From an uncultured Brachyspira sp. (GTDB lineage: Bacteria > Spirochaetota > JAAYUW01), in the NCBI GenBank assembly GCA_964581895.1, contig CAZOPR010000008.1:15903-79902 (forward strand): a stretch of DNA of 64,000 nt. Direction: 5' to 3'. Below are positions 1 through 64,000 of this stretch, piece by piece (positions within the stretch are counted from its first letter, which is position 1; the number at the start of each line of letters is the position of its first letter). The position numbers were made by a program, and so were the translations under genes. The notes beneath the pieces were generated by a model. That model was not told where the DNA came from. It ran no database searches and saw only the letters and a list, made by a program, of their open reading frames with translations.

Positions 1-102
1 AGCGAAACTTTAGATTGGGATAAATTGATAGAAACATTTCAAAGAGGTGAAACTTTTTATGTGAAACCAGTTAGAAAAGAGGATTTCGAAAATTTTGAAT
101 AA
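1..102 (+). CDS. 3' end of a gene running in from the left edge (…SETLDWDKLIETFQRGETFYVKPVRKEDFENFE*), product unknown
   Basis: Frame 1 is open from base 1 to TAA at 100-102; the next gene's RBS follows directly. Confidence 0.55.
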   Translation, partial: SETLDWDKLIETFQRGETFYVKPVRKEDFENFE

Positions 103-115
103 AAAAGGAGGATTG

Positions 116-1177
116 ATGAAAAGAATATCTATTTTTATTTTGAGCTTAATACTTTTGATTTCAACTATTTCTCCAATAGTTTTTGGACAAAACATCTCTT
201 TTTCATTTTCACCAAGACTTTGGGGACTTGATTTTTATCTTTTTTTAAATGATTTTCCAGTCAAACTTGTTGATTTTGCATCAATGCAGACATTATTAGG
301 TATTGGTGGCGGTTGGGAATCTTATGGTTATTTTAGAGATTTATCAAATAATCCAGTGCAATATTCAGATAACCCAACATATGCATTTTATTTTAATAGA
401 ATAGATTTAATAGGAACATTTGGATTAGGTTTTTTATTTTTTTATAATGAATTTTATGGAAAATATATTTCTCAATTAAGATTTAAATTTTTGGTGGATT
501 ATCAATCCTATGAGCAAGAAAGTGATGGCAAACCAACTTATTTATCACAGACAACCCTGCCTGATAAAGAAGGTATCTTTCAGAATTCTTTTGCAATTGA
601 ACTATACATAGATTTCTTAAAATTTTCATCTAAATATCATTCGATTAGAGGAGTCGATTTTCTATTTAGTTATGAAATTTTCCCGCAATTTATGAATGAA
701 ATTGCAAATTTTTCAAGAATTCAGGCTAAATTTAGGGGTTTTTTAACAATTTTAGAAAATGAAAATCTTTCTATATATTTAGCAGATAGAATCTTTTTTT
801 ATTATATACCTCAAACAAGTTCATATATCCCAATATCAGCATTGACAATGGGAAGTCTTGGGTATTCAATGAGAGGGATAAATTGGTGTCAATATGAGGG
901 AACTATTAGACTTTTGAATAATTTTGATATCAGAATCTTTACCCCTCAAATATTTGAGCAATCTTATATTATTCCAGGTCTTATTTTATTTTTTGATATT
1001 GGATTAAATGATTACCAAAACTTAAACGGGACTCTTGATTTTTCAAACTTGCAATATTCTACAGGTATTGGTCTTGTTATAGTCGCACTTGGTATTGATT
1101 TGATAGACTTTTACCTTGATTACAACTTAAAAGAGACACAACTATACTTTAAGTTAAGATTTTCTCTATTTTTTTAG
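116..1177 (+). CDS. Omp85/BamA-family outer-membrane beta-barrel protein with no evident POTRA domains
   Basis: GGAGG RBS before ATG 116; signal peptide; amphipathic aromatic strands; SMRG..G..LLNNFDIR resembles the Omp85 loop-6 motif; ends in Phe (FKLRFSLFF). Confidence 0.6.
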   Translation: MKRISIFILSLILLISTISPIVFGQNISFSFSPRLWGLDFYLFLNDFPVKLVDFASMQTLLGIGGGWESYGYFRDLSNNPVQYSDNPTYAFYFNRIDLIGTFGLGFLFFYNEFYGKYISQLRFKFLVDYQSYEQESDGKPTYLSQTTLPDKEGIFQNSFAIELYIDFLKFSSKYHSIRGVDFLFSYEIFPQFMNEIANFSRIQAKFRGFLTILENENLSIYLADRIFFYYIPQTSSYIPISALTMGSLGYSMRGINWCQYEGTIRLLNNFDIRIFTPQIFEQSYIIPGLILFFDIGLNDYQNLNGTLDFSNLQYSTGIGLVIVALGIDLIDFYLDYNLKETQLYFKLRFSLFF

Positions 1178-1197
1178 TTACTTCAAAATTTAGCAAA

Positions 1198-1638
1198 TTA
1201 AGTATTGTAAGGATATTCAATTTCCTTATTATTTATAAATAATTTTACTATTACTTTGCTATTCTTTTTAAGCATTGCAGAAACACCGCAGTATTTTTCT
1301 TGTGATAATTTAACAGCTTTAATTATATCATCAACTCTATCTTCGATATTACCTGTAAAATAATAATTTAATATTATATCCTTAAATACTTTTGGATGTT
1401 CATCAGTTGTTTCTGTCGAACAATCAAGTGAAAAAGATTCGGCTGGAATTTTCATTTTTTTTATCAAAGATGCCACATCCATCCCAGTACATCCTAAAAG
1501 AGCTGTAAGCATAAGTCCTTTTGGCCTTGGTCCTCTGTTTGTTCCCCCATCTTCTATTGAAGTATCAAGTTCTATAACATGTCCATCAAGTTCAGCAGTG
1601 AAAGAAAGGTTTTCATTCCATTTTGCTTTTGAGTACAT
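1198..1638 (-). CDS. OsmC/Ohr (YhfA-like) family protein
   Basis: GPRPKGLMLTALLGCTGMD and SQEKYCGVS, the two-Cys OsmC motifs. Confidence 0.9.
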   Translation of the reverse strand: MYSKAKWNENLSFTAELDGHVIELDTSIEDGGTNRGPRPKGLMLTALLGCTGMDVASLIKKMKIPAESFSLDCSTETTDEHPKVFKDIILNYYFTGNIEDRVDDIIKAVKLSQEKYCGVSAMLKKNSKVIVKLFINNKEIEYPYNT

Positions 1639-1785
1639 AAAAAATTCTCCCTTTTAATTTTATAATTTTATATAAAAAATATAATAAAAAATTTAAAAAA
1701 AGGCATTTTTTTTAAAATAACATTTTAATATTTGAAAATGAAATTTTAGATAAATTTTTAGATAAATACTATTTAAATAAAAAAT

Positions 1786-3759
1786 CTATTCTGGTTTCAA
1801 TAATTCTTTTTTATCTTGAATATTGTCCGAAGTCAATAATAATTTCTCATCTTTTTTATTAGTCTTTTTGTTTTTACTATTAATCTTAGCTTTTATTTGA
1901 TTGATAACTTCTTGCTTTATTACAAAGGTTTCATCTTTGAAGATTTTGAAATTTTGTACACTATTTTTTAATAAATCAACAAGGGAAACAAGATTATCTG
2001 AGTTTGCTTCCAATTCTTCAGATATACTGATACCTTCAGCAGTCAGGTCAAAATAATTTCTTACTATTGTATCGATAATAGTTGTATTTTCATTTTGGAT
2101 ATTAGCTGAAGCTAATATTGATTTAACTTCATCTGCGATTACTCTTGTTTCATCAAGGATAGATAATATTGAGTCACTAATAGCTTTTGAATTTTCAATT
2201 GATTGCAAAATTTTAGTATTTATAGTATTTATTAGCTCATTTACCTGATCTGAAATCACAGAACTACTTTCAGCCATTTTCCTGATTTCAGATGCAACTA
2301 CCGCAAAACCTTTTCCACTTTCACCAACTCTTGATGCTTCAATAGATGCATTTAATGCTAACAATTTAGTATGAGAAGCTATATCTACAATTAATTTTAA
2401 TGAATCAGTCATTTTCTTTGAAATTTCACTAATTTGCGAAAATGAAGATAAAGAAGATTCAAAGGTAGCTATTTCTTTTTGTAAAATCGAGTTAGACTTA
2501 GTAATTATTTGAGCAGACTTGTTTGATTTTTCAAGTATTACAGTAGTTGAATTTTTAAGTTCATTTACAGAGTTTAATAGTTTTTGAATAGATTCATTTT
2601 GTTTTTCAGCATTAGATTCTATTTTTTGCGATACATTGAAATTTTCTTTTATTTTTAATGAAACAGCCTCAAAATAATTTAAGCTTTCTTTAATAATATT
2701 ATTAAGATTAATTGAAACTATATTTACTTTTTGTATTATATCAGCAAGTTCATCTGATGTTGAAATGGTGGAATCAAATGAAAAATTGCTTTTTTCAAGT
2801 TCTGAAAGTATTTCTCTAATATGTCCAAGATTTCTTCTTAAAAAAGAAACATATACCGAAGTAAAGATAGAAAAAACAATAACAGCAAAAATTAAAAGTC
2901 TAAAAAAGATAGTTTTAGTTACATAATTTAATTCAAGTGACAAAATCGTACCACCCTGAACTGCATATTGTATCAGGGAAAATGTTATTAGAAGTAGTAG
3001 TATAGCAAGTAAAGAAGATGGAATCATAAAGGTAGCAAATGTTTTTGTTATCAATCCTACTTTATATATTTTATAAGGTGAGTCTTCAGAGAATATTTTA
3101 ACCTTTCCAGCAATATTAAATTGTTCTAACAATGAAAAATGCGAGGAATAATAGGATAAAATTGATAATATAACAAAAATAAATGTAAAATATGCAACAA
3201 GAGTTAAGAATAGATTTGATGGTATTAAAGAAAGAACAAATCCAATAATTATAGCAGATGAAGTGAAAACTAAAAATCTAATTGAATAATTTAAAGCTAA
3301 TATTAATGGCATATTTAATAATTTTGCTCTATATTTTAAGAATTCTTCCTTATCAAAATTATATGAAACATTAAATATTGAAAAAAAATCTACTAAATCT
3401 CTAACTTTAAAATAGGTAAAAATCATTCCAACAAAAAAATTTACTAAATATAAAAACAATAGGATATTTCTAAATTCGGCAAAATTTGGACCTGTGCTTG
3501 GAAATGGCTGAAAAATGAACCAGCATAAATAACCAAAAAGCAATGATAAAAATTCTGATAAAAAAACAGGTAGAAAATTAAATCTTTTTCGTGTATAAAC
3601 TTTTTCTAATTTAGAAAGTTCACTTTTCTTCTTTTTTGCTTTTTCAGAATGTTTTGGAAAGAGATTTGATTTATAAATATAAGATTTTGAAGTATTTCTT
3701 TGTTTTGCTTTCATCTTAAACCTCAGCATGGTATTGATAAATAAAATCACTTTTTTCAA
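1786..3759 (-). CDS. Methyl-accepting chemotaxis protein (multi-TM sensor, HAMP, signalling domain); start codon uncertain
   Basis: [38 protein letters not shown] hairpin tip; DELADI HAMP; about 6 hydrophobic segments. Confidence 0.92.
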
Positions 3760-3882
3760 TTATCGTCTAATTTGCCATAAATCTATATCTTTATTAATTT
3801 TTGTAAAATCAGACTTTTTTCTTAATGTAAAATAAAAATAAAAATAAAATTATAAATATAAATAGCTGTTTCTTAAAAAAGC

Positions 3883-5499
3883 TTATTTAGATTTCTTAAA
3901 AAGGTTAATATCAATCTTTTTTTCCCTGAATCTATTTGCAAATCTATGGGCTTCATTTCTTATATAAACTAAAAGTTTTAATCCTTCATTATCATAAGGC
4001 AATTTAATTTCTCTTTTCCCCTTTTCTACTATAATTGTTTCTTCTCTTTTTGCAAGACCAATTACAGGAATATCTATAGACAAATCTTCATTGATTATAT
4101 CTGATATCCTTTTTACATGACCTTTTCCTCCATCAATACAGATAAGATCAGGCAATTGATTCCCAGTATTTTTATATTCAAATATTCTTCTAAGGACAAT
4201 TTCTTCAATAGAAGAGTAATCATCCTGACTTTTTATGCTCTTAATTGTAAATTGTCTATAATTGCTTTTATCTGGGAAACCATTTAAAAAACTTACAGAT
4301 GATCCCACAATATAAGATGAACCAATGTTTGAAATGTCAAAACCATCAATTCTATGTGGAATTTTACTTAAATTTAGCAATTTTTGAAGTTCCTTTAATT
4401 TTTTTTCTTCATTAAATAAAGCAATTTTGAAAGATTGTTTATACAATTCAATTAGCTGTAAAATCAATGTCTTATAAATTTTTTTTTCTATCTTAGATTC
4501 GTAGACTTTTATTTCTATTTCTTTTTTTAATAAAGTATTTAAGACTTGAATTAACAAGGGGGATGGGAGATAAACATTTTGGGCTGGTTCAACTTCTCTA
4601 TATAATGAAATTATTGCTTGTAGTATAATAGAATCAAGATTATCTTTCTCCTCAATATATGAAAATCTTTTATTAATTGAAAAGGTTTTGATTCCGTCTT
4701 TACTTCTTAAAAGAGTAATATAACCATTTCCATTTCTAAGATAAAATGCTATAAAATCATAAGTACCTTCAAAGTTCCATCTATATGAATAATGAGACTG
4801 AAATTCCTTAATAATAATATATTGATTTTTTAAAAAATTAGCTTTTTCAAATTCAAGAGCCAAAGATGATTGATTTATTTCAGATTCAATTTCTTTTAGT
4901 AGATTTTTATATTCACCTTTCAAAAAAGAAATAGCCTTTTTATATTGAGAAATATACTGAGATTCATCAATAAGTGCTGCACATGGAGCGCTACATTTAC
5001 CAATATGATAATTTAAACATGGTTTAGATTTACGGTTTAATCTTTTTTTACAGGTTCTTAGCTTAAAAGTTTTTTGGATAAATTCATAAAGTCTATCTGT
5101 CATTTGCCTTGATGTAAAGGGACCAAATGTAATACCTTCGAATTTATCTCTTTGCCGAATTATTGAAAGAGAAGGGAATTTTTCTTTAGAAAAAGCCAAA
5201 AGAGTGTAAGATTTATCATCTTTGAGTTGGATATTGTATTTAGGTTTTAGTTCAGATATTAAATTTTGTTCTAATAAAAGTGCTTCAAATTCAGAATTTG
5301 CTATCCTATAATCTATATATTTTATGTTTGATACAAGAATTTCAGTTTTATCATCCAAAATATTTTTAGTAAAATACGAACTTACTCTTTTTTTTAAATT
5401 TTTTGCTTTGCCAATATATAGCAATTTTTGAGATTTATCATAAAAAAGATAGACTCCACTTTTTTCTGGTAAAGTGTTATAAAACTCTGCTTCAATCAT
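3883..5499 (-). CDS. uvrC: Excinuclease ABC subunit C, lacking the C-terminal (HhH)2 domain
   Basis: GVYLF..LLYIGKAKNLKKRV GIY-YIG; PKYNIQLKDDK; CLNYHIGKCSAPC; RIDGFDISN; CIDGGKGH; RNEAHRFA. Confidence 0.95.
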   Translation of the reverse strand: MIEAEFYNTLPEKSGVYLFYDKSQKLLYIGKAKNLKKRVSSYFTKNILDDKTEILVSNIKYIDYRIANSEFEALLLEQNLISELKPKYNIQLKDDKSYTLLAFSKEKFPSLSIIRQRDKFEGITFGPFTSRQMTDRLYEFIQKTFKLRTCKKRLNRKSKPCLNYHIGKCSAPCAALIDESQYISQYKKAISFLKGEYKNLLKEIESEINQSSLALEFEKANFLKNQYIIIKEFQSHYSYRWNFEGTYDFIAFYLRNGNGYITLLRSKDGIKTFSINKRFSYIEEKDNLDSIILQAIISLYREVEPAQNVYLPSPLLIQVLNTLLKKEIEIKVYESKIEKKIYKTLILQLIELYKQSFKIALFNEEKKLKELQKLLNLSKIPHRIDGFDISNIGSSYIVGSSVSFLNGFPDKSNYRQFTIKSIKSQDDYSSIEEIVLRRIFEYKNTGNQLPDLICIDGGKGHVKRISDIINEDLSIDIPVIGLAKREETIIVEKGKREIKLPYDNEGLKLLVYIRNEAHRFANRFREKKIDINLFKKSK

Positions 5500-5588
5500 T
5501 TTAAAAACAATTTAATATTAAAAATGAAAATAATCAATATTGACATCATTAATATCTATGATAAAAGGTAAAAAAAAGGAGAATATCT

Positions 5589-5849
5589 GTGCCAAACAAA
5601 AAATCTGCAGAAAAAAGAGTTAAACAATCATTAAAAAGAAGATTGGAAAATAGAAGTGTTAAGACTGAAATTAAAACTGGTTTTAAGAATTTGACTTCTT
5701 CTTTAAATAGCGGCGACAAAGAAAAAATTGCTAACTTGTATAATGACTACCAATCTTTATGTGATAAGGCAGTTAAGAGAAATGTTATTCATAAAAATGC
5801 AGCAGCAAGATATAAATCAAGAGCTTCTAAACTGATAAATATTAATTAA
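5589..5849 (+). CDS. rpsT: 30S ribosomal protein S20
   Basis: MPNKKSAEKRVKQ…IHKNAAARYKSR; GTG start after AGGAG. Confidence 0.97.
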   Translation: MPNKKSAEKRVKQSLKRRLENRSVKTEIKTGFKNLTSSLNSGDKEKIANLYNDYQSLCDKAVKRNVIHKNAAARYKSRASKLININ

Positions 5850-5862
5850 ATAAAATTAAAAG

Positions 5863-6165
5863 ATGAAGATAACAAGGAAAGATTTAATTGATTTAACATA
5901 TCAAAAAACAAAGGAAGTTAATAAAGATTTAGTAGCATCTATTATAAATCAATTTTTAACTGAGTTATCAAGTCTTCTATCTAAAGAAGAAGAGATTAAT
6001 ATTGAACTAAGAGGTTTTGGAGTATTTAAGAAAAGAAAAAGAAAAGATCTTTTAATTTTAAATCCTAAAACAAAAGAGAAAAAGATTTATAATAACCTTT
6101 ATTCAATTAAATTTAAATTAAGTAAAATAAATAAGTTAAATAAAGAGGTTGGCTCCAATGAATAA
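5863..6165 (+). CDS. HU/IHF-family nucleoid protein (Hbb-like position after rpsT)
   Basis: IELRGFGVF…NPKT motif. Confidence 0.88.
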   Translation: MKITRKDLIDLTYQKTKEVNKDLVASIINQFLTELSSLLSKEEEINIELRGFGVFKKRKRKDLLILNPKTKEKKIYNNLYSIKFKLSKINKLNKEVGSNE

Positions 6166-6865
6166 ATTTAAGATAGTTATGGTTGATGATAATTGGGAGA
6201 TCTGCGAACTTTTTAAGACTATCATTCAGAATCTTGAGATGTTTGAAGTAATATCATTTGATAAAGGTTATAGATTTCTTGAATATATTGAAGAAAATAA
6301 ATACGATATAGCCATAGTAGATATAGATTTACCAGATATTTCTGGATATGAAATAATTAAAAACATTAGAAATGAACAAGAAAATTATGCCCCAATAATT
6401 GTTATTTCAGCATTTGAGGACTTTGCTCATAAGATAAAAGCCTTAGAATTAGGAGCCGACGATTATATAGTAAAACCAGTAAATATCTTTGAAGTAGTCA
6501 TAAAGATGAATAATCTTCTTAAAAGACAAAGTTATCTTTCTGAATTAAATAAAAGAGAATCAATTATTCAAGAAAAAGCTGAAATAATTAAAATATTGAA
6601 ATCCTTTTTTAATGAAAAGGTATATCAGCCAGCTATTAAGCTAAAAAACCATTTTGATACGGAGCTTTCTAAAGGCAAATCTTCATTTTCGCCAGATAAA
6701 ATTTTTGATACATATAAAAAACTTTCAGATGATTTTGATTTTTTGATTAAAAATTTTGAAAAACTTAGTAATGAGATAGAAAAAAGAATAGAAAAAATCG
6801 AAGAAAAAAAAGCAGAATTTCTTCCTGAAAAAGAGATAGAAAAAAAATTTAAAACTAAATTTTAA
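6158..6865 (+). CDS. Response regulator: REC domain plus helical/coiled-coil C-terminus
   Basis: MVDDN, IVDIDLPDISG (phospho-Asp), ISAF, GADDYIVKP; no HTH output domain seen. Confidence 0.9.
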   Translation: MNKFKIVMVDDNWEICELFKTIIQNLEMFEVISFDKGYRFLEYIEENKYDIAIVDIDLPDISGYEIIKNIRNEQENYAPIIVISAFEDFAHKIKALELGADDYIVKPVNIFEVVIKMNNLLKRQSYLSELNKRESIIQEKAEIIKILKSFFNEKVYQPAIKLKNHFDTELSKGKSSFSPDKIFDTYKKLSDDFDFLIKNFEKLSNEIEKRIEKIEEKKAEFLPEKEIEKKFKTKF

Positions 6866-6972
6866 GTTAATTTTTTCTCTTGAAATTTTATAATTGTGAT
6901 GCATAAATAAAATCAAATAAATAGAATATATAAAATATAAAAAATCAAAAAAGTTATTAAAAAGAGGAAGTT

Positions 6973-7194
6973 ATGCTTTCAGAAGAAAAAAAAATGTTAT
7001 TACAGTATTATAATGAAGGGATAGATCTTTATTTTAAGAAAGATTTTAAAAACGCAATTATAAAATTTCAAAAAGCACTTGAAATAAATCCAGCTGATGG
7101 ACCTTCTAAACTTCAATATCTTAGATGTGTTGAATATATTAAAAATCCCCCACCAGAAAATTGGGATGGCGTTTTTACAATGGTGACCAAGTAA
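6973..7194 (+). CDS. Small TPR-like protein resembling the C-terminal domain of class III adenylate/guanylate cyclases
   Basis: YNEGIDLY..DFKNA..FQKALEINPADGPSK..RC..NPPPENWDGVFTM.TK. Confidence 0.75.
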   Translation: MLSEEKKMLLQYYNEGIDLYFKKDFKNAIIKFQKALEINPADGPSKLQYLRCVEYIKNPPPENWDGVFTMVTK

Positions 7195-7252
7195 AGATAT
7201 TTATATTAAAGATATTTATAAATAAATATTTCTTTGTTGAGGAGTTATTAAA

Positions 7253-7600
7253 ATGAATAAGAAAGAAAGACCATCTTTCTCAGATAAAGTTGCAACCACT
7301 TTTGGACCAGAGACAAATTTCAATGGAAATCTTAATTTTAAGACATCATTAAAAATATGTGGAACTTTTAAAGGTACTATTAAAACCGAAGGATATCTTG
7401 AAATATCTTCTGAAGCAAATGTTGAAGCTGAAATAGAGGCAGGTACCGTTAAAATAGCTGGTATTTTAAGAGGAAACATAAATAAATCAGAAAGAGCTGA
7501 ACTTATAAACTCTGCCCAAATGTATGGAAATATAACAACAAAAGTTCTTAAAATAGAAGATGGTGTTATTTTTCAGGGTGAATGCAAGATGAGTAAATAA
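7253..7600 (+). CDS. Bactofilin (polymer-forming cytoskeletal protein, CcmA family)
   Basis: FNGNLNF..SLKICGTFKGTI…LKIEDGVIFQGECKM beta-helix repeats. Confidence 0.93.
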   Translation: MNKKERPSFSDKVATTFGPETNFNGNLNFKTSLKICGTFKGTIKTEGYLEISSEANVEAEIEAGTVKIAGILRGNINKSERAELINSAQMYGNITTKVLKIEDGVIFQGECKMSK

Positions 7601-7615
7601 ATTTTAAAAACTCTC

Positions 7616-7643
7616 TTGACAGTTGTAAAAAATCTGTTATTTT
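7616..7643 (+). promoter_or_regulatory. Sigma70-type promoter for the tRNA-Thr/rpmG/secE region
   Basis: TTGACA-16 nt-TATTTT with an extended -10 TG, 13 nt before the tRNA. Confidence 0.6.
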
Positions 7644-7656
7644 TGCTAGCGATTTT

Positions 7657-7729
7657 GCCCTCATAGCTCATACGGTAGAGCGTTTCCATGGTAAGGAAAA
7701 GGTACTCGGTTCGATTCCGAGTGAGGGCT
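7657..7729 (+). tRNA. tRNA-Thr (anticodon GGT); CCA not encoded
   Basis: Acceptor GCCCTCA/TGAGGGC; D stem GCTC/GAGC; anticodon stem TTTCC/GGAAA with loop ATGGTAA; T arm CTCGG-TTCGATT-CCGAG. Confidence 0.97.
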
Positions 7730-7789
7730 GTGAATAAAAAATAAGTCGAAATTTCAAAAAAGATAAATTAGTTTAATAAAGGTGAATGT

Positions 7790-7945
7790 ATGAGAGAATT
7801 AATAGCTTTTAAGTGTGATGTATGCGGAAACAAAAATTATACTGCTGATAAGAACAAAAAAAATACTCCAGATAAGTTATCTTTTAAGAAATATTGTAGA
7901 TTTTGTCATAAACATACTGTTCATAGTGAAACAAAAATTAAATAA
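7790..7945 (+). CDS. rpmG: 50S ribosomal protein L33 (Zn-binding form), 51 aa, not in the ORF track
   Basis: Hand translation MRELIAFKCDVCGNKNY…KKYCRFCHKHTVHSETKIK*. Confidence 0.96.
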   Translation: MRELIAFKCDVCGNKNYTADKNKKNTPDKLSFKKYCRFCHKHTVHSETKIK

Positions 7946-7953
7946 ATAATTAT

Positions 7954-8027
7954 AGGTCAGTAGCTCCAATTGGTAGAGCGGCGGTCTCCAAAACCGCATG
8001 TTGGGGGTTCGAATCCCTCCTGGCCTG
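7954..8027 (+). tRNA. tRNA-Trp (anticodon CCA); CCA end not encoded
   Basis: AGGTCAG/CTGGCCT acceptor; GCGGT-CTCCAAA-ACCGC anticodon arm; GGTTCGAATCC T loop; canonical position before secE. Confidence 0.97.
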
Positions 8028-8048
8028 TTTTTGAACTGTGGAGGCAGA

Positions 8049-8255
8049 ATGGCTAAACAAAATATTTTTAAAAAATTTATATCTTTTATTACCTCATCAT
8101 ATAGAGAGTTAAAGAAAATTGACTGGAATATTGTTACCAAATCTGTTCCTGCTCACCTTATAGGCATATTGATAATTATGGGCTTTTTTTCATTGTTTTT
8201 TCTTGCAGTAGACCTTGGGATTGGTAAATTTATTCAGTGGATATTTGGTTTATGA
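8049..8255 (+). CDS. secE: Preprotein translocase subunit SecE
   Basis: GGAGG RBS; SYRELKKIDW plus a single TM; lies between tRNA-Trp and nusG. Confidence 0.9.
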   Translation: MAKQNIFKKFISFITSSYRELKKIDWNIVTKSVPAHLIGILIIMGFFSLFFLAVDLGIGKFIQWIFGL

Positions 8256-8818
8256 AAAATTACTATATCTTAAAAGTCACCAGTGGTTCAGAATACCAGG
8301 TGGTAGATTATTTAAATAAAATTATAAAAAACACATATCTTGAAAAATATGTATTTAATCCTGTAGTGCCAGAGTCAAAAACAGAAAAGAAAATAAAAGG
8401 AAAGAAAAGAGAGTTTACTTCAAGATTATATCCAGGATATGTTTTTGTCGAAATAGATTTTTCAGATAATCCTGGAGATGAAAATTATTGGAAAAAAATT
8501 GCCAAGGAGATTTTAAGCATATCTTCTGTTGCAGCATTTTTAGGTGTCAAAAGAACTGATAGACCTATTCCTTTATCAAAGGCTGAAGTTAAGTCTTATT
8601 TGATTAATATTGGGCAGATAAAGGAAAGCGAAACTGAAGAAACCAAATCTGTTTATGATATAGGAGAAGAGGTTAATATAATAGCAGGTGGATTCAAAGG
8701 CTGCACAGGTGTTATCAAAGAAATTGATAAAGATAAAACAAAAGTTATTGTAGAAGTTAAAATCTTTGATAGACCAACTCCTGTTGAGCTTACTACAGAA
8801 CAGATTGAGAAGAAATAA
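8252..8818 (+). CDS. nusG: Transcription factor NusG
   Basis: YILKVTSGSE, LYPGYVFVE, KOW GEEVNIIAGGF, IFDRPTPVEL. Confidence 0.96.
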   Translation: MKNYYILKVTSGSEYQVVDYLNKIIKNTYLEKYVFNPVVPESKTEKKIKGKKREFTSRLYPGYVFVEIDFSDNPGDENYWKKIAKEILSISSVAAFLGVKRTDRPIPLSKAEVKSYLINIGQIKESETEETKSVYDIGEEVNIIAGGFKGCTGVIKEIDKDKTKVIVEVKIFDRPTPVELTTEQIEKK

Positions 8819-8855
8819 ATTAAAATAAATTTGAAAAAAATTTTAAGGATATATT

Positions 8856-9281
8856 ATGGCAAAAGAGATTAAACAAATAGTAAAATTACAAATTGTCGGT
8901 GGAGAAGCAAAACCTGCTCCACCAATCGGTACAGCATTAGGACCAACAGGGATTAATTTACAACAATTTGTTCAAACATTTAATGCTAAAACTTCTAATA
9001 GAAAAGGTGAATTAATTCCTACAATTGTAACAATATATAAAGACAGAACATTTGATATAGCTTTTAAGGTCGCTCCTGTTTCGTTTATGGTTAAAAAGGC
9101 AATAAATTTGGAAAAGGGTTCGGCTACTCCAAACAAAACAAAAGTGGGTAAAATAACAAGAAAACAGGTAAAAGAAATAGCTGCAAAAAAGCTACCAGAT
9201 TTGAATACCAAAGATATAGAAAAAGCATCTAAAATTGTTGAAGGTACTTGTAAATCTATGGGTATTGAAGTTGTAGATTAA
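8856..9281 (+). CDS. rplK: 50S ribosomal protein L11
   Basis: PAPPIGTALG, KGSATPNK, GTCKSMGI. Confidence 0.98.
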   Translation: MAKEIKQIVKLQIVGGEAKPAPPIGTALGPTGINLQQFVQTFNAKTSNRKGELIPTIVTIYKDRTFDIAFKVAPVSFMVKKAINLEKGSATPNKTKVGKITRKQVKEIAAKKLPDLNTKDIEKASKIVEGTCKSMGIEVVD

Positions 9282-9300
9282 TTATCAAGGAGTTTTAATA

Positions 9301-9981
9301 ATGACAGTTCATGGTAAATTATATAGAAAAGCTAAAGAAAATATTGAACCAAAAGCATATAACATTAAAGATGCGATATCTTTAATAAAAAAAGTTTCTT
9401 ATGCTAAATTTGATGAAACTTTTGAAGCAAGTTTTAATTTAAAACTTGAAAAGAAACATTCAATCAGATCTACAATATTATTACCGAATTCTTTTGGTAA
9501 AACCAGAAAAGTTTTGGTTTTTGCAAAAGGACAAAAAGCAGAAGAAGCTATTTCTGCTGGTGCTGATTATGCTGGTGATGAAGAGTATATTGAAAAAATT
9601 AAAAATGGTTGGCTTGATTTTGATGCATGCATTGCGACACCAGATATGATGAAAGAAATAGGTAAAATAGCAAAGATTTTAGGTCCTAAAGGTTTAATGC
9701 CTAACCCAAAAACAGGTACTGTTACAGATAATATTGCTAACGCAGTTAAAGAAATCAAGCAGGGTAAACTTGAGTATAAAGCAGATAAGGCTGGGGTTGT
9801 TCATGTAGTATTTGCAAAAAAATCTATGACAGAAGAACAGATTTTTGAAAACTTTAACCAGCTTTATCAAGATTTACTAAAAAAAAGACCTTCTGATTTA
9901 AAAGGAAATTACATTTTATCTATATATATTTCAACAACTATGTCTCCTTCTGTAAAAGTAGATATTTCAAGTTTAGCTTAA
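9301..9981 (+). CDS. rplA: 50S ribosomal protein L1
   Basis: [29 protein letters not shown]. Confidence 0.98.
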
Positions 9982-10070
9982 ATCTAATACTTGAAATTAT
10001 ATTTATTTTGTGAGCTATTACGCATTTATATAAAATATTTTTCTATTTACCAACCTATTAAGGAACTTTT

Positions 10071-10598
10071 ATGGAGAAAAAAAGAGAAATTCGACCAGAA
10101 AAGGTTAATTATTTTAATGAAATTAAAAAAATATTTCAGGAAAATAATTTTGTACTTTTCTGTAATTTTTCAAAGATAACTGTTAAACAGTTTGAGGAAC
10201 TTCGTGGGAAAATTCGAGAGAAAAACGGTTATATTAAAGTTATTAAAACTAATATCGCTCGACTTTCTGCTAAGGAATCAATAGATTTTGAGATTCCTCA
10301 AGATATGTTTAAGTTAAACACTTTTATAGTTTATGCTAATGATGAGATCAGTAGTATTGTTAAAGAAATTAAAAGCATTCAAAAGACAAAAGTAGTAAGC
10401 ATTAAAGGAGCTATTTTTGAAAATAGCTTTTTGAATGCACAAGAAGCTGAAAAGTTAGCTGATCTTCCATCAAAAGCAGAATTATATGGTATGCTTGCCA
10501 ATATTTTGGCTAGCCCATATACAAGATTTACAAGAGCTCTTGGTGATATTATAGCAAGATTCCCAAGAGTTTTGAATCAAATAGCTCAATCCAAGTAG
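10071..10598 (+). CDS. rplJ: 50S ribosomal protein L10
   Basis: VIKTNIAR, LADLPSKAELY; position between rplA and rplL. Confidence 0.93.
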   Translation: MEKKREIRPEKVNYFNEIKKIFQENNFVLFCNFSKITVKQFEELRGKIREKNGYIKVIKTNIARLSAKESIDFEIPQDMFKLNTFIVYANDEISSIVKEIKSIQKTKVVSIKGAIFENSFLNAQEAEKLADLPSKAELYGMLANILASPYTRFTRALGDIIARFPRVLNQIAQSK

Positions 10599-10628
10599 AA
10601 AATTAAATAATAGTTTAAGGGAGTAATT

Positions 10629-11018
10629 ATGGCAAATCTTACAAAAGAACAGATTATTGAAGCTGTGAAAGGCATGACTGTAATGGAATTAAATGAACTT
10701 GTTAAAGCACTTGAGGAAACTTTTGGTGTTAGTGCTTCTGCCCCAATGATGATGGCAGCTCCTGCAGCAGCTGCAGCAGGTGGTGAAGCTGCTGAAAAAG
10801 AGGAAAAATCTGAATTTGATATCTATATAAAGAATCCTGGTGCTCAGAAGATTGAAGTTATCAAAAAAGTTAGAGAAATTACATCTTTAGGCTTAAAAGA
10901 AGCTAAAGATGCAGTAGAAGATGCTTCTAAACCTATTAAAACAGCAGTACCAAAAGAAGAAGCTCAAGCAATAAAGAAAAAATTAGAAGAAGCAGGTGCT
11001 CAGGTAGAGTTAAAATAA
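10629..11018 (+). CDS. rplL: 50S ribosomal protein L7/L12
   Basis: [41 protein letters not shown]. Confidence 0.98.
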
Positions 11019-11059
11019 TGCCAGAAAATTGGCAAAATAATCTAATATCTATTTTCAAT

Positions 11060-11089
11060 ATTGAAGGGGGTAGGAATACTCCCTTCAAT
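11060..11089 (+). terminator. 13-bp GNRA-loop hairpin between rplL and rpoB (terminator/attenuator or processing site)
   Basis: ATTGAAGGGGGTA-GGAA-TACTCCCTTCAAT with one G-U pair; weak U tract. Confidence 0.65.
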
Positions 11090-11166
11090 CTATATAATTT
11101 TTCAACTATTTTTAAGTTTTCTAAAATAGTATAGTTATCTTAATCTTAAATATTCAGGAGAAATTC

Positions 11167-14100
11167 ATGAAGGTGAAATTTTCACCAATTAAAAACAATT
11201 CAAATAGATTTTATATCAATGATAACAAAGATGAAGTTATTGAATTCCCTAATTTTTTAGAGATACAAAAAATATCCTATGAGTGGTTTTTGCAACTAGA
11301 AAAAAAGTTAAATAAACTTCCTATTGAAATTCAAGGATTAGAAGATCTTTTTAAGAGTCATTTCCCTATTGAATCTAAAAATAGTAATATAGTATTGGAA
11401 TATGTCGAATATTTTTTTGGTCAACCTAAATATAATGTTGATGAAGCAAGAATTAAAGGAAAGACATATTCAATTCCAATTAAAATTGTCGTAAATTTAA
11501 TATTCAAGGATTCTGGTGAAGTAAGAACTAAGGAAATCTATTTTGGGGATTTCCCTTTATTGACTGATGCTGGAACCTTTATTATAAATGGTGCAGAAAG
11601 AGTAGTAGTGTCTCAAATACATAGATCCCCAGGAGTAATGTTTAAGTATGACGATAGAAATAATGAATATCAAGCAAGACTTTCTCCTGATAAAGGTGCA
11701 TGGTTAGAGTTTATATTGGATGAAAAAAAAGAGATACTTTCTGTTAGAATTGATAAAAAAAGAAAAATTCCAGCGACAACATTCTTAAGAGTTTTAGGTC
11801 TTGAAACAAATGAAAAAATTATAGATGCATTCTATGAAACAGAAATACTGCCTATTACATACGATTTGACTGGTAGGATATCTGCTCAAACACTTATTAT
11901 AGAAACAGATTTTGGTCCAGAAAGAATTATTGGTGCAGGACAGGAAATAAGAGAGCTAGATATCGATAAGATGATGGAAAATGAAATAAGAGAGCTAAAA
12001 GTCGTAAATCTTGCAAGCTCTAAAAAAGTTTCATCTCAAATAATCTTAAATACAATTCAAAAGGAAGTTTTCGAAAAAGATCCAGATAACCCTTTAAAAT
12101 CAGAACCAACAAAAGAGGAAGCTATCAATAAAGTTTTCAATATACTAAGACCTGGTGAACCTGCCCTTATTGAAACAGCTGAAATTGAAATAAAAGAAAT
12201 GTTTTTTAATCCCCACAGATATTTTCTAGGTAAAGTCGGAAGATTTAAGCTAAACAGAAAATTCGGATATAAAGAAAATATTACAGATATGAACCTTTTG
12301 ATTAATGATATTATCAATACAATTATTTATTTAACTAAGATTGCTGAAGGTATCTACAATGTTGATGACGAGGATCATCTTTCAAATAGAAGGATTAGAG
12401 CGGTTGGGGAGCTTATATATAATGAGTTGAAAAAGGGTTTTGCCAGAATGCAAAGGATTGCGATAGAGAAAATGAATACAATAGATCCTGAAACGGCAAA
12501 TCCAACGGAGCTTGTTAATAATAAACCAATTACTTCAGTATTAAATGAGTTTTTCGGAACATCTCAACTTTCTCAATTTATGGATCAGACAAATCCATTA
12601 ACAGAATTGACTCATAAAAGAAGAATTAATGCATTAGGTAAAGGTGGACTTTCTAGAGATAGGGCTGGCTCTAAAGTCAGAGATGTTCATACATCCCACT
12701 ATGGAAGATTATGCCCAATAGAAACACCAGAAGGTCAGAATATTGGACTAATACTTTCTTTAACTACTTTTAGCAAACCCAATGACTTTGGTTATCTTGA
12801 AACTCCATACTTAAAAGTAGAAAATGGAGTTGTCACAAATCAAGTTGAATTTTTAACTGCGATAGAAGAAGAAAGATTTTATATTGCTCAGTCAACAGAA
12901 CCAAGAGAGAAAGATGGAAATTTTATAAATGAATTCATTGATTCAAGACATAATGGTGAATATATTAGTGTTCACAAATCAAAAATTGATTATGTCGACT
13001 TATCTCCAAGACAGTTGATTTCAATATCTACAGCTTTAATACCATTTTTGGAACATAACGATGCTAACAGAGCTTTAATGGGTTCAAACATGCAAAGACA
13101 AGCAATTCCTCTTCTTTATCCTCAATCACCCCTTGTTGGAACAGGGATTGAACAGAGAGTTGTAAAAGATGCTGGTATTATTCAATATGCAAAAAGAAGC
13201 GGAAAAGTAATTGAAATTTCAAATTCTACAATAACTATAGAACCTGATAATAAGATAAATGATAAAGACTTAGATAAATACAGGCTTGTGAAATACTTTA
13301 GAACTAACCAGGATACGGTTTATAATCAATCCCCAATTGTTAAACTTGGACAAAAAGTAAAAGAAGGGCAACCTTTAACAGATGGTCCTTCTGCAGCTGA
13401 CGGAGAGTTGGCATTGGGTGTTAACTTAAAAGTTGCCTTTATACCATGGTATGGATACAATTTTGAAGATGCTATAGTCATTTCTGAAAAAGTTGTAAAG
13501 GAAGATCTTTTAACTTCGCTTCATATAAAAGAATTCCAGATAGAAGTAAGAGATACGAAACTTGGCCCTGAAAAAATTACAAGAGATATTCCAAACTGCA
13601 GTGAAAGAGATTTAAAAGATCTTGATGAAAATGGAGTTGTTAAAGTTGGTTCTTATGTTACTTCAAATAGTATATTAGTTGGAAAGGTTACACCAAAAGG
13701 TCATGAAGAACTATTCCCTGAATATAAACTATTTAAATCTATTTTTGGTGAAAAGGCTTCTGAAGTTAGAGACACATCTTTAAGGGTTCCTCATGGTGTA
13801 GAAGGTTATGTTACTGAAGTTATTAAACTAAATAAAGATGATGTTGATGATCTTGATAATGGTGTTGAAGAAGTTATAAAAGTATATGTTGCAACTAAAA
13901 GGAAAATACAGGTAGGAGATAAATTGTCTGGAAGACACGGTAATAAAGGTGTTATATCTATTATCCTTCCAGAAGAAGATATGCCATTTTTACCAGATGG
14001 TACTCCAGTAGACATTGTTTTAAATCCTCTTGGTGTTCCTAGTAGAATGAATTTAGGGCAGATATTTGAAACATCATTAGGATGGGTTTGTGAAAAAACT

Positions 14101-14664
14101 GGTAAAAAGATAGCTGTTCCAGTATTTGAATCTCCAAAATGGGAAGAGATTCAAAAATTGTTAGAAGATGTTAGCCTTCCAAAAACATCTAAAACCAAGC
14201 TTTATGATGGAAAAACAGGCGAAAAATTTCTAAATGATGTATTAGTTGGTAACATTTATATATTAAAATTAAATCATATGGTAGAGGATAAGGTTCATGC
14301 ACGTTCTACTGGAAATTACTCACTTGTTACTCAACAACCACTTGGTGGTAAAGCACAATTTGGTGGTCAAAGACTAGGAGAAATGGAAGTATGGGCACTA
14401 GAAGCTTATGGTGCAGCAGCTACCTTGCATGAGTTTTTAACTCAAAAATCAGATGATAGAACTGGAAGGAACAATATGTATCATGCAATTGTTAAAGAAG
14501 AACCAATTCCTCCAGCTGGAATTCCAGAGGCTTTTAATGTTTTAATTCAAGAACTAAGAGGTATGTGCTTGCATGTTATTTTATATGATGAGAATGAAAA
14601 GGAAATTTCTTTGACAGAAAAAGAACAAGAGAAGAATGTTTATAAATCCAAACAGATGTTATAA
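11167..14664 (+). CDS. rpoB: RNA polymerase beta subunit
   Basis: SQLSQFMDQTNP, HYGRLCPIETPEG, GDKLSGRHGNKG, GGQRLGEMEVWALEAYGA. Confidence 0.99.
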   Translation: MKVKFSPIKNNSNRFYINDNKDEVIEFPNFLEIQKISYEWFLQLEKKLNKLPIEIQGLEDLFKSHFPIESKNSNIVLEYVEYFFGQPKYNVDEARIKGKTYSIPIKIVVNLIFKDSGEVRTKEIYFGDFPLLTDAGTFIINGAERVVVSQIHRSPGVMFKYDDRNNEYQARLSPDKGAWLEFILDEKKEILSVRIDKKRKIPATTFLRVLGLETNEKIIDAFYETEILPITYDLTGRISAQTLIIETDFGPERIIGAGQEIRELDIDKMMENEIRELKVVNLASSKKVSSQIILNTIQKEVFEKDPDNPLKSEPTKEEAINKVFNILRPGEPALIETAEIEIKEMFFNPHRYFLGKVGRFKLNRKFGYKENITDMNLLINDIINTIIYLTKIAEGIYNVDDEDHLSNRRIRAVGELIYNELKKGFARMQRIAIEKMNTIDPETANPTELVNNKPITSVLNEFFGTSQLSQFMDQTNPLTELTHKRRINALGKGGLSRDRAGSKVRDVHTSHYGRLCPIETPEGQNIGLILSLTTFSKPNDFGYLETPYLKVENGVVTNQVEFLTAIEEERFYIAQSTEPREKDGNFINEFIDSRHNGEYISVHKSKIDYVDLSPRQLISISTALIPFLEHNDANRALMGSNMQRQAIPLLYPQSPLVGTGIEQRVVKDAGIIQYAKRSGKVIEISNSTITIEPDNKINDKDLDKYRLVKYFRTNQDTVYNQSPIVKLGQKVKEGQPLTDGPSAADGELALGVNLKVAFIPWYGYNFEDAIVISEKVVKEDLLTSLHIKEFQIEVRDTKLGPEKITRDIPNCSERDLKDLDENGVVKVGSYVTSNSILVGKVTPKGHEELFPEYKLFKSIFGEKASEVRDTSLRVPHGVEGYVTEVIKLNKDDVDDLDNGVEEVIKVYVATKRKIQVGDKLSGRHGNKGVISIILPEEDMPFLPDGTPVDIVLNPLGVPSRMNLGQIFETSLGWVCEKTGKKIAVPVFESPKWEEIQKLLEDVSLPKTSKTKLYDGKTGEKFLNDVLVGNIYILKLNHMVEDKVHARSTGNYSLVTQQPLGGKAQFGGQRLGEMEVWALEAYGAAATLHEFLTQKSDDRTGRNNMYHAIVKEEPIPPAGIPEAFNVLIQELRGMCLHVILYDENEKEISLTEKEQEKNVYKSKQML

Positions 14665-14696
14665 TTAAGTTTTCCTATTGATTAGAGAGGGAGAAT

Positions 14697-17600
14697 ATGA
14701 GTATTTTTGATAATATTAAGATGATTTCGAAAATTCAGCTAAAGTTAGCTTCTTCAGATGTTATAATAGAACAATCTTATGGTGAAGTAAAAAAACCAGA
14801 AACAATAAATTATAGAACATTAAAACCAGAAAAGGATGGACTTTTCTGTGAAAAAATATTTGGAACTACAAGAGATTACGAATGTTCTTGTGGGAAGTTT
14901 AAAACTAGAAAATATGAAGGTGTTGTGTGTGATAGATGTGGAGTTCAGGTAACAGATTCTAAGGTTAGAAGATATCGTTGTGGCCATATTGTTTTAGCTT
15001 CTCCTGTTGCCCATATATGGTATTATAAAACTACACCTTCCAAAATAGCTTTGGCTCTTGATGTAAAAAATAAAGATTTAGATTCTGTACTTTTCCATGA
15101 AAAATATATTGTAATAGATCCAGGTGATACAGATTTAAAAGAAAAGGAAATTTTAACAGAAAAAGAATATGAAGAAGCTTTAACAAAATATGGTTCATCT
15201 TTTAAGGCACAAATGGGAGCAGAAGCGATAAAGGAACTTCTTTCAGAGATAGATATTGACTATGAAGTCCAAGTCCTTAGAAGAATGATGATTGAGAAAG
15301 ACAAAAAGGCCGATAAAAAACTTTTATCAAGACTTGCTTTGCTTGAAGATTTTAAGAAATCTGGAAATAAACCAGAATGGATGATATTAGATGTTGTACC
15401 TGTTATTCCTCCTGATTTAAGACCTATGGTGCAGCTTGACGGAGGTCGCTTTGCTACTTCTGACCTAAATGACCTTTATAGAAGAATGATTCATAGAAAT
15501 AATAGACTTAAAAAATTACAAAGAATGAAAGCTCCGGATATTATTGTAAAAAATGAAAAAAGATTACTACAAGATGCTGTAGATTGTCTTTTTGATAACT
15601 CAAAAAGAAAAAGAGCAGTAAAAGGACCATCAAATAGACCATTAAAATCAATATCAGAAATCTTAAAAGGAAAACAAGGAAGATTTAGACAAAATTTGCT
15701 TGGTAAAAGAGTTGATTATTCTGGACGTTCAGTAATAGTAGTCGGTCCTAACTTAAAGATCTATCAAGCAGGCGTTCCAAGAAAAATAGCGCTCGAGCTT
15801 TTTAAGCCCTTTGTTATAGCAAAACTTAAATCAGAATATAATTATACAATAAAAAGAGCAAAAGATGCAATAGAGCATGGAGAAAAAGAAGTCTGGGATG
15901 TTCTTGAATCAATTGTAGATAAACATCCTGTTTTATTAAATAGAGCTCCTACATTACATAGATTAGGATTTCAAGCTTTTGAGCCAAAATTAATAGAAGG
16001 CTCGGCTATTCAATTGCCACCACTGGTTTGTCATGCATACAATGCAGACTTCGATGGTGACCAGATGGCTATTCATATCCCATTATCGGTAGAGGCTCAG
16101 ATTGAATGCTGGATTCTAATGCTATCTGCAAAAAACTTACTTGACCCAGCTAATGGAACCCCAATATCTTGGCCTACAAAAGATATGGTTTTAGGGGTTT
16201 TTTATCTTACAAAAGAAGATACAAGAATAAAAAGAGAAAAAATTAAATTTTTTAACAATTTAGAAGAGATTGAATATGCAATCCAGTTCAATGAGATAAT
16301 GTACAATGAACAAATTCTTTATTATTTTAATGACCAATGGATAAAAACCACTGCTGGAAGAGTAATATTTAATAACATTTTGCCTCCTTCTATAAGATTC
16401 ATAAATGAAGCAATGTCTGAAAAGAAACTTAAAAATCTTATTGCCAAAATTATAGTTCAGGAAGGTATTTTTGCAGCAGGAGATTCTTTAGATAAAATTA
16501 AAGAATTAGGTTTTTACTATGCCACCAGATTTGGTTCTACAATAAGTGTATCTGATATCATAATACCAGAAGAAAAACATAAAATTATTGCATCAACTGA
16601 AGAAAAGGTTAAGCAATATCAAAAAGCGAAACAGGATGGAACTATTACTGAAGAAGAAAGATACAATGAAGTCATTAAACTCTGGGATAAAGCAAAAGGC
16701 AAAATTCAGCAAAAACTTAAAAACACTATAGAGCAATTTGATAGTGGAATTAACCCTCTTAATATATTAGTTGAGTCTGGAGCAAGAGGAAATATCAGTC
16801 AGGTAGTTCAGTTGGCAGGTATGAGAGGTAACATGTCTACTCCTTCTGGTAAAATTATAGATATTCCTATCAAGTCAAACTTTAAGGAAGGCTTATCTGT
16901 TTTTGAATATTTTATCAGTACTCATGGAGCAAGAAAAGGTTTAACAGATACCGCCCTAAAAACTGCTGATGCTGGTTATCTTACAAGGAAATTAGTTGAT
17001 ATTGCTCAAGATGTTGTAATAACTGAAGAGGATTGTAAAACAATAAATGGTATTTATATTGAAAGCATTAAGGAAGGTGATGAAATAAAGGTTTCTCTGG
17101 CACAAAGAATAACTGGAAGATTTTGCCAGGAAAAAATATATCATCCTATTACTAATGAATTAATTGTCGATGTCAATGAGTATATAGATGAAGAAAAAGC
17201 TCTACTTATAGAAAGATTGGGTATTAAAAAAGTAAAAATAAGATCTGTTTTAACATGTGAATCAAGGTATGGTGTATGTGCAAAATGTTATGGTCAAAAT
17301 TTAGCTACAGGTTCGATTGTAGATATAGGAGAGGCTGTAGGTATTATTGCAGCTCAATCTATAGGTCAACCAGGAACCCAGCTTACAATGAGAACTTTCC
17401 ATATTGGAGGTATTGCTTCATCAGGTGAAGGAATTGAAGCTGAAAGAAGATTTAAAAACCCTGTTTACATAGAAAGAATTTTTGGAACAACACATAAAAA
17501 TGAGGAAAATGAGAATTTATTATTCTTAAGAGATGGCCAAATTATTATAAGAGAAATTTTTAAAGATATTACGAATACATGTGCAAGCAAAATTGAAGTT

Positions 17601-18908
17601 GTAGATGGTATGAAAGTAATACCAGATACTATTTTAGGTTATGATGAAAATAATAAAGTTGTAAAATCAACTCATATCGGTATTACTAAAAAAGTTGGAC
17701 ATCATTTATATTTGATGGGTGATGAAATTTCTATAGACGCAAGAACTGGAAGTGTTTTTTATGGAAAAGAAAATGAGATTTTCGCAGCAGATAAAACCTT
17801 ATTAGAAACAGATATGCATAATGATATTACTCTTGCAGAAAATGAAGGGATTGTCAAATTTGAAAATGTAATACTAAATGTTAATGCAAAGCAGATTGAG
17901 GGAGGATACTTAAAAATCGCCCAACTTTTAAATGATAAAAGACAACCAAAATTATATATTTGTGATAAAAATGATAAAGATAAGATATTAACAACGTACC
18001 ATTTACAATCCAAATCTATTATAACTGTTAAAGATGGTGAAAAAGTTAAAGTTGGAGATATTATAATCAAACTTCCAAAAGAGAAAACAACTCAGGAAGA
18101 TATTGTTTCCGGTCTACCTAAAGTTACTTCTTTATTTGAAGCAAGAAAGCCAAAGAAAAAAGCAATTTTAGCTCAAGTTGATGGAATTATAAAATATGGA
18201 GAATCAAAAAGAACTAAGAAAGTTATTCTTATTGAAGATGATTTTGGTAAAATTTATGAGCATCTAATTCCTGGTTTTATGAATGTAAAAGTTAGAGAAG
18301 GAGACAGGATTAAAGCTGGTACCCCCCTCACAGATGGTGAACCAGATCCTTATGATGTTCTTTCGATAAATGGAATATTTGAATTCTCTGCTTATTTATT
18401 AAATGAGATTCAAAAAGTTTATCGAGAACAGGGAGTAAATATAAATGATAAGCATATTGCTATAATTGTTAGGCAGATGACTAAAAAAGTAACAATTGAA
18501 GAAGTAGGAGATACTAATTTTGTATTGAAACAGATTGTTGATAGAGAAGAGTTCTTTGATGTAAATGATAGGGTTATAAAAGAAGGAGGAGTTCCTGCTA
18601 AAGCATCTCCTGCTCTTGAAGGGATCAAAAAAGCTGCTCTTGGAAGATCCTTTTTATCTTCTGCTTCCTTCCAGGAAACAACAAAAGTTTTAACCAATGC
18701 AGCTATAAGGGGAGAAACAGATTATCTAAGAGGATTAAAAGAAAATGTTATTATTGGACAAAGAATTCCTGCTGGAACTGGAATAAGAAATTATAAAAAT
18801 ATAAGAATTTATGATAAGCAAAAAGGCGATATTGAATTTAACATTGATGACATTTTTAAATCATCTATAAATAAAAGTTTTTTTCCAGAATCAGATAAAT
18901 TTGGTTAA
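14697..18908 (+). CDS. rpoC: RNA polymerase beta' subunit
   Basis: [10 protein letters not shown] catalytic motif, Zn finger, [11 protein letters not shown] trigger loop with a lineage-specific insert. Confidence 0.99.
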
Positions 18909-18911
18909 TAC

Positions 18912-18939
18912 TTGACAATAAAAAAAAATTTGTTATTTG
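18912..18939 (+). promoter_or_regulatory. Putative sigma70 promoter of the str operon
   Basis: TTGACA-16 nt-TATTTG with extended TG, same layout as the promoter at 7616. Confidence 0.5.
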
Positions 18940-18969
18940 TAAATTCCATGTGCAAAGGAGTTAATAAAA

Positions 18970-19347
18970 ATGCCTACTATCAATCAATTAATTAGAAAAG
19001 GAAGAGAAAAAGTTACCTACAAATCCAAATCTGTTGCCTTAAAAGGTTGCCCTCAAAGAAAAGGTGTATGTACTCGTGTATTTACAATGACTCCAAAGAA
19101 ACCAAACTCTGCTTTAAGAAAAGTAGCCAGAGTTAGACTTACAAATGGTTATGAGGTAACAGCATATATACCAGGAGAAGGACATAATCTTCAAGAACAT
19201 TCAGTAGTCTTGATTAGAGGTGGAAGAGTAAAAGACCTTCCTGGAGTTAGATATCATATTATTAGAGGAACTTTAGATACACTTGGTGTTGAAAATAGAA
19301 AAAGTTCGCGATCTAAATATGGTGCTAAGAATACTAAAAAATCATAA
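18970..19347 (+). CDS. rpsL: 30S ribosomal protein S12
   Basis: [29 protein letters not shown]. Confidence 0.99.
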
Positions 19348-19367
19348 AAATTTTTCCGGGAGTTATC

Positions 19368-19838
19368 ATGAGTAGAAAGAAAAAAAGAATAGATAGACCA
19401 TTAGAATTAGATTTTAATTATAAAAATCAAGAAATTTCAAAGTTTGTAAATTATTTAATGTGGGATGGCAAAAAGAGTGTTGCTCAAGCAGTCATTTATG
19501 ATGCTTTAAATGTTATTAAAGAAAGGTTAAATGAAAATCCAGTTGATGTTTTTCATCAAGCTCTTGAAAATGTCAAACCTATAGTTGAAGTTAGGTCAAG
19601 AAGAATTGGTGGTTCAACATATCAGATACCTGTTGAAGTTCCATCATACAGACAATTTTATCTTGCTTGTCATTGGATAATTACTTTTGCAAGATCAAGA
19701 AATGGCAAAAGCATGGCTGAAAAACTCGCTAATGAAATAATTGATGCCTATAAAAATCAGGGATCATCAATAAAGAAAAAAGAAGATACACATAAAATGG
19801 CAGAAGCAAATAGAGCTTTTGCTCATTTAAGATGGTAA
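19368..19838 (+). CDS. rpsG: 30S ribosomal protein S7
   Basis: VEVRSRRIGGSTYQIP, HKMAEANRAFAH. Confidence 0.99.
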   Translation: MSRKKKRIDRPLELDFNYKNQEISKFVNYLMWDGKKSVAQAVIYDALNVIKERLNENPVDVFHQALENVKPIVEVRSRRIGGSTYQIPVEVPSYRQFYLACHWIITFARSRNGKSMAEKLANEIIDAYKNQGSSIKKKEDTHKMAEANRAFAHLRW

Positions 19839-19850
19839 TTTATTATCGAT

Positions 19851-19931
19851 TGCGTGCGCTGGAGAAAAGATTTTTTATCTTTATCTGACTTAAATTCTCA
19901 AAAGTAATTTAAGTTATTACTCCATCACGCA
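19851..19931 (+). ncRNA. Candidate structured cis-regulatory RNA (three-way junction) between rpsG and fusA; family unknown
   Basis: Nested stems TGCGTG/CACGCA plus TGGAG/CTCCA, AAAGAT/ATCTTT and GACTTAAATT/AATTTAAGTT. Confidence 0.55.
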
Positions 19932-20048
19932 TTCTTTGTATACTATTTTAATTTATCAATTTATTAATTTTACTTTATTTGCGTTAAGCTTGTAAAGTTT
20001 TTTATATTTTTTATTTAATACTTTTATTGAAAATTGCAGGAAAAGGAT

Positions 20049-22115
20049 ATGACTGAGAAGATTTCTTTAGAAAAATATAGAAATATTGGAATAATGGCTC
20101 ATATAGATGCAGGTAAAACTACAACCACTGAAAGAATTCTGTTTTATACTGGTAAAACATATAAAATAGGTGAAGTTCATGATGGTGCAGCTGAAATGGA
20201 TTGGATGATCCAAGAAAAAGAAAGAGGGATAACAATAACTTCAGCAGCAACAACTACTTTCTGGCTTGGACATAGAATAAATATAATTGATACTCCGGGA
20301 CATGTTGATTTTACAGCAGAAGTTGAAAGATCTCTTCGAGTTTTGGATGGAGCTTTAGCGGTTTTTTGTGCAGTCGGTGGAGTTGAACCACAAAGCGAAA
20401 CTGTATGGAGACAGGCTAATAAATATAAAGTTCCGAGAATCATATATGTCAATAAAATGGATAGAGTCGGTGCAGATTTTTTTGAAGTAGAGAAACAGGT
20501 AATTGAAAAATTAGGAGCAAAACCCGTCATTATTCAACTTCCAATTGGTAGTGAATCAAATTTCAAAGGTGTTATTGATTTGGTAAAAATGAAAGCAATT
20601 ATATGGGAATCATATGAAAGCAATTCCCCTTTTAATGAGCAAGAAATTCCTGACGAATATAAAGATATTGCAGAAGAATATAGAGAAAAATTACTTGACA
20701 CAGTATCAGAGCAGAATGATCTGGTTTTAGAAAAATATCTTTCTGGCAGTCAAATTTCTGAAGAAGAACTAAGAAAGTGTATAAGAAAAGGGACAATATC
20801 AATGGATTTTTATCCTATGATATGTGGATCTTCTTTTAAGAATGTTGGTATTCAGACTATGCTTGATTCTATTGTATACTATTTACCTTCCCCTTTAGAT
20901 ATTGCAGATGTTGAAGGTGTTCAACCAAAAACAAGAGATATTATAAAAAGAAAAGCTATCGAAACCGAACCTTTTTCGGGGCTTGCTTTTAAGATCATGA
21001 GTGATCCTTATATAGGAAAGCTTACATTTTTAAGAATATATTCTGGAAAAATTACCCAGGGAGATGAAGTATATAACTCTTCCAAAGAAAAAAATGAGAG
21101 AATCGGAAGAATTGTTTTAATGCATGCCAATAAAAAAGAAGAGATAAAAGAAGCAGCTGCTGGAGATATTGTCGGACTTATAGGAATGAAAAATACTCAA
21201 ACAGGTGATACTTTGTGTTCTCATCATGCACCGATAATACTTGAATCAATGGATTTCCCGGATCCAGTAATATCTGTAGCTATTGAACCGAAGACAAAGG
21301 CTGAGTATGATAAATTATCTATAGCTCTCGGAAAATTAGCTGAAGAAGATCCAACATTTAAAATAAATGTCAATGAAGAAACAGGGCAAACAATAATTCG
21401 AGGGATGGGAGAATTACATCTTGAAATAATTGTTGACAGAATAAAAAGAGAGTATAAAGTTGAGGCGAACATTGGAGCACCACAGGTTGCATACCGTGAA
21501 ACCATTCAGAAAAAAGTCAAATCTGAAGGTAAATACATAAGGCAATCAGGTGGGAAAGGCCAATATGGTCATGTAATAATTGAAGTTGAACCTCTTGAAA
21601 GAGGTAAAGGCTTTGAATTTGTAGATAAGATAGTTGCAGGAAGAATTCCAAAGGAATTTATACCTTCTGTTAAAAAAGGTATTGAATCAGCAATTGAAAA
21701 TGGAGTTCTTGGTAGCTATCCCGTTACAGACATACGTGTTAACTTGCTTGATGGTTCTTATCATGAAGTTGATTCTTCGGATTTAGCCTTTCAGATTGCA
21801 GCATCGATGGCTTTCAAAAATGCTTGCAAAGAGGCAGATCCAGTTCTTCTTGAACCAATAATGGCATTGGAAGTTATCATTCCAGAAGAATACCTTGGCG
21901 AAGTTATGGGAGACCTGAATAGCCGCAGGGGTAAAATTCATGGAATGATCGATTCGGTTAGTGGAAAAATCATAAAAGCCGAAGTGCCATTAAGTTCAAT
22001 GTTCGGTTACGCGACAGTCTTGCGCTCAAAGACACAGGGAAGAGGAACTTATACTATGATGTTAAGTCATTATAATGAAGTTCCACAATCCATTTTAAAA
22101 GAAATATTAAAATAA
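20049..22115 (+). CDS. fusA: Elongation factor G
   Basis: [37 protein letters not shown]; AAGGA RBS before ATG 20049. Confidence 0.99.
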
Positions 22116-22164
22116 TTTTTTCTTATTTGTATAACAATAAGAATTTTTTGATTTTATGGATAAC

Positions 22165-22186
22165 AAGACAATTGTATTGTCTTTTT
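22165..22186 (+). terminator. Short hairpin with U tract after fusA
   Basis: AAGACAAT-TGT-ATTGTCTT followed by TTT. Confidence 0.45.
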
Positions 22187-22280
22187 AAATAAAAATGTTA
22201 TTGATTTTTATCAACCAGAAAAAAATAGTATTATGGGTTGATAAACATCTATTTTTTTATTATTTGAGGAGGAAATAAAA

Positions 22281-23498
22281 ATGGCAAAGGAAAAGTTTAA
22301 TCGAACCAAACCACACATGAATGTTGGTACTATAGGACATGTTGACCATGGTAAAACAACACTTACTTCTGCTATAACAAAATATTGTGCTGCATTAGGA
22401 AGAGCTGTCGCTAAAAAATATGATGAAATCGATAATGCTCCAGAAGAAAAAGCAAGAGGTATTACAATCAATACTCAGCATGTTGAGTATGAAAGTGAAA
22501 AAAGACACTATGCTCACATTGACTGCCCAGGGCATGCTGACTATATTAAAAACATGATCACAGGTGCTGCCCAGATGGATGGAGCAATACTTTTAGTTTC
22601 AGCAAATGAAGGACCTGAAGCTCAGACAAGAGAACATATCCTTCTTGCTAGACAGGTAAATGTTCCTTCAATAATTGTTTTCTTAAACAAGGTAGATATG
22701 GTTCCAGATCCAGAGCTTGTTGATCTTGCTGAAGAAGAAACTAGAGAACTTCTTACAAAGTATAATTTCCCTGGTAAGGAAATTCCTGTAATCAGAGGTT
22801 CTGCTTTAAAAGCTATGGAATATGAAGGAAATGATGTAAATTCTGAACCTTGGAAACCTATTGCTGCACTTTTAAAGGCAATGGATGAATATTTCCCAGA
22901 TCCTGTTAGAGATCTTGATAAACCTTTCTTAATGCCTATCGAAGATATATTCTCAATCAAAGGTAGAGGTACTGTTGTAACAGGTAGAGTCGATAGAGGT
23001 AGAATAAGAGTTAATGATAAAGTTGAAATCGTAGGTTTTGGTGAAACAAAAGAAACAGTTATTACTGGTGTAGAAATGTTTAGGAAAGAACTTGATGAAG
23101 GTTTAGCTGGAGATAATATCGGTCTTCTTTTAAGAGGTGTTGAAAAAGAAGAAGTTGAAAGAGGTATGGTTATAGCTGCTCCAAAAAGCATAACTCCTCA
23201 CAAAAAATTTGTTGCTCAGGTTTACATTCTTTCTAAGGAAGAGGGTGGTAGACATACTCAATTTGCTGTTGGCTATAGACCTCAATTCTATTTTAGAACA
23301 ACTGATGTTACTGGAACAATTGCAAAAATACAGAATGTTCAGACAAACGAAGAAGAGCAAACAGCTCAACCAGGACAAAACGTTCTTATGACTGTTGAAC
23401 TTATATATACTGTTGCTATGGAAAAAGGCTTAAGATTTGCTATCAGAGAAGGTGGAAGAACCGTTGGTGCTGGAGTTGTTGCAGAAATTATTGAATAA
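22281..23498 (+). CDS. tuf: Elongation factor Tu
   Basis: [37 protein letters not shown]. Confidence 0.99.
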
Positions 23499-23503
23499 AT
23501 AAT

Positions 23504-23526
23504 TGTGGGGAGTTTATCTCCCCACA
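23504..23526 (+). terminator. 9-bp hairpin between tuf and rpsJ (no U tract; attenuator, processing site or S10 leader)
   Basis: TGTGGGGAG-TTTAT-CTCCCCACA. Confidence 0.55.
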
Positions 23527-23551
23527 TCTAATGTTATCCTGGAGGATATTT

Positions 23552-23863
23552 GTGAAAAGCACTAAAATTCGAATTAAATTGCAAGCTTATGATCATCTAA
23601 TTCTTGATAAATCTGCAGAAGAAATAGTTAAAACATTAAAAAAAGCTAAAGCATTCGTTAAAGGTCCAATACCTCTTCCGACTAAAATTAAAAGATATAC
23701 TGTTCTTCGCTCCCCTTTTATAAATATTGAAAGTAGAGAACAATTCGAGATTAGAATTCATAAAAGAATGATAGATATAATTGAACCTTCAGATGATGCG
23801 AAAAATGCTTTGATGAGTTTGGAATTACCTCAAGGCGTTTATGCAGAGGTCAAACAATTATAA
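23552..23863 (+). CDS. rpsJ: 30S ribosomal protein S10
   Basis: GGAGG before GTG 23552; [23 protein letters not shown]. Confidence 0.97.
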
Positions 23864-23904
23864 GTTTATAAAAAACAAAATTATAATTCAAAAGAGGTTA
23901 AATT

Positions 23905-24579
23905 ATGATGGGCTTAATAGGTAGAAAAATAGGCATGACAGAAATATTTGATGAATCTGGTAAGCAAATCCCTGTTACAGTAATTAGGGTTGGCCCATGT
24001 ACTGTTCTTGAAGTTAAAAATAAAGATACACATGGATATAATGCTATTAAATTAGGATTTGAAGAATTAAAGGAAAAGAAACTTAATTCCCCTAAAAGAG
24101 GATATTTTGATTCATTAAACATAAAATTGAAAGAACAAAATAAAGATATAAACATAGCTCCTAAAGCTATAGTTAGAGAATTTCGTATTAATGATAATGA
24201 ACTTTCTATAGAAGTAGGGCAAGACTTAGATGTTTCTATTTTTGAAAATATTAAATATGTTGATATTGTTGGTAAATCTAAAGGTAGAGGATTTACCGGT
24301 ATGGTTAAAAGATTTAACGCTAAAAGAGGTAAGATGACTCATGGTTCTAAATTTCATAGAGGTCTTGGTGGAACGGCCATGAGAGAACAACCAGGTAGAG
24401 TTTATCCTTTTAAGAAAATGCCAGGTCATTATGGGAATGAGCAGGTAACAGTTCAAAATTTAGAAGTTGTCAAGTTAATAAAAGATGAAAATATTATTTT
24501 AGTAAAAGGTGCTGTTCCTGGCGGTAAAAACAATCTGGTTCTTGTTAAAAAATCAATTAAAAAAATAGAAAATAAATAA
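23905..24579 (+). CDS. rplC: 50S ribosomal protein L3
   Basis: GRKIGMT, SKGRGFTG, KKMPGHYG, VKGAVPG. Confidence 0.98.
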   Translation: MMGLIGRKIGMTEIFDESGKQIPVTVIRVGPCTVLEVKNKDTHGYNAIKLGFEELKEKKLNSPKRGYFDSLNIKLKEQNKDINIAPKAIVREFRINDNELSIEVGQDLDVSIFENIKYVDIVGKSKGRGFTGMVKRFNAKRGKMTHGSKFHRGLGGTAMREQPGRVYPFKKMPGHYGNEQVTVQNLEVVKLIKDENIILVKGAVPGGKNNLVLVKKSIKKIENK

Positions 24580-24610
24580 GATTATTCCTTAAGAAGGAAG
24601 GGAAAAAACT

Positions 24611-25312
24611 ATGCAAGTTACAATTTATTCGCTTGAAAATAAACCAAAAGAAGAGATTCAAGTATCAGATTTAATGTTTAATTCCAAGGTAAATAACTAT
24701 CTTATTTGGCTTGCTGTTACTGTAGAAGAAGCAAATAAAAGAGCAGGCACAGCTGATACTAAGACAAAAGCAGAAGTTACTGGATCTGGTGCTAAACCAT
24801 GGAGACAGAAAGGAACAGGTAGAGCAAGAGTTGGTACAAAAAGAAACCCTGTCTGGCGAAAAGGCGGTGTTGCTTTTGGTCCACATCCAAGATCTTTTAG
24901 AAAAAAGATAAATAAAAAAATGAAGAAATTGGCTTATATTTCTCTTTTCTCTTTAAAGATGAAAAAAAAACAGATTAAGATAATTGAAGATATTTTAATT
25001 GAAAATTCAAAAACAAAATCATTGTTAAATGTATTAAAACCATTTAATATTAAAAATAACACTGTTCTAATTTATGGTGACAAGAAATTTATGAATGATG
25101 TCAATGAAAATCAAGTATTAACAATTTCTGAGAATGATAGAAATATAAAATCTGCTTCTAGAAATTTAGAAAATATTACTACTCTTCATTGGAATAATTT
25201 GACAGCAAAAGATATTTTTTATGCAAAAGAAATTCTTGTAACAGCAAGTGCTTTACATTATCTTGAGGAGAAATATCTTCCAATGGTTACAACAAAAGTT
25301 AGTTCGGTATAG
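24611..25312 (+). CDS. rplD: 50S ribosomal protein L4
   Basis: KPWRQKGTGRAR, GGVAFGP. Confidence 0.98.
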   Translation: MQVTIYSLENKPKEEIQVSDLMFNSKVNNYLIWLAVTVEEANKRAGTADTKTKAEVTGSGAKPWRQKGTGRARVGTKRNPVWRKGGVAFGPHPRSFRKKINKKMKKLAYISLFSLKMKKKQIKIIEDILIENSKTKSLLNVLKPFNIKNNTVLIYGDKKFMNDVNENQVLTISENDRNIKSASRNLENITTLHWNNLTAKDIFYAKEILVTASALHYLEEKYLPMVTTKVSSV

Positions 25313-25354
25313 AAAAATTGCAAAATAAAAGATAGTAATTAGAAGGATAAAAAT

Positions 25355-25648
25355 ATGAAACTTGAATATCATAATATTATTTACAAGCCAGCTTTTAATG
25401 AAAAATCTACAAATTTACAAGGGCAAAACAAATATACCTTCTATATTCATCAAGATGCAAATAAAAAAATGGTGGCTGAAGCTGTAAGTAATCTTTTTAA
25501 TGTTAAAGTTATTAATGTCAACATAGTAAATTTACCTAGAAAAGCAAAACAAAGAGACAGATTTCATCCTGGATTTACAAATTTCAGGAAAAAAGCGATT
25601 GTTACAATTGCAAAAGGACAACAGATTAAAGAACTGATTGTAGAATAG
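25355..25648 (+). CDS. rplW: 50S ribosomal protein L23
   Basis: [23 protein letters not shown]; S10 operon order. Confidence 0.93.
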
Positions 25649-25658
25649 TGAGGTTATC

Positions 25659-26480
25659 ATGGGATTAAAGAGTTATAGACCTGTTACACCAGGACAAAGA
25701 TTTAAAACATCATTAGATTTTTCTGAGATTACTAAAGATAAGCCCTATAAAAAATTGACTGTATATATTCCGGAAAAATCTGGAAGAAATAATTTGGGTA
25801 GAGTTACAATGCGAAGAAGAGGTGCCGGTCATAAAAGATGCTACCGAATTATTTCTTTTAATAGAAATATGTTTGATCAAATAGCAAAAGTTGAGTCAAT
25901 TGAATATGATCCAAATAGAACAGCAAGAATTGCATTAATTTGCTATCAAAATGGAATTAGAAGATATATTTTAGCACCTGATGGAATTAAAGTAGGTGAT
26001 AAAGTAACAGAAGGAGAAAATGCTCCTATAAAACCGGGAAACGCTCTTCCTTTGAATAAAATTCCTGTTGGTACTTTAATACATAATGTTGAAATGAATC
26101 CTGGTAGAGGTGGACAACTAGCTAGGGCAGCTGGAGCTTTTTGCCAGCTTTCAGGTTTTGAAAAAGATTATGCGATTTTAACAATGCCATCTGGTGAAAT
26201 AAGATATGTTTTATCAAGATGTTATGCGACTATTGGAGTGGTTTCTAATATAGATCAAAAGAATGTAGTTATAGGTAAAGCAGGTAGAAATAGATGGCTT
26301 GGTAAAAGGCCAAAAGTTAGAGGTGTTGCTATGAACCCTGTTGACCATCCTATGGGTGGTGGAGAAGGAAGAGGGAAAGGGAATCATCCTCAATCTCCTT
26401 GGGGAACACCTGCTAAAGGTTATAAAACAAGAAAGAAAAAGAATCGTTCTGATGTTTTTATAATTAAAAGACGCAAGTAA
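25659..26480 (+). CDS. rplB: 50S ribosomal protein L2
   Basis: [29 protein letters not shown]. Confidence 0.99.
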
Positions 26481-26500
26481 ATGATTTTAGGAGATAAAAT

Positions 26501-26785
26501 ATGTCACGCTCAATAAAAAAAGGACCATATGTTGAAAATAGTCTTTTCAAAAAAATAACAGAACTTTCTAAAAGTTCTACCGCTCAAAGAACCGTAAAGA
26601 CATGGTCGAGAGAGTCAACTATTATACCAGAGATGATTGGTTTTACAATTAATGTATATAATGGCAAGAAGTTTGTTCCTGTTTTTATTACAGAACATAT
26701 GATCGGACATAAATTAGGTGAATTTGCACCTACCAGATTGTTTAAAGGTCATAGAAGTTCTGAAAAAGTTGCTCAGGCTAAGTAG
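26501..26785 (+). CDS. rpsS: 30S ribosomal protein S19
   Basis: [23 protein letters not shown]. Confidence 0.99.
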
Positions 26786-26806
26786 TAAATTTAAAGGAAT
26801 AGTTAT

Positions 26807-27187
26807 ATGAAATCAAGAGCAATAGAAAAATTTATAAGAGTTTCACAAACAAAAGTTTTAAGGTATTCTAGAGAAGTACCCCCTGGAATGCTTGTAAATG
26901 ATGCTATAAACAAATTAACTTTTGTTAACACTAAAGGTGCTAAAGTATTAAAAAAAGCTTTGGAATCAGCTAAAGCAAATATGATAAGCATGGCTACAAC
27001 TCATAATATAGATGTTGATGATTCAAATTTCACAGTTGAAAAAATTTCTGTATTAAAGGCTCCAACTTATAGAAGGCTTCGAAGAAGAGGTAGAGGTCAT
27101 GCTGATGTTATTTCAAAAAGAAATTCACATATTTTTGTTGAAATATCTGATGAAAGAGTGAAAAAGGATCAAGCAAGGGGGAACTAA
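26807..27187 (+). CDS. rplV: 50S ribosomal protein L22
   Basis: KALESAKANM, ISKRNSHIFV; operon position. Confidence 0.93.
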   Translation: MKSRAIEKFIRVSQTKVLRYSREVPPGMLVNDAINKLTFVNTKGAKVLKKALESAKANMISMATTHNIDVDDSNFTVEKISVLKAPTYRRLRRRGRGHADVISKRNSHIFVEISDERVKKDQARGN

Positions 27188-27868
27188 ATGGGTCAAAAGG
27201 TAAATCCTGTAGGTTTACGACTTGGTATATCAACAGATTGGCAGTCAAAATGGGTTGCAAAGTTTAATCATGAAGATTATGCTAAAAAGCTTGTTGAGGA
27301 TCAAGAAATTAGATCTTTTATAAATAAAAAATTAAAAGATGCTGCTATTTCAAAAATTGAAATTATTAGAGAAATAGATATTTTGAAAATAATTATTCAT
27401 ACAGCAAGGCCAGGAGTAGTCGCAGGTCAGAAAGGTAAAACAATAGAAGATTTAAGACAGAACTTAGTTAAAAAAGTTATTAAAACTGTAAAACCTGATA
27501 ATGTTAGAATTTCAATTCAAGAAGTTAGAGAAAGATACACATCGGCAGTTCTTGTTGGAGAAAGCATCAAAACCGCTATTGAAAGCAGAGCAAATTACAA
27601 AAAGGCTATTAAAAAAGCTATGGAAAATGCTATGAAAAGCGGTGCTCTTGGTGTTAGAGTAAAAGTTTCTGGAAGGCTAGGTGGTGCTGAAATCGCGCGA
27701 ACCGAACAATTTGCTGACGGTCAGATACCTTTATCTACATTAAAAGCAAAGATTGATTATGCAGTTTCAGAAGCTCTTGTAACTCTTGGTATTATTGGGA
27801 TAAAAGTATGGATATATCTTGGAGATGTAGATAACAAGAAAGGAGATACTCATGCTACAACCCGCTAG
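27188..27868 (+). CDS. rpsC: 30S ribosomal protein S3
   Basis: MGQKVNPVGLRLG, HTARPG, SGRLGGAEIAR. Confidence 0.98.
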   Translation: MGQKVNPVGLRLGISTDWQSKWVAKFNHEDYAKKLVEDQEIRSFINKKLKDAAISKIEIIREIDILKIIIHTARPGVVAGQKGKTIEDLRQNLVKKVIKTVKPDNVRISIQEVRERYTSAVLVGESIKTAIESRANYKKAIKKAMENAMKSGALGVRVKVSGRLGGAEIARTEQFADGQIPLSTLKAKIDYAVSEALVTLGIIGIKVWIYLGDVDNKKGDTHATTR

Positions 27869-28277
27869 AACAAAATATAGAAAACAACAAAGAGGTAGAA
27901 ACAAAGGCGAAGCTACAAGAAATAATAAGATCGCCTTTGGTGATTATGCTCTTGTGGCTTTAGAAAATGGTTATCTTACACCAAATCAGATTGAGTCTGC
28001 AAGAATAACAATTACAAGAAATGCAAAAGGTGCTGTAAAGTTATGGATTAAGATTTTCCCTGATATTCCTTATACCAAAAAGCCTCTTGAAACAAGAATG
28101 GGTAAAGGTAAAGGTGCTGTTGATCATTATGTTGCTAGAATCAAAAAAGGTGCAATACTTTATGAATTAGGTGGTCAGATAAGCGAATCTGATGCTTTGG
28201 AAGCATTAAAACAGGCATCATTTAAATTACCCATCAAATGTAGAATTATTAAAAGAAACATTTTGACAGGGGTTTAA
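27852..28277 (+). CDS. rplP: 50S ribosomal protein L16
   Basis: MLQPARTKYRKQQRGR, ETRMGKGKG. Confidence 0.99.
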   Translation: MLQPARTKYRKQQRGRNKGEATRNNKIAFGDYALVALENGYLTPNQIESARITITRNAKGAVKLWIKIFPDIPYTKKPLETRMGKGKGAVDHYVARIKKGAILYELGGQISESDALEALKQASFKLPIKCRIIKRNILTGV

Positions 28278-28279
28278 AA

Positions 28280-28480
28280 ATGAAAAAAGCAATGGCTGAT
28301 ATTATCAATGCAAAAAATGAAGAGATTATCAATATACTAAATGAACTATCTAGAAAACTAGTTGACCTAAGAATAAAAGCAGAATATGGAGAAGTTAAAG
28401 ATACTTCCCAGATTAAAAAAATAAAAAAACAAATAGCTAGATATAAAATGATACTTCATCAAAGAGGCATATCACTATAA
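28280..28480 (+). CDS. rpmC: 50S ribosomal protein L29
   Basis: [15 protein letters not shown]; position. Confidence 0.92.
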
Positions 28481-28485
28481 GGAGT

Positions 28486-28752
28486 ATGGTAATGGAAAAA
28501 AAGCAGTCTCATAGAAAATATTTTCAAGGCTTAGTTGTTTCAGATAAAATGGATAAGACTATTGTAGTTAAAGTCGAAACCTTGAAAATGCATCCTATTT
28601 ATAAAAAATATGTTAAAAAATGGAAAAAATATAAAGTTCATGATGAAAAGAATATTGCAAAAGTTGGTGATGTTGTTCTTATTGGTGAAACAAGACCACT
28701 TTCAGCAACAAAATATTTTGAACTTATAGAAATAGTTAAAAAACAAGGATAA
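28486..28752 (+). CDS. rpsQ: 30S ribosomal protein S17
   Basis: [24 protein letters not shown]. Confidence 0.98.
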
Positions 28753-28766
28753 GAAAGAGGTGTACC

Positions 28767-29135
28767 ATGATTCAGCAAGAGACAATACTAAAGGTTGCTG
28801 ATAATAGCGGCGCCAAATTATTAAAGTGTATCAAGGTTTTGAATCATTCAAAAATTAGATATGCTTATGTTGGAGATATTATTGTTTGCTCTGTTTTCGA
28901 AGCGATCCCAAATTCTAATATAAAAAAAGGTCAAATTGTAAAAGCCGTTATTGTTAGAACAAAAGATGTAATAAAAAGACCAGATGGTTCATGTATTAGA
29001 TTTGATGAGAATGCAGCATGTATTGTAGATAAAGATAAAAATCCTATTGGGACTCGTATTTTTGGACCGATTGCTAGAGAGCTTAGAGATAGGGATTTTG
29101 CAAAAATCATTTCTCTTGCTCCAGAGGTTCTATAA
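28767..29135 (+). CDS. rplN: 50S ribosomal protein L14
   Basis: [27 protein letters not shown]. Confidence 0.99.
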
Positions 29136-29140
29136 GTGAG

Positions 29141-29458
29141 GTGGCTATGAAAATTAAAATTAAAAAAGATGATAATGTTCTTGTTATAGCTGGAAGAGAT
29201 AAGGGAAAGAAAGGTAAAGTTATTGCTGTTTATCCTGATGCTAATAGAGTTTTAATTGCAAATGTTAATCTCAGAAAAAAAACTATTAGGCAACAAGATC
29301 AGATGATGGATAAAAACTTTGCTGAAAGAGAAGTTCCTATACATATATCAAATGTTATGGTAATTTGTCCACATTGCAAAAAACCAGCAAGACTTGGAAG
29401 AAGAAGCGAAGAAGATCATAAAAGATATTGTCGAAAATGCGGTAAAGATATAGACTAG
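29141..29458 (+). CDS. rplX: 50S ribosomal protein L24 (C-terminal CxxC…CxxC)
   Basis: VIAGRDKGKKG KOW, PIHISNV. Confidence 0.97.
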   Translation: MAMKIKIKKDDNVLVIAGRDKGKKGKVIAVYPDANRVLIANVNLRKKTIRQQDQMMDKNFAEREVPIHISNVMVICPHCKKPARLGRRSEEDHKRYCRKCGKDID

Positions 29459-29481
29459 TTTAATAAGGAAGAGGTAAAAAT

Positions 29482-30021
29482 ATGGCTCAACTAAAAGAAA
29501 AATATAAAAAAGAAGTTATTCCAGTTCTTAAAGAAAAATTTAACTACTCTTCCATAATGGAAGTGCCAAAAATCGAAAAAGTTGTTTTGAATGTAGGTGT
29601 CAGCGAAGCTGTCATAGATAGAAAATTTGTTGATGAAGCAATAAAAGATATTGAAAAAATTGCTGGTCAAAAAGCAGTAAAAACAAAAGCTAAAAAATCT
29701 ATCAACCAATTTAAAGTCAGACAGGGTCAAGAGTTGGGTGTTAAGGTTACTCTTAGAAAAGAAAGAATGTGGGAATTCCTTTATAAATTTATCAATGTTG
29801 CTTTACCTCGAATAAGAGATTTCAAAGGTATAGCTGTAAAAGGTTTTGATGGTAAAGGGAATTTTACGTTAGGAATAAAAGAACATACAATCTTCCCTGA
29901 AATTGAATTTGAATCAACTGAAAAAATTAGAGGTCTTTCTATTACAATTGTTACAACTGCAAAGACTGATGCAGAATGTAAAGAATTACTCGCAGCTTTG
30001 GGTGTTCCATTTAGGAGGTAA
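29482..30021 (+). CDS. rplE: 50S ribosomal protein L5
   Basis: VPKIEKVVLN, ALPRIRDFKG, IFPEI. Confidence 0.99.
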   Translation: MAQLKEKYKKEVIPVLKEKFNYSSIMEVPKIEKVVLNVGVSEAVIDRKFVDEAIKDIEKIAGQKAVKTKAKKSINQFKVRQGQELGVKVTLRKERMWEFLYKFINVALPRIRDFKGIAVKGFDGKGNFTLGIKEHTIFPEIEFESTEKIRGLSITIVTTAKTDAECKELLAALGVPFRR

Positions 30022-30025
30022 TTAA

Positions 30026-30211
30026 ATGGCAAGAAAAGCAATGATTGAAAAATCTAAAAGAAAACCAAAATATGAGATTAGAAAGCATAATAGATGCAGG
30101 ATATGCGGTAAACCCCGAGCATATTATAGAGATTTTGGGATTTGTCGTATTTGTTTAAGAAAATTAGCAGGTGAAGGTAAAATCCCTGGATTAAAAAAAG
30201 CTTCATGGTAA
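30026..30211 (+). CDS. rpsN: 30S ribosomal protein S14, type Z (Zn-binding)
   Basis: RCRICGKPR…CRICLR…GLKKASW. Confidence 0.98.
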
Positions 30212-30221
30212 GGAGTGGTAA

Positions 30222-30626
30222 ATGTATTCAGATCCAATTAGCGAAATGACTACTAAAATTTATAATGCCCAGGTGGCTAATAAGCCAGATGTAACAATCA
30301 GCTATTCTAAAATGAAAGAATCAATATTAAATATTTTGAAAGATAAGGGTTTTGTTCAGGATTTTTCTATCGAATCATATACATCAAACTCAGATATTAA
30401 ACAAATTCATGTTGTATTAAAATATACATCTGATAGAAAACCTGTCATAAATGGTATTAAAAGAGTTTCAAAACCTTCTAGAAGAGTATATCATTCGGTA
30501 GAAGATATTAAACCAATTATGAATGGTTTTGCAGTTGGGATCTATTCCACAAATAGAGGGATTTTAACTGATAAACAAGCAAAAAAAGAAAATATCGGTG
30601 GAGAATATCTTTTTTATATATGGTAA
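30222..30626 (+). CDS. rpsH: 30S ribosomal protein S8
   Basis: DPISEM, RVSKPSRRVY, GGEYL. Confidence 0.97.
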   Translation: MYSDPISEMTTKIYNAQVANKPDVTISYSKMKESILNILKDKGFVQDFSIESYTSNSDIKQIHVVLKYTSDRKPVINGIKRVSKPSRRVYHSVEDIKPIMNGFAVGIYSTNRGILTDKQAKKENIGGEYLFYIW

Positions 30627-30657
30627 AAAATGAAACATATGAAATTAGGAGATTAGT

Positions 30658-31209
30658 ATGTCTCGATTAATAAAAAAACCTATAATCATACCTTCAAATG
30701 TTAAATTATCTATTCAAAATGATGGTAATTTTTATAAAATTGAAGCAAAAGGTCCCAAAGGGACAGTTACAAAAAATATTAGAAATGATGTTGAGATCAA
30801 GCAAAATGGTTCAAATTTGACATTCGCTTATAATGGCAATGATATTTCTAAAAAGCCGATGTTAGGTACAACTTATAGAATTCTCAGCTCAATGATAGAA
30901 GGAGTTGTTAATGGATATACAAAGACTTTAACTCTTTTTGGAGTTGGGTATAAAGCGGCATTAAAAGGTAAAAACATTGAATTTGAAATAGGCCTTTCTC
31001 ATCCTGTTATTTTCCCATTGCCTTCAAATGTAGATGTGAAAATTGAACAAACAAAATTAATTTTCTCAAGCTGTGATAAGGAAATTTTAGGTTTAACTGT
31101 TCAAAAAATAAGAGATCTTAAAAAACCTGATGTTTACAGAGGAAAAGGTTTTAGATTTGAAGGTGAAAATCCAATTCGTAAAACTGGTAAGAAAACAGCT
31201 GCTAAATAA
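30658..31209 (+). CDS. rplF: 50S ribosomal protein L6
   Basis: GPKG, GVGYKA, PDVYRGKGFR. Confidence 0.98.
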   Translation: MSRLIKKPIIIPSNVKLSIQNDGNFYKIEAKGPKGTVTKNIRNDVEIKQNGSNLTFAYNGNDISKKPMLGTTYRILSSMIEGVVNGYTKTLTLFGVGYKAALKGKNIEFEIGLSHPVIFPLPSNVDVKIEQTKLIFSSCDKEILGLTVQKIRDLKKPDVYRGKGFRFEGENPIRKTGKKTAAK

Positions 31210-31231
31210 AAGCTTTTAAGGAGCAATAGGT

Positions 31232-31585
31232 ATGATTGATAAAATTGAAATTAAAAAAGAAAGAAGAATTAGAAGAAGATTTAGAAGTAAGAAAAAAATA
31301 ACTGGAACTGAATCTCGACCAAGACTTGTGGTTTACAGAAGCAATTTGTATCTTTACGCACAAATAGTTGATGACACTAAAGGTTTTACTATTTTAGGCT
31401 ACTCAACTAAGAAATTGGGAAGACCATGCAATGTTAAAATTGCAGAAAAATTTGGTGAAGAATTCGGGAAAGTTCTTGTAGAAAAAGGTATTCAAAAAGT
31501 TATTTTTGATAGAAATGGCTTTTTATATCATGGTAAAATAAAGGCGTTTGCCGATGCTGTTCGAAAAGCTGGAATTATTTTTTAG
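31232..31585 (+). CDS. rplR: 50S ribosomal protein L18
   Basis: RPRLVVYRSN, FDRNGFLYHGKIKAFADA. Confidence 0.98.
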   Translation: MIDKIEIKKERRIRRRFRSKKKITGTESRPRLVVYRSNLYLYAQIVDDTKGFTILGYSTKKLGRPCNVKIAEKFGEEFGKVLVEKGIQKVIFDRNGFLYHGKIKAFADAVRKAGIIF

Positions 31586-31609
31586 TTAATGTAAATAAGG
31601 AGAAAATGG

Positions 31610-32128
31610 ATGAGCTCAAATTTTACTGATAGAGAGATAATAGAAAAAACAGTTAGACTTGGAAGAACTGCAAAGGTAGTTAAAGGTGGTAGAAGATTTT
31701 CTTTTAATGCCTTGGTTGTAGTAGGCGATAAGAATGGTAATGTAGGCTATGGATTTGGTAAAGCCAAAGAAGTTCCTATGGCTATAACCAAAGCCACAAG
31801 ACATGCCAAAAGAAACCTTGTTGAAGTTAAAATAAAAAGAACTGGTGAAAAAGGGGAAAATGTAACTATACCTTTTCCTATAACATATAAATATAAATCT
31901 TCTGTAGTCTTATTAAAACCTGCAGCTCCTGGTACTGGTATTATTGCATGCAGTCCGGTTAGGGCAGTTTTAGAAGCAGCAGGTATTAATAATGTTTTAA
32001 CAAAATCAATAGGTTCAAATAGTCCTATTAACCTTGTAAAAGCTACTATTTTCGCATTACAAAAAATGAAAACAAAAGAAGAAGTAGCAACTATTAGAGG
32101 TGTTGAACCTAAAAATCTATTCAAATAA
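31610..32128 (+). CDS. rpsE: 30S ribosomal protein S5
   Basis: [20 protein letters not shown]. Confidence 0.99.
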
Positions 32129-32148
32129 AAGATTACTGGGGTTAAAAA

Positions 32149-32328
32149 ATGAAAAAAATATCTATTACACTGGTAAAATCTCCTATTGGTTATAATAAAG
32201 ATATAAGAAATACTGTTAAAGCTCTTGGTCTTAAAAAAATGCACCAAACAGTTTTTAAAGAAGAAAACCCAGCGATATATGGTATGATACAAAAGGTATC
32301 TTTTCTTCTTAAAGTTGATAAAGTTTAG
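32149..32328 (+). CDS. rpmD: 50S ribosomal protein L30, 59 aa, not in the ORF track
   Basis: Hand translation [14 protein letters not shown]…TVKALGLKK…[14 protein letters not shown]. Confidence 0.96.
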
Positions 32329-32357
32329 TTATATAGTCTTAAGAGAGGATTGATATT

Positions 32358-32834
32358 ATGGAAATAAAACTAAAAAATGCACCTGGTGCTACAAAAGAAA
32401 GAAAAAGGTTAGGTAGAGGACAAGCCTCAGGTTTAGGTACAACTGCTGGTAAAGGAAATAAAGGTCAAAAAGCAAGAAAAGGCTACTCAAGAAAGGTAGA
32501 TTTTGAAGGCGGTCAAATGCCTTTATTCAGAAGGATACCAAAAAGAGGCTTCAGTAATTTCCCTTTTAAGAAGGAATATCAAGAAGTAAATGTTGACCTT
32601 TTAAGTTGTTTTGAAAATGGTTCAACAGTTACCAATCTGGATTTGTATGAAGAAGGTTTGATAAAAAATATAGATAAACCTTTTAAGATTCTTGGAAAAC
32701 TTCCATTAAACAAATCAATAAATATCCAGCTAAGAACCATTATGAATGGGAAGAAGAAAGTTCAATTTGATAAATGTACAAAAGGTGCAAAAGAAACAAT
32801 AGAAAAAGCTGGTGGTAAAGTGCTTATCCAATAA
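32358..32834 (+). CDS. rplO: 50S ribosomal protein L15
   Basis: RLGRGQASGLG, FEGGQMPLFRRIPKRGF. Confidence 0.98.
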   Translation: MEIKLKNAPGATKERKRLGRGQASGLGTTAGKGNKGQKARKGYSRKVDFEGGQMPLFRRIPKRGFSNFPFKKEYQEVNVDLLSCFENGSTVTNLDLYEEGLIKNIDKPFKILGKLPLNKSINIQLRTIMNGKKKVQFDKCTKGAKETIEKAGGKVLIQ

Positions 32835-32846
32835 TTGGGGGAAATA

Positions 32847-34205
32847 ATGGGCAAAAATAAAAAAAGAATAATGATGCCAGGCGGTCCAAAAGAGATAGAT
32901 GGTGCAAGCTTTACTGTCTTATCTGGATTGGCTGCGATTTTTGAGATAAAAGAGGTTAGAATTAAATTTTTAATAACCCTTTTTATCCTTTTTATTTATC
33001 GTCTTGGAGCTCATTTACCAGTTCCAGGTATTGATGTAAATGCTTTAGCACAAGCTGTAAATGCTACAGCCGGTGGTTTAATGGATTTTATTGATATGTT
33101 TGCAGGTGGTGCTTTAAGAAGATTTACTCTTTTTACACTTGGTATTATGCCCTATATTTCGGCCGAAATCATCATGCAACTTTTGATGTCAATTGTTCCA
33201 GCATGGAAAGATATGATGCAGGATGATCAGGAAAAAGGTAAAGATTTTATGCAATTCTGGTCAAGAGCTTTAACTATTGTTCTTGCAGCTGTTCAATCTT
33301 CTTTATTTATTCGATATATGATAGAGCAAAATGCTGCTTCAACAACTCCTTTTATATTAATTAAATCAATCCCTTTATTTTATGCTGTTTCTGTTTTATC
33401 TATAACCTCTGGTACGATGTTCTTAATATGGCTTGGTGATAAAATAGATGAGTTTGGAATAGGAAATGGAGCATCGATAATAATCTTCGCTGGTATCATC
33501 TCAAGAATGCCTTCTGCCTTAAGACAGTTATACAAAACCGCCATTGAAAGAAATATTTTCTTAATGATAGCTGTTTTAATTATGTTTGTTTTTATTATTG
33601 TTTTAATTATCTATGTCCAGAGAGGAAAGAGGAAGATGATGGTTGGTGGTTCAAAGGCTATAAGAGGTGGAAAAGTTGCTATGATTCCAGCTTTTCCATT
33701 AAATATTCCTATTAACCCAGCTGGTGTTATACCAATTATTTTTGCTTCAGTCTTCCTGCAATTTCCAGCTCAGATACTTCAACCTTTTGTTGGTAAATCA
33801 GCAATTATTCAAAAAATAGTAGTAGCTCTTTATCCTGGAACAGGTTGGTATATACTTATAAACACAATTTTAATTATTCTTTTTACATATTTCTATTCCC
33901 AATTCCAGTTGAATCCTACCGATATTGCAAACTACCTTTCAAAATCTGGAAGAACACTAAAAGGTAAAAGAGCTGGTGGTGATATTGCTCCAGAAATTCA
34001 GAGAACTGTAGATAGGATAATATTACCAGGAGCTATATTTTTAGCTTTTATAGCAGCTGTGCCTGATGTCGTTAATAAATTGTTTAATTTACCTCATGAA
34101 TTCACCTATATTATGGGTGGTACTTCAATATTGATAACAGCAGGTGTTGCTTTTGATATAGCTACCAGACTTGAAAGTATTAGAAGATTCAGATTAAGAG
34201 GATAA
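32847..34205 (+). CDS. secY: Preprotein translocase subunit SecY (with an N-terminal extension)
   Basis: LGIMPYISAEIIMQL, GIGNGASIIIFAGI, GVIPIIFA, GGTSILI. Confidence 0.98.
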   Translation: MGKNKKRIMMPGGPKEIDGASFTVLSGLAAIFEIKEVRIKFLITLFILFIYRLGAHLPVPGIDVNALAQAVNATAGGLMDFIDMFAGGALRRFTLFTLGIMPYISAEIIMQLLMSIVPAWKDMMQDDQEKGKDFMQFWSRALTIVLAAVQSSLFIRYMIEQNAASTTPFILIKSIPLFYAVSVLSITSGTMFLIWLGDKIDEFGIGNGASIIIFAGIISRMPSALRQLYKTAIERNIFLMIAVLIMFVFIIVLIIYVQRGKRKMMVGGSKAIRGGKVAMIPAFPLNIPINPAGVIPIIFASVFLQFPAQILQPFVGKSAIIQKIVVALYPGTGWYILINTILIILFTYFYSQFQLNPTDIANYLSKSGRTLKGKRAGGDIAPEIQRTVDRIILPGAIFLAFIAAVPDVVNKLFNLPHEFTYIMGGTSILITAGVAFDIATRLESIRRFRLRG

Positions 34206-34212
34206 GAAATAG

Positions 34213-34860
34213 ATGATACTTTTTATATATGGTTTACCTGGCTCTGGAAAAGGAACCCAGAGTGAATTAATAAAGAAAAAATATGGTTTTATTCACCTAT
34301 CTACTGGTGATATAATCAGAGATATAATTAACAATAAAAGAAAGGGCTGGGAAGAGCTGAATAGCTATGTTGCAAGTGGACAACTTGTCCCAGATAATCT
34401 GATTAATGATTTGTTTTTTAATTCATTAAATGAAAATGGAATTGATAAAAATTTTATAATTGATGGATATCCCAGGACTTTGAATCAACTGGATTTGATA
34501 GCTGGCAAATTAAAAAGTCTGCCAGATCTCAAATTAATGCACCTTTATATAAGGTGTGATGAAGAAAAAATAATTAAAAGGATAACATCAAGAAGAATTT
34601 GTGAAAATTGTGGGGCAATTTTTAATATTGAACTTGACAAAGAGATACAAAATTGCAAATTTTGTGGAGCCAAACTCTATCAAAGAGTAGATGATCAGTA
34701 TTCTGTTATTAAAAAAAGAATAGATGAATACAAGATTAAAACTCTACCTGTCATTGAAAGATTAAAAGAAGAAGGTTCGCTTATAGAAGTGGATGGGGAT
34801 AGAGAAGTTGATAGTATTTTTAAGGATATAATTTTATTGTTGAAGGGGAAAGTTAGATAA
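34213..34860 (+). CDS. adk: Adenylate kinase (Zn-type lid)
   Basis: [28 protein letters not shown]…CKFC. Confidence 0.97.
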
Positions 34861-35078
34861 TGCCAAAAGAAGATGTAATAATGCTTCAGGGAGAAGTTGT
34901 TGAGGTTTTACCTAAAACACTATTTAGGGTAAAATTAGATAATGGACATATAATTACAGCTCATCTTGCAGGGAAGCTTAGAATGTATAATATCAGACTT
35001 CTTCAGGGTGATAGAGTTCAAGTAGAACTTTCTCCATATGATTTAACAAAAGGAAGAATTACTTACAGAATTAAGTAA
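34860..35078 (+). CDS. infA: Translation initiation factor IF-1
   Basis: [13 protein letters not shown]. Confidence 0.99.
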
Positions 35079-35138
35079 TTGATAAATACTTAAAATTTCT
35101 ATTATTTATAATATAATTTAGTTATTCTGGAGGTATAA

Positions 35139-35252
35139 ATGAAAGTTCGTTCTTCTGTGAAAAAAATTTGCGATAAATGCAAAATAGTTAAAAGAGATGG
35201 TATTGTTAGAGTGATTTGCGAAAATCCAAAACATAAGCAAAGACAGGGTTAA
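35139..35252 (+). CDS. rpmJ: 50S ribosomal protein L36, 37 aa, not in the ORF track
   Basis: Hand translation [37 protein letters not shown]; GGAGG RBS. Confidence 0.98.
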
Positions 35253-35269
35253 TTTGAGGAGGAAATTAG

Positions 35270-35656
35270 ATGGCTCGAATAGCTGGAGTTGAATTACCAA
35301 ACAAAAGAATTGAAGTCGCACTTACCTATATTTTTGGGATAGGAAGATCTACTTCAAATAAGATTTTAAAAGAAACTAACATCAATAAAGACAAAAGAAC
35401 AAATGAATTATCTGATGAAGAAATTCAAAAATTGAGAACTATTATTGAAAAAACTTTAAAAGTCGAAGGCGATTTGAAAAATGAGATTGCTTTAAATATT
35501 AAAAGACTTAAAGATATTAGATGTTATAGAGGACTAAGGCATCAAGCTAGCTTACCAGTAAGAGGGCAAAGGACAAGAACAAATGCAAGAACTAGAAAAG
35601 GTCCTCGAGGCAATAGAATTGGTGCTAAGAAAAAGAAAGCATCAGCAAAGGAGTAA
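35270..35656 (+). CDS. rpsM: 30S ribosomal protein S13
   Basis: [24 protein letters not shown]. Confidence 0.99.
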
Positions 35657-35663
35657 TTGATAT

Positions 35664-36047
35664 ATGGCTAAACAAAAGACTAAGAAAAAAGCAAAGCATG
35701 TAGTACCTTATGGGAAATGTTACTTAAATTGTTCCTTTAATAATACAATTGTAACTTTTACTGATACAAATGGAAATGTTTTAGGTTGGTCAAGTTCTGG
35801 CGCTAACAATTTTAGAGGGGCCAAAAAATCAACTCCATTTGCAGCTCAAATAGTTGTTGAAACTGCATGTAATGCTATAAAAGAGTATGGGCTTAGAGAA
35901 GTTGAGGTTTTTGTTAATGGTCCAGGAATGGGTAGAGAAGCTGCAATAAGGGCTTTAGCTCAAAATGGTTTAGCAGTTAGAGCTATTACAGATATTACTC
36001 CTATTCCTCATAATGGATGCAGACCAAGAAAAAAGAGAAGAATGTAA
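35664..36047 (+). CDS. rpsK: 30S ribosomal protein S11
   Basis: [20 protein letters not shown]. Confidence 0.99.
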
Positions 36048-36076
36048 AATAATTATATAAAGGGGCGCAGAATCAT

Positions 36077-36697
36077 ATGGCAAGAAATTATGAAACTAAA
36101 TGTAAACTTTGCCGAAGAGAAGGAGATAAGTTATTCTTAAAAGGCGATAGATGTTATTCAAAAAAATGTCCTATAGATAAAAAGAAATTTATAAGAAGCA
36201 GAAATTCAAAACTTTCAGATTATGGTTTACAGTTAAGAGAAAAACAAAAAATTAAAAGATATTATGGCGTTTTAGAAAGACAATTTAGAGTATATTTCGC
36301 TAGAGCTTTAAGAATTAGACAGGGATTAACAGGCGAAAATTTACTATCTTTACTTGAATCAAGATTTGATAATGCTATATTTAGAATGAATTTAGCTAAA
36401 TCAAGAAATCAGGCAAGACAGTTCGTCTTACATGGAATGTTTGCTATAAATGGCAAGAAAATAAATATCCCTTCATATAATGTAAAAGCCGAAGATATCA
36501 TAACACTTACATCTCATGGCGAGAAAAATAAAGAACTTCTTTCTATAATCGAACAAAATAAGGATACCAAACCTGATGTTCAGTGGCTTACTTTTGATTT
36601 TGATAAAAAAGAAGGAAAAATTTTAAGACTACCTTTAAGAAGAGATATTCCACAGAATTTTAATGAACAACTTGTAGTCGAATTCTATTCTAAATAG
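36077..36697 (+). CDS. rpsD: 30S ribosomal protein S4 (Cys-containing form)
   Basis: CKLCRREG, SDYGLQLREKQK, IVEFYSK-type end (VVEFYSK). Confidence 0.98.
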   Translation: MARNYETKCKLCRREGDKLFLKGDRCYSKKCPIDKKKFIRSRNSKLSDYGLQLREKQKIKRYYGVLERQFRVYFARALRIRQGLTGENLLSLLESRFDNAIFRMNLAKSRNQARQFVLHGMFAINGKKINIPSYNVKAEDIITLTSHGEKNKELLSIIEQNKDTKPDVQWLTFDFDKKEGKILRLPLRRDIPQNFNEQLVVEFYSK

Positions 36698-36717
36698 TTG
36701 GAAATAAAGAGGGAATA

Positions 36718-37773
36718 ATGGATAAAAATATTTTACAACATCTACAACTTCCTTCCAACATAGTATATGAAAGCAATGAAGAGGATATCTTCTATGGCAG
36801 ATTTATAATGAAGCCTTTAGAAAAAGGTTATGCTATAACAATAGGTAATAGTCTTAGAAGAGTTCTTCTTTCTTCTCTTCATGGATATGCCATTTCAAGT
36901 ATTAAAATTGAATATCAAGCAAAAGGTGAGAAAAGAAATTTTGTAAAATCTGAATTTGATAATATTCCAAATATAGTTCTTGAAGATACTTTAACTATTA
37001 TAAGTAATTTAAAAAAGGTAAGATTCAGATTAAACACAGAATCTCATAAAAAAACTTATAATGTTGAGATATCAGGACCAAATGAAGTTACTGCAAAAGT
37101 GCTTTCAAATTCAGATATGAATATAGTTAATCCTGATAATTATCTTTTTACAATAACTAAAGAAGGGAAGATTTTTCTCGAATATACAGTTGAATGGGGA
37201 AAAGGATTTGTCGCTGCTGAAAGAAAGTTAGATCTTCTTGATAAAATTGGAATAATTCCTATAGATTCTATCTTTTCTCCAGTCAAGAAAGTGAATTTTC
37301 AAATTGAAGCAGCAAGAGTTGAAAACATTACAGATTATGAAGCATTAATATTAGATATCTGGACTGATGGGACAATAAAGCCAAAAGAAGCTATCGAACA
37401 GGCATCTTATATTCTTATACAATATTTTTCAAAATTTATAACAAGCGTGAAGGATGAAAAAGAAATATTTGACATTGAAACTGTTTCTGACGAATCTATA
37501 AATGATAAAGATGCAAAACTTTTACAGATTTTAGATCAATCTCTTGATGTTCTTGAATTCACAGAAAGAATTAAGAATTGCTTTAATTCGGCTAATATAA
37601 AAACTTTTAGAGATCTTTTAAGCAAAACAGACAGTGAAATAGAAAATTTAAAAAATTTTGGGAAAAAATCTCTTGAAACTGTTGTTGATAAATTAAAAGA
37701 AAGAGGATTATCTCTCAATATGAAAGAAGAGATTGAAAGAATTGAAAAATTATATAAGAAAAACGCTGAATAA
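36718..37773 (+). CDS. rpoA: RNA polymerase alpha subunit
   Basis: PLEKGYAITIGNSLRRVLLSSL, IDSIFSPV, NFGKKSL. Confidence 0.98.
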   Translation: MDKNILQHLQLPSNIVYESNEEDIFYGRFIMKPLEKGYAITIGNSLRRVLLSSLHGYAISSIKIEYQAKGEKRNFVKSEFDNIPNIVLEDTLTIISNLKKVRFRLNTESHKKTYNVEISGPNEVTAKVLSNSDMNIVNPDNYLFTITKEGKIFLEYTVEWGKGFVAAERKLDLLDKIGIIPIDSIFSPVKKVNFQIEAARVENITDYEALILDIWTDGTIKPKEAIEQASYILIQYFSKFITSVKDEKEIFDIETVSDESINDKDAKLLQILDQSLDVLEFTERIKNCFNSANIKTFRDLLSKTDSEIENLKNFGKKSLETVVDKLKERGLSLNMKEEIERIEKLYKKNAE

Positions 37774-37796
37774 AAAACAATATTTAAGGGAAGGCT

Positions 37797-38156
37797 ATGA
37801 GACATTTAGTTAATAAAAGCAAACTTGGTAGAACAAAATCGCACAGAGAAGCAATGCTTAGAAATCAGATTACTTCTCTTATTTTATATGGTAAAATTGA
37901 AACCACTTTAGCCAAAGCTAGATTTTTAAGATCTAATGTCGAAAAGTTAATAACAAGAGCTAAAATAGAAGACACTATTCATAATAGAAGAATCGCCAGA
38001 AAAGTAATCCAAAACAAAGATGCATTAAATAAATTATTTAAAGAAATTGGACCTAAATTTAAAAATAGAAATGGTGGTTATACAAGAATAATCAAAACAG
38101 GGTTTAGAAAAGGGGATGATGCCCCAATGGCAGTAATAGAAATTCTTTCAGAATAA
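37797..38156 (+). CDS. rplQ: 50S ribosomal protein L17
   Basis: MRHL..KLGRT..HR, RNGGYTRIIK. Confidence 0.98.
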   Translation: MRHLVNKSKLGRTKSHREAMLRNQITSLILYGKIETTLAKARFLRSNVEKLITRAKIEDTIHNRRIARKVIQNKDALNKLFKEIGPKFKNRNGGYTRIIKTGFRKGDDAPMAVIEILSE

Positions 38157-38690
38157 ATGAATAAAACTCAAGATAAAATCTGGCGTATTGCCAGATTTTT
38201 ATCTTTAATAATTCTTATCTCAAGCTTTGTATTATCTTTATTTTTCAAAAATCAAATAAAAGTCATCATTTTGATTATTTATCTTCTGTATTACCTTTTA
38301 ACAAATGATATTAAAAAATTATTATCACTTATTATAAAAGTATCTACTTTGATTTTATCGATATTATTTTTTAAGTTTATTTCTAACTTTTTTTATTCAA
38401 ATATTATAGAATTTCATTTTATCAATGAAATTTCAAACCTAATAAATCAAATGCTAAATATAACAAATTCCATTTTGTTTTCATCATTATTCTTTAAGCT
38501 AATTCCGATAAATAGTTTAAGTTCTTTTGAGAATTTAAGTAATTTCATTTCAAAACTAAAATTGAATGAATTAAAAGAGAAAAAGATAGGAAATATCAAA
38601 ATAAAATCGTTATCTTCCTTTTTTGCTTATATAATAGATGAAAGTTATAAAATTTATTATCAAGAAGAAAATAATAGCAAAAATATTTAA
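38157..38690 (+). CDS. Hypothetical membrane protein abutting rplQ (weak EcfT/CbiQ-like hydropathy)
   Basis: 177-aa ORF starting directly after the rplQ stop; 3-4 hydrophobic segments. Confidence 0.55.
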   Translation: MNKTQDKIWRIARFLSLIILISSFVLSLFFKNQIKVIILIIYLLYYLLTNDIKKLLSLIIKVSTLILSILFFKFISNFFYSNIIEFHFINEISNLINQMLNITNSILFSSLFFKLIPINSLSSFENLSNFISKLKLNELKEKKIGNIKIKSLSSFFAYIIDESYKIYYQEENNSKNI

Positions 38691-38694
38691 TTTT

Positions 38695-39879
38695 TTATTG
38701 CTTTTTGTAGATTAAATTTTTTAATATTTCTATTTGTTCTGTTTGACTATCATCAAACTGCACACCAAAATGCCAATCGTCATTTTCTTTCCATCTTCTT
38801 CTAACATAAGCTTTTAATGTAAAAATATTATTTTCAATTCGAAAGTTTAGCTGCATTTCATCCTTTTCAAAAAGATTTGAAGCAAGTTTGTTTTCGTTAG
38901 AAAAAAATTGCATTCCTCCTTGCGAAATGTTGGCAATATCAGCCTCAACAGTTAAGTATTCTGTCCTTGTAAAATATTGATTTTTAATAAGAGAAGCAAT
39001 TAGCAATTTTGAAAATTCTTCAAGATTATTGATAATATTAAAGGCAATTTGAGCATTTTTTTCTATTTCATTCAACAGATATAAATATCCAACAACAAAC
39101 TTTTTGTAAATAACAGGATAATATAATTCTGAAAGAATATTCTTTTTTTGCTTTAATATTAATAGTTGATTTATCTTTTGATTAGCAACATTTTGATCAT
39201 TGCCCAAAAGTTTGTAATATTCGACAACATCTTCATTTACAATGACTTTTTCTACATCATAAACTTGAGAATCTGGAAAATATTTGAAACTATTTGGTAC
39301 ATAAAAAGCTTTTCCTGTTTTTACTATGAGAAATTCCTCTAAAGTAGCTGGATTTCTATTCTTAAAAATAACAATGGCATTTTTTGAAAAAACAGACATC
39401 TTCCTTCTAAAACCATCAATCATTTCTTGTATATTGTTTATTGTATCTAACTTTAATAAGTTTTCATCAAAAATTTTAAAAGTGGTTGTCTCAGGGAAAT
39501 CAAGATGCTCAGTCTTAGATGGAAAGGTAACAGATACAGTGTTTTCCTTTAAGGTTACTCTTTGAAACCTTCTTTGTATATTTCTAACAATATTGTCTGG
39601 AAGTGATATGACAAAAGTCTGCGAATTTACAATGGATTTAATAGTTGAAGTGAACATATGTCTGTTATCTCTGACAAAGAATATAAAGTTCAACTTCTGA
39701 TATATTGAAAGAGGTAGTTTGCAGTTATGTTGAATAGTTATCGTAAAAGCATCGTATCTAATGATAGTTCCAGAAAATTCAAATTTTTCTTTAACAAAAA
39801 AGGATAGTGGAATTTTTTTAGTAAATAGAATATCTATAATATATTCTTTTTCAATTTTAGAAGATATATTTGCACTCAA
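38695..39879 (-). CDS. PilZ-domain protein (DUF1577-like architecture), probable c-di-GMP effector
   Basis: QRRFQR (RxxxR) and NISQGG (D/NxSxxG) motifs; C-terminal HFGVQF; AGGAG before the TTG start. Confidence 0.75.
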   Translation of the reverse strand: MSANISSKIEKEYIIDILFTKKIPLSFFVKEKFEFSGTIIRYDAFTITIQHNCKLPLSIYQKLNFIFFVRDNRHMFTSTIKSIVNSQTFVISLPDNIVRNIQRRFQRVTLKENTVSVTFPSKTEHLDFPETTTFKIFDENLLKLDTINNIQEMIDGFRRKMSVFSKNAIVIFKNRNPATLEEFLIVKTGKAFYVPNSFKYFPDSQVYDVEKVIVNEDVVEYYKLLGNDQNVANQKINQLLILKQKKNILSELYYPVIYKKFVVGYLYLLNEIEKNAQIAFNIINNLEEFSKLLIASLIKNQYFTRTEYLTVEADIANISQGGMQFFSNENKLASNLFEKDEMQLNFRIENNIFTLKAYVRRRWKENDDWHFGVQFDDSQTEQIEILKNLIYKKQ

Positions 39880-40028
39880 TTTATGCTCCTAAAATAATAC
39901 TTTTTGTCTGTAATAATTATTAAAGTAAAATATAAAAATTTCAAATAATATTCTATAATATATCAATCGTCTTATAAATAAAAATTATTGAAAAAATTTT
40001 ATCGTGATTAATTATCTATTTAGAAATT

Positions 40029-40712
40029 ATGAAAGAAAAAATATTAAAATTACTCGAAGAAATTGAAGATTTATCTTTAAAAAGTAACTTTAAAGAAAAG
40101 GTTACTCTTGTCGCTGTTACTAAAACATTTGATGTAGATAAAATATTGGAAGCATATAATTGTGGACTTAGAATTTTTGGAGAGAATAAAGTTCAAGAAG
40201 CAATTTCAAAAATTGAGGCAATGAAAGATTATAAAGATATACAGTGGCATTTGATTGGGCATTTGCAATCCAATAAGGTAAAGAAATGCAAAGTTTTTTC
40301 ACTTATTCATTCAATAGATTCTATAAAACTTTTAGATGAATTTTCCAGGTTTGACGATTTTGAAAAACCTGATTTTCTTATTCAACTAAATTCTTCAGCT
40401 GAAGAGACAAAATCTGGTCTACCTTTAGAAAATGTATATGATTTTTTTGAAAAGGTATTTGAACTTGAATTAAATAAAAAAGTTAAGATTCGAGGTTTAA
40501 TGACAATAGGACCTTTGACTGAAGATAAAAATGAAATAAGAGTAGCCTTCAAAAAAACAAGAAAAATTTATGAAGATTTGCAAAATAAATATAATTTAGC
40601 TTTTGATATTTTATCTATGGGAATGAGTGGTGATTATAAGATAGCTATAGAAGAAGGAAGTAATATGGTAAGGATAGGTTCATTAATTTTTGGAGAAAGA
40701 AAGTATGTTTGA
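40029..40712 (+). CDS. yggS: PLP homeostasis protein YggS/PROSC
   Basis: LVAVTKT, FGENKVQE, WHLIGHLQSNK, LSMGMSGDY, VRIGSLIFG. Confidence 0.96.
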   Translation: MKEKILKLLEEIEDLSLKSNFKEKVTLVAVTKTFDVDKILEAYNCGLRIFGENKVQEAISKIEAMKDYKDIQWHLIGHLQSNKVKKCKVFSLIHSIDSIKLLDEFSRFDDFEKPDFLIQLNSSAEETKSGLPLENVYDFFEKVFELELNKKVKIRGLMTIGPLTEDKNEIRVAFKKTRKIYEDLQNKYNLAFDILSMGMSGDYKIAIEEGSNMVRIGSLIFGERKYV

Positions 40713-40974
40713 AGTAATTTTATCAACAATCTTTCTTATTATTATTATCTTTTTATTTTTAAGAATGATTTTTCTTGCAATTGAATCTAAAGAAAAGAAA
40801 GGTATTTTTGTAAAGATAGCAAATTTTTTTGTCAATAAAACAGACTTTTTATTTAAGAATTTTGATTCAAAAATTAGATTATCAATAGGAAAATTTAAGT
40901 TAAATTATCTTTTCTTGATTCTTTTATTAATGCTGGTGCAAAAGTTGATTCTATTAATATTTAAAAATGGTTAA
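40705..40974 (+). CDS. Small membrane protein, YggT-like
   Basis: Overlaps the yggS stop; two hydrophobic segments; usual yggS neighbour. Confidence 0.55.
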   Translation: MFEVILSTIFLIIIIFLFLRMIFLAIESKEKKGIFVKIANFFVNKTDFLFKNFDSKIRLSIGKFKLNYLFLILLLMLVQKLILLIFKNG

Positions 40975-41032
40975 ATAATAAAAAATAGATAAATAGTTAA
41001 TAACTTTTAAAATAATAAAAAAGGGGAATTAG

Positions 41033-41926
41033 ATGGAAAAAATTAAATATGCAGTTATTGGCGGTTCTGGCCTATTAAACCTTGAAAATTTAGTTGTTGA
41101 AAAAGAGTTGGAAATACAAACACCATTTGGTATGATGTCAGATAAGGTCACAATTGGATATTTCAAAGGAACAAAAAATAAAATTGCTTTTTTACCAAGA
41201 CATGGAAAAAATCATACCATTATGCCATCAAATATACCTCAAAAAGCAAATGTATGGGGCTTAAAATATTTAGGTGTTGAAAAAGTCTTTGCCGTTTCAG
41301 CTGTCGGATCTTTGAAGGAAAATATAAAACCTGGTGATCTTGTAATCCCTTCTCAGATTTTCGATAGAACAAAAGGTAGAGATTCTACTTTTTTTGAAGA
41401 TGGTCTTGTTGGACATATTCCTTTCGGTGAGCCTTTTTGCCCCACTATTTCTAAATTTTTATATGATACTGTTAAAAGTCTTGGTTATCCAGTTCATAAA
41501 GATGAGACTTATGTATGCATGGAAGGACCAGCCTTTTCAACAAAAGCAGAATCTGAATTTTACAGGATGTTAAAAGCAGGTGTTATTGGTATGACCGCTT
41601 TACCAGAAGCTAAATTATTTAGAGAAGCCGAGATTTGCTACACACTTTTATCTACAGTAACAGATTATGATTGCTGGAAAGAGGGGGAAGAATCTGTTAA
41701 TGTTAAAATGGTTCTTGAAACTATGAAGAAAAGCAATGAAATGGTTCATAATATTTTAATAAAACTATTTGAGACACTTCCAGAAAAATTTGATATTCAA
41801 TGTCAATGTCAATATGCGTTGATGTATGCCATAACTACAAAAAAAGAAGGGATTTCAAAAGAAATGCTTCGAAAACTCGATTTGCTTATAGGTAAATATT
41901 ATAATATTGATTTAAAAGAGGTTTAA
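41033..41926 (+). CDS. mtnP: S-methyl-5'-thioadenosine phosphorylase
   Basis: IGGSG, FLPRHGKNH, EGPAFSTKAES, IGMT..PEAKL, TDYDCW. Confidence 0.93.
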   Translation: MEKIKYAVIGGSGLLNLENLVVEKELEIQTPFGMMSDKVTIGYFKGTKNKIAFLPRHGKNHTIMPSNIPQKANVWGLKYLGVEKVFAVSAVGSLKENIKPGDLVIPSQIFDRTKGRDSTFFEDGLVGHIPFGEPFCPTISKFLYDTVKSLGYPVHKDETYVCMEGPAFSTKAESEFYRMLKAGVIGMTALPEAKLFREAEICYTLLSTVTDYDCWKEGEESVNVKMVLETMKKSNEMVHNILIKLFETLPEKFDIQCQCQYALMYAITTKKEGISKEMLRKLDLLIGKYYNIDLKEV

Positions 41927-41931
41927 TATAA

Positions 41932-42300
41932 ATGTATTTTTTAATCTTTATGCCACTTTTTATGCAACCTTTAATTTTTCAAGATTCCTTTTCAAATGAT
42001 TTTAATTTAAATTCACTAAATTTTTCAAATATCTATCTTTATCCTTTCTCTTTTTTATCTGATATTTCCTTACTAAATATTGATAAAGTTGAAAAAGAAT
42101 CAATATTTTCAAGATCTGAAAATATCTTTTTTCTATTACTTCCATTATTGTACTTTTATCTTTCAAACATGGTAAAATTATCTCAAATTTTACAAAATGG
42201 TTTTGTTTCTGATTCTTTTTCAACTATAGAAAATAGATACATCTGGGGCTCTATATTTGCTATTAGTATAAATATAATTATCCATGATATTTTCCTTTAA
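41932..42300 (+). CDS. Hypothetical hydrophobic protein
   Basis: 122-aa ORF tightly following mtnP; no motif recognised. Confidence 0.5.
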   Translation: MYFLIFMPLFMQPLIFQDSFSNDFNLNSLNFSNIYLYPFSFLSDISLLNIDKVEKESIFSRSENIFFLLLPLLYFYLSNMVKLSQILQNGFVSDSFSTIENRYIWGSIFAISINIIIHDIFL

Positions 42301-42353
42301 AAATCTATAGTAAAAATTTTTTTTATATTTTAAGATTTGAATATTAAAAAATT

Positions 42354-43028
42354 ATGAGGTTAAAAATGAAAAATGAACTAATTAGAAGATTACTCTTGGT
42401 GTTACTAATAATTTTTCTTACAATATTTATAGATCAGATCAGTAAATATCTGATCTCACATAATATGGATTTATACTCTTTTAAATCTATTATTCCAGAT
42501 CTGTTAAATTTTAGATATATTACAAATTATGGGTTTTTACTTGGTATAGGTTCAAACTTAAATGATGGAAGAACATTTAATAAAGTTGTAATAATCACTA
42601 TCTTCGCTTTATTTGTCCTATTAGGTTATTTTATCTATATCTTTTTTCAAAAAACAACATCCAATTTTCTTCTTGTTACTTTTTCCATACTTATTGGTGG
42701 TGCATGGGGAAATTTTTTAGATAGACTTATAAAGGGAAAAGTGGTAGATTTTTTAGAATTTGTACTTCCTTTTAAAAGAATTGGCAGATTCTATATTGGT
42801 TCCACCCCAATATTTAATATGGCTGATTTTTTTGTAACAGTTGGTATTGTATTGCTTTTAATCTATTATTTCATTATAGAACCGAAAGAACATAATAAAA
42901 GAAAAGCTGAAGAATCATCTTCAAATCTATCACAAACCGAGTTTTCAAATAGTACCAAGTTAAATCAAAAAATTGACGAAGAAGAACAGGATTTAGGAAA
43001 CGAAGAAGAAAATTTAATAAAAAAATAA
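42354..43028 (+). CDS. lspA: Lipoprotein signal peptidase II with a low-complexity C-terminal tail
   Basis: DQISK, NYG, GGAWGNFLDRL…VVDF, FNMADFF. Confidence 0.95.
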   Translation: MRLKMKNELIRRLLLVLLIIFLTIFIDQISKYLISHNMDLYSFKSIIPDLLNFRYITNYGFLLGIGSNLNDGRTFNKVVIITIFALFVLLGYFIYIFFQKTTSNFLLVTFSILIGGAWGNFLDRLIKGKVVDFLEFVLPFKRIGRFYIGSTPIFNMADFFVTVGIVLLLIYYFIIEPKEHNKRKAEESSSNLSQTEFSNSTKLNQKIDEEEQDLGNEEENLIKK

Positions 43029-43057
43029 AATTTGGATAAAGATATATTTGAAGATAT

Positions 43058-43185
43058 AAATAGAGATATAAATAAAAATAAAAATAAAAGTAAAAATACA
43101 AGTAAAAGTATAAGTAAAAATATAAGTATAAATACAAGTAAAAGTATTAGTAAAAATATAAATAAAAATATAAGAAAAAATACAA
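43058..43185 (+). repeat. Degenerate hexamer tandem repeat (AATAAA/AGTAAA/AATATA/AGTATA/AATACA)
   Basis: About 20 imperfect 6-bp units visible in the sequence. Confidence 0.85.
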
Positions 43186-43321
43186 ATGAAGTTAATTAAA
43201 CTTAATGGAAATAATGAAAAATATCTTAAGCCATTAAAGAAATAGTTTAGTTCAGAACAAATGAAATATAGTAAAAATTAGAAAAAAGAGAGCTTTTTTA
43301 AAATAATATTTAAGTTTAAGT

Positions 43322-44269
43322 ATGGTAGAAAGTAAAAAAGAGAAAGAAGATGAAATTGAATTTTTTCAAATTGTTATTCCAGAAAACACATTATCGACAA
43401 GAGTAGATAAATTTTTATCTGAATATAGTGGATATTCGAGAAGTAGAATATCAAATTATACTTATAAGCTTTTAATTAATAATAAAGAAGAAAAACTCTC
43501 TAAAATAATAAAGCCAAAAGATCTTGTTCAAATTTATTTGAAAATACCTGATGACTATACAGAAATTATTCCCCAAAAATATGACTTAGATATAATTTAT
43601 GAAGATGATTTATTAATTGTTATAAAAAAACCTTTTAATGTCCCTACTCACCCATCCTTTGGGCATTCATCTGATACAATCCTAAATTATATTAAATACT
43701 ATCTATTGAATAAAAATGAAAATCCTTTACCTGATTGTGGTATGGTCCATAGATTAGATAAAGATACAGAAGGACTTTTAATATTTGCAAAAACAATTGA
43801 AAGTCAGGCATATTTGAAATTTCTTTTTATGAATAGACAAATTGAAAAAAATTATTTTGCAATAATAAAAGGAATCATTGAACCGAAGTTTGCTGAATTT
43901 AACGATAAACTTAAACGAGATCCAAACGATAGACTAAAATATAAGGTTTGTTTAAGTGGAAAAGAAGCGATTTTATCTTATAGTCGTATCGGCGTTTCAT
44001 CAGATTATAGTGCTTTAGACATTAATCTTAAAACTGGAAGGACTCATCAAATAAGAGTTCAATTTTCATATAGAGGACATTTTGTTATTGGTGATCCAAT
44101 ATATGGGAAAAAGCAGAATAAAATTTATGAAGAATATGGTATGCTTTTATTATCTAAAAGAATAAGATTTGTTCATCCTAAGGATAAAAAATTTTTAGAA
44201 TTTGAAATTGATCTACCTCAAAGATTTAAAAAATTTATAAATGATTATAAAATAATTTTAGAAGGTTAA
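43322..44269 (+). CDS. RluA/RluD-family pseudouridine synthase with S4 domain
   Basis: RVDKFL S4 domain, VHRLDKDTEG catalytic Asp, TGRTHQIRV; lspA neighbour. Confidence 0.95.
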   Translation: MVESKKEKEDEIEFFQIVIPENTLSTRVDKFLSEYSGYSRSRISNYTYKLLINNKEEKLSKIIKPKDLVQIYLKIPDDYTEIIPQKYDLDIIYEDDLLIVIKKPFNVPTHPSFGHSSDTILNYIKYYLLNKNENPLPDCGMVHRLDKDTEGLLIFAKTIESQAYLKFLFMNRQIEKNYFAIIKGIIEPKFAEFNDKLKRDPNDRLKYKVCLSGKEAILSYSRIGVSSDYSALDINLKTGRTHQIRVQFSYRGHFVIGDPIYGKKQNKIYEEYGMLLLSKRIRFVHPKDKKFLEFEIDLPQRFKKFINDYKIILEG

Positions 44270-44275
44270 AACAGT

Positions 44276-45349
44276 ATGAGAATGAATATAGGTTTTACTG
44301 GTATTTCTGGAATGCTTGGTAAGAATTTTTTAGACTATTACTTAAAAAATAATGATTTAAGAGAAAAATATAAAATTATTGGTTTATCGAGGAATATTTC
44401 AAAAGATTTGATAAAAAAATATAAAGATAATTCCGACGATATAGTTTTCAGAAATGTAAACTATTTTGATAAAAATAACTTAAAGAATTCACTTGAATCT
44501 ATTGATATTTTGATCCATGCTGCTGGAGTTACAAAAGGTAATTATTATGAAATATTTAAAAAAGGAAATATCGAAGTTACTGAAAATCTTATAAAAGTAA
44601 TTGAAGATGAAAAACTGCCCATAAAAAATTTCATCTTTATTTCTTCTCAATCAGTTCTAGGTCCATCTGATATAGATAATAAAAAAAGTATAGATAAAAA
44701 AACAAATATAGATAAAAAAGCGAAAGAGATTTATTTTGATGAAGAAAATAGTTACAATCCTATCTCAAGTTATGGAAAAAGTAAAGTAGAAGCAGAGATA
44801 AAGATCAAAAATTCAAGTATAAACTGGGTTATTGTAAGGTTTCCTACAATTTTTGGAAAATATGAGATGGACTCTTTAATTTTGTTTAAGTTCGCAAATA
44901 AAAGGATTGTAATAGATACATCCTGGGAAAATTTTACATTATCATATATTTTAGCCGAAGATGGGGTAAAATTGTTATTTTATTTAATAGATAAGATAGA
45001 AAACAGTTTTGAGAAAGTAAATAAAAAAGTTTACCACTTTTGCTATGATAAACCTATTAAAATTAGAGATTTTATGAATGAAATAATAGGGTTTTCAAAT
45101 AAAAAAGCATTTTTTAAAATTTTGGCACCAAAATTCTTGTTTAAAATAACTGCTTTATTTTTTACTTTAGTTTCAATATTAAACAAAAAAGCAATAATAA
45201 TAAATAAAGAAAAGGTCAGTGAATTTTTGCATTCAAAATGGTTTATGGCAAATGATAAAACTAAGCAAATATTGTCTTTAAATAAAATCGAAAGAGAGGC
45301 AAGTTTACAAGAAATATATCAGTGGTATAAAAAGGAAGGATTAATCTGA
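44276..45349 (+). CDS. Extended SDR / NAD-dependent epimerase-dehydratase family oxidoreductase
   Basis: TGISGMLG, HAAG, FISS, YGKSK. Confidence 0.92.
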   Translation: MRMNIGFTGISGMLGKNFLDYYLKNNDLREKYKIIGLSRNISKDLIKKYKDNSDDIVFRNVNYFDKNNLKNSLESIDILIHAAGVTKGNYYEIFKKGNIEVTENLIKVIEDEKLPIKNFIFISSQSVLGPSDIDNKKSIDKKTNIDKKAKEIYFDEENSYNPISSYGKSKVEAEIKIKNSSINWVIVRFPTIFGKYEMDSLILFKFANKRIVIDTSWENFTLSYILAEDGVKLLFYLIDKIENSFEKVNKKVYHFCYDKPIKIRDFMNEIIGFSNKKAFFKILAPKFLFKITALFFTLVSILNKKAIIINKEKVSEFLHSKWFMANDKTKQILSLNKIEREASLQEIYQWYKKEGLI

Positions 45350-45350
45350 T

Positions 45351-46343
45351 ATGGATAAAAAATCATTGTCACTATATCCAATTGATCTTGTAATAATAAT
45401 CTTAAACCTGATTTTTGCTCTGTTTAGTTTTTTAAATCTTGGTAAACTTTATATTAAAGTTGGTAGATTTAGTTTTGATAGGGAATTTTTAGTTGGCTTT
45501 TTCTTTTTGTTTGTAAATCTGTTTGTATTATTTTGGATAAAGGTTTCAAATCCTTCAAAAAATAAAATTGTGCAATTCTTCAGACTTTTTTATGGGCAAG
45601 CCTTTTATATTATATATTTTCCTGAATGTATTACTCTTTCGCAGCTTTTTTATAATGGTAAATCTTTCGATTCAATTTTTGCATATTTAGATTTCATAAT
45701 ATTTCACTATCAACCAGCTGTAGAATTTAGCAAAGCATTTATAACAAATAGATATATTAATGAGTTATTCTTTTTTTCTTATTTTGCCTATTATTTACTT
45801 ATGACTGCTGGATGGTGGATACTCTATTTTAGAAAAAAAAAGAAATTAGCTCATTATTGTTTTTTTGTAACAACATTGAGTTTTGGGTTTTTATATATAT
45901 GGTATACTTTTTTCCCTGTAAAAGGGCCTAAGTTTTATATAGAATCATTACATAATGTCTGGTATTCAAATTTCCAGGGATTTTATTTCACAAACCTTAT
46001 GAAGAGAATATTCAATTCAGCAAATTTAGGAGGCGCTGCCTTCCCCTCATCTCATGTTGCGATTTCACTTATTGCACTTTTCTTAAATAGAACATATAAC
46101 AAGAATCTGATGCCAATAATTTTTCCTCTAACATTGACACTTATGCTTTCAACAGTTTATTTGTATGCTCATTATTTTGTAGATGTCATCGGAGGAATAT
46201 TTGCCGCAATAATGCTTTATACATATGTACCTCTTCTTCAAAATTTATTCTTAAAATTAGCAAAAAATTTTAGTAAAATACTAATAGAAAAATTTAATTT
46301 TAAACAAATTAACTCCATTGAAGAAGACCTTTCTGTTGAATAG
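45351..46343 (+). CDS. Polytopic PAP2-superfamily protein, IPC-synthase (AUR1/PAP2_3)-like
   Basis: SYFAYY, FPVKGP, AAFPSSHV, STVY..AHYFVD; about 8 TM segments. Confidence 0.8.
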   Translation: MDKKSLSLYPIDLVIIILNLIFALFSFLNLGKLYIKVGRFSFDREFLVGFFFLFVNLFVLFWIKVSNPSKNKIVQFFRLFYGQAFYIIYFPECITLSQLFYNGKSFDSIFAYLDFIIFHYQPAVEFSKAFITNRYINELFFFSYFAYYLLMTAGWWILYFRKKKKLAHYCFFVTTLSFGFLYIWYTFFPVKGPKFYIESLHNVWYSNFQGFYFTNLMKRIFNSANLGGAAFPSSHVAISLIALFLNRTYNKNLMPIIFPLTLTLMLSTVYLYAHYFVDVIGGIFAAIMLYTYVPLLQNLFLKLAKNFSKILIEKFNFKQINSIEEDLSVE

Positions 46344-46583
46344 TATCTATTATCCAGTGTGGATCAAACTTAAAATTTAGCTTATATTTCATAAAATGAA
46401 ACTTAACATTTTTAATTTATTCAAGTTTTTAAAGTATTTTCTTTTAGTAAAAAATATTTTTATTCTTTCAAATAAAGTAAATTTAATTTTTGTATTAAAT
46501 AATTATAAAAATAAATCGAAAAATTAAATATATCAATTCTATAATTAATTATAATAATTTAATAAAATAAATTATAAATATTA

Positions 46584-46612
46584 TTGACAAATAAATTAAA
46601 ATATGTTATATA
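46584..46612 (+). promoter_or_regulatory. Sigma70 promoter of the DUF2089 operon
   Basis: TTGACA-17 nt-TATATA with extended TG, behind a ~230-bp very AT-rich tract. Confidence 0.65.
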
Positions 46613-46643
46613 TTAATTGAAGTTCGAAATTGATGGAGGTTTT

Positions 46644-47018
46644 ATGAAAAAAATGATAGGTAGATGTCCTATATGTGGGGAGCCTCTAACTGTTACATCT
46701 TTATTTTGCAAAGAATGCAATCTTACTATCTCAAGTGAATTTGAACTTGATGGATTTTTTAAGTTAACAAATGAGCAACTACTTTTTGTTAAAACTTTTA
46801 TAAGAAATAGAGGTAATATAAAGGAAGTAGAAAAAGAATTAGGAATATCCTATCCTACCGTACGAAATAAGCTTGATGAGATAATTGAAGCACTTGGTTA
46901 TAAAATAGAAGGTAAAGACGATTTTCAAAACAAGAGAAAGGAGATTTTAGCAAAGCTTGAAAAAGGCGAGATTACATCTGAACAAGCGATAGAGCTTTTA
47001 AAAGATATTGAGTATTAA
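46644..47018 (+). CDS. DUF2089-family protein (Zn ribbon, HTH, SHOCT-like tail)
   Basis: CPICG…CKEC; FIRNRGNIKEVEKELGISYPTVRNKLD; GGAGG before ATG 46644. Confidence 0.9.
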   Translation: MKKMIGRCPICGEPLTVTSLFCKECNLTISSEFELDGFFKLTNEQLLFVKTFIRNRGNIKEVEKELGISYPTVRNKLDEIIEALGYKIEGKDDFQNKRKEILAKLEKGEITSEQAIELLKDIEY

Positions 47019-47028
47019 GGGGATTATT

Positions 47029-48009
47029 ATGGAAATAAAAAAAATAAATGGCTCAGATATTACCTCTTTTTCATTTCAGTTATCTTCAGCCGACCTTATT
47101 ATTGAGCAGTCTAATTCAAATACAATTGAAATAGAAACAGATGCGATTTTAGATCAAGATTATGAAATAATTGAAAAGACAAATATGATAGAACTAATAG
47201 AAAAAAGAAGAAATTTTTTAAACTTTTCTTTTTTTAATAGCTCAAAATATTTTAAGATAATAATTCCAGAAAGAATTTCTCTTTTTATTTCAATAGCTTC
47301 TGGAGATTTAAGTATCTTAAACAAAGTAAGTGAAGAAGATAATAAAAATTACTTTAAGACAAAGGCAATAGATGTAAAACTTACTTCTGGAGATTTATCT
47401 GCTGAAAATTTATCTACTGCAATATTTATCTTTTCCTCTACTTCTTCTGACTTATCTATAAAAAATTCAAAGTTAGGGAAAACAAAAATAAAAGGTATAT
47501 CTTCTGATTTATATCTTAATAATTGTATGATTGATGAAATTGAAGCTAAAACAATTTCGGGAGATATCACATTAAAATTATTAAGTTTCAATAAGATTGA
47601 AGCGGATTTGAAGTCTGGAGATATTAGTATAATCTGTCCAAAAACTAAAATAAATGGTTCATTTGATACTCTTTCTGGTGATATTGAGTTAAATGGAATT
47701 GAAATAGATAAAAGCATTGCTTCTCCGTACTTATACTTAAAAACATTATCGGGAGATATTTCTGTCAATGGTAAGTACGAAGTATCCCAAACTCCAGTCC
47801 CTTCGCAGGTGAATGAACCAATAAAGTCAGCTTTTGAAGAATCTACCAAGAAAGATGAAAGAGAAAAGTTTATTCAACTTTTATTTGATGGTAAGATCTC
47901 TGAAAAAGAAGCTGCGGAGCTTTTAAAAGGTTTTGGATTTACCGAAGAAGAAATCGATTCAATATTTGAAGAGTATCTTTTTAGAAAAATTAACAAGGGT
48001 GATAAATAA
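47029..48009 (+). CDS. DUF4097 beta-strand-repeat protein (YvlB/LiaX-like) with C-terminal SHOCT-like helices; no signal peptide
   Basis: Recurrent S(G/S)D(I/L) motifs about every 19 aa; GKISEKEAAELL. Confidence 0.85.
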   Translation: MEIKKINGSDITSFSFQLSSADLIIEQSNSNTIEIETDAILDQDYEIIEKTNMIELIEKRRNFLNFSFFNSSKYFKIIIPERISLFISIASGDLSILNKVSEEDNKNYFKTKAIDVKLTSGDLSAENLSTAIFIFSSTSSDLSIKNSKLGKTKIKGISSDLYLNNCMIDEIEAKTISGDITLKLLSFNKIEADLKSGDISIICPKTKINGSFDTLSGDIELNGIEIDKSIASPYLYLKTLSGDISVNGKYEVSQTPVPSQVNEPIKSAFEESTKKDEREKFIQLLFDGKISEKEAAELLKGFGFTEEEIDSIFEEYLFRKINKGDK

Positions 48010-48020
48010 AGGGAGGTATT

Positions 48021-48536
48021 ATGAGTGATTCAATTTTTTTTGAACTAGAATCTGAAAAGAAAAAAATATTAAAAATGGTTGAAGAAAAAAAGATAACTGC
48101 GGAAGAAGCAGATAGATTGATCTCTATTTTAGAAGAATCTGTCTTGAAAGAAGAAGCGAAAGAAAAATTAAAAGAAGAAATGAGAGAAGCAAAAGATGAA
48201 GATAAAAGTTCAAATCAATTAGGCTTAAAAAGAGAAAAGATACCTAATGTAAAAGGTAAAATAGTGGTTCATGTTTTTGAAAATGGCGTAAAAAAAGTCA
48301 ATGTTGTTTTACCTATAGCACTTGCAAAGCTTGCCGATAAACTGCCGATTCAAAGTAACATTTCTGGTCAATTTGATGGTCAGAATCAGATTTCGATAAA
48401 AGATTTATTTAAGACAGCTAAAGAAAATGGATTAAATATAGAGCAAGGGATGTACATTCTTGTAAAAGATGATGAAGTTCATATTTATGATGCGGATGGA
48501 CTAGAATTTGTCAATGTTACAGAAATTAAAAAATAA
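48021..48536 (+). CDS. SHOCT-like-domain protein (DUF2089-associated)
   Basis: EKKKILKMVEEKKITAEEADRLI; IVVHVFENGVKKVNVVLPI; GGAGG RBS. Confidence 0.8.
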   Translation: MSDSIFFELESEKKKILKMVEEKKITAEEADRLISILEESVLKEEAKEKLKEEMREAKDEDKSSNQLGLKREKIPNVKGKIVVHVFENGVKKVNVVLPIALAKLADKLPIQSNISGQFDGQNQISIKDLFKTAKENGLNIEQGMYILVKDDEVHIYDADGLEFVNVTEIKK

Positions 48537-48541
48537 AAGAA

Positions 48542-48595
48542 GGGCTAACTCATATTTAAAATTAAGAATCTATTTTTCAAATAATGAGATAGCCC
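48542..48595. terminator. Long hairpin between convergent genes (probable bidirectional terminator)
   Basis: GGGCTAACTCAT…ATGAGATAGCCC arms. Confidence 0.65.
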
Positions 48596-48653
48596 AAAAG
48601 CAATTTAATATAACAAAAGCATAACTTTAATAATAGAAATTTATTTATTTTAC

Positions 48654-49952
<1,299 letters not shown>

Positions 49953-50147
49953 TTAAATTAGTTTTTCTGAAAAATCAAAATTATCATCAAGAAAATTTTA
50001 TATTAAATAAAAAAAAAATATAGAAAAAAATTCAAAGTTTGCTAATAATTTTCAAAATAATGAATTGAAATTAATATTATTTGATATATACTAAATATGT
50101 AAATTTTATAGGGCAAGCATTTTCTAAGTCACTAAAAAGGAAAACCT

Positions 50148-51101
50148 ATGAATGAATTACTTTCTATTTTTAATGTAGAATTGCTTATTGGAACCATTAG
50201 ATTAAGTACTCCAATAATTTTAGCCAGTATTGGTGCTACAATATGTGAAAAATCTGGTATAGTTAACATTGCCATGGAAGGTGTAATGATAATCGGTGCG
50301 TTTTTTTCTACTATTATAACACTTAAAACAAATAATCCATGGTTAGGTCTTCTTGCTGGAGTTATGTTTGCTATGATCTTTTCACTAATTCATGCAGTTG
50401 CTACTATAACATTCCATTTAGAACATGTTGTCTCTGGAGCAGTACTAAATATTGTAGCTTTAGGATTGACAAGATACCTTATGATTTTAATAATTGGTCA
50501 TCCAGGAACAACAGATCTTGTAAAAAAATCATTAGGGCAGTATAAATATGCTGTACCATTTCTTTCTAAAATTCCAGTTCTTGGACCAGTATTATTTAAT
50601 CAAACACCTATAGTTTATATGACCTTTATTATTGTGATTGCAATAACTATATTTTTGAATAAAACAAAAACTGGACTACATATTAGAGCAGCTGGAGAAC
50701 ATCCTCTTGCAATAGAAACCTTAGGTATTTCTGTTTCAAAGATGAGATATCTTGCTGTTCTTATTTCTGGCTTATTATGTGGGTTAGCTGGTACTTACTT
50801 AGCTATTGAAAATGGAACTTCTTTTACCGAAGGGATGACAAACGGAAGAGGTTTTATTGCTTTGGCAGCAAATATCTCTGGAGGTTGGAATCCAATAGGT
50901 TCATTTTTAGCTTCACTTCTATTTGGTTTTGCAGATTCTCTTCAATTTAAGCTTCAAGCAAGTAAAATTATAAATATGCCATCAGAGATTTTTACAATGT
51001 TTCCTTATATTATAACAGTTATCCTTGTTGCTGGACTTGTTAGAAAGTCTCGTCCTCCTAAAGCTCTTGGACTTGATTTTTCAATAGAAAAGACAAGCTA
51101 A
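50148..51101 (+). CDS. Nucleoside/purine-type ABC transporter permease (BPD_transp_2, second-permease type)
   Basis: EKSGIVNIAMEG, GLHIRAAGEHP, GRGFIALAA..GGWNP, PYIITV. Confidence 0.9.
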   Translation: MNELLSIFNVELLIGTIRLSTPIILASIGATICEKSGIVNIAMEGVMIIGAFFSTIITLKTNNPWLGLLAGVMFAMIFSLIHAVATITFHLEHVVSGAVLNIVALGLTRYLMILIIGHPGTTDLVKKSLGQYKYAVPFLSKIPVLGPVLFNQTPIVYMTFIIVIAITIFLNKTKTGLHIRAAGEHPLAIETLGISVSKMRYLAVLISGLLCGLAGTYLAIENGTSFTEGMTNGRGFIALAANISGGWNPIGSFLASLLFGFADSLQFKLQASKIINMPSEIFTMFPYIITVILVAGLVRKSRPPKALGLDFSIEKTS

Positions 51102-51491
51102 AAAAATTTACACTTAACTTTCAAATTTTATCCTTTATATTATTCTGCCCAGACCGCCCCACCACCCACCCTGAAATATGTTAGAGATGGCTTTTAATGG
51201 TTTTGCTTTTTAATGATTATATAGTTTTATTTGCAAAGATTTGTTGTTGTAAATTTGATAAAAATTTTTTAAGTTATATCTATATATTGATAAATTCTTG
51301 TTTTTATAGATGTGAAAAATAATTTTGAAGTTATATCTATTTTCATACATAAAATTTAAATATAATGAAAATTTTAATTTTTTGGCAATTTTTGTGCCAG
51401 TAAGAATAATTCAATGGGACTTCTGAAAAAAGAAATTTTTTAAATTTCAAATTTCAAATATCATATTTTTTTATTCATAGTAATTAAAAAA

Positions 51492-52177
51492 GGTAATGTC
51501 AAGTTAATTGTGTCAAAGCTTTGAAATTTCTCATTTATTAAAAGCCTCCTCGATTAATAAAGAGTATTGTAGATTTCTACCTTGGTATTTTACATTCTTA
51601 TCGCTAAAAAATAGGCATAAAAACTTATTAGTACTATTTTAATAATGAAAATATACTTATATTTCATCAAAGAAATTTTTTCTAATAAACTATAAACTAC
51701 TTCTTTTGCTATACCATCCCAAATCAGTGGGGGATAAACTATCTCTATATAAATTACAAGATATTTTTGTGCAGGTTTTCTGTTTATAAATTTATCTATG
51801 ACTTTATTTGGTATTTTTAAATTAGCACTTACTTAGCAAGGTAGATTAAAAGCTTCCCACAAGGTTTTTTATTACATCTTGCTACTTTTCTAGCACTTAA
51901 GGCTGCACAAAACAATGCTCTTATTACATCATCAAGCATAAAAATAAATTTTTTTTCACAAATTTATGAAGGCTTAAAATTACAATCTCATAAATATTCT
52001 TCATTTTCCTTTAACATAATTTCTTCTAACATTTGGTTTAAAAAATTTTTGAAAATTGTTCTAATATTAGTTTATCCAACTTTACTTTCCTCCTTTGAAG
52101 GGCTTTTGTATACCAATTATTTTTAAACTAAAAGCTTTAACCATTAAAGGCTTTGGCAAAATTAATAATACATTACC
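51492..52177 (-). mobile_element. Decayed, internally deleted IS256-family element (686 bp) with both terminal inverted repeats
   Basis: IRs GGTAATGTCAAGTTAATTGTGTCAAAG (51492-51518) and, on the reverse complement, GGTAATGTATTATTAATTTTGCCAAAG (52151-52177), 21/27 identical; resemble IS256 ends. Confidence 0.8.
51600..52079 (-). pseudogene. Frameshifted IS256 transposase remnant; 3' limit approximate
   Basis: AAGGAGG RBS then TTG 52079; fragments in different frames: LNQMLEEIMLKENEEY, LDDVIRALFCAALSARKV, IDKFINRKPAQKYLVIYIEIVYPPLIWDGIAKEVVY; internal stops. Confidence 0.75.
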
Positions 52178-52270
52178 ATCTTATTAAATAAATTTATAAT
52201 AATTTTTAGATATACTTGCAAAAATTTGTTTTCGATTTATATTTTTATTAATGCGAAAGGAGGAGATAAA

Positions 52271-53329
52271 ATGAAACGCAAAATACTTGTTTCTATCATG
52301 GTTGTTCTTATCATTGTCGCTTTTGCTATGACTTTCTCATGTCAGAAAAAAGCTGCAAAATCAAACATGATTGTAGCTATGGCAACTGACGTTGGTGGTC
52401 TTGGTGACAAATCTTTCAACGATGGTTCCTATAATGGACTTTTAAAAGCAAAGGAACAGTTCAATGTTGAAGTAAAAGTTGTTGAATCAAAACAGCAGAC
52501 AGACTATGTCCCAAATCTTTCAAACTTTGCTAAAGAAAAAGCAAAAGTTGTTTTTGCTGTTGGTTTTTTGATGGCAGATGCTATGGTTGAAGCTGCAAAA
52601 AACAATCCAGATACATTCTTTGCAGGAGTTGATATTTTTGTTGATCCAAATACTGCTCCTAAAAATGCTACTGGTATTCTTTTTAAGGAACATGAAGCTG
52701 GATATCTTGCTGGTATAGTTGCTGGTCTCTTAACAAGTAAATATTCAGATGCTCTTCCAAACCTTAATAAGAAAAATATGGTTGGTATGGTTCTTGGTAT
52801 GGATATTCCTCCAGTTGAAAGATATCAAGCTGGATTCTACGCTGGTGTTAAAGCTGTTAACCCAACATGTGAAGTTATATCCGTTGTAACAAATGTTTTC
52901 AATGACCCAGCAAAAGGTAAAGAAGCTGCTATAGCCCTTTATGATAAGGGTTGTGATATTGTCTTCCATATCGCTGGATTAACTGGAAATGGTGTTTTTG
53001 ATGCAGCAAAAGAAAAGAATGGCTATGCAATTGGTGTTGATGTTGACCAGAATTACTTAAATCCAGATGTTATTATTACTTCTGCTGAGAAAAAACTTAC
53101 TGAAGCTGTTTTCTTAACAGTTAAGTCAGTTATCGATGGTACTTTCCAGGGTGGTACAAATGTTACTTATGGTTTGAAAGAAGGTGGAGTTGGTATTTCT
53201 GATTTCCACAACTTTGCAGATAAGATCCCTCAAGAAATTAAAGATGCTATAGCTAAAGCTATCCAAGACATACTTAATGGAACAGTAGTAGTTCCAGCTA
53301 CAAGAGCTGAGGCTGGCTACAAGATGTAA
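52271..53329 (+). CDS. BMP-family (PnrA/TmpC-like) nucleoside-binding ABC lipoprotein
   Basis: Lipobox TFSC; TDVGGLGDKSFN, FKEHEAGYLAG, AIGVDVDQ, SAEK. Confidence 0.95.
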   Translation: MKRKILVSIMVVLIIVAFAMTFSCQKKAAKSNMIVAMATDVGGLGDKSFNDGSYNGLLKAKEQFNVEVKVVESKQQTDYVPNLSNFAKEKAKVVFAVGFLMADAMVEAAKNNPDTFFAGVDIFVDPNTAPKNATGILFKEHEAGYLAGIVAGLLTSKYSDALPNLNKKNMVGMVLGMDIPPVERYQAGFYAGVKAVNPTCEVISVVTNVFNDPAKGKEAAIALYDKGCDIVFHIAGLTGNGVFDAAKEKNGYAIGVDVDQNYLNPDVIITSAEKKLTEAVFLTVKSVIDGTFQGGTNVTYGLKEGGVGISDFHNFADKIPQEIKDAIAKAIQDILNGTVVVPATRAEAGYKM

Positions 53330-53375
53330 TCTTAACTTTTTTGTTTATTAGTTTTACTTATTAAACTTTGTTTAT

Positions 53376-53407
53376 AAGGCTGTCTCAATAAAGGGACAGC
53401 CTTTTTT
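53376..53407 (+). terminator. Rho-independent terminator
   Basis: AAGGCTGTCTC-AATAAA-GGGACAGCCTT followed by a T run. Confidence 0.85.
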
Positions 53408-53548
53408 ATTAATTTTGTTAAATTTAATTAAGTTAATTTTTTTATATAATCACTTTTCCGATAATTTAAATATATTTTGTTTACTTAATAAATTAAAAAG
53501 TTAAAATTGTATAGAAATAATTTTATAAAAATATCTTAAGGAAAAAAG

Positions 53549-54898
53549 ATGAAGTATTCAATGATTAAATTTGAATCACAATTCAATAAAGTACTATTGC
53601 TAATTGCATCAATAATTTTGTGCCTTGGTTCTTTAGATTTTTTAGTAAATTCTTTAATTCAAAAAACTGGAAATGAGTTAAATGCATTATATTATTTTCT
53701 TTCTGGTATAGTTTTACTGGGAATCCCAGGGATAGTCATCTTTAAAAAACCAGATAGTAAATTTTCAAAATATTTTTTACTTTTTGCTATTGCAATTGAG
53801 TTATTTTTATTTTCTTATTTTTCAAGGACTTCAAATTCAAGAAGTTATACTTTGATATATTTACTTCTAGCTTTTGCAAGTGTTTATCTTGATATAAATG
53901 TAATAATTTACACAACAGTTGTAGGATTTATTTTATCTTTAGCTCAAAATTATATAAACCCAAATCTAATACCAAAAGAAAATGCTCTTTCCAACTATGC
54001 GATGGTTTATTTTGCATATTTCGCAATTGCAGGATTATTATTTTATACAAATAGGATATCTCATAACTTTTTATTTCAGATAATAAAAGATGATGAAATT
54101 ACGACTCAAACCACAAATCAATTTAAAACTATTCTAAATACAATATCAAAAAATATAGATATTCTTTTATCTATTAAACAAAATATAGCAATAAATTCTG
54201 ATGACCTTTCAAAAAATTCAAAAGATGTTGCCGTTGCAGTAGAAGAAATCTCTTCAACTATGGAGCAGCTGACAAGCTCAACTATAAGCATAGCTAACAA
54301 TACCAAAATTACGATGGATGAGATGAATGAAACAGCTGAACTTTCTGCTAAAGGTATGAACTTTATGGAAGAATCGGCAAAATCATTTCAAACACTTGTT
54401 GATTCATCTTCACAGATTATGTATGCGATAAATCAGATTTTTGAAATTACTGAACAAACAACACTTTTAGCATTAAATGCAACTATAGAAGCAGCAAGGG
54501 CTGGTGAAGCAGGTAAAGGATTTTCAGTTGTTGCAAAGGAAATACAAAAACTTGCAGAAAAATCAACGACAGTTGCAAAAAATATTGAACAAATTCTTAC
54601 TTCTTCAAATCAATCTATAATAGATACCTATGAAAAATCTCAAAAGACATATGAAATTTTTACATCAATGAATAATAGAGTTAATAAAGTGGCAACCTTG
54701 TTCTCACAGATTAGTCAGGCAACAGAGGAAGAATCAAGATCTACACAGGATGTCATTAAATCATTGGATGAAATAACATCAAATATAGAGAAAACAGTTC
54801 AGATTTCAGAAGAGATTGCTCAATATTCAAAAGCATTAACAAATATAACTGATGATTTTAATGAAATAGAAAAGGAATTTAGAACAAAGATTAACTAA
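53549..54898 (+). CDS. Methyl-accepting chemotaxis protein with a ~6-TM sensor and short signalling domain
   Basis: [38 protein letters not shown]. Confidence 0.93.
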
Positions 54899-54963
54899 AT
54901 TTATATTGATATTTTTCAAATATATGATAAATATTTTTTTACCTATAATTTGAGGAGAAACTG

Positions 54964-55155
54964 ATGGCAAGACGATGTGATATCTGTGGGAAAGGTGTTC
55001 AAACTGGTCATAATGATCCAAAATCACATAAAAGAACATTAAGAGTTTTTAGGCCAAATCTTCATAATATAAAAGGCTATTATAATGGTTTACTTGGCAA
55101 TTATAAAGTCTGTTCAAGATGCTTAAAGAGTAATAAAGTCATTAAAGTTGTTTAA
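54964..55155 (+). CDS. rpmB: 50S ribosomal protein L28
   Basis: MARRCDICGKG…FRPNL…VCSRCLKS. Confidence 0.96.
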   Translation: MARRCDICGKGVQTGHNDPKSHKRTLRVFRPNLHNIKGYYNGLLGNYKVCSRCLKSNKVIKVV

Positions 55156-55168
55156 TTAAATAGCTTTT

Positions 55169-55519
55169 TTAAACAAGTTCATTAATATCAATAATATATT
55201 TCTTCCATAGATTTTCTAACTGGTAATATTCTCTACTTTCAGGAACAAATAAGTGTACTATTACCAAATTAAAATCAAGTAGAAACCAACCGCTTTGTTC
55301 TGCTGCAGATCTATTTATCTGTCTTAGACCAAAAGGTTTTATCTTTTCTTCTATCTCTTTAACAATCGAAGTAATCTGATGAGCAGTAGCAACAGTTCCA
55401 ATGATAAAGTAATCCGCAATAGGAAGAACATGAGCAATATCTATTAAAACAATGTCTTCTACCTTTTTTTCATTTAAAATATCCACAATAATTTTTGCTA
55501 CTTCTTTTTCTTGTTGCAT
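55169..55519 (-). CDS. rsfS: Ribosome silencing factor RsfS/Iojap
   Basis: DYFIIGT, WFLLDF..VIVHLF…REYYQLENLW. Confidence 0.95.
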   Translation of the reverse strand: MQQEKEVAKIIVDILNEKKVEDIVLIDIAHVLPIADYFIIGTVATAHQITSIVKEIEEKIKPFGLRQINRSAAEQSGWFLLDFNLVIVHLFVPESREYYQLENLWKKYIIDINELV

Positions 55520-55562
55520 TTAAGAAACTCCTTTCGATAAAAAATAATAATAAAAATTTTGC

Positions 55563-56759
55563 TTAATAATCTAAAACAGAAATATTATAATCCTCTCCCA
55601 CTATTATTGTAACATCAACAGCCAATGATGGGTTAATCGAAGTTTCAACATTCTTTGTTCTAAGTATTGTTGCTATCTGTTGTGCTTTTTCAATATTTCC
55701 AATCCTATCTATAATTCTTGTTACTTTACTTGAATAATTGGAATTTCCATAATATATAACATTTATGCCATATTGGATTAATTTATCTCTAATAATTTTT
55801 GCTAAGCCTTTTTGTGGAGAAGCATTTAATATCTCAACTGAGATAGTTCTATCATAGTTGGTTTTTTCTTCCAATAAAAAGGATTTAATTTTTTTAATAA
55901 GATATTGTGCGTAACTTTCACCAGAGACATTCAATGGTACAAGATAAGAAATATTATCTATTTTTAAAGGTTTGGTTGGCAAAACATCATAATAAAATTT
56001 TTCAGTACTTATATTTTGAATTTGCGAAGATAAATATTGAAAATCAAGAAGAGTAAGATCAGTTTTAACTTTACTATAGATAATCCTTATTGTATTTGGG
56101 ATTTTTTTCATCTTCAATATTTTATCTTTCTGTTCTAATAATTTAAGTATAAAATTTATCTGTCGTTTTATCCTTCCAATATCTCCCTCTTCATCACTAC
56201 GATATCTAATGTATTCAAGAGCCTTTTCACCATCTAAGGTTTGGAGACCTTTTGATAGATTAATTCTTAGATTTTGAGCATTATCAGTATATTTCATTTC
56301 TTTATCAATATAAATCTGTATACCACCAACAAGATCAACTATTTTAGAAACAGCTTCATAAGAGACAATACAATAATTGTTGATTTTAATCCCTAAAAGT
56401 GTTTCTACTAAACTTCTAAGGGCAAAAATATCTCTTTTGGAATATACATGATTTATTTTATCATATATTAATTGCCCCTGATACTGGAATCTGACTCTTA
56501 AATCTCTTGGAATATTATATAAAAAGATTTTACCAGTTTTTGGACTATACATAACAACAAAGATAGAATCGGTCCTTTGAATTGATGAACTATTATCTAG
56601 ACCAACTATTAAAAAAGTTAAAATATCCTGATTATTTTTTTCTATAGAGTTTATTGTCGGTGCATTCATATAAAAATTGGTAACTTTAATAAAGATAAAT
56701 ATTATCAAGATAAGAATAATAAGTAATATCAAATAAAAAATTGATCTTGGTAGTTTCAT
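55563..56759 (-). CDS. LCP-family protein with C-terminal LytR_C domain
   Basis: RTDSI, IPRDL, KINHVY, LDGEKALEYIRYR..GDIGRIKRQ; VEILNAS. Confidence 0.93.
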   Translation of the reverse strand: MKLPRSIFYLILLIILILIIFIFIKVTNFYMNAPTINSIEKNNQDILTFLIVGLDNSSSIQRTDSIFVVMYSPKTGKIFLYNIPRDLRVRFQYQGQLIYDKINHVYSKRDIFALRSLVETLLGIKINNYCIVSYEAVSKIVDLVGGIQIYIDKEMKYTDNAQNLRINLSKGLQTLDGEKALEYIRYRSDEEGDIGRIKRQINFILKLLEQKDKILKMKKIPNTIRIIYSKVKTDLTLLDFQYLSSQIQNISTEKFYYDVLPTKPLKIDNISYLVPLNVSGESYAQYLIKKIKSFLLEEKTNYDRTISVEILNASPQKGLAKIIRDKLIQYGINVIYYGNSNYSSKVTRIIDRIGNIEKAQQIATILRTKNVETSINPSLAVDVTIIVGEDYNISVLDY

Positions 56760-57349
56760 TGATATAGACCTTTTTCAATTATATATTTATATACTGATTC
56801 TGACAGTAGATAGGAAAAAGTTTGCTGGTTTTCTATTAAATTTCTAATCTCAGAGGAAGATATATCTATCTGTTTATCAAGTATAAGATATTCATCTTTT
56901 CTTATCTTTATTTTTTCCATTTTTTTTTCAATATCATTTATGTAAGGGGATCTTTTAAAAATTATAAAGTTTACTATTGATTTAATAATTGCGAAATTTT
57001 TCCAATTTGCAAGATCATCAATCCAGTCAGAACCTACACATAAAAAACTATTACTTTTCTCAAGTTTATATTTATCTTTTAGATAAGATAAAGTTTCAAA
57101 TGTATAGGTTTTGCTATCTTTTTCAATCTCATATTTTTCAATACAAAGTAATGGATTATTTTTTATAAGTAGATTTAACATATTATATCTATCAAAACTT
57201 GCCGCAAAGTGATAAGATTTGTTTACTGATTTTGCTGATGGAACATAGATAATCTTATCGAGATTAAACTTTTCAATTGCATAACAGGGTAAAATCAAAT
57301 GCCCAAGATGTGGTGGATCAAAACTTCCGAAGTATATGCCTATTCTCAT
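56756..57349 (-). CDS. nadD: Nicotinate-nucleotide adenylyltransferase
   Basis: GSFDPPHLGH, YTFETL, GSD, ISSSEIR. Confidence 0.95.
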   Translation of the reverse strand: MRIGIYFGSFDPPHLGHLILPCYAIEKFNLDKIIYVPSAKSVNKSYHFAASFDRYNMLNLLIKNNPLLCIEKYEIEKDSKTYTFETLSYLKDKYKLEKSNSFLCVGSDWIDDLANWKNFAIIKSIVNFIIFKRSPYINDIEKKMEKIKIRKDEYLILDKQIDISSSEIRNLIENQQTFSYLLSESVYKYIIEKGLYQ

Positions 57350-57420
57350 TTATTTTATAGCTTTGTTTTCCTTAATAAAGAAAGTAAGTCAAAGATTGAA
57401 ACTGTCAATATTTCATTATT

Positions 57421-58446
57421 TCATTTTCTTTTACTGTCAGCCAAAATAGAAAGATTTCTTAAAATATCATCGAAACCTTCTTTTGAAAATGAAGAGAAAG
57501 GAAAAATTTTATCTATTATTATTTTTTTTTGATTATTTAATTCAATTTCGATAGGAATTGTATTAATAAAACTTAAAGATTTTTCTTTGACAGAAGGGAT
57601 ATCTATTTTAGATATAGAAATTAAAAATGGTTTATTGATCAAATTTATATCAAATTTTTCAAGTTCATTAAAAAGTGTTATTAATTGTTCTTTATATGGT
57701 AAACCTTCCCCATCTAAAATAAAAAAAAGACACAAGGTTCTTTCTATATGTTTTAAGAATCTTATCCCAAGACCTTTTCCAGTCGATGCTCCTTCGATTA
57801 TTCCAGGAATATCAGCAATTATATAATAACGAAGCCCATCATAACTAAATGTGCCAAGATTTGGATATAATGTTGTAAATGGATAAGGAGCAATTTTTGG
57901 ATGAGCATTTGTTGTTATTTTAAGAAAGGTGGATTTACCAGCATTTGGAAATCCAACAAGACCAATATCTGCGATTATCTTTAATGTTAAAAAATATTGC
58001 TTTTCTTCGCCTTTGGTTCCATTTGTGGCTTTTTTTGGTGTTTGATTAACAGGGGTAGCAAAATGTTGGTTCCCTTTCCCCCCTTTTCCACCTTTTGCAG
58101 CCAAAAAAGTCTGACCATCCTCTTTAAGATCTACTATAAATGTACCATTTTCATATAAAACAGTGCCACAAGGAACTTTTATATATATATCTTTACCTTT
58201 TTTCCCGCTCTGGTTTTTACCTCTGCCATTTTCACCATTTGGTGCTTTGAATTTGAAATTATATTTTAAGTGTCCAAAAGTAGAGATATTTTTAGATGCA
58301 ACAAAATATATTGAACCACCATCTCCACCATCTCCACCATCTGGTCCACCTTTCGGGACATATTTTTCCCTTCTAAAACTAACACAACCATTTCCACCAG
58401 AACCAGCAGTAAGATATAATTTTATTTCATCAAGGAAAAGGCTCAT
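57421..58446 (-). CDS. obgE: GTPase ObgE/CgtA (no C-terminal OCT domain)
   Basis: GGPDGGDGGDGG, GFPNAGKST, YPFTTLYP, DIPGIIEGA. Confidence 0.98.
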   Translation of the reverse strand: MSLFLDEIKLYLTAGSGGNGCVSFRREKYVPKGGPDGGDGGDGGSIYFVASKNISTFGHLKYNFKFKAPNGENGRGKNQSGKKGKDIYIKVPCGTVLYENGTFIVDLKEDGQTFLAAKGGKGGKGNQHFATPVNQTPKKATNGTKGEEKQYFLTLKIIADIGLVGFPNAGKSTFLKITTNAHPKIAPYPFTTLYPNLGTFSYDGLRYYIIADIPGIIEGASTGKGLGIRFLKHIERTLCLFFILDGEGLPYKEQLITLFNELEKFDINLINKPFLISISKIDIPSVKEKSLSFINTIPIEIELNNQKKIIIDKIFPFSSFSKEGFDDILRNLSILADSKRK

Positions 58447-58454
58447 TAATTTTA

Positions 58455-58715
58455 TTATTCTGGATAAACAGAAATTTGAGTTCTATCTGATTTAATTTTT
58501 GATCTTTCAAAAACAACTTTACCAGCAATTTTAGAGTAAAGAGTATCGTCTCTTCCTCTTTTAACATTTATTCCAGGATGATAAACAGTTCCTCTTTGCC
58601 TAACAAGAATTTCGCCAGCATTAACAATCTGACCAGAAAATCTTTTTACACCTAATCTTTGTGCATTGGAATCTTTACCATTTTTAGAAGATCCGCCACC
58701 TTTTTTATGTGCCAT
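58455..58715 (-). CDS. rpmA: 50S ribosomal protein L27 (short form, no N-terminal extension)
   Basis: [18 protein letters not shown]; GGAGG RBS. Confidence 0.99.
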
Positions 58716-59019
58716 TATTTTCCTCCAGGAATTCTAATTTAATATCTTTTGGATAATCTAGTGCTATTAATTCAAGAGAAAAAATTAAATATTCATATAA
58801 ATCATTACTAAATTCTTTTAATTTTTTAAGGTTAATCTTATAAATTTTTCCATCATCATTAGAAATATTTTTATCCTTAATAGTCAAAAAACTAGATAAT
58901 GATTGAATAAGATATGAAAGTGCAGCACAGGGAAGACTCAAACCCTTCTTACCAGAATGACCATAAATAAAAAGTTTGGTAAAAGAACTATCTTCCCTAT
59001 AGATTTGAATAACAATCAT
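58705..59019 (-). CDS. Prp/YsxB (DUF464)-family ribosomal-processing cysteine protease homologue
   Basis: Lies between rplU and rpmA; GHS…CAALS; C-terminal LELIALDYP. Confidence 0.8.
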
Positions 59020-59045
59020 TAATTATTCAACCAATTAAAATAATA

Positions 59046-59363
59046 TTATGCTTCAATCTTTTCGACTTTAACAACAGAGTATTTTTGTCTATGACCTTTT
59101 AAGTTTCTATAACCTTTTCTTCTTTTATACTTAAAAGCATAGACTTTTTTATCTTTATAAAGTGGTTCTACAACTTTAAGATGAACTTTTGCAGAAGATA
59201 TAAAAGGCATACCAACTTTAACTTCACCATTGTCAGATCTTAAAAGAAGAATTTCATTTATAACAACTTCAGAATCTTTATCAAGATTTAAAAAATCTAC
59301 TCTATATTCTTTCCCTTCTTCAATCTGATACTGTTTACCTTTAATTTCACAAATAGTATACAT
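59046..59363 (-). CDS. rplU: 50S ribosomal protein L21
   Basis: GGAGG before ATG 59363; GKQYQI, KYKRRKGY…GHRQ. Confidence 0.97.
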   Translation of the reverse strand: MYTICEIKGKQYQIEEGKEYRVDFLNLDKDSEVVINEILLLRSDNGEVKVGMPFISSAKVHLKVVEPLYKDKKVYAFKYKRRKGYRNLKGHRQKYSVVKVEKIEA

Positions 59364-59457
59364 AGAATTAGCCTCCAGAGAAATGTTGACTAGTAAAGAC
59401 AAATTAAATGACAAATTAATTTTGTCAAGAATAAAAATTTTGTTTGCGTAGCAAATT

Positions 59458-59593
59458 TTGAAACTTTATAGTTGTCTTTTTAAACTTATCACTTATCATT
59501 TGAAATTATATAAATATTTATTGAAACTTTATACTTATCTTTTAATACATTAAACTTATCATTTAAAAATAGATTTATCTAAAAATAGATTTA
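59458..59593. repeat. Degenerate 63-bp tandem duplication plus a 13-bp direct repeat
   Basis: TTGAAACTTTATAsTTrTCTTTT…ACTTATCATTT at 59458 and 59521; AAAAATAGATTTA twice. Confidence 0.7.
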
Positions 59594-60118
59594 ATGAAAA
59601 AAAATGAAAGAAAAAATAAAATCAAAAATAAAAGTAAAAATAGAAGAAAAATAAAAATAGAAAAATATTGAAAATATTGAAGAAAAAAGTCCTACAAATA
59701 TTGCAAAAAAAAGATCTAAAAAATCATGCTCATCATTTAATATTTTATATATTACTACAAAAATAGATGTTATTAAAAAAAGATAAGATATGTTGTTGTT
59801 TAGGATTAATAATAAAAAAAATAAAGAAATATTTGAACTAAGATGACCTGAAGGCATAGAATAATGATTAGAAAAAAGTCTTTTCTTAAAATATTTTTCA
59901 TCTGGTCTTTTTTTTTTGAAAATATTTTTAATAGTTATTATAAGAAAAGCACAGATTAAAAGATTTAATAAAGTTATGAAAATAAAAAATCTATTATTAT
60001 AAAAAAGTAAAAAGCAGAAAACAATTAAAGATGGAAAACTAAGCAATATATTTAATATTTTAATGAGTGATGATTTTAAATAATTCACTGATTCTAACTT
60101 TTTTATTTTCTCTGTCAT
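59591..60118 (-). CDS. Small PAP2-family phosphatase (undecaprenyl-PP or lipid phosphatase-like)
   Basis: KxxxxxxRP, SMPSGH, HDFLD. Confidence 0.8.
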   Translation of the reverse strand: MTEKIKKLESVNYLKSSLIKILNILLSFPSLIVFCFLLFYNNRFFIFITLLNLLICAFLIITIKNIFKKKRPDEKYFKKRLFSNHYSMPSGHLSSNISLFFLLLILNNNISYLFLITSIFVVIYKILNDEHDFLDLFFAIFVGLFSSIFSIFFYFYFSSIFTFIFDFIFSFIFFH

Positions 60119-60734
60119 AACTCCAGTAGATCATAAGTGGTGCTGCAAATATATTTTTCTTTGGTACAAAACCCCATTCTCTTGAGTCATAAGAGTTATC
60201 TCTATTGTCACCCATAACAAAATAACAGTTTTCAGGAACTACTATAGGTCCAAAATTTGGTCTAACAATTGAGGGATTCTGCTCATAAATAGGATCGCTT
60301 ATATATTGTGTATATGGTTCTTCCAATTTTTGGCCATTTACATATACATCTTTTCCTATTATCTCAACTTTATCTTTAGGTAGTCCAATAACTCTTTTTA
60401 CATAGTATTCTTTCTCATTTAATGGAAACTTAAAAATAACTATGGATTGTCTTTTAATCGGCAAAATTCCAGGCATTTTAATAGATGTAAAAGGGATATA
60501 TCCACCATAAAGAAGTGGCATCCCTATAAGTTTAGTCCCTGTCATTATTGTAGGTTCCATAGATGGCGTTGGGACGACATAACCAGCTATAATTAACGGT
60601 CTTATAACAAAGAAAAATAAGATTGTTATAACAATAAGGTCTCTTAAAAGAAGTGAAACTTTTTCAAATTGAGTCATTTCATCGGCATCTTTTTTTATTT
60701 TACCAAAAATTAATTTCCAAAAATCATTATTCAT
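60060..60734 (-). CDS. lepB: Signal peptidase I (start at ATG 60734 or GTG 60758)
   Basis: PTPSMEPT, YVKRVIGLP, YFVMGDNRDNSYDSREWG. Confidence 0.96.
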   Translation of the reverse strand: MNNDFWKLIFGKIKKDADEMTQFEKVSLLLRDLIVITILFFFVIRPLIIAGYVVPTPSMEPTIMTGTKLIGMPLLYGGYIPFTSIKMPGILPIKRQSIVIFKFPLNEKEYYVKRVIGLPKDKVEIIGKDVYVNGQKLEEPYTQYISDPIYEQNPSIVRPNFGPIVVPENCYFVMGDNRDNSYDSREWGFVPKKNIFAAPLMIYWSYDRENKKVRISELFKIITH

Positions 60735-60871
60735 AAAAATCCTTTTTAATTCCTTCACTTAAAATATACAAATAATAATCATTTTCAATATTTTTTTAAT
60801 TTCCAAGTCATATTATAATTTTGGCCTTTCTCGATTTAATTTCGAATTTTCATTAAAATTTTTTTTAAACT

Positions 60872-60924
60872 ATTTTTTTATAGTTTTTTTAAGAAAATTT
60901 TTCTTAAAAAAACTATAAAAAAAT
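60872..60924. repeat. Perfect 26-bp inverted repeat with a 1-nt spacer
   Basis: ATTTTTTTATAGTTTTTTTAAGAAAA-T-TTTTCTTAAAAAAACTATAAAAAAAT. Confidence 0.9.
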
Positions 60925-60951
60925 TGAAATATAAATATTATATAGTATAAT
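60924..60951 (+). promoter_or_regulatory. Sigma70 promoter of the hydrolase gene
   Basis: TTGAAA-16 nt-TATAAT. Confidence 0.65.
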
Positions 60952-60981
60952 AGAAATAGTATGAAGAAAGGAGAAAAAGTC

Positions 60982-62736
60982 ATGAGCAAAGGGAAAATTT
61001 TATTGCTGATTGGTTTTTTACTTATTTTTGTTGGCGGTCTTTTAGCCTATATTGTTCAGACAGATTTTGGAAATGTTAAGATAAGAGATTTGAGATTTAA
61101 TGGACCTAATGGTTCAGTTATGAGTGCTCTTCTTTACATTCCAAAGAATGCAACATCAAAAACTCCAGCTCCAGCTATATTGGTAGTTCACGGTTACATT
61201 AACTCAAGGGAAACCCAGGATGGTTTTGCAATAGAATATGCAAGAAGAGGATATGTAGTACTTGCTATCGATCAAACAGGGCATGGATTTTCAGATCCTC
61301 CAGCATTTGCAAATGGTTTTGGTGGACCTGATGCCCTTATGTATCTTAGAAGTCTTGATATCGTTGATAAAAACAATATTGGCATGGAAGGTCATTCAAT
61401 GGGTGGTTGGACAATATTGGCGGCAGCTGCAGTTTTTCCTGATTTCTATAAATCTATAGTTCTGGAAGGTTCATCAACTGGTGCACCGTTTGCTAAAGAA
61501 GGCGATACTTTGTGGCCAAAAAATTGTGCAGTTGTTTTTAGTACAATGGATGAATTTAGTATGCTTATGTGGGGAGTAAAAAAAGGAGTTGATGCACCAG
61601 ATAGTCCAAAACTTCAAGCACTTTTCGGTACTTCTGAAAGAATTGTAGAAGGTAAGATATATCAAGATATTAGTGCTGGTAATGCAAGGGTACTTTACCA
61701 GCCTAAGACAACACATCCACAGGATCATATATCTAAAAAAGCAATCGGATATTCTATTGACTGGTTTGCAAAAACATTGCAAGGTGGGAAAAATATCCCA
61801 AGTTCAAATCAAACCTGGATATTTAAAGAGCTTGGAACTTTATTGGCTTTAATTGGATGTATAATCTTCATTCTTGGTTTTTCACTTTTCTTGCTTTCAC
61901 TTTTTTCATTTCAAAATAAACAACAGGAAGCTGCTGAATCTAAAGTTAAGTTTAACTTTGTTTATATAATATCTGCTTTGGTAAGCATGACTGTTGCTGT
62001 TCTTACATATTTTTGGACATTTAAGATTGGAGCAAAAATTTTTAAAGCTTCATGGCTTTTCCCTCAAACAATTACAAGTCAGATAATGACATGGGCATTA
62101 TTCAATGGAATTGTTAATCTTATAATCTTTTTATTGATTCATTTTATATTCAATAAAAAATCTGGAATGAATTGCTATTCTTATGGATTTACCAACTCAG
62201 AAGGGAAAATACACTTTTTGACAATAATAAACGATTTTCTATTTGCTTTTTTTAGCATTGCATCAGGATATCTAATGCTTCTTTTAGCCGATTATTTTTT
62301 CAAGATTGACTTCAGGTTCTGGATTATCGCACTAAAGCCAATGTCTATAACTCATTTTGGTATATTTTTAAGATATTTGATTCCATTTTTTATCTTTTTC
62401 TTTATTTCTTCTTTTACATTAAATGGTGCCATGAGACTACCTACAAAGAAACATTGGGTACCCTATATAGTAAATATGGTAATAATGGCTGGTGCTTTTC
62501 TTATTTTCTTGTTGGCAGAATATATTCCACTTTTTACAAAAGGTAACCTATTAACAGCAACTGAGCCTTTAAATACAATTGTTGCAATCCAGTTCTTACC
62601 TCTTTTGATAATTGCATCAATCTTTTCCACCTGGTTTTTTAATAGAACTAAAAGAGTTTATGCCGGCGCTTTTGCCAATGCTTTGTTTATAACATGGTAT
62701 ATAGTTGCTTCTCAAGCCACACAATTCCCAATATAA
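60982..62736 (+). CDS. Membrane-anchored alpha/beta-fold hydrolase with a polytopic C-terminal domain
   Basis: N-terminal TM; VHGY, GHSMGG nucleophile elbow, candidate Asp (DEF) and His (THP); about 8 C-terminal TMs; AGGAG before ATG 60982. Confidence 0.88.
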   Translation: MSKGKILLLIGFLLIFVGGLLAYIVQTDFGNVKIRDLRFNGPNGSVMSALLYIPKNATSKTPAPAILVVHGYINSRETQDGFAIEYARRGYVVLAIDQTGHGFSDPPAFANGFGGPDALMYLRSLDIVDKNNIGMEGHSMGGWTILAAAAVFPDFYKSIVLEGSSTGAPFAKEGDTLWPKNCAVVFSTMDEFSMLMWGVKKGVDAPDSPKLQALFGTSERIVEGKIYQDISAGNARVLYQPKTTHPQDHISKKAIGYSIDWFAKTLQGGKNIPSSNQTWIFKELGTLLALIGCIIFILGFSLFLLSLFSFQNKQQEAAESKVKFNFVYIISALVSMTVAVLTYFWTFKIGAKIFKASWLFPQTITSQIMTWALFNGIVNLIIFLLIHFIFNKKSGMNCYSYGFTNSEGKIHFLTIINDFLFAFFSIASGYLMLLLADYFFKIDFRFWIIALKPMSITHFGIFLRYLIPFFIFFFISSFTLNGAMRLPTKKHWVPYIVNMVIMAGAFLIFLLAEYIPLFTKGNLLTATEPLNTIVAIQFLPLLIIASIFSTWFFNRTKRVYAGAFANALFITWYIVASQATQFPI

Positions 62737-62751
62737 AAAAGATAAATAAAA

Positions 62752-62780
62752 AAGGCTATCTCAAATTTTGGGATAGCCTT
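62752..62780 (+). terminator. Terminator-like hairpin
   Basis: AAGGCTATCTCAA-ATT-TTGGGATAGCCTT. Confidence 0.75.
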
Positions 62781-62942
62781 ACACTTACCTTTTTAAGATA
62801 GCTTTTCTAATTTATAAAATTATAAAATTGGTGCATACTAAATTTAAAAATTTATAGTATAATAAATTCAGTAAAAAATAAAAAATTACCCTGTGAAAAA
62901 ATTAGAAAAAGACAAAAAAATAAATAAAAAAATATAAAATAT

Positions 62943-64000
62943 ATGAAAAAAAAATATATTAGTATTTTAGTTTTAGTAGTTTTAATTATCTTAATAGCTT
63001 TGAGCATTGAACTTATTTTTTCAAAAAATTTTTACATAAACAAAAACAATAGATTTTTCTTTTCAAGTAAATTCAGTAGTTTACAAATTCGGCAATTTGT
63101 AAAACTTTATAGTTTTTATATAAATGACTTTTTTAATAACAATAATTTTACTTTTAGCAAAATAGAAGAGCAAAACCTTTATTTAATAATATGTAAGGAT
63201 AGCTTTAATGAATTTTCAAAAGATAATAAATTCTTAAAGGCTTTTATTTCTCAATTAGGTAAAGATAAAAAATATATTGAAAAAATTTTAAGTATTTCAA
63301 AGATTGAAAATATTGAATATAGGTATTGCTTTGGATTAAATACAATATTGTTGAGTAATAAAAGTTTTTCAAATGATAAAAAAAATAAGATTAATGATAA
63401 AGGTAATGGCATTAATAATAATGGGATTAATAATGATAAGATTAATGAGCAGGACGGTGAATCTATTATCAATCTGTATAAATTTTTGATTTTGACATAT
63501 CATCAGCATCTTATATATAACAATCTATCTATTGATTTAAAAACTTTATTCGATATAAAATCTGGAATAATTCCATTTAACAAAGATAAATATAATGATA
63601 TGTTGATAGAATATATTTATGCCAATTTTTTAATAGATTCTATAGAGTCTTTTTATCAATTTATTTTTTCAAATGAAAATCTTGTTGAAAATATGAATTT
63701 TAACTATTTAAAAAATTTTATTTCAAAAGATAAAACTTTTCAAAGCAAATATTTAATAATAACCGATGAATTGATAAGCAATTTTATTAATTCTTACGAT
63801 AAAGAAAAGATTTTATATAATAGTTTTGAAGATTTTTATGTCGATTTGATAACAGAAAATTTAGTATTAAATGAAGATTCGAAAATTTTGATCCAGAATA
63901 AATTTGTAGCAAAAATAATAAAGGAATATGGCTTTGATAAACTTAAAAAGTTTATTAATACTTTATACAATAATAAAATAGATAGCATAACTAAAATTTT
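62943..64000 (+). CDS. Hypothetical exported or membrane-anchored protein, truncated by the window end (not in the ORF track)
   Basis: Hand translation: MKKKYISILVLVVLIILIALS… open for 352 codons to base 64000. Confidence 0.75.
   Translation, partial: MKKKYISILVLVVLIILIALSIELIFSKNFYINKNNRFFFSSKFSSLQIRQFVKLYSFYINDFFNNNNFTFSKIEEQNLYLIICKDSFNEFSKDNKFLKAFISQLGKDKKYIEKILSISKIENIEYRYCFGLNTILLSNKSFSNDKKNKINDKGNGINNNGINNDKINEQDGESIINLYKFLILTYHQHLIYNNLSIDLKTLFDIKSGIIPFNKDKYNDMLIEYIYANFLIDSIESFYQFIFSNENLVENMNFNYLKNFISKDKTFQSKYLIITDELISNFINSYDKEKILYNSFEDFYVDLITENLVLNEDSKILIQNKFVAKIIKEYGFDKLKKFINTLYNNKIDSITKI

Follow-up and report, generated by a model that had tools for sequence, protein, structure and literature searches.

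Results

The rpsG-fusA spacer of the str operon

The stretch of DNA analyzed here in its full length of 64,000 nt, to which we refer as the window and in whose positions all coordinates are given, contains the gene order rpoC (14697-18908), rpsL (18970-19347), rpsG (19368-19838), spacer, fusA, tuf and rpsJ; together with fusA, tuf and rpsJ, rplC is among the genes that lie 3' of the element described below. The spacer between rpsG and fusA comprises 210 nt, the rpoC-rpsL spacer 61 nt and the rpsL-rpsG spacer 20 nt (19348-19367). NCBIfam equivalog models support the identity of the genes on both sides of the rpsG-fusA spacer, and with it the location given in a preliminary description of this DNA, and also back S12 as the product of rpsL. 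An ORF of at least 20 amino acids was looked for in the rpsG-fusA spacer and none was found. The features that frame the element are:

19368-19838, + strand: rpsG, ribosomal protein S7 (NCBIfam TIGR01029 rpsG_bact, 211.8 bits); stop codon at 19836-19838
19941-20048, + strand: remaining AT-rich spacer 3' of the element, GC about 0.17, transcribed in some metatranscriptomes
20049-22115, + strand: fusA, EF-G, ATG at 20049 (NCBIfam TIGR00484 EF-G, 1130.6 bits)
Starting at 22281 and 23531, + strand: tuf and rpsJ, 3' of fusA (EF-Tu and S10 NCBIfam equivalogs)

The str genes are part of a region of approximately 30 kb (8237-38690) in which translation and transcription genes are collinear on a single strand and mostly separated by 20-60 nt. 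By position, this region comprises secE-nusG-rplKAJL, rpoBC, the str genes and the S10, spc and alpha operons; family models were run for the str genes and rpsJ only, the other names being given by position. Long spacers are found as exceptions at rpsG-fusA, fusA-tuf and rplL-rpoB. The fusA-tuf spacer (22116-22280, 165 nt) contains two AT-rich hairpins followed by U runs (approximately 22121-22150 and 22165-22190), which exemplify the ordinary terminator-like sites of this genome, and a promoter-like TTGATT...TATTAT; given the U-run hairpins and the promoter-like site, tuf probably has a transcription start of its own. The rplL-rpoB spacer contains a hairpin at 11060-11089 (AUUGAAGGGGG-UAGGAAUA-CUCCCUUCAAU), the position of which corresponds to that of the E. 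coli rplL-rpoB attenuator and processing site.

A three-way junction follows rpsG

Both the MFE and the centroid structure calculated by RNAfold contain a three-way junction at 19851-19931 on the + strand, which starts 12 nt 3' of the rpsG stop codon and confirms the junction and the helices P1a, P1b, P2 and P3 that the preliminary description had placed here. The MFE is -24.4 kcal/mol compared to -10.2 +/- 2.4 kcal/mol in dinucleotide shuffles (z -6.0), and none of 200 shuffles was as good, whereas the - strand reaches -20.7 kcal/mol with a z of -3.3. The parts of the element, together with their conservation in the seven members that are introduced in the next section, are:

19845-19850, + strand: 5' flank AUCGAU; AUCGA invariant in 7/7 members
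19848-19849 and 19933-19934, + strand: possible helix P0, G19848-C19934 and A19849-U19933, invariant pairs added by RNAalifold
19851-19856, + strand: P1a 5' strand UGCGUG; GCGUG/CACGC invariant in 7/7 members
19857-19859, + strand: 3-nt bulge CGC on the 5' side of the P1 internal loop, invariant
19860-19864, + strand: P1b 5' strand UGGAG (RNAfold)
19866-19882, + strand: P2 hairpin, AAAGAU (19866-71), loop UUUUU, AUCUUU (19877-82)
19883-19886, + strand: J2-3, AUCU, semi-conserved (AUCU, AUCC or AUCA in 6/7 members)
19887-19915, + strand: P3 hairpin, GACUUAAAUU, 9-nt loop, AAUUUAAGUU
19916-19919, + strand: J3-1, AUUA, unconserved
19920-19931, + strand: P1b 3' strand CUCCA, bulged U19925 and P1a 3' strand CACGCA; AUCACGC invariant
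19932-19940, + strand: 3' flank UUCUUUGUA; UUC invariant, UUCUWUAUA in 6/7 members

Stem P1 encloses a 55-nt branched insert, and the strands of P3 read GACTTAAATT (19887-96) and AATTTAAGTT (19906-15) at the DNA level. The P0 pairs are present in the MFE fold of every full spacer. As had been described, the element forms a GC-richer island: GC is 0.32 in the element as a whole and 0.65 in the P1 strands with the bulge, compared to 0.17 in the rest of the spacer and 0.29 in the window.

The designation of the element as an unannotated RNA is borne out by cmscan against Rfam 15, in which it matched no family: at gathering thresholds the whole window yielded two tRNAs only, and the region 19700-20150 at E up to 10 yielded noise only (snoR27, 21 bits). 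ARAGORN identified no tRNA- or tmRNA-like gene in the element. Readings of the bulged stem as a K-turn, a hammerhead or another ribozyme core were rejected on inspection: the bulge is followed by Watson-Crick paired UGGAG and not by G-A/A-G pairs, and ribozyme cores are further disfavored by the unconserved junction strands.

Two further proposals of the preliminary description fell away. The U-rich tract said to follow the element has 4-6 U in 8 nt, which is no richer than the spacer background (T fraction 0.53), and the alternative pairing of ACGCA with a second TGCGT at 19980 is not retained among the members, of which L001 has TGCTT and the others lack the motif.

The element is confined to close relatives

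In a scan of one genome per species, the closest relative (L001, "MAG: Spirochaetales bacterium AS27yjCOA_89") has an S7 protein that is 95% identical to that of the window and the other S7 sequences are at most 60% identical, which argues that the lineage is deep and poorly sampled. An S7 protein search recovered graded identities of 100, 88, 88, 85, 80, 72, 69, 69 and 68%. The element was found in all seven distinct orthologous spacers in which S7 is at least 85% identical, i.e. those of the window, L001, L092/L093, L094/L095, L101, L091 and L182. These seven members correspond to about five independent lineages; L116 and L119, being identical in sequence to L001 and L091, respectively, add no distinct members. 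The distance to the rpsG stop codon is 12-20 nt among the members and that to the fusA ATG is 85-134 nt.

A metagenome scan with the conserved core gave 101 matches, nearly all of which are coding and lie in GC-rich contigs. A recurrent coding match encodes LRALE...FITPG in a protein that we take to be QueA-like. All low-GC matches sit in the rpsG-fusA spacer; the genuine ones are L116, L119 and L182, and only L182, which lies between rpsG and fusA, is new. The element is absent from four relatives with an S7 identity of 68-72%, of which three have spacers of 10-29 nt and one has a spacer of 227 nt that does not contain the core.

The preliminary description had considered that the element might match a genome-wide repeat family. 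This possibility (a REP- or MITE-like repeat) was rejected: the covariance model described below finds exactly one sense copy in each member locus, no second copy in the 64-kb window and no match in 72 further str loci from many phyla; the P1 halves do not occur elsewhere in the window, and the element was not found in viral contigs.

In the clade with 80% identical S7 (L081-L090), which is common in digester and sludge samples and the S7 of which is listed in 161 assembly-collection blocks, the rpsG-fusA spacer has a length of 557 nt, without an Rfam match or a convincing ORF. It recalls the window element only in TGCGTG...CACGCA (L082 3039-3104 within the spacer L082 2972-3528), which closes an unbranched hairpin 67 nt after the stop codon; a C-to-T variant of this stem in L081 gives a U-G pair that is possible on the + strand only. 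Since the covariance model described below gives 8.9 bits here, which is noise, we left this clade out as members.

P2 and P3 covary around an invariant P1

All seven distinct members yield the same junction when folded singly, and the junction persists in whole-spacer folds. A covariance model built from five well-aligned members retrieves L101 and L091 with 69 and 58 bits, respectively. MAFFT alone misaligned P2 and P3 of these two members. In the seven-sequence alignment A5, which was fitted to the covariance model and so leans toward the structure, 96.2% of cells are paired and compensatory changes occur in 9 of 27 pairs; none of 500 shuffles reaches the observed level, slid controls pair at 37-49%, and RNAalifold arrives at the same structure. 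Thus, conservation and covariation in orthologous spacers, on which the preliminary description had made its proposal depend, are present.

The changes are unevenly distributed. In P3, 7 of the 10 pairs have compensatory changes; this helix is wholly replaced in L091 (UUGGUUU/AAACCAA) and completely rebuilt in L101 as well, and the pair next to the junction, G-U in the window, reads A-U in L182 and L094. The P2 loop varies from 4 to 20 nt and one A-U pair becomes U-A in L101. P1b of L101 reads UGGGG/CCCUA with one compensatory change (A-U to G-C) and one change of G-C to G-U. J1-2 and J3-1 differ in sequence and length between members, and the sequence 3' of the element is unalignable between the more distant ones. 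By contrast, no member departs from the common sequence in P1a (GCGUG/CACGC), in the CGC bulge and the U opposite it, or in the flanks AUCGA and UUC. Near-invariant sequence amounts to 20 nt in the 5' part (AUCGAWUGCGUGCGCUGGRG) and to 15 nt in the 3' part (CYCYAUCACGCWUUC). Because it never varies, P1a has no covariation support of its own. Given that P2 and P3 vary freely while P1, the internal loop and the flanks are fixed, this pattern argues for a recognition site presented on a scaffold and not for a stem that provides stability only.

An invariant inverted repeat such as P1a, next to a palindromic ATCGAT, might also be expected of a chance palindrome or of a DNA-level protein-binding site that is not an RNA at all. 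We regard this explanation as extremely improbable: compensatory changes maintain three nested helices, the G-U pairs are compatible with the + strand only, in agreement with the strand preference noted in the preliminary description and with the z values of -6.0 (+) and -3.3 (-), and the region is transcribed. We conclude that the str operon of this lineage contains a conserved structured RNA that is sense to the operon and restricted to the lineage.

The 3' flank bears on a second explanation, namely that the hairpin and a boxA-like sequence load Nus factors for processive antitermination of the 30-kb ribosomal cluster, in which nusG and rpsJ are both found. The 3' flank of the window, UUCUUUGUAUAC, resembles the boxA sequences of E. 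coli (UGCUCUUUAACAA) and Gram-positive bacteria (UGUUCUUUGAAAAC). The flank is, however, degenerate in L092 (UUCUAUAUAAAU) and L091 (UUCAAUAAAUUU), and such T-rich hexamers are common at 29% GC, making an antitermination function very improbable.

Similarity to ribosomal RNA

The 11-mer GCGCUGGAGAA at 19856-19866 is identical to E. coli 23S rRNA 2625-2635 (L205), just 5' of the sarcin-ricin loop and presumably at the H73/H94 boundary. This 11-mer lies on the invariant core of the element, although only 9 of its nucleotides are conserved in the members. Among shuffles, 4% have an exact rRNA match of at least 11 nt, as do 5.7% of the 96-nt tiles taken from the actual window sequence. Stretches shared with E. 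coli 16S rRNA are 7- and 8-mers only, including ACUCCAU at 1324 in h42, and P1b with the following U (UGGAG/CUCCAU) corresponds to 16S 1308-1312/1325-1330 at the base of h42. The base of h42 belongs to the H29/H30/H41/H42 junction that is covered by S7 (PMC13004024). These matches were rejected as evidence of rRNA mimicry: a 7-mer is expected by chance and the 11-mer has a p of about 0.04-0.06, i.e. chance level. The similarities to E. coli rRNA may therefore serve as leads only.

The 23S match, together with the downstream genes fusA, tuf, rpsJ and rplC, points to partners other than S7, i.e. EF-G, L3 or S10/NusE, and the invariant internal loop could form a pocket for a small molecule, as in a fusA-leader riboswitch. 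Recognition by such a partner is in our view unlikely. The 11-mer does not exceed chance expectation; J1-2 and J3-1 vary between members, unlike the junction strands of junction-type riboswitches, e.g. the purine class; none of the Rfam riboswitches matched; and the narrow distribution of the element is atypical of metabolite sensors.

Transcription into and across the spacer

The RNA data consist of assembled Logan contigs of microbial-mat metatranscriptomes, which do not define 5' or 3' ends for the element. One contig in run X1 spans 18997-20032, from rpsL through the element almost to fusA, and one in run X3 covers 19899-20049. Since both cross the element, transcription extends into the spacer and, on some occasions at least, through the element. 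In seven runs, contig depth, which is a poor measure of expression, is approximately 5-11 over rpsL-rpsG compared to approximately 2-5 over fusA, i.e. about 2-4 times higher, and in three runs from two samples (X2 and X4 from one, X5 from the other) contigs stop at 19833-19836. The drop in depth and the contig ends fit a partial loss of transcript at the spacer.

Ahead of rpsL, contigs of three metatranscriptome runs have their first nucleotide at 18953/18954, and a further contig starts at 18965, where it is immediately preceded by adapter sequence. These positions lie inside the rpoC-rpsL spacer, at a distance of 5-17 nt from the rpsL ATG (18970), and probably mark a 5' end of the rpsL-rpsG message.

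These data are also what would be expected if the element functioned without a ligand, as an unusual branched terminator, a stabilizer of the rpsL-rpsG 3' end or a processing barrier, with fusA and tuf being transcribed in part by read-through or from a promoter of their own in the AT-rich spacer. In addition to the lower depth after rpsG and the contig ends, the anchoring of the element 12-20 nt after the rpsG stop codon, the GC-rich P1a followed by UUC and U-rich sequence, the plain terminator and promoter at the same place in Treponema relatives, and the published 3'-end signal between rpsG and fusA in S. pneumoniae (10.1101/2024.03.18.585559) speak for such a function. On the other hand, the stem of a pure terminator or barrier should covary in the same way as P2 and P3, yet P1, the loop and the flanks keep their sequence; the U content of the tract does not exceed background; the other terminator-like sites in this genome are simple AT-rich hairpins with U runs; and contigs cross the element. 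Moreover, a consensus scan for intrinsic terminators made no call at the element, the P1 stem of which encloses a branched insert and is followed by 4-6 U in 8 nt. We consider a ligand-free structural element, the main rival to the reading proposed below, possible, though on the doubtful side; if the element is merely a structural 3'-end element, it is an ordinary one.

Alternatively, with its compact, very stable and sequence-conserved fold and its location at the 3' terminus of an abundant mRNA, the element could be a trans-acting small RNA, derived from the rpsG 3' UTR or transcribed independently. The conserved nucleotides are, however, mostly paired and offer no obvious single-stranded seed, and no discrete small contig was seen among the metatranscriptome contigs, so that we regard a small RNA as improbable.

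Discussion

Proposed function

Combining the pattern of constraint with the operon context, we tentatively suggest, at somewhat less than an even chance, that the element is a protein-recognized attenuator or 3'-UTR element and that S7 is the prime candidate for its ligand. S7-type recognition is favored by the operon, by an architecture common to two other str-operon RNAs and by the finding that S7 lowers EF-G in E. coli.

In this model, (i) the element would act in cis as a structured RNA of the str operon that is co-transcribed with rpsG, (ii) P2 and P3 would serve as scaffold hairpins, and the functional surface would be formed by P1, including the asymmetric internal loop in which CGC faces U, and by the flanks, with loop and flanks both invariant, (iii) a protein of the translation apparatus, with S7, which is encoded just upstream, as the prime candidate, would bind this surface, and (iv) binding would stabilize P1/P0 and let less transcript proceed into fusA-tuf-rpsJ, through attenuation or through 3'-end formation at the foot of P1. 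Alternatively, the output could be an altered stability of the rpsL-rpsG message, comparable to retroregulation in E. coli. The data show the fold with its conservation and covariation, its strand, its single copy, its constant place beside the rpsG stop codon and transcription of the spacer; protein binding, S7 as the protein and attenuation as the output are the steps that we infer.

Several observations constrain the possible outputs. Given that the distance to the rpsG stop codon is fixed, that the distance to fusA is variable and that the sequence between the element and fusA is unalignable, the element is unlikely to occlude the ribosome-binding site of fusA directly, and because the element overlaps no ribosome-binding site, classical repression by a ribosomal protein does not apply. 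A site located 3' of rpsG and at a distance from all start codons would require a different mechanism. How a site downstream of rpsG would bring about autoregulation of S7 is not obvious. Sequestration of the fusA Shine-Dalgarno sequence by the 3' strand of P2 was also considered and rejected: it is plausible in the window and in L001 and is not in L092, L101 and L091.

If S7 recognizes the element in this way, the str operon of this lineage would provide a case of ribosomal protein feedback by protein-stabilized 3'-end formation downstream of the regulator's own gene instead of by occlusion of a ribosome-binding site. For autoregulatory RNAs of ribosomal protein operons, thorough mapping is limited to E. 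coli and a few other groups, and what takes the place of the E. coli S7 site outside the Gammaproteobacteria is an acknowledged gap (PMC3616713, PMC10931766). The element is a clean candidate, with covariation support, for the role of an S7 site in a deep uncultured spirochaete lineage.

Comparison with known systems

A close parallel in architecture is the rpsL motif of Candidatus Pelagibacter ubique (RF01823, 'rspL'; Meyer et al. 2009), which occasionally precedes rpsG or fusA (PMC2704228). Both RNAs belong to the same operon and consist of a 6-bp P1a, a 5'-strand bulge (UU in RF01823, CGC here) that is conserved in both, a P1b (5-6 bp in the comparison), one bulged nucleotide on the 3' strand and a three-stem junction with P2 and P3 hairpins. 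They come from different phyla and differ in position, RF01823 lying between rpoC and rpsL and ending at the rpsL start, whereas the element lies after rpsG and approximately 100 nt from the next start. Furthermore, RF01823 has a conserved J2-3 (AAC) and P3 loop, whereas J2-3 of the element is AUCN and its P3 loop is unconserved. Homology between the two RNAs was not detected in either direction. The RF01823 model scores 47-84 bits on Pelagibacter loci; on the element it stays below its gathering threshold (37 bits) and gives no match even at E up to 10. Conversely, the covariance model of the element, run with filters off, has no match in RF01823 sites.

The second parallel is the S7 site of E. 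coli, which lies between rpsL and rpsG and consists of a bulged helix and a three-stem junction with 5'-CCA and 5'-UUGGA; its family is described as confined to the Gammaproteobacteria (Fu et al. 2013, PMC3616713). In E. coli, excess S7 represses EF-G (PMC10931766). The element shares with this site a bulged lower helix that leads to a three-stem junction in the str operon and, with both this site and RF01823, a short UGGR/YCCA helix (P1b in the element) that abuts an unpaired loop. The E. coli site is, however, upstream of rpsG and controls coupled translation of S12 and S7, whereas the element is downstream of rpsG and the rpsL-rpsG spacer of the window has only 20 nt. In E. coli, the junction is directly flanked by CCA, on the 5' strand, and by UUGGA, whereas in the element UGGAG is the 5' strand and abuts the internal loop. 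The UGGRG/CYCYA helix has the opposite strand order, and with so short a shared motif the resemblance is not significant. No sequence alignment between the two RNAs is possible. A cmscan of the E. coli locus (L204 783-878, the rpsL-rpsG spacer) against Rfam 15 at E up to 1 gave no match; since the E. coli S7 site itself has no Rfam 15 family, the silence of Rfam on the element is uninformative with respect to S7 sites.

A third system shares the position of the element. In streptococci, a candidate attenuator has been predicted between rpsG and fusA (PMC2965389), and S. pneumoniae has a 3'-end peak between the two genes (10.1101/2024.03.18.585559). The intergenic position and the proposed logic, i.e. 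partial termination before the elongation factor genes, are the same in both cases. As judged by its description, a canonical terminator together with an alternative antiterminator makes up the streptococcal element, whereas the element described here forms a three-way junction for which no alternative fold is conserved.

The element fits into none of the RNA families described so far; elements of its kind are known, and what is new is the family. In this respect the novelty implied by the preliminary description holds for the family, for which Rfam has no counterpart, and is reduced for the kind: structured candidates ahead of fusA have been published for streptococci and Pelagibacter (PMC2965389, PMC2704228), and the same architecture is found in RF01823 and in the E. 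coli S7 site (PMC3616713).

Within the same phylum, the rpsG-fusA spacers of Treponema/Spirochaetaceae (240-600 nt) have a plain hairpin terminator first, followed by a promoter-like site (TTGACA-17-TAGAAT) and then by a long leader of fusA. A conserved block in these leaders, UCCAAACCGAUCAU...RUGRGAUAGGUGGA, encloses one or two variable hairpins (L010 3611-3665, L014 3782-3840, L023 3788-3846, L037 3731-3825, L055 1833-1895, L069 3598-3650 and L017 3500-3620, with a variant in L020). It resembles the element in its location in the rpsG-fusA spacer, in the lack of an Rfam match and in the conserved stem around variable hairpins, and differs from it in sequence and in being placed after a terminator and promoter approximately 200 nt upstream of fusA. 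The covariance model of the element does not match it, and the block looks like a second, unrelated and undescribed fusA-leader RNA in the phylum.

Taking the two leaders together, we offer the broader suggestion that binding of S7 or another protein of the translation apparatus to the rpsG 3' UTR gates transcription into fusA-tuf-rpsJ and that leader control of EF-G has repeatedly been reinvented in the Spirochaetota. As a whole this suggestion is speculative and rather unlikely; if true, control of EF-G by its leader would, in view of the unrelated Treponema block, be general in this phylum. The recurrence of a bulged P1 and a three-stem junction in three unrelated RNAs of the str operon, those of Pelagibacter, E. 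coli and the lineage described here, is a hint of convergent mimicry of one protein-binding site.

Follow-up and report, generated by a model that had tools for sequence, protein, structure and literature searches.

LiaX and YvlB are central to signaling in resistance to daptomycin and antimicrobial peptides. Both proteins, from Enterococcus faecalis and Bacillus subtilis, respectively, combine a helical element of the PF22746 type with a DUF4097 (Toastrack) domain, and neither has a signal peptide or TM segments. In LiaX (533 aa), which is surface-exposed, a long helical domain at the N terminus precedes the beta domain; its gene lies in liaXYZ, alongside PspC and holin-like genes. LiaX acts via LiaFSR, which is negatively regulated by its Toastrack-containing half, and its helical N-terminal half binds daptomycin and LL-37 (PMC6936494). 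Ravi et al. (mSystems 2024, PMC11237479) dissected DUF2089 as a zinc ribbon (ZnR), a helix-turn-helix (HTH), and a SHOCT-like domain, and described a gene pair, 'DUF2089 -> SHOCT-like+X' (their Table S4). They linked DUF2089 with Toastrack, LiaI-LiaF-TM, and PspC contexts, predicted a membrane-to-transcription relay, and predicted that SHOCT-like domains anchor disparate domains at the inner membrane leaflet. We found no experimental data on any DUF2089 protein in the literature.

The window (the whole stretch of 64,000 nucleotides of DNA analyzed here) comes from an Exilispira-like spirochaete and carries an operon of three genes, which we call A, B, and C, that belongs to the widespread DUF2089/SHOCT-like/Toastrack neighborhoods. 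In domain content, these neighborhoods resemble the LiaX/YvlB branch of Lia/Psp-type envelope-stress systems. The outline of the idea was already in print: the DUF2089 dissection, the SHOCT-like+X pairing, and the Toastrack links all appeared in 2024, and, judging from the Bacillus-group loci, the published X is presumably the X domain that we describe below. Our locus shares with the neighborhoods of Ravi et al. the ZnR + HTH + SHOCT-like dissection, the Toastrack association, and the predicted relay role, but differs in four respects: (i) their four-gene context includes a sigma factor and a zf-HC2 anti-sigma receptor, neither of which is adjacent here; (ii) the Toastrack protein of that context is membrane-anchored, whereas B has no hydrophobic segment (maximum 19-residue Kyte-Doolittle mean, 1.21); (iii) the SHOCT-like motif of their Toastrack protein is N-terminal, whereas that of B is C-terminal and comes with an extra helix; and (iv) the host is a spirochaete. 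With LiaX and YvlB, B shares the pairing of a SHOCT-like element with a Toastrack beta-helix and the absence of TM segments and a signal peptide. Relative to LiaX, the domain order of B is reversed, and its partner is a DUF2089 HTH protein rather than LiaFSR. The solubility and permuted domain order of B are particular to the system in the window.

The original prediction for this DNA was of a partner-switching circuit. As a class assignment this does not hold, since Pfam (E <= 0.1) finds no STAS, HATPase_c anti-sigma kinase, PP2C, PspA, or AAA+ activator domain in A, B, or C, and 'partner switching' is an analogy only. What the locus would have in common with RsbV/RsbW/SigB, SpoIIAA/AB, and PspA-PspF is the logic alone, that of a factor held by a partner and freed on a signal, which is hypothetical here.

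Operon layout and regulatory elements

Three closely packed ORFs occupy 46644-48536 of the plus strand with intergenic gaps of 10 and 11 nt (Table 1), and independent gene calls on metagenome contigs return the same products of 124, 326, and 171 aa. In the relatives L007-L009, the B and C genes overlap by 8 nt. ORF analysis and a Pfam scan place a PAP2 membrane protein upstream of the cassette and a convergent enolase gene downstream, and the wider gene order (RluD-like, epimerase, PAP2 ... enolase, ABC permease, Bmp) is kept in a lineage with a C protein of only 53% identity. We found no composition anomaly at the cassette and no integrase or repeats near it. A domain scan covering 44276-48536 revealed no adjoining Lia or Psp gene, nor did we find a sigma factor, an anti-sigma factor, or a membrane anchor beside the cassette. 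Tight spacing and the keeping together of the genes in relatives agree with the proposal of a self-contained three-gene system. In line with its suggested independence of a two-component system or ECF sigma factor, neither is adjacent, and the flanks are the PAP2 protein and enolase. Two further ORFs, one of 43 aa (46396-46527) and one of 166 aa that runs antisense inside the well-supported gene B (47349-47849), were set aside as probably arising by chance in AT-rich DNA. We likewise rejected an RNA element, whether in the 300-nt leader or elsewhere, as Rfam gives only two tRNAs across the whole window.

Table 1. Features of the A-B-C operon and its borders, in window positions
Feature	Position	Strand	Length or residues	Remarks
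Sigma-70-type promoter	46584-46612	+		-35 TTGACA 46584-46589, 17-nt spacer, -10 TATATA 46607-46612
Candidate operator (inverted repeat)	46594-46618			AATTAAAATAT / ATATATTAATT; overlaps -10 element
Gene A	46644-47018	+	124 aa	DUF2089-family regulator; ATG start, GGAGG upstream at 46635-46639
A zinc ribbon	46665-46757	+	8-38	Zn_ribbon_DUF2089 PF22747, 38.9 bits, cutoff 27.6
A GerE-like HTH	46764-46904	+	41-87	DUF2089-HTH PF09862, 92.1 bits, cutoff 33.4
A SHOCT-like tail	46932-47009	+	97-122	PF22746, 20.8 bits, under cutoff 27
Gene B	47029-48009	+	326 aa	Toastrack protein without TM
B Toastrack/DUF4097 beta-helix	47062-47766	+	12-246	PF13349, 83 bits, cutoff 22.9
B SHOCT-like hairpin	47854-47931	+	276-301	hhalign to C and A motifs
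B third helix	47932-47988	+	302-320	Conserved in family alignment; GFGFTEEEIDSIFEEYLF
Gene C	48021-48536	+	171 aa	SHOCT-like + X protein
C SHOCT-like head	48054-48137	+	12-39	PF22746, 33.8 bits, above cutoff
C X domain	48258-48518	+	~80-166	After helical/disordered linker; no family match
GC-clamped hairpin	48542-48595			Between convergent C (+) and eno (-)
eno	48654-49940	-		Enolase, convergent with gene C

The sequence places A, B, and C under a single conserved promoter of the sigma-70 type, which has an extended -10 element (TGtTATATA, 46604-46612, with the TG at 46604-46605). A consensus scan missed it because that scan accepts only T as the sixth base of the -10 hexamer. The promoter block, ATTGAC...TGTTATATATTAATTG, is kept in five relatives (among them L094, L095, L100, and L007) against a background of diverging intergenic DNA, and it is retained even where the C protein of the relative falls to ~53% identity with that of the window; this bears out the promoter proposed at the site. 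The inverted repeat over the -10 element has 11-nt arms that are complementary at 10 of 11 positions and lie 3 nt apart, and among relatives its right arm is conserved and its left arm partly so. It may act as an operator, although a chance origin is conceivable because the DNA is very AT-rich.

The hairpin downstream of gene C, originally read as the terminator of the operon, is real, with a folding energy of -17.2 kcal/mol and a z-score of -4.5 on the plus strand, where AAAAG follows. Its U-rich tail (UUCUUUUAUUUUUU), however, lies on the minus strand, that of enolase. A simple scan found no canonical terminator; the hairpin interior is 30 nt, and the plus strand has no U-tract. Given the U-tract on the minus strand, the hairpin is probably primarily the eno terminator, or else a bidirectional one. 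Similar hairpins are present in L094 and L095 and absent from L100.

Domains of the three proteins

A has the three parts that define the DUF2089 family: a CxxC...CxxC zinc ribbon, a central HTH, and a C-terminal SHOCT-like domain. Cysteines C8, C11, C22, and C25 are invariant among 40 homologues, as are L105, G108, and A115 of the SHOCT-like tail. The match to PF09862 covers the full profile (positions 1-47), and the HTH is weakly similar to GerE (1fse, E 0.008); it is of the GerE/LuxR type, which fits DNA binding. A is extremely conserved everywhere, at 55-60% identity across phyla; C is only ~30-35% identical. Acquisition of A from Bacillota by horizontal transfer was considered in view of this cross-phylum identity and set aside, given how conserved A is in general.

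B matches positions 2-246 of the 247 in the PF13349 profile and has eight S-G/S-D (S[GS]D) rungs, several of which are invariant across 14 homologues. It scored 13.1 bits against the LiaX model NF038025 (cutoff 350) and 62.3 bits against the LiaG model NF049997 (cutoff 285), and so falls outside both. A metagenome scan with a narrow B alignment returned only close spirochaete relatives.

A single SHOCT-like motif had been proposed for all three proteins, and family comparisons support this in exactly the proposed register. The PF22746-type domain, which UniRef labels 'YvlB/LiaX N-terminal domain', was not matched in B by the Pfam scan, and 4 of 14 B-type proteins match it below threshold. The motif of B is all but invisible to narrow HMMs built from the tails of A and the heads of C (just 3.7 bits), for which reason profile-profile comparison of families was needed. 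By hhalign of family alignments, the C head aligned with the A tail (probability 95%, E 3.4e-8) and with the C-terminal region of B (92%, E 5.6e-7), and B aligned with the A tail (70%, E 4e-5). When residues 256-326 of B were compared by phmmer with 3523 ORFs from related loci, 60 non-self matches resulted, 54 of which sit on independently annotated SHOCT-like segments that make up <=1.25% of all residues. The family alignment of B gives the conserved motif EExxKILxLLxxGKIxExxAxELLxxxGYSEEEIDxFFEE. The motif of B does lie in the C-terminal region, as claimed, but not at the terminus itself, since the conserved third helix comes after it.

The three proteins were also said to lack signal peptides and TM segments, which fits their highest 19-residue Kyte-Doolittle means (A, 0.99; B, 1.21; C, 1.13). 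The hairpin helices are polar on balance, and their hydrophobic moments are only moderate.

The remainder of C is the X domain. A Pfam scan of 28 C-family members found no domain besides PF22746, X had no match among PDB sequences in a profile search, and Foldseek of X models against PDB and BFVD returned nothing under E 0.05. AlphaFold2 modeled C with a pLDDT of 71 from a 114-sequence alignment (65 from a shallow alignment), with X as two strands, two helices, and three strands. In 13 of the 74 loci surveyed below, upstream SHOCT+X paralogues contain a hydrophobic helix with 19-residue means of 1.6-1.9. This TM-like segment is the helix that follows a conserved 'IP' motif, and the equivalent helix in the C protein of the window is only amphipathic. 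X is a separate, novel domain without a family assignment, and it has paralogues that are predicted to insert into the membrane.

Co-occurrence of the regulator and its partners

DUF2089 proteins form 2796 clusters in a word-indexed search, and at least 587 relatives of A were confirmed among 600 candidate stretches of species-representative genomes. We surveyed the best 80 relatives of A, nearly all from Bacillota, and counted 74 DUF2089 loci at species level. In 67 of these (91%), Bacillaceae included, a SHOCT+X protein lies downstream of A, versus 26 with a Toastrack protein; both partners are present in 22. The difference marks C as a near-obligate partner and B as an accessory, with the qualification that these percentages may not hold family-wide because the loci are those of the best-scoring A relatives and mostly from Bacillota. 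The Toastrack gene may stand before or after C, and its SHOCT-like motif may be at either end of the protein. In the window, A and C form the DUF2089 -> SHOCT-like+X dyad, with B inserted between them.

The survey thus confirms the expected co-conservation of the cassette, but reverses the roles first assigned, a Toastrack sensor and a third-protein adaptor, as it is the Toastrack protein that is facultative. What is conserved as a unit is the regulator together with the SHOCT+X protein; the Toastrack protein is not part of it.

Proposed mechanism and alternatives

In the model that we favor, A is a transcription factor that would bind DNA and at least autoregulate the promoter at 46584-46612, with the inverted repeat over the -10 element as its candidate site. 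Assembly with C, by way of the common SHOCT-like hairpins, would determine the activity of A. The hairpins might touch one another directly, or they might bring the proteins together on a common surface, either the inner membrane leaflet or the flat Toastrack sheets of B. The X domain of C might be the membrane-proximal or signal-sensing part and B a scaffold or modulator; a perturbation, with the cell envelope as its most likely target, would alter the assembly and free or capture A. The cassette encodes no phosphorylation component, sigma factor, or membrane receptor. Sequestration of the regulator via a common tag is plausible. The envelope-stress signal is an extrapolation from domain relatives, and membrane association is conjecture because A, B, and C are soluble and the corresponding helix of C is only amphipathic. 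For the model as a whole, in which A is gated by SHOCT-like assembly with C, B is scaffold or modulator, and envelope perturbation is the trigger, we see the chances as evenly balanced. We are more tentative, and on the whole doubtful, about a specific version in which the PF22746-type hairpin is a heterotypic docking tag, an A-B-C complex gates the regulator, and X is a sensor, possibly of membrane state. If that version were true, a phosphorylation- and sigma-independent signaling scheme would exist in thousands of bacteria, with the spirochaete cassette as its minimal form.

A strictly cytoplasmic form of partner switching, in which the hairpins bind directly and a Toastrack sensor and a third-protein adaptor sequester the regulator, would draw on the same motif in A, B, and C, on the lack of TM segments in all three, and on the co-conservation of the cassette. 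The hydrophobic core of a two-helix hairpin of ~25 residues is probably too small for stability alone, which makes pairing structurally attractive. We nonetheless consider this strict form rather unlikely. Toastrack is missing from about two-thirds of DUF2089 loci, which makes the 'sensor' dispensable, while the X protein is nearly always there; STAS, kinase, and phosphatase parts are absent; and both the membrane-associated paralogues and the LiaF-TM/PspC contexts speak for the membrane. The canonical SHOCT domain, moreover, showed no self-oligomerization in size-exclusion chromatography, in the sole published test (PMC3581485). Canonical SHOCT (PF09851) resembles the motif here in being a short amphipathic two-helix unit found at protein termini in many unrelated fusions, but ours belongs to the divergent PF22746 'SHOCT-like' family, to which that result need not transfer.

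The hairpin might instead be an independent membrane or ligand tag, with A controlling the operon and B and C serving as stress effectors like LiaH/LiaI or PspA. This would accord with the predicted inner-leaflet anchoring by SHOCT-like domains (PMC11237479), with the binding of daptomycin and LL-37, and not of a partner protein, by the N-terminal half of LiaX (PMC6936494), and with the fusion of SHOCT-like domains to many unrelated globular domains. We judge it unlikely: the strictly conserved tag on a DNA-binding protein, with its three invariant residues, is hard to explain this way, as is the adjacency of A and SHOCT+X in 91% of loci without coupling by the tag, and the hairpin helices, net polar and only moderate in hydrophobic moment, also speak against it. 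A small self-contained cassette headed by an HTH protein might also suggest a mobile defense or toxin-antitoxin-like module, and A has weak, sub-threshold PADLOC matches to CARF/Csa3-type HTH regions (E 1e-3). These matches are limited to the generic HTH, however, and B and C have none; the retained chromosomal neighbors in the lineage with a 53% identical C, the ordinary composition, and the lack of nearby integrase or repeats also argue against such a module. We rejected this reading as highly improbable.

What the hairpins bind could be learned in a simple system, either the all-soluble three-gene cassette or a homologue from Bacillus/Clostridium. Docking of hairpins on each other, as our favored model allows, would amount to a new mode of transcription-factor control; hairpins that only target the membrane would confirm the published anchoring prediction (PMC11237479). 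The arrangement itself recurs at a distance: locus L103 has the same A-B-C order and a B-type architecture, with B 33% identical, and in L104 the order is A-B-LiaF_TM-MFS-C.

The three-gene cassette and its regulatory sequences

The cassette is near certainly an operon of the SHOCT-like/Toastrack type built around a DUF2089 regulator, with genes for a DUF2089-family regulator (A), a soluble Toastrack/DUF4097 protein (B), and a protein (C) in which a SHOCT-like head precedes an alpha/beta domain that we call X. The genes are spaced by 10 nt (A/B) and 11 nt (B/C) within 46644-48536, and gene calls on independent metagenome contigs gave the same three products. In A, the Pfam models Zn_ribbon_DUF2089 and DUF2089-HTH scored over threshold and the SHOCT-like family PF22746 slightly under it; its four cysteines hardly vary among 40 homologues, nor does the segment RGNIKEVEKELGISYPTVRNKLD, and the HTH resembles GerE. 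Residues 12-246 of B form a Toastrack/DUF4097 beta-helix with eight S-G/S-D rungs; B scored far under cutoff against the LiaG and LiaX models. Residues 12-39 of C matched PF22746 over threshold, and the rest of C matched no Pfam family. As originally predicted, no hydrophobic segment was found in A, B, or C (maximum Kyte-Doolittle 19-residue mean, KD19, at most 1.21). Because B has a strong family match, an antisense ORF of 166 aa that lies wholly within its gene (47349-47849, minus strand) most likely represents a shadow ORF in AT-rich DNA.

The promoter is the sole strongly conserved intergenic block across five relatives, in agreement with the proposal that the cassette has its own. The inverted repeat that overlaps its -10 element is only a candidate operator, because the DNA is so AT-rich. 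The downstream hairpin, proposed as the cassette's own terminator, is significant and was found again in close relatives, but the minus strand carries its U-tract; the hairpin is therefore mainly the terminator of the convergent enolase gene, or works in both directions.

Features of the cassette and of related loci (L-numbers)
Feature	Position	Strand	Remarks
Promoter	46584-46612	+	TTGACA, 17-nt spacer, TATATA with TG upstream
Inverted repeat, 11 nt	46594-46618		overlaps -10 element
Gene A	46644-47018	+	124 aa; ATG behind GGAGG (46635-46639)
Gene B	47029-48009	+	326 aa
Third helix of B	47932-47988	+	B residues 302-320; conserved G[YF]SxEEIDxFFEEYLF after hairpin
Gene C	48021-48536	+	171 aa
Hairpin	48542-48595		z -4.5
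X-only ORFs	L055:5781-6008, L065:5790-6041, L079:5763-6044, L081:5767-6027, L088:5846-6097		75-93 aa; without SHOCT-like head
Upstream SHOCT+X paralogues (others exist)	L022:4585-4980, L032:4578-4982, L036:4480-4974, L039:4568-4981, L050:4571-4975, L053:4578-4979, L058:4560-4979

The SHOCT-like segment in A, B, and C

The C-terminal region of B had no PF22746 match in the Pfam scan and reached only 3.7 bits against narrow HMMs. An exhaustive search supplied 14 full-length B-type proteins, 4 of which match PF22746 below threshold; when aligned, they share the motif EExxKILxLLxxGKIxExxAxELL and, behind it, a third helix, GYSEEEIDxFFEE. Profile-profile comparison, in the register originally predicted, matched the B segment to the PF22746-positive C-family head (probability 92%, E 5.6e-7) and to the DUF2089 tail (70%, E 4e-5), and the A tail to the C head (95%, E 3.4e-8). 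With phmmer, 54 of 60 non-self matches to B residues 256-326 coincided with SHOCT-like segments that had been annotated independently; such segments account for no more than 1.25% of the residues in the search space. On these comparisons, we take the predicted motif common to all three proteins to be real. The whole C-terminal region of B also matches GatB_Yqey weakly (E 0.002), a match shared by 5 of 28 C-family heads; B's tag may adopt a three-helix fold.

Partners of the regulator and possible modes of assembly

Cassettes of this kind have been described before, by comparative genomics alone. Ravi et al. (mSystems 2024, PMC11237479) split DUF2089 into ZnR, HTH, and SHOCT-like domains and described a four-gene context in which membrane-anchored Toastrack proteins accompany a sigma factor and an anti-sigma receptor; in their proposal, Toastrack serves as a sub-membrane assembly platform and SHOCT-like domains tether proteins to the inner leaflet. 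The cassette per se is no surprise to a specialist. In contrast to that context, the window holds a variant whose Toastrack protein is soluble and permuted and which lacks the sigma/anti-sigma pair, in a spirochaete. Our literature search found no paper assigning a function to DUF2089. "YvlB/LiaX N-terminal domain" is the UniRef name for the PF22746-type domain. LiaX of E. faecalis binds daptomycin and LL-37 through its helical half and inhibits LiaFSR through its beta half (PMC6936494).

When one genome per species was scanned with a DUF2089 alignment, at least 587 relatives were confirmed among the first 600 candidate stretches. We called ORFs in the best 80 of these loci, nearly all from Bacillota, searched them with HMMs built in this analysis, and counted over the 74 that extend 1.5 kb or more downstream. 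The genes are co-conserved: an X-domain protein, usually with a SHOCT-like head, is encoded downstream on the same strand in 67 of these 74, a Toastrack protein in 26, and both in 22. A and the SHOCT+X protein therefore form the conserved core and the Toastrack protein is an add-on, which makes the hierarchy of partners clearer. Writing sX for SHOCT+X, sT for SHOCT-like then Toastrack, and Ts for the reverse, the orders seen included A-sX (30 loci), A-sT-sX, A-sX-sT, and X-A-sT-sX; sT and Ts occur together in one Symbiobacterium locus. The B-type order (Ts) also accompanies A and C in L103 (A-B-C) and L104 (A-B-LiaF_TM-MFS-C), both of them distant loci; L104 connects the cassette with a membrane component of the Lia type. 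L104:1-4611 encodes DUF2089, Toastrack+SHOCT, a small LiaF-TM-like protein, an MFS transporter, a 107-aa SHOCT+X protein, and a T3SS/FliI-type ATPase. L049 (JBLNEM010000222.1), labelled "MAG: Mycobacterium leprae", reads DUF2089, SHOCT+Toastrack, Toastrack, a type otherwise found in Bacillota; the bin is probably mislabelled or contaminated.

We recognise X as a separate domain without a known family: profile search gave 748 relatives, and nothing similar was found among PDB and BFVD structures, PDB sequences, or Pfam. AF2 with 114 sequences predicted the SHOCT hairpin of C confidently (pLDDT about 90) and X, with moderate confidence, as two strands, two helices, and three strands. Small X-only ORFs directly follow C in some Firmicutes; in several loci from Clostridium and the Bacillus group they adjoin the 3' side of the SHOCT+X gene. 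The third gene of L010/L011 is a second SHOCT+X copy. Such duplication suggests that one X domain pairs with another. Directly upstream of A, 13 of the 74 loci of the best-80 set (Tissierellia and related Bacillota) carry a SHOCT+X paralogue with a hydrophobic, TM-like segment (KD19 1.6-1.9) in place of the helix after the conserved "IP" motif. This paralogue may be a membrane-inserted version, and its hydrophobic helix suggests, but does not show, that X works at the membrane.

We give roughly even chances to a mechanism in which A is an autoregulating transcription factor and the SHOCT-like hairpins join it to C, and in this cassette to B as well. The activity of A would depend on this assembly, which could come about by direct docking or because the proteins are recruited together to the membrane or the Toastrack surface; X would be the signal-proximal part. 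The original prediction was stricter, with a Toastrack sensor, the third protein as adaptor, and purely cytoplasmic hairpin-hairpin switching. Such a circuit is conceivable but unlikely, and less likely than hairpin-mediated assembly, because the putative sensor is dispensable in most loci and membrane-linked variants are abundant. A regulator with independent effectors is, if anything, more doubtful, and a defence/TA module highly improbable. In the sole reported test, a canonical SHOCT domain showed no self-oligomerisation (PMC3581485); what the SHOCT-like hairpins bind is a question directly testable with this cassette.

Host and chromosomal setting

The host is an uncultured Exilispira-like spirochaete: members of A's protein cluster are named as Exilispira sp. 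or Spirochaetales MAGs, and the DNA has about 26-30% G+C. A Spirochaetes lineage whose C protein shares 53% identity with that of the window has the identical cassette between the same neighbours (RluD-like, epimerase, PAP2 ... enolase, ABC permease, Bmp), as do further relatives. Genes for the RluD-like pseudouridine synthase, NAD-dependent epimerase, and PAP2-family membrane phosphatase keep their order in the window (43322-46343) and in L007:1-2762; the PAP2-to-gene A gap is about 826 nt in the 53%-identical lineage versus 300 nt in the window. A long plus-strand ORF run (about 8200-38000), including 1165-aa and 1403-aa proteins, looks by size and order like an rpoB/rpoC and ribosomal-protein cluster, which suggests a core-chromosome location for the cassette. 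Upstream of this run lie tRNA-Thr(GGT) and tRNA-Trp(CCA) (7657-8028).
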